Positions 1 through 20,000 of a DNA stretch of 20,000 nucleotides are shown piece after piece; position 1 is the first letter of the stretch; the number at the start of each line of letters is the position of its first letter. The DNA is from Chiloscyllium plagiosum (taxonomy: Eukaryota). The DNA lies in assembly GCF_004010195.1 (NCBI RefSeq), contig NC_057717.1:107378989-107398988 (forward strand). Reading direction: 5' to 3'. A program made the translations under genes and the position numbers. Below the pieces are notes generated by a model. That model was not told the DNA's origin, made no database searches, and was given only the letters and a program-made list of their open reading frames with translations.

Positions 1-1532
1 TTGCAATTTCAATTTTATGGCAGAAAAGAGCCTGGACTGAGTTAAGTTTGGTGGGCAAACAGAAAAAGGGAAGCAGCAGCAAAAGTTAAACAAATTGTCT
101 CAAAATCGTTGAATAAAAGAAGCCCTTAAATCTCATGCCCTTTTGTAGATGAGGATAGAGATGAGAAGGAAGATGTGCAAGAGCTGGTAATGGAGCAAAG
201 AAGATAGGGTACTACTCAACAAATGCTCTCTGATAATTCATCAAATGAATGTGTGTGAACTATTCCAACATGGGACACAACAGTCAACCCTGATCCCATG
301 TGCACATACATACACTGGACAATGAGGAGGAGAAGCAACTGAGCTGATTTTTACACCTTTCTGCCCTAGAGGCAGTGAAAACAGTTTTGATTCTGCAAAA
401 CAGATCCGACCTGGGTCTTACTCATCCTGTGTGAATTAGTACATTTAAAATTAACTACTGAGCTACCAGAGAGTTTAGAAAATGTCATTTAAACAAGCTG
501 GTAGAATGGTTAACACAACAGGACATTATCGATTTTAAACATTTTCAACCAGTTGAAATCTTTTTCTCACCTCCCCCCATCGTCTGTTGATATCCTTTGT
601 GGCTTACACCTGCTTCCCTGGTTCTCAAACCTGTCCACGTCATATTAAGCAAACCCCAATTGGTTCGGATTACATTTGCAGTCAACAAACATTTTTTACA
701 GCCTGGGTAAGAAGGTAAACAGCAGAATCACATTTGAGTTTTTATTTGATTTTATAACGATTCTAGTATCCCATAGAACAGGATTCACATAACCCAATGA
801 CATGTTGAGAGGGCTGGATCAGTCCGGAGGAGGTGACTGTAGCGCAAATTGGTGAATCACTATCTGAATTCATTATATATGTTTAATATAAGTATTAAAT
901 TAATGCAAATTATTAAATGCAGGGGTGAGATGTAAAAGAAAAATGCATCCATTCAGAATAGCTCTTAGCAAACAGAGCTCTAGTTAACATTCACAGCCAT
1001 GTCTGGCAGAGAAAGATGAATTGTCGGTGTCTTTTACTGGCTCTATCCCAGGAAGTGTGGCAGAGAATTTCATTGATTCAAGAGAGGAAGCAAACAACAG
1101 GACGATTTTTAAACTGCCTTAAATAATGTAACCATAGCAACAGCAGTGGGAAAAAAAATCTACAGAAGGAGAAAATAATCTCCAGAGAATGGCACAGAGC
1201 AAAATCAGTCTCCTCTCTGCATGTCTGACAGGACACTGACAGGAGGGTTACAAAAAGTACTTGGAAAAATAACATTCACTTCATTCCCCCTGGTTTGTGA
1301 CTCTCTCCCAAGTGATAGTGTGGCTTCTTAAAGCAGTTCACAGATCCATCAGCTAATCAACATCACTGCATACAAATCTCTTGGCATCTCACGAAAATGG
1401 TCATATTTTAAGATTTACAAGTGAATTGAGTTATTTCTGTGCAATTTGATGACAACTTGTCATAAAACTTAAAAATGTTGCACAGATGTAAAGAAATGAA
1501 AAGAGTATAGAAAATATATTTCTGACATGACA

Positions 1533-3808
1533 ACATGACATCAGGTCAAACATGGGCAAGAAAATCTCCTGCTGATTACCACCTACCTCACCTCCCCCCA
1601 CCCCCGACTGATGAATCAGAGGCCCTCAATGTTGAATATCACTTGGAGGCAACAATGATGGTGGCAAAGGAACAGAATGTACTCAGAATTGGGAATTTCA
1701 CTGTCCACCACCAGCAGCACTACTATAGACTGATCTGATCGAGTTCTATTGGAAATAGTTGCCAAACTGAATTGTGAGGAAATCAATAAAAAAGGGAAAA
1801 AAAAACATACTCCATCCTCCCCAATCTGCCTGCTGCAGATGTGTCTGTCCATTACAGTATTGATAGGAGTGTCAACTGCACAGTCCTCCATCATGGTGTG
1901 TGGCATTATCATTGTGCTGAATGGGATAAACTTTAAACAGATCTAGCAATACGAGGCTGCATACCCATGAGGCACTATGGGCCATCAGCAGCATAATTGT
2001 TTTTGAACCTAATGGCCCAACATATATCCCCACTTTACCATGACGTCAGGGGATCAAAATAAAGAGAGAAAATATTGAAGAAACAACACAGATCTGGCAG
2101 ATCTATGGAAAGAGAAATGCTTTAAATGATTATTCTTCAGTGCCAGTGGATCAACCCTGGTTCAAAGGAGTGCAGGATATACCAGGAGCAGCATCGGCAT
2201 ATCTAAAAATGAGTTAACAACCCGGTGAAGATCAAAGCCAGGGCTATTTGCTTACCAAACAGCAAGTGATAAACGGAGCTAAGCAATTCCACATCCAACA
2301 GATAAGATTTAAGCTCCACAGTCCTCAGCCAATTTGATTCACTCCACACAATATCAAGAAAGCTCTGGATACTGCAATGGCTGTGGGCCCTGAAAACATT
2401 CCAGCAATAATTCTGAAGGTGTGTGCATCAGAACTTTTAGTTCCCATAGCTAAGCCATTCTAGGACAGATACAACACTGGCATCTACCCAATGGTGTAGA
2501 AAATTGACCAAAAAGCGGGACAAATCCAACCCAGCCAATTACCAGCTCATTTTATTCTCAATCATCAGTAAAATGATAGAAGCTGTCACAAATAGCACTT
2601 GCTTAGCAATAACCTGCTCAAGGACCATTCAGTTCCTGATCTCATCACAGCTTTAGTTCAAACATTTACAAAACTGATGAATACTAGAGGTGAGGTGAGA
2701 TTGACTGTCCTTGACATGAAGGGCACATTTAACCAAGCGTGACATCAAGAAGCCCTGATAAACCAAGGGTCAAAGGCAAATCAAGGAGAAAATTCTCCAA
2801 TTGTTGGAGTCGTACCTGGTACAAAAGAAAATGGTTGTGATTGTTGGAAGTCAGTCGTCTCACTTCCAGGATCCTCAGCAGTGTCCTAGGCCCAACCATC
2901 TTCATTTGCTTCATCAATGACCTTCCTTCCATCATAAGGTCAAAAGTGGGGATGCTTGCTGATGATTACACAATATTCAGCATCATCCATGACTCCTCAG
3001 ACACTGAAGTAATCCATGTCCAAATGCAGCAAGACCTGGACAATATCCAGATTCGGGCTGAGAAGTGGCAAGTAATATTCACATTACATAAGTGCGAGGG
3101 AATGTCCATCCCCAACAAGAGAGAATCTAACCATCACTAATTCACATTCAAAGGCATCATTATCATTGAATCTCTCACTATCAAAATCCTGGGGGTTGCC
3201 ATTCACCAGAAAAAAGAATCAGACTGGCCACATAAATACTGGACAGAGGCTCAGAATCCTGCGGCAAGTAACTCATGTCCAGATTCCTCAAAACCTGTTC
3301 ACCATCTGCAAGTCATAAGAAATATGTGATGGAATACTTGCCTCTTACTTAGATGAATGCAACAACCCCCACCAAGCCTGTCACCATCCATCCAGGACAA
3401 AGCAGTCCACTCAATTGGCACCACATCCACAAACTTTCACACCATTCATCACCAACACTCAGTAGCTCCAGCAGTCCATCTATAAGATGCAATGCAGAAA
3501 TTTATTAAGGCTCCTTAGACAGTACCTTCCAAACCCATCAACACTACCACCTGAAAAGGCGAGGCAGCAGATACATGGGAACACCTACAAGTCTCCTTCC
3601 AAGCCAAATACCATCCTAACTTGGAAATATATTGCCCCTCCTTCAGTATCACTGGATCAAACTCCCTCCCTAACAGCACTATGGGTGTTCTATTAGCAAT
3701 GACTGCAGTGGTTCAAGAAGGCGGCTCACTACCATTTTCTCATGGCCATCTAGGGATGGGCAATAAATGCTGGTTCAGCCAGTGATACCCACACCCCACG
3801 AATGAACA
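1533..3808 (+). mobile_element. Decayed CR1/L2-group LINE, 5'-truncated in the APE endonuclease, with internal deletions and a retained 3' end
   Basis: APE-like motifs in broken frames (NVLRIGNFTVHH ~ GDFNVHH; ggagtgtcaactgcacagtcc ~ SDHxxV). RT motifs in ORF 2841-3140 (SVLGPTIFICFINDLP...GMLADD...QQDLDNIQ...WQVIFTLHKC). The 3' end (tagggatgggcaataaatgctgg...gaatgaac) is shared with 18917-19063. Many stops and frameshifts. Confidence 0.88.
2058..2141 (-). mobile_element. Old short Penelope-like terminal fragment inserted into the LINE
   Basis: Interrupts the LINE between two copies of a degenerate 13-bp duplication (gtcaggggatcaa 2045-2057, gccagtggatcaa 2142-2154). The interior (gatctggcagatctatggaaagagaaa) resembles the 5380-5489 and 8634-8818 type of repeat. 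The minus strand carries CTGAAGA at 2134-2140. Confidence 0.6.
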
Positions 3809-5379
3809 AAAGCAGTGAAGAAAACATCTGAAGATATTTCATGGATGGTGCAAAAAAGATGCACTTCATCTCAGTTTGGTTTTGCCGGGAGGTCAACATT
3901 ACTCAATCCCCTCCCATCCTTCCCATTCCATCCCTCCCTTCACAACTATCAAATGCTTACAGGATGACCAAATATTTGGCAGCATCAGGTTCTGCTGTTA
4001 CTGCTAGAAGCTACTCCTGCTAAGAGATCTGCTGTCATGTTATGTCACACTCAGCTATTTTGTACCATCCTCACATATGGTCTCCAGCTCATCTGCAATC
4101 AGACCATGACATCCAGGATGTTATAACATAGATTTTCAAGCTCAGCAACAGAAGCAGCAGATTTACTAACTGTTAAAATATTTTACAAATGTGAAACACT
4201 CCTATACTTACTCAAAAAATCTGCTATGTCTCTGAAGTTTTCAGCAGGCTGTCTCAACAGTTCTAAAAATGCATGTTTTATACCAAAATTCTCTTTCTTT
4301 CCTTGTTATTGCATTGTGTAAATATATTTAATAGTTAATTAGTGAGTAACAACTAACATATCAATAAATTTCCAACAACAACTCAAGTTGCGATCCTGCA
4401 CTTAGCACACATATATCCTATTTCAAACCCATCTGCTACTGTCCCATGCCTACTCTATCCCTATATACATACCCATGAGCAATGCTTCTACCTTGACTCT
4501 GTTCTATTCCTGTTCAGCCCCTTGACCTACACATATCACACTCCAATTTCAGTTACAGACTCAGTAAAAGAAGAATCTTTGTTATTACAGTTGTCTTAAT
4601 AGAGGTCTCTCACTTTGAGCTCTCAAAGCACCAGCCTTTAGGTTCTTGCTGAAGCTCAGAATCAAACTTGATATAATTAAACCTTGCGCTTTTTCTCGTC
4701 TCCAAGTTTTTATGTAACTTTAAGTTGTAATTGCAGTTTATTCTTGCATTAGATGGCTTTGATGCTACTTGAAATAGTATGATTACTACATCAATGACCC
4801 ACATGATGCTGCCTTTTAAGATATGAACAATCTGTCAGGATGAGCATGGGGTCTGTTGAACTGCAGCCAGACCAGGTGGGTGGTAGATTTCATCCAAGGT
4901 GGATTTAATTCTCAACACCTGCTCAGCCTAGGAAGTGAAAATAAATAGTTTGTATGTGACAAGGGAATTAACCCATCAAGTTCTGAACAATGTTTATTTC
5001 TCTCTTTCTTGTTCCAACTTCCCTTGAATAGGTTATAGGGCAGGAATCCTCTGAAAATTCACTAATGAAGTTGAAGATATCTAATTTCTTCAGAAAGTAT
5101 ACCTGGAAGGTTAGGATTCTTCTTTATTTTGAGTCCAGAGGATTAGTGTTGCCAAACCATTTGACTGTGAGACTTAGCAAAAAGCCATGATCCTGTCCTG
5201 ATGAAAAAACATTTCCAGAAGTCAATGTAGAATATTAACCCTAGCTGATTTTCCTTCCACTTCCTATTGAGGAGGCACTAGGAGAAACAGTGTAACACAA
5301 CAGAAAATTCAATGACTGAACACAGACCAGGATGATGACCTACCATTTGCTCTGCACAGCTGTGTCCTATATTATTGTT

Positions 5380-5489
5380 CCCAAAGAGACTTATACTCGA
5401 AACATTAACTCTGTTTCTCTCTTCACAGATGCTGAATTTTTCTAGCCTGTTTTTTTTAATTTCAGAGCTCCAGCGCTGTAGGATTTTGC
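5380..5489 (+). mobile_element. Old short Penelope-like terminal (pLTR) fragment
   Basis: ctcgaaacattaactctgtttctctcttcacagatgctg...tcagagctccagcgctgtag resembles the reverse complement of 8645-8735 (cgaaacgtc...gatgctg...tgatctccagcatctgcag). Confidence 0.65.
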
Positions 5490-5902
5490 AGTATATATCC
5501 TACATTATACATTGTGTAGTCAAATAAGCCACTGAAGGAGCTTTCTCCATATTGGTTTAAAATGTTCTTTTTGACCCTCTCCTCAGAACACTGCTGATAG
5601 ACGTAAAACTAACAATGCAGAAATGGCATCTGCTAACGGTTCCTTATGATTGCTTGTATTCACTGTTAGTTATTTCTTGATAATTATTAGTTCCACTTTA
5701 ATTTAAGCTACTAATGCCAGCATTAAAATAGTGAGCAAAGATAGTGGACAAGTAAGTCAAATATTTGTCCACTAAACATACCGCAATGGTAATTTCTAAT
5801 TTAACACAGTTAACTTACATAATTTCCTAACCAATGGCTCCTTAATGTTTTTAACAGTGCACAGCATGTTAACTAAAATGCATATTTAGCTTATATTATC
5901 AT

Positions 5903-5978
5903 AATGACCATTTTGAATGGTATGGCAGGCTTGAAGGGCTAAATGGTCTATCCCATTCCCTATTTTCTATGCTTCTAT
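5903..5978 (+). mobile_element. CR1-type LINE 3'-terminal stub
   Basis: tgaatggtatggcaggcttgaagggctaaatggtcta...ttctatgcttctat parallels the 3' end at 11530-11645 (taaatggtgcagcagactcgatgggccgaatggccta). It ends in an 8-bp-type tail repeat. Confidence 0.7.
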
Positions 5979-6783
5979 ATCAAAAATACCACATTTAATT
6001 TTGTGATGCATCATATAAGTAGGAACTTAAAGGGGATTGGGCTGCATGTGGACTTCCAGGTTGCTTCACAGCTGTGCAAGTTGCATTTAAACGTATCGGT
6101 TAATTTTTAGCCAGCTCACTGGTCAAAGATGGGATCAGTTGCCTATCTTAAACTCCATCAAAGAGGTAAATTGAGTGGTATGTAAAACAGGTGCTGATCT
6201 GAATTGCCCATTTTATTTTGAGCAATTAGGTTAAAATTAATCATCCATCAAACTGAAATTTGATTTGATTTAATGTCACATGTACCTAAGTAAAGTGAAA
6301 AGCTTGGTTTGCAAGCAGTACAGGCAGATGACAGTAAGCAATAGCATACAGATCATAGGGTGAAAAAAACCTGGAATACAGTGAGGCATACAGGTTACAC
6401 CCCAGAGGATGTGCGCGAGGCAAGATGAACGTTAACAAGATCAGCATATTTGAAGTTAGTGCATTCATCAGTCGAGTAACAGAGATGAAGCTGTTCTCGA
6501 ACCTGTTGGTGCATGTGCTTAAGCTTCTGTATCTTCTGCCTGACAGAAGAAGTTGTAGGAGAGCAATACTGGGGTGCATATGGTTTTGATGATGTGGGCA
6601 GTCTTTCCTTGGCAATTGAGTCCCTGGATGGGAGATCGCCTTCAGTGATGGTCTCGGCTGTGCTCACAACCTTCTGTAATTTTTTACAGTCCTAGGCGTA
6701 GCAGTTGCCATACCAGGCCTAGACTGTATGCTTTCTACAGTGCATCGGTAAAAGTTGGTGAAGGTCCTTCTGAACATACCAGT

Positions 6784-7039
6784 CGCCTCAGGCAACTGAC
6801 TGTGTAGAGTTTGCACATTCTCCCAGAGTCTGCGTGGGTTTCCTCCGGGTGCTCCGGTTTCCTCCCACAGTCCAAACATGTGCAGGTTAGGTGAATTGGC
6901 CGTGCTAAATTGTCCATAGTGTTAGGTAAAAGGGGTAAATGTAGGGGAATGGGTCTGGGTGGGTTGCGCTTCGGCGGGTCGGTGTGGACTTATTGGGCCG
7001 AAGGGCCTGTTTCCACACTGTAAGTAATCTAATCTAATC
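6784..7039 (+). mobile_element. HE1 (V-SINE) element, 5'-truncated, nested in the Rex/Babar LINE
   Basis: Has the V-domain core gtttgcacattctccc...tgcgtgggtttcctccgggtgctccggtttcctcccacagtccaaa, a CR1-like 3' end gggccgaagggcctgtttccacactgta and a (taatc)3 tail. It is homologous to the full copy at 19064-19423 but lacks the tRNA head. Confidence 0.92.
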
Positions 7040-7220
7040 AAATCCTTAGTTGCCTGAGGAAGAAGAGCCATTCTTGTGCTTTCTTGACCATTACATCTAC
7101 ATGGGAAGTCTAGGACTTCATTGATTATCGTCACTTTCACAAACTAGATACTCTCAACCCTCTCAAACTCCCTCCACTGATATACATGGGAGCATGTTCT
7201 CCTCCTTTCTTTCTAAAGTC

Positions 7221-9870
7221 ATAGGGTTGTCATTGTACGGGATTTTAATTTTCCTAACGTAGACTGGGATTGCCAGAGTGTTAAGGGTTTAGATGGAGAG
7301 GAATTTGCTAAGTGCATTCAGGAAAGTTTCCTCAAGCAGTGTATAGAGGGTCCTACTCGGGAAGGGGCAAAACCCGACCTACTCTTGGGAAATAGGGCAG
7401 GACAGCTGACAGAGGTGACAGTGGAGGAGCACTCTGGGACCAGTGACCGTAGTTCTTTTGATTTTAAAATAGTCATGGAGAGGGACAAGACTGGTCCATA
7501 AGTTCAAGTTCTGAACTGGGACAAGGCAATTTTTGATGGAATTAGACAAGAGCTTGCAGGGGTTGATTGGAGTAGTCTGTTTGCAGGCAAAGGGACCTTT
7601 AGCAAGTGAGAGGCCTTTAAAAGTGAAATAGCTAGATTTCAAGGTCTATATGTTCCTGCAAGTGTGAAGGGCAAGGTTGACAGGAATAGGAAACTCTGGA
7701 TGACGAGAGATATTGAGACTTTGACCAGAAAAAAGGAGGCGTGGCTCAGGTACAGGCAGCTGGGTTCAAGGGAATCCCTGGAGGTCTGTAGGGAATACAG
7801 GAGGGTGAAAAGGGAATACGAGATAGCCTTGGCTGAAATGATTAGCATGAATCCAAAGAGGTACTTTAAGTATAATTAAAGGAAAAAGAATAATTAGAGA
7901 GAGAATAGGGCCCTTCAAGGACCTAAGTGTTCATGTATGTGTAGAACCACTGGGGATGGGTGAGGTTCTTAATGAATATTTCTCCTCTGTGTTTACCATG
8001 GAGAAAGACATGAAAACTTGGGGAAGTCAGTGGTGATATCTTGTGGACAGTCCATATCACAGCAGAGTAAGTGTTGGAAGTATTAGAATGTATGAACATG
8101 GATAAATCTTCTGGTCCTGACCAGATATATCCAAGAACACTGCAAAAGGCTAGAGAAGAAATTGCGACAGCCAGCGCTGATACTTTTGCATCATTGTTAG
8201 CCACGGGTGAGGTCCCAGAAGACTGGAGGGTTGTGGACGTTGTGCCATTATTCAAGAAGGGCTGCAAAGAAAAGCCTGGGAACTATAGACCAGTAAGCAT
8301 AACATCTGTGGTGGGTAAGTTACTTGAGAAAATTTTGAGGGATAAGATATACATGCATTTAGAAAGACAATATTTGATTAGGAGTGGTCAGCATGGATTT
8401 GTGAGTGGGAGATCATGCCTCACAAATTTGTTTAATTCTTTGGTGAAGTGACTAGGAAGGTTGATGACAGCAGGGCAGTAGACATAGTCTATAAGGATTT
8501 GAGTAAGGCCTTTGATAAGGTTCCACATGGTAGGCTGTTCTGGAAGGTTAGATCGCATGGAATCCAGGGCAAGCTGGCAAATTGGATAAAAAATTTGGCT
8601 TAATGGTAGGAAGCAGAGTGTAATAATAAAAGGAGAAAGTGAGGTCTGCAGATGCTGGAGATCAGAGCTGAAAATGTGTTGCTGGAAAAGCGCAGCAGGT
8701 CAGGCAGCATCCAGGGAACAGGAGAATCGACGTTTCGGGCATAAGAAGGGCTTATCGATTCTCCTGTTCCCTGGATGCTGCCTGACCTGCTGCGCTTTTC
8801 CAGCAACACATTTTCAGCTGTAATAATAAAAGGGTGATTGTTGGACTGGAGGCTTGTGACTAGTGGAGTGCCTCAAGGGTCAGTGCTGGGCCGATTACTC
8901 TTTCTTAACTACTGTATATCACCGATTTGGATGAGAATGTATAAGGCATGATTAGTAAGTTCACTGATAACGCTAAAATAGGTGGTATCATGGGCAGTGA
9001 GGAAGGCTATCAGAAATTGCAGCAAGACCTTGATCAACTGGGAAGTGGGCCAAGAAATGGCAAATGGAGTTTAATATAGATTAAGATGAAGTCTTGTATT
9101 TTGGAAAGTCAAATCAAGGTAAGAGTTTCATGGTGAATGGTAGGGTCTTAAAGAGTGTAGTGGAACAAAAGGATCTTGGAGTAGAGGTTCACAGTTCTCT
9201 GAAAGTGGGGTCACAGCTAGATAGGGCAGTGAAAAAGGCTTTTGGCACACTAGCCTTCATCAGTCAGGGCATTGAGTACAGAAGTTACGTTGCAGTTATA
9301 CAGGACATTGGTGAGGTATCACTTGGAGTATTGTGTTCAGTTTTGGTCACCTTGTTAATAGGAAGAATGTTATTATCTGGAAAGAGTTCTGAAGATATTT
9401 ACAAGGATGTTGCCAGGACTCCATGGTTTGTGTTATAGAGAGAGGTTGGATAAGCTAGGACTTTTTTCTTTGGAGCGTGGGAGACTGAGGGGGATCTTAT
9501 AGAGATGTATAAGACTATGAGAGGCATGGATAGGGTGAATGTACTCAGTCCTTTTCCCAGGGTTGGGGAATTGAGGACTAGAGGGCATCAGTTTAAGGTT
9601 AGGGGGGAAAGAATAGAAGGCAACCTGAGGGGCAACTGTTTTACACAGAGGGTGGTATGCATATGGAATGAGCTGCCAGTGGAAATGGTTGAGATGGATA
9701 CACTAACAACATTTAAAAGGCATTTGGACAAATACATGGATAGGAAAGGATTAGAAGGATATGGACCAAGTGCAGGGAAATGGAGTTAGTGTGGATGGAT
9801 ATTTTGAACAACATGGTCTAGTTTGGACCAAAGAGTCTGTATCTGTACTGTAGGACTCTATGACTCTATA
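7221..9870 (+). mobile_element. CR1/HER1 LINE, 5'-truncated in the endonuclease, with complete RT region and 3' tail; dead
   Basis: Starts RVVIVRDFNFPNVDW. Contains DKSSGPDQIYPRTL...GEVPEDWRVVDVVPLFKKG..EKPGNYRPVSITSVVGKLLEKI...QHGFVSGRSCLTNL, DLSKAFDKVPH, SGVPQGSVLGP, and the C-terminal FTQRVVCIWNELP...FKRHLDKYM. The tail is (gactctat)2 at 9854-9869. Multiple stops and frameshifts. Confidence 0.95.
8634..8818. mobile_element. Young palindromic, non-autonomous Penelope-like-derived insertion within the CR1
   Basis: A 15-bp direct repeat tgtaataataaaagg sits at 8619-8633 and 8819-8833, offset by exactly 200 bp. A perfect 65-bp inverted repeat spans 8666-8730 / 8755-8819 around a 24-nt loop. 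CpGs are retained, and the CR1 reads through when the insert is removed. Confidence 0.85.
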
Positions 9871-10006
9871 AGGAAGGCTATCAGAAATTGCAGCAAGATG
9901 TTAATCAGCTGGGGAAGTGGCCAAGCAATGGCAAATGGAGTTTAATAAAGGTAAAGGTGAAGTCTTGCATTTTGGAAAGTCAAATCAAGGTATGAGTTTC
10001 ATGGTG
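9871..10006 (+). repeat. 136-bp duplicate of CR1 interior 9000-9135 placed directly after the CR1 3' tail
   Basis: Hand alignment of aggaaggctatcagaaattgcagcaaga...gagtttcatggtg between the two copies gives about 11 substitutions and 2 single-base indels (~90% identity). Confidence 0.92.
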
Positions 10007-11119
10007 TCAAGGATCAGTTCTTTAGTTTTGTCGATGTTGAGAGAGAGGTTGCTCTCACTACACCATATCATCAAGCCCTCTATCTCTTTTCTGTATTCTG
10101 ACTCTCCGTCCTTACACTGTGGTGTCGTCAGCAAACTTTTACATGCATTTGTTTGGAATTTGGCAACACAGTCATGGGTGTACAGGGATTACAGTAGGGG
10201 GCTGAGAACACATCATTTTAGGGGGCTTCAGTGTTGAGTGTTATTGTGGAGGAGATGTAGTTGTCTATCTTCATTGATTGTGATCTATGGGGTCAGAAAG
10301 CTGAGGATCTAGTTGCAGAGGGTGGAGCCGAGACCTAGGTCTCAAAATTTTAAGATCAGTCTGGAGGGGATAATGGTGCTGAAGGTGGAGCTGTAGGCGA
10401 GGGGCAAGTGTCTGACGTAAGTGTCCTTGTTGTCCAGATGTTTCAGGGATGAGTGCAGGGCTAGGGAAATGGCACCTGCTGTAGACCTGTTACATCAGTA
10501 GATGAACTGTAAGGGATCGAGGCAGGCCAGGAGACTAGAGTCGATGTAGGCCATGACCAGCCTTTTGAAGCACTTCATGATTATGGAGGTCAGAGCCACT
10601 ACGCAGTAGTCATTAAAGCATGTTGCACATGCCTTCTTCGGTACTGGGATGATGGTGGTCTTCTTGAAGCAACTGGGGATTTTGGCTTGTAGGAGGGAGA
10701 GGTTGAAGAATACCTCTGCCAGCTGGTTCACACAGGATCTAAGTGCATGGCTGGGGACTCCATCCAGGCCGTCACTTTCTTTGAGTTGAGTCCCAGGAAG
10801 ACTGATCTGTCGTGATGGAGGGAACAGGTGCATGTCGGGTTGCTGGGGCAACTAGTTATTCTGTGGTGAGTAAGTCACCTCCTTATCCTTGTGGCATGCC
10901 CTCTTGTATTTCCAATTGTACCAGAGTGGCTTGATAGTAAACTGAGGGGTATGCTGTATCACAAAATTACAGATTGTGGTGGAATACAACTTTGGTGCTG
11001 CTGAAACACCACATCAATTTAATTACTAGATCTTTCAGAATTGATCCAATTTATCATGATATATGCACAAAACAACCCAACAGGGTGTTAGTCTTCAAGG
11101 TGAAAATGGGATTTCTTTT

Positions 11120-11645
11120 CCACAAGAATGATCCCAGGAATGTAAGGCTTGTCCATATGAGGAGCAGTTGAGACTTTGGGTCTGTAGTCTATGGAATTTA
11201 GAACACTGAGGGGTGTTCTCACTGAAATTTACAGACTGCTGAGAGGCCTGGATAGAGTGGTTATAGAGAAGAGGTTTCCACTAATAGGAGAGATCCGGAC
11301 CCAAGGGCATAGCCTCAGAATGAAGGGATGACCCTTTAAAACTCAGATTAGCAGGAATTTCTTTAACCTGAGGTTGGTGAATCCGTGGAACTCATTGCCA
11401 CAGATGGCTGTGGAGGCCATGCCATTGAGTGTATTTAAGAAAGAGATAGATAGATTCTTGATTGATAAGGGGATCAAAGGTTTTGGGGAGAAGGCAGGAG
11501 AATGGGATTGAGAAAGATATCAGCCATGATTAAATGGTGCAGCAGACTCGATGGGCCGAATGGCCTAATTTGGCTTGATTTATTGTTGCCACATGTACCT
11601 TAGTACAGTAAAAATGTTTTTCTGCTGCTATATCTTATAGTCTTA
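11120..11645 (+). mobile_element. CR1-type LINE 3' fragment
   Basis: cacaagaatgatcccaggaatg...tatgaggag..ttgag...ggaatttctttaacctgaggttggtgaatccgtggaactcattgccaca...tttaagaaagagatagatagattcttg encodes the RNFF..R.V..WNSLP...FKKEIDRFL C-terminus. It ends ...gggccgaatggcctaatt / tcttatagtctta. Confidence 0.88.
11571..11619 (-). mobile_element. ~50-bp Rex/Babar 3'-end stub inserted in the CR1 3' tail
   Basis: ttgatttattgttgccacatgtaccttagtacagtaaaaa matches 6265-6302 (ttgatttaatgtcacatgtacctaagtaaagtgaaaa). It interrupts the CR1 end between ggcctaatt and tctgct. Confidence 0.7.
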
Positions 11646-11752
11646 CAGGGACTGTGCATGGTCACTTCGACCAATACTACTATCATGGATAAATATACCT
11701 GAAACAAGCAAATTGATGAGTAGGAGATCAAGTATTTTCTCTCTGCAACACT

Positions 11753-11938
11753 ACTTCAACTCCCCCTCCCACTGCCAACCACTTCAACTCCCCCTCCCAC
11801 TCCACCAAGGACATGCAAGTCCTGGGCCTCCTCAATCATAAAATCCAAGCTACCTGATGACAGGAGGAAGAACGCCTCATCTTTCGTTTCGGGACCCTTC
11901 AACCACACAGCATCAACACTGACTTCATTAGTTTCCAA
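11753..11938 (+). mobile_element. Penelope-like element ORF C-terminal fragment (end of the GIY-YIG endonuclease region)
   Basis: Translates ANHFNSPSHSTKDMQVLGLL, then a frameshift, then EEERLIFRFGTLQPHSINTDFISF. This fits the HF...H...E..I..LxTL.P.GxN signature of PLE GIY-YIG C-termini. Confidence 0.8.
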
Positions 11939-12009
11939 GGAGTAGGTGGAACTTGAACCCAACTCTCCTGGCTCAGAGGTAGGGACACTCCCACTGCACC
12001 ATAAGAGCC
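11939..12009 (-). mobile_element. tRNA-derived SINE 5' head (family distinct from HE1)
   Basis: Minus strand reads ggctcttaTGGTGCAGTGGgagtgtccctacctctgagccaggagagttgGGTTCAAGTTCcacc, giving Pol III A-box and B-box at tRNA-like spacing. No complete cloverleaf or acceptor stem. Confidence 0.72.
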
Positions 12010-12058
12010 TATATTCTCTCTTTAGGTCTACCCAGCCAACCAATTAATTAATTAATTT

Positions 12059-12709
12059 AGTGAAGAAGGCATTTGGTATGCTTTCTTTTATTGGTCAGAT
12101 CATTGAGTACAGGAATTGGGAGGTCAAGTTGCAGCTGAACAGGACATTGGTTAGGCCACTGTTGCAATATTGCGTGCAATTCTAGTCTCATTCCTGTCGG
12201 AAAGATGTTGTGAAACTTGAAAGGGTTCAGAAAAGATTTACAAGGATGTTGCCAGGGTTGGAGGATTTGAGCTATATGGAGAAGCTGAATAGGCTGGGGC
12301 TGTTTTCCCTGTAGCGTCGGAGGCTGAGGGGTGACTTTATAGAGGTTTACAAAATTATGAGGGGCATGGTTAGGGTAAATAGACAAAGTCTTTTTCCTGG
12401 GGTGGGGGAGTCCAGAACTTGAGGGCATGGGTTTAGAGTGAGAGGGGAAAGATATAAATGAGACCTAAGGGGCAACTTTTTCACGCAGAGGGTGGTACGT
12501 GTATGGAATGAGCTGCCAGAGGAAGTGGTGGAGGCTGGTACAATTGCAACATTTAAGAGGTATTTGGATGGGTATATGAATAGGAAGGGTTTGGAGGGAT
12601 ATGGGCCGGGTGCTGGCGGGTGGGATGAGATTGGGTTGGGATATCTGGTCGGTATGGACAGGTTGGACCGGAGGGTCTGTTTCCATGCTGTACATCTCTA
12701 TGATTCTAT
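12059..12709 (+). mobile_element. CR1/HER1 LINE 3' fragment, relatively well preserved
   Basis: Homologous to 9228-9870. ORF 12492-12746 reads VRVWNELPEEVVEAGTIATFKRYLDGYMNRKGLEGYGP. Tail is ctctatgattctat. Confidence 0.93.
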
Positions 12710-13189
12710 CTGCTTAACATCATGTAACAAGTACTGGTGCTCCTAAGTTATGTCTGGTGCTTGACAGGAAAGACACCATATGAGTTGATGTTCTTAACAT
12801 TTATTGAAAGATTTGATTTCTTGTGAATGATTTAATAAATGAAAACAGGTGAAATGTTTAACATTTAAGCCTGTCGTAATAAATGAGAGAATGCTCGCAG
12901 CCAGCTAAATCTTTCACAGCAATAATGCCCTCTTCGATGCTGCTATGTTCCAGCCGGTTGAAATGTTAACCTTTTCTTTTGATCAGGTGAGAAACATAGA
13001 TGTCAGCAAGTAGTGGGCCCTATTTTTCAAATATCCAAGCTCCAATGATGTCAATGAGACTTGACTGCTAGTTTAACCCAAGACTTGCAATGGGAGCAAA
13101 TCTGGGAAGAAAATAGGCCTGAAAGTAAAGTTAATTTTTTTTTGTTTCTGGCCTTGTGGCCAGGCAAAGATGTATCCCTCTATGCCTTA

Positions 13190-14503
13190 CAAGAAAACTT
13201 TGATTCTCCCTTGCATTGGGAATCTCTTCTCCATCTTTCAACATCGAAACCTTTCTTAATTGTGAAAACGTCTGTTAGCTCACCTTTCAGCCTTCTTTAT
13301 TCCAGAGAAAAGAGACCAAAACTGTCAATCCTTTCCTGACATCTTTATACAAGTACTTCAGGGATCATCTTGGAAATCTCCACTGATTCTATTACATTTT
13401 TATTGTTGTTGGCATTCTCTAGTTAATAAGTACCATTGTCCACCAAGGAAATTCCATGTCACTGATCATGGATTCTGTGGGTCATTTTGTGGCTGATGAA
13501 TCTGATTCAAGAGCCACATCTCCATCCACATATTTGGCATGTCTTTCCGGGAGATGGAAATGATCCTTGGGCTTAAGATCGCTGACTTTCTTTTCTTCGG
13601 TTCCTTTTCCATATATCCTCCAATCAATGTGTGTTTTCAAAGAATTCTGTGCCTTCATATAGGATCTTCCTTCAAATCAGTTTCTTCTATGTGAAGGTCT
13701 TCCATGCATTGATGTCTATGTTGTATTTCTTAAGGGAAGCTTTCTTCTTGTTCGAGTGCCTTCCTTGAACTCTATTAAGATGACTTGCTTTGACAGCGTG
13801 AACTCAGGCATCTGAAGCAAATGGCGAGGCAACCAGAGTTGACTTTGGATGATGATGGCCTCAATGCTGGTGCTATTGGCTGCTTCAAATACCCTGATGT
13901 TAGTACATCTGTCCTCCCAGCCCAGTTATAACGTTATTGCATGGTAACCAGAACTGCACGTGGTATTCTAAAGGTGTGACAAATCAAGGATCAATGCTAT
14001 TTTAGTTGAACTTGCCTCCTTTTTAACACTCCCTTTAGCAATAAAGCCCAGAGCTTGCTTTACTTCATGTTTTGCCTACCTGTGGCACATCTTTTAGGAT
14101 TGATACATTTAGATACCAAATTCCCTTTGGTCTCCTCCTCGACAGACCTGTATTATCCAAGTAAAAGTGATTTCTTATTCTTCTTACCAAAATGTACTAC
14201 CTTACATTCACTTGTATGGAACTTCATTTGCCAATTGTTTGTCCATTGACAAGTCTTTAATGCTCTTCTATAGTTTTAGTTAAGTTTTCCCCAGAGTTGA
14301 CTATGTTCCTAATTTGATGTCATTTGCAAATTTAGAAATTGTGCCTCTGATTCCAAAGTCCAAATCCTGAATTTAAATTGTGAAAGGCAGTTGTCCAAGT
14401 ACTGATACTTATGGAACATCACCTCCCACTCTCTGCCACTGAATAACTACACTTTACTCCCCTCTATGCTTTTTGTCTCAAAGACAGCCAGAAATCCATT
14501 CTG
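13190..14503 (-). mobile_element. Old CR1-type LINE fragment (antisense), in pieces ~13190-13400 and ~13935-14503 around an RTE insertion
   Basis: Antisense CR1 hallmarks: cagccttctttattccagagaaaagag, accagaactgcac..tattcta, ccttacattcacttgtatggaacttcatttgcca, and tttgatgtcatttgcaaattt (minus KFANDIKL, the RT FADD motif). actgatacttatggaacatcac corresponds to the GVPQGSV motif. Confidence 0.72.
13403..13922 (-). mobile_element. RTE-clade LINE 3' fragment
   Basis: Minus-strand translation WEDRCTNIRVFEAANSTSIEAIIIQSQLWLPRHLLQMPEFTLSKQV...KEGTR fits the RTE W.D..TN..VL...SIE....QLRWxGH..RMP..R.PKQ motif. A C-terminal C2H2-like relic reads CQICGWRCGS*IRFISHKMTH (~13475-13540). A (caa)n tail appears as ttgttgtt at 13403-13410. 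Confidence 0.8.
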
Positions 14504-15660
14504 GAAACATAGTATAAGAAGTAGGCCATTCAGCCCATCCAGCCAGCTACCCCATTGAACTAGATCATGATTAGTTATTTGCCTCAATGCTATTTTCCTG
14601 TGCTATTCCCACATCCCTTAGTGTCATTAGCATCCAATAACAATTTCTGATTTGAACTTGTTCAATGTTTGAACTTCCACAGCTCTCTGCAATACAGAAT
14701 TCCAAATATTCAACACCCTGAGTGAAAAAACTTCACCTAATCACAATCTTAAATGACCTATCCTTTATTGCAAAGCCTTCCCCCTCTCCCTCCACAATCA
14801 GTCAGGGAAATATCTTTTCCATATCCATCCCTGTAAGAATTTTCTAAGTTTCAAATATATATCTCTCAATCTTCAAGGCTCTAAAGATTACAAAACCAGT
14901 TTTTTCAATCCGTCCACGAAATACAATCCTGCCATCCCATGGTTTAATTTACTGAACATCCATTGCATTCTCTCTATGGCAAATATATCTTCCTTAGATA
15001 GGGAGACTAAAATTGTACACAATATTCCATGTGCAGTTTCATAAAGACTCCATACAATTGCAGTATGTCATCTTTATTCCTGTACTCAAATACGCTTGCA
15101 ATGAAGACCAACTTACATTTGCCTGCCTGATTGCTTGCTGTACTTGCTTTTTGTGAAAGCTTTTTGTGACTCATGAACAAGAACGCCCAGATCTCTTTGG
15201 ACAGCAACACTTCCCAACCTCTCACCAACTCCCAACTTTTAACTTCTTCACATCGTAATCCACCTGCCATGTTCTTTTCCATTCTCTTGGCCTCTCAAAG
15301 CTGCCTTGAAGTGTACTTGGATTGTCTCACAACTCACATTCTCACCTATTTTTGTGTTGTCTGAAAATCTGGCAATAATATATGTGGTTTCCACATCCAA
15401 ATCAATGACATAGTTTGTGAACAGCTGTGTCCCCAACACTGATCCTTGCAGTGTTCCACGAGTAACCACCTGCCTGTTTATTCCCATTGTGTGTTGACCA
15501 ATTTTCAATTCATACCCGTATATTACACCAATCCCATGTATTCTAATTTTACTAACCTTCTTTTGGTACCTTATCTAAAGTATTCTGAATATTCAAATAC
15601 ACCACACACACTGTCCCTCTTCTCTTTAAAATAATCCTGTAGGTTTGTCAAACCAGAGGT
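14504..15660 (-). mobile_element. Old CR1-type LINE 3' half (antisense)
   Basis: Begins with the reversed 3' end gaaacatag..gaagtaggccattcagcccatc. ORFs 15248-15508 (VTRGTLQGSVLGTQLFTNYVIDLD...ARFSDNTKIG) and 15007-15282 (FEYRNKDDILQLY..FMKLHMEYCVQF) are CR1 RT and C-terminal motifs. Confidence 0.88.
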
Positions 15661-15877
15661 TACCATTCCTAATTTGTCTTCCCCATCTAATGTAAATTTC
15701 TCCAAAACCACTCATAAATCTGCCTGCAAGGCAATAAAAGATTACCACCAACGCATCTATTGTCTCTATAGCTACCTTCTTCAACACGCTGAGATATAGA
15801 GCAATGGTCCAAGCGTAGGCTCTGTATCTATTTTATTTGGGAATATAAACTGGAAAATGGCATGTTGATTATTAGTT

Positions 15878-15994
15878 ATAGAGTCATAGAGACTTAGAGC
15901 ATGGAAACTGACCCTTCAGTCCACCCAGTCCATGCCGACCATAATCCTAAACCAAACTCATCCCACCTGACTGTGTTTGGCCCATATTCCTCCA
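15878..15994 (-). mobile_element. CR1/HER1 3'-terminal stub (antisense)
   Basis: atagagtcatagag...gcatggaaactgacccttcagtccacccagtccatgccgacc...ggcccatattcctcca resembles the reverse complement of 12592-12709. Confidence 0.85.
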
Positions 15995-16343
15995 TGATGT
16001 GGAGGAGTCAGTGTCGGACTGGGGTGGACAAAGTTAAAAATGACAGAACACCAGGTTATAGTCCAATAGGTTTATTTGGAAGCACTAACACTTGGAGCGC
16101 TACTCCTTCATCAATTGGTTGTGGAGCATAAGATCATAAGACACAGAATTTACAGTGAAAGATTACCATGTCATGCAACTGGAATGATATATAGAACAAA
16201 CCTGGATTGTTGTTTAAATCTTTCATCTTTTAGAATGGGTTGCAGGTTTTGGTTCATTAATATGTAAATTCCAGAGCTTCATTTAAGTCACCTTCTCGAG
16301 ATAACTTAAGGTTTTATAACAAAAGGTAACATCTCAGCTCAGA
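15995..16343 (-). mobile_element. Penelope-like terminal repeat of a second family
   Basis: Recognised shark PLE-type end (ggactggggtggacaaagttaaaaat...caccaggttatagtccaataggttt). The minus strand carries a degenerate hammerhead TTGATGA-a-GGAGT-agc-GCTCC-aagtgtta at ~16085-16115. Family assignment is from memory. Confidence 0.6.
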
Positions 16344-16469
16344 GCTCTCCTTAAAGTGATTGAAAAGTTGTTTATCCCTCTCTAAGGTTAGAAAAAGAAT
16401 CTTACATTATGTTTAAACAGTCAATTTCCATGAAATGTAAAATTGGCATCGTAATTCCCCATTATCTCA

Positions 16470-16610
16470 TCTTTATGTTTGTCTATTATAGGGCACCTCA
16501 TCAATGGCCTTTTGAAAATCCATATATGACATACTGCATGAACATTCTCTACTCCATTTTTCTCTGTTAAAAAAAAAAAGAGAATTTCCTCTTGATCATA
16601 ACAAGAGATT
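16470..16610 (-). mobile_element. Old CR1-type RT fragment
   Basis: Minus-strand YMDFQKAIDEVPYNR corresponds to the CR1 YxDFxKAFDxVPH motif. Confidence 0.7.
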
Positions 16611-16639
16611 ATCAATATAAAATATTCACCCAGAAATTC

Positions 16640-16858
16640 AGCGTATACAGAAAAAAGTTTTGTAACCCACAGAAAGGTGAGATCCTGATATTCAGCACAT
16701 GGTGAGTAGTTGAAATGAACTCATGTAAATGCATTTAAAGGGAAGCCAGGCCATAATTTAAGAGAGAAGATAATTAATAGTTTCAATGGTAGACTTTAGT
16801 GTAGAAAAATGGGAAGAGGTTCAAGTGAAGAATAAATACCAACATAGGTTGGTCCAAA
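16640..16858 (+). mobile_element. Highly diverged CR1-type 3' end, probably continuing at ~17391-17420
   Basis: gagtagttgaaatgaac..taaatgcatttaaagggaagc...gggaagaggttcaagtgaagaataaataccaacat..ttggtccaaata resembles 19700-19812 and CR1 3' ends. Confidence 0.5.
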
Positions 16859-17385
16859 TAGAGTCAAAGAGCACAGAAACAGATCCTTCGGTCCAACTCG
16901 TCCATGCTGAACAAGTTTCCCAAACTAAACTAGTCCCACTTGCCTGTGTTTGGACCATATCCCCCTAAAGCTTTCCTATCCATGTACTTGTTCAAACATC
17001 TTTTAAATGTTGTAACTGTACCTGCATTTACAACTTCCTCTGGCAGTTCATTCCACATATGAATCACCCTCTGGGTGAAAATGCAGCCCCTCAGGTCCCT
17101 TTTAAACCTTTCCCCTCTCACCTCAAACCTATGTCCTCTAGCTTTGGACTCCCCTACTCTTGGAAAAAGACCTTTGTTGTTCACCTTAATTGTGCCCCTC
17201 ATGATTTTATAAACCTCTATAAGGTCAGCCCTCAGCCTTCTTCACTCCAGGGAAAGAAGCCCCAGCCTCTCCTTTAACTCAAACCCTCCAGTCTCAGTAA
17301 CATCTTTATAAATCTTTTTTGCACCCTTTCCAGTTTTATAACATTCTTCATACAGCAGGATGACAAGAACTGTACAGCATTCTGA
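16859..17385 (-). mobile_element. CR1/HER1 LINE 3' fragment (antisense)
   Basis: ORF 16930-17202 reads GLFPRVGESKARGHRFEVRGERFKRDLRGCIFTQRVIHMWNELPEEVV...FKRCLNKYMDRK. There is a possible aaatag duplication at 16856-16861 / 17391-17396. Confidence 0.92.
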
Positions 17386-17781
17386 CGAATAAATAGCCAC
17401 ACTGTCTATATGGAATGTTGTACAGTCAATACTCCTTTTCAAGTTACATGCAACTCCCATTAAAGAGGGGTAGCAAAGGGGGAGAAACAGCTCAACAACA
17501 AATGTACCTGCTTAGCTTCACAAAGGAAGTGACCATATTAATCAAGACACTATGTCTATTACAGTCACAGGTTCAGAAATATCCAGAATTACTTTTTCTT
17601 TCTCTATTCCTTGATGCTGTTAATAATCTAAATAATCATTACCTGGAGTACTGATTTTTCAGACTGACTGATTAATTTAACCGAGGTTAAATGCAGCTAT
17701 TCCTTTACCAAGAGAAAGGAACAATGAGTTGGAGGTAGGCTGACAACACTGCAGAACACGCTTTCTGCAAGTGTGGCTCAC

Positions 17782-17823
17782 CACTAGGAGTGCAGGATTG
17801 CTGAATTTACCCTCGATCAGCAC
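17782..17823 (-). other. Candidate 42-nt, frame-preserving internal exon (VLIEGKFSNPALLV) of an unidentified gene
   Basis: Minus strand reads ...ctgac...aatttttttagtcttacag|GTGCTGATC...CTCCTAGTG|gtgagc. Both splice sites fit consensus, only phase 0 is open, and the site lies in a repeat-free island. No protein is recognised. Confidence 0.3.
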
Positions 17824-18148
17824 CTGTAAGACTAAAAAAATTGCTAAAAGCTAAAATTAAAGTCAGCACTTTGGTGACAGCAAGATTTTTTGTACGTCTC
17901 AAAGGCTTAGGAATCCTGCATCCTGTTATTTTTAGAGGTGCGACTTTGATCATTTTAAAAGCATTAACACCACTGTTAAATCAGTGAAAATATTTGTATA
18001 AACAAGTAAACATGCACATTCTATTATTCACACTGTTTAATTTTTGAGTTTATAGAAATTAAAGTCCTTACTTTCATATACACTGAATTAATATATTTCA
18101 ACACTTCATTTTCAATAATATATTTATTACTATCTGAACCTTCTAATC

Positions 18149-18595
18149 TCATAGTCAGAGTCCTCCAGCACAGAGACAGGCTCTTGACCAAAAGGCCGAT
18201 CCACGCTAACTCCATTTCCCTGCACTTGGCCAATATCCTTCTAAACCTTTCCTATCCATGTATTTGTCCAAATGCCTTTTAAATGTTGTTAATGTACCCG
18301 CTTCAACCACTTCCACTGGCAGCTCATTCCATATGCATACCACCCTCTGTGTAAAACAATTGCCCCTCTATTCTTTCCACTCTAACCTTAAGCTGATGCC
18401 CTCTAATCCTCGATTTCCCAACCCTGGGAAAAAGACTGACTGCATTCACCCTATCCATGTCTCTCATAATCTTATACATCTCTATAAGGTCCCCCTCAGT
18501 CTCCTACACTCTAAAGAAAGAAGTCCTGGCTTGTCCAACCTCTCTCCATAACATAGATCATTGAGTCCTGGCAACATCCTTGTAAATTTCTTTGT
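18149..18595 (-). mobile_element. CR1/HER1 LINE 3' fragment (antisense)
   Basis: Resembles the reverse complement of 9395-9860 (ccttctaaacctttcctatccatgtatttgtccaaatgccttttaaatgttgtt...ggcaacatccttgtaaat). Confidence 0.92.
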
Positions 18596-18916
18596 AATCT
18601 ATACTTATAAAATTGCTTTTGTTGTGCAGTATGTCTTATTTAATTAAAACACATTTAAATTGAATCATAATAAATCTAAAGGTGTCCAGCTGAAGTGTGA
18701 ATTGGTATGTGTGAGGCTGCAGCCTCATTTCCTTTTTACTAGCCTCCTCTTCTGAAAGCATTGACTTATGCCGGGGAACAACTTCACAGGCATTAGAGAT
18801 TTTTCAAATCTTCCTCGAGAACACTCTTCAAATAGTATCACATTTCCAAGAACCACACTCCAACCAGTAGTAATAAATTTCAAGTCCTAAGTCTAAAAAG
18901 ACAGTATGAACTACAC

Positions 18917-19063
18917 TGGAATTTCCTCCCTAAGACATTGTGATCCAATCCACAGCAGGTGGGATGCAGCCGTTTAAGAAGGCAGCTCATCACCACTTTC
19001 TCAACTGCACTTAGGGATGGGCAATAAATACTGGCCATTCGTATAGGCCTACATCCCACAAAT
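18917..19063 (+). mobile_element. 3'-terminal piece of the 1533-3808 LINE family, or of a SINE sharing its tail; tail resumes at ~19427-19445
   Basis: gtttaagaaggcagctcatcaccactttctcaa..tagggatgggcaataaatactggcc matches 3712-3776. cccacaaat ... aaatgaacaaa matches 3795-3810 across the HE1 insert. Confidence 0.8.
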
Positions 19064-19423
19064 CATAGAAGAAATCATAGAATCCCTACAATATGGAACA
19101 GAATACTTGACCCAACAAGTCCACATCAACCCTCCGAAGACTATCCCACCCAGACCCATTCCCCTACCCTAATACTCAACAGTTCCCATGACCAATGCAC
19201 CTAACCTACACATCCCTGAACACTATGGGTGATTTACCATGGCCAATTCACCTAAATTGCACATCTTTGGACTGTGGGAGGAAACCAGAGCACCAGGAGG
19301 AAACTCACGCAGACACGGGAGAATGTGCAAACTGCACATAGACAGTCATCCAAGGCTGGAATCAAACCCGGGTCCCTGGTGCTGTGAGGCAGCAGTGCTA
19401 ACCACTGAGCGACCGTGCTGCCC
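19064..19423 (-). mobile_element. Full-length HE1 (V-SINE), tRNA-derived
   Basis: Minus strand begins gggcagcacggtcgctcagtggttagcactgctgcctcacagcaccagggacccgggtttgattcc (A and B boxes), followed by the V-domain, a CR1-like 3' end and a gattctatg-type tail. Confidence 0.93.
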
Positions 19424-19699
19424 TGGAAATGAACAAATAAAAAGAAAAACACTGCTACCATTGTTGAAAACCATTGGGTGTGGTTAATTACAACAGTAAA
19501 ATCTAAAGGAAATACAGTAAATTCATAAATCTGATGGTAAATGCACAAAATACGATATCCTGAATACACACTTATGATGGCTCAATTACTAACTCACTTA
19601 GCATCCATTGTGCACTTGTCTTCAGATTTCTTAAATGCAAACTAGAAATTAATTAAGTCACTAATGAACTCAATACTGAATTCAGGAGACCTTTATAGT

Positions 19700-19812
19700 T
19701 GTGGACAGTGGTGTGAACTCGCTATCATAAGGGCTAGCTAATTTGAACATCTTAAATTTATTCAAGGGGAAGTTGGATAAATATATAAGAGAGAATTGAA
19801 TTTGAAGTATCT
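19700..19812 (+). mobile_element. Highly diverged CR1-type 3' fragment
   Basis: gtgaactcgctatcata...ttcaaggggaagttggataaatatataagagagaa encodes the NSL...FKGKLDKYIRE C-terminal motif. Confidence 0.6.
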
Positions 19813-19814
19813 TA

Positions 19815-20000
19815 GCGAGTTTTGAGAAGATTTGTGACTCAGATTGAGGTTTTGGATGTAGATTTGCTCGCTGAGCTGAAAGATTCATTTCTTGACATTT
19901 CATTACCTTATTAATTAACATCTTCAGTGGACCTCATGCGAAGCAATGCTGAAAATTCCTGCTTTCTATTTATAGAAAGAAACCCAAACATATAAAGTAG
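19815..20000. mobile_element. Penelope-like terminal repeat of a third family, apparently folding back near 19975 and running off the window
   Basis: gagaagatttgtgactcagattgagg...ttgctcgctgagctg...gacatttcattacc...aacatcttcagtgg carries a hammerhead-like core on the minus strand. ctatttata (19966-19974) is mirrored by tataaagtag (19991-20000). Confidence 0.65.
19894..19930 (-). ncRNA. Minimal hammerhead-ribozyme relic (core present, helices decayed)
   Basis: Minus strand reads cca-CUGAAGA-u-guua-(auuaauaagg)-uaau-GAAA-u-GUC. The CUGANGA, GAAA and NUH elements are in the correct order. Helix II is weak, and helix I and the palindromic ACGU helix III are damaged. Confidence 0.5.

Follow-up and report, generated by a model that had tools for sequence, protein, structure and literature searches.

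Complex insertions of EN+ Penelope-like elements (PLEs) consist of copies placed head to head, of which the inverted copy is the shorter one, enclosed by a target-site duplication (TSD) (Arkhipova et al. 2013, PMC3846280; Craig et al. 2021, PMC8557442). In the accessible portions of this literature, a tail of 30-40 bp at one end is a further feature of PLE insertions (PMC8557442, PMC3846280, PMC11167929). The insertion described here lies in a window of 20 kb (the whole stretch of DNA that was analysed) and has the same head-to-head copies, shorter inverted copy and TSD. Its tail is likewise one-sided, 32-34 nt against 31 bp in Adineta Pen2a. By contrast, it consists of two pLTR ends only, with no ORF; its TSD, at 11-15 nt, is longer than the 8-10 bp of the Adineta examples; and its junction is asymmetric, with a microhomology and a second deletion and no palindrome. 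As one of very many ORF-less PLE stubs it matters little by itself. It is a clean data point on a question that the available text of PMC8557442 and PMC11167929 names, the origin of inverted, tailed PLE insertions.

A second point of reference is PAc, the Poseidon PLE of Anolis carolinensis, which was studied in vitro (Frangieh et al. 2024, PMC11167929). According to the sections of that study available to us, the PLE protein of the lizard nicks both target strands and extends them, favours AT-rich DNA and works on uncleaved RNA, and two reverse-transcription start sites define the PLE tail. Our stub appears to share the tail-defining start sites and the AT-rich target, and under the mechanism proposed below it would also share the extension of both strands and an uncleaved hammerhead in the template. 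It differs in that PAc starts 111-118 nt into its ORF, whereas no long ORF lies behind the hammerhead of the stub. The same sections do not derive inverted copies from dual priming (PMC11167929).

Our literature search, which covered few subscription papers, found no twin-priming account of inverted PLE copies, so that such an account may already be published. The 5' inversions of L1 arise by twin priming, in which a staggered cut gives two primers and two cDNAs are joined via microhomology. The mechanism proposed below resembles this, except that the joined parts of an L1 inversion come from one RNA and do not overlap, whereas here one segment has been copied twice, so that two RNAs or a tandem RNA would be needed.

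The minimal hammerhead ribozymes (min-HHRs) of PMC4209133 are inactive as monomers and weak as dimers. In the text available from that source, opposite-strand pairs 100-700 bp apart have already been noted, and most occurrences are single motifs from truncated PLEs. The motif of the present family has the same CUGANGA, extra nucleotide before helix II, G10.1-C11.1, palindromic 15.2-16.2 and short helix I. It differs in its helix II, which is 4 bp long against 7-8 bp in the Schistosoma families (PMC4209133), and in this particular copy, unlike the described min-HHRs, both cores are broken. Non-LTR retrozymes, which have been reported in one cartilaginous fish, are also ORF-less, related to PLE pLTRs and furnished with a type I hammerhead, but they form head-to-tail tandems with intact ribozymes, whereas the stub is head-to-head with none intact (bioRxiv 10.64898/2026.07.22.740005, as far as its accessible text goes). 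We rejected a non-LTR retrozyme because the insertion holds no head-to-tail tandem of at least two units with complete hammerheads. The accessible part of PMC6155905 does not cover sharks.

Anatomy of the insertion and its target site

The centre of the insertion is a hairpin whose arms, at 8666-8730 and 8755-8819, are reverse-complementary at 65 of 65 positions, with pairing ending beyond the arms at both sides. No other perfect inverted repeat of at least 11 bp with a spacer not exceeding 200 nt exists in the 20-kb window, nor does a second copy of the hairpin. The left arm is a pLTR end segment with its element sense on the minus strand; it holds U16.1 (8730) and C17 (8729), and the nominal hammerhead cleavage site falls between 8729 and 8728 on the same strand. 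The right arm is a second pLTR end segment with its element sense on the plus strand and without a tail. Unpaired bases are found on the left side only, 32 of them (8634-8665, minus strand), where they form a 3' extension of the left copy. Folding gave -149.9 kcal/mol for the RNA (z = -19, with 0 of 200 shuffles equally stable) and -90.5 kcal/mol for the DNA. Together with the complete pairing, the RNA value agrees with the proposal of an earlier note, made from the letters alone, that a 65-bp stem would form upon transcription. The perfect arms and the partnerless stretch of about 32 bp had been read correctly in that note, as had the conclusion that this is not a TIR-type MITE, a candidate that we reject for its 32 unpaired nucleotides at the left end and its TSD of 11-15 nt.

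Rfam gave no match at gathering score. Only generic miRNA-hairpin models came up, the best with 52 bits where 97 are needed; no hammerhead model was among the five matches with E up to 1. We rejected a miRNA precursor. The plus strand of the insert is also open at 8617-8823, a frame of 62 codons that continues in frame from the codons of the host LINE. This frame matched no Pfam family, a comparison with longer proteins gave three candidates and no match, and a profile-free search of cluster representatives returned two matches, both to unrelated repetitive proteins. It is probably a coincidence, and the insert proved ORF-less, as had been claimed.

The hairpin is flanked by identical 15-mers at 8619-8633 and 8819-8833 (both given on the plus strand), again as first described. 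Among exact 15-mer repeats no more than 400 nt apart, the window holds just one other, a small duplication at 11753/11781. The surrounding host is a decayed LINE comprising ORF2 and the 3' end (7230-9870, plus strand, approximate boundaries), which we take to be of the CR1 type by its motifs and not by a library match. Deleting the insert and one 15-mer in silico left the reverse-transcriptase frame of this LINE continuous, with a single in-frame stop. Since the host frame closes over the empty site, the 15-mer duplication is a real TSD. Its A+T content is 80%, against 59% across the window. The last three nucleotides of the first 15-mer (AGG, 8631-8633) also fit the usual family end, and T8819 is common to the right arm and the second 15-mer; because these letters may belong to element or target, the true stagger is 11-15 nt and not necessarily 15. 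Thus, of the 15-bp TSD that had been proposed, the identity of the 15-mers stands and the exact stagger is not fixed.

The decay of the host, which the earlier note had also seen, is borne out by Pfam RVT_1 matches below cut-off (E 0.06 and 0.0013). The host LINE is 71-91% identical to other copies in the window and carries many private changes relative to paralogues in public runs. Directly behind its 3' end, at 9871-10006, lies a 136-bp copy that is 89% identical to 9000-9135 of the same LINE.

Family copies in public reads and the PLE tail

Of 24 public runs, four were aligned to 8200-9250 at 92% likeness: three DNA contig sets, two from organism A and one from organism B, and one RNA run (X21) from organism A. 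Three flank pieces of 77-92 nt from organism A are identical to the window, and one piece from organism B differs at 1 of 92 positions; by these matches A is the same species as the window or one very close to it, and B is a near relative. Each DNA run contributed 39,072-61,564 aligned contigs, a figure that takes in CR1 paralogues. Over 8632-8739 the depths add up to about 5-9 million, whereas flank pieces identical to the window reach 10-15; the ratio is not a copy number but shows that the stub family is extremely abundant. Elsewhere, a 20-nt arm pattern had 17 matches in metagenome contigs, all due to chance and 20-26 nt long, and 0 matches in viral contigs.

The ends of the family can be read from these alignments. 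Heterogeneous flanks pile up before 8631, in at least 164, 143 and 127 contigs of the DNA runs X1, X4 and X9, respectively, and in at least 414 reads of X21; they pile up again before 8665, in at least 69 contigs of X1 and 71 of X9. Two common ends, 34 nt apart, thus emerge for the family; the left copy uses the outer one, while the right copy falls short of the inner one by 1-2 nt. Because the 32 unpaired bases lie between these two recurring ends, they are the known PLE 'tail'; the earlier note was right about their presence, and they are not the oddity it saw in them.

Several marks of EN+ PLE insertions are found here: an inverted truncated copy beside a pLTR end, a one-sided tail in the 30-40-bp range, a short TSD at an AT-rich site and, at family level, a terminal repeat with a minimal hammerhead, which is broken in this copy. 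The insert is very probably a stub of an abundant PLE family, and this much is common to the readings by dual priming, by trimming and by unit copying that are weighed below. The PLE-type origin given in the earlier note is likewise favoured by the tail, the TSD, the head-to-head layout and, at family level, the minimal hammerhead. The insert is a real, ordinary example of the published 'inverted pLTR + tail + TSD' layout, cut to two ends. As for a connection with PLE proteins, the loose ends of family copies reach 30 nt only, protein searches with the insert frame gave no relative, and a PLE ORF relic in the window is unlinked.

That relic, at 11749-11923 on the plus strand and 3 kb from the insert, is what decay has left of the C-terminal end of a PLE ORF for a GIY-YIG endonuclease; two in-frame stops interrupt it, and it contains a local duplication spaced by 28 bp. 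At 11774-11923 it is 66-74% identical to PLE-type proteins of Chiloscyllium punctatum (bamboo shark), which marks the genome as shark-like. These proteins have sub-threshold GIY-YIG matches, one of them also with a reverse-transcriptase match. The relic belongs to a separate, unlinked copy.

The hammerhead and the head-to-head junction

The left copy is family-like up to 8745. Its part of the hammerhead, the 3' half at 8731-8745 (minus strand), comprises loop II, the 3' strand of helix II, GAAAC and G16.2. Other copies of the family run past 8745 as CCCTTCTTCAGGAAT (at least 34 contigs of X1 and 257 RNA reads of X21), and its reverse complement supplies the missing CTG, so that the CTGAAGA core is present in other copies. 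The motif thus rebuilt for the family consists of CUGAAGA, an extra A, a 4-bp helix II opening with G-C, GAAAC, the palindromic ACGU and GUC, with a helix I of four positions that includes one U-U mismatch. The minimal hammerhead that the earlier note had reconstructed from the two strands of the loop passed this check of the consensus. In the copy itself CTGANGA is on neither strand and GAAAC on the minus strand only, just as that note had read the loop, and the absence of CTGANGA means that this copy is not a working ribozyme. We therefore rejected an active hammerhead here, the core being broken on both strands. The ends of X21 reads form no pile-up, and the library, fragmented and from single cells, is incapable of showing one. 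At 8726, a change of A to T reaches about 8-9% of depth in organism A and 0.1% in B; it would pair the U-U mismatch of helix I.

The right copy may begin as early as 8743, which leaves a 3-nt microhomology, AAG at 8743-8745, that can be assigned equally to either copy (strand unassigned). The chance of at least 3 nt of microhomology at a random junction is about 0.05. From 8746 to 8755 (plus strand) the right copy contributes the 5' part of a hammerhead, namely the end of the core, the 5' strand of helix II and loop II; it then loses 11 nt, with a 1-nt microhomology, and picks up again at the cleavage position, C17. A template for 8746-8754 is missing from the left copy, so a self-folding cDNA could have produced this loop only with the help of a later deletion. 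Plain self-primed fold-back was therefore rejected, since the loop needs two templates or a later deletion. Of the routes that the earlier note had offered, fold-back, template switching or trimming, plain fold-back thus falls, and trimming of a longer palindrome is kept as a rival.

The junction is one of many in the family. Among the 15 joints listed, 12 connect the left arm or loop to the right arm, every one at a different pair of places, and the remaining three involve CR1 flank sequence, with short joint sides of 20-27 nt. Junctions thus appear to form afresh with each insertion, and the frequency and variability of head-to-head joints near the hammerhead argue against a hairpin copied as a unit. 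Such copying, in which PLE proteins would move the whole 185-nt hairpin with its loop as a small non-autonomous element, strikes us as improbable. Non-autonomous PLE derivatives do exist (bioRxiv 10.64898/2026.07.22.740005; PMC8557442, in the text available from each), and one copy of organism B has a similar loop fragment, AAGGGCTTA, between two jumps (8737 to 8780). Against this stand the 12 listed joints, all different, the window without a second copy, and a ribozyme core destroyed on both strands. The earlier note had called the insert a recently active derivative of a PLE, but no sign was seen that the hairpin moves as a unit in itself, and the insert is most likely a one-off insertion product and not a member of a hairpin family.

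We probed in the same alignments for the exact loop of the 8731-8754 region, which is absent among the rows listed from the four runs (most pieces are unlisted). This absence would fit an artefact of assembly or sequencing at a palindrome, affecting the loop or the second arm, and some sequencers are troubled by palindromes (PMC8701086, in its accessible part). Yet the TSD closes the host reading frame exactly, the loop resolves into family sequence with microhomologies, and comparable junctions occur in contigs of three independent runs, and we consider an artefact very improbable.

How, then, could such a junction arise? The reading that we favour, at slightly better than even chance, is a one-off, 5'-truncated PLE product in which both nicks primed, the two transcripts met in the hammerhead, and a 3-nt microhomology joined them, with a skip of 11 nt. 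The PLE endonuclease would first have cut both strands of the AT-rich site with a stagger of 11-15 nt, as the TSD suggests. The top-strand nick would then have primed a reverse transcript at the outer start site, tail included and aided by pairing of 3 nt, and the bottom-strand nick another at the inner start site, without the tail, the templates being either two RNAs or one tandem RNA. Both transcripts would have entered an uncleaved hammerhead, where the second skipped 11 nt, and their 3' ends would finally have annealed through AAG/CTT before the gaps were filled. The starting points for this account can be seen directly, namely the anatomy, the family membership, the two ends, the junction, the deletion and the lack of a plain fold-back; from these we infer the order of events and the priming on both strands. 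In favour of this account, both outer ends of the insert lie at the two recurring family ends, and the lizard protein acts on both strands from two start sites (PMC11167929). The inner family end could be a site of endonuclease resolution instead of a priming site, following the available text of PMC8557442. A weak point of dual priming is that the microhomologies are short, one of 3 nt (p about 0.05) and one of 1 nt.

Another weak point is that later trimming of a longer palindrome can yield the same end product. The same PLE stub would then have been inserted as a longer, near-perfect palindrome, made by self-priming or when synthesis switched to its own cDNA or to an antisense template, and would later have been trimmed by breakage of a hairpin or cruciform and microhomology repair. 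We regard this course of events as possible, if on the doubtful side. Restoring the 11 nt gives arms of 80 bp and a loop of 5 nt, an unstable structure, and in mammalian cells palindromes are commonly stabilised by small asymmetric deletions, according to the portion of PMC8701086 available; palindromes at inverted PLE junctions have been interpreted as self-priming on an antisense template (PMC3846280, likewise in part). However, the 11-nt loss lies 5 nt past the tip and spares the tip itself, so two separate events would be needed. It also ends exactly at the hammerhead cleavage position, pointing to a cause at the level of RNA, and the end of the short arm lies at one of the recurring family ends.

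More tentatively, and with somewhat less than even confidence, we propose that the junction preserves in the genome an event of target-primed reverse transcription by a PLE on both strands, in which the two nicks used one start site with the tail and one without it, and the two cDNAs met by microhomology in an uncleaved hammerhead. If this is true, head-to-head PLE copies would be explained without invoking antisense self-priming. Where very many such stubs exist in one genome, junction statistics alone would separate dual priming from self-priming.

Age, transcripts and neighbouring repeats

The insertion had been called very young in the earlier note. Zero differences in 80 pairs are compatible with a pairwise divergence of up to 3.7% (95% bound), and the rate given for the epaulette shark is 7e-10 per generation (PMC10587355, in the text available). 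At that rate 3.7% corresponds to about 26 million generations, so identity alone is not proof of a very young age. What speaks for recency is the subfamily letters. The window letters T8645 and G8714 account for at most about 37-42% and 51-52% of depth, respectively, in organism A, and for 7% and 4% in B. In contrast to the host LINE, the insert has, among the positions listed, none at which nearly all other copies differ, although the likeness filter favours similar copies. Compared at the level of letters, these patterns suggest that the insert belongs to a lineage-specific expansion. An orthologous site, filled or empty, is not among the alignment rows listed; the only listed joint across the insert (8625 to 8838) has 12 other letters and derives from CR1 paralogues.

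For X21, about 2% of the run was read and 1,653 reads aligned, nearly all of them continuing into other loci, and nothing links them with this one. Among the reads in the orientation of element-sense RNA, plus-strand T>C changes (A>G in the RNA) are found at 8662 (169/676), 8677 (65/500) and 8700 (61/458), and at two positions of the hammerhead core, 8733 (A15.1, 57/356) and 8734 (A14, 47/347), where they reach 14-16%. Of the 19 adenosines on the sense strand of 8634-8745, these sites make up five. At the same sites, the DNA of X1 has 0.02-1.7% and the opposite read orientation 1-4%, with no more than 0.4% in DNA at 8733-8734. Against editing, other changes are enriched in X21 too, at 8668 (C>T, 173/608), 8712 and 8793 (both C>A), 8783 (T>A) and 8806 (A>C). 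The count at 8662 matches one group of 166 reads with a common flank, and the DNA runs come from other individuals. We take this as a hint that family transcripts are A-to-I edited at A14 and A15.1 of the hammerhead, a signal not separable from expressed paralogues. Heavy A-to-I editing is known for Penelope in a lizard and for a palindromic repeat in a frog (PMC5625713, in its accessible part). With neither an intact ribozyme nor an ORF, the copy has one likely activity, a passive one: it would form a dsRNA stem if read through. More generally, stubs of this kind amount to ready-made dsRNA hairpins.

The window also holds other repeats. Two old, decayed pieces at 2058-2140 and 5385-5480 (both noted on the plus strand) resemble, by eye, a pLTR end of this kind, one in each orientation, and the piece at 5385-5480 keeps a CGAAAC-like core. 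The end of another hammerhead-type repeat lies at 15998-16125, where the minus strand reads as a decayed TGATGA followed by helix II and a core motif; we presume that it represents a second hammerhead-type family. At 19800-19950 is the end of a third such family; on its minus strand CTGAAGA is preserved, and behind it come a decayed helix II and GAAA. Finally, 6795-7022 and 19111-19346 form an inverted pair of a SINE-like repeat, 85-87% alike, with a CR1-type 3' end.
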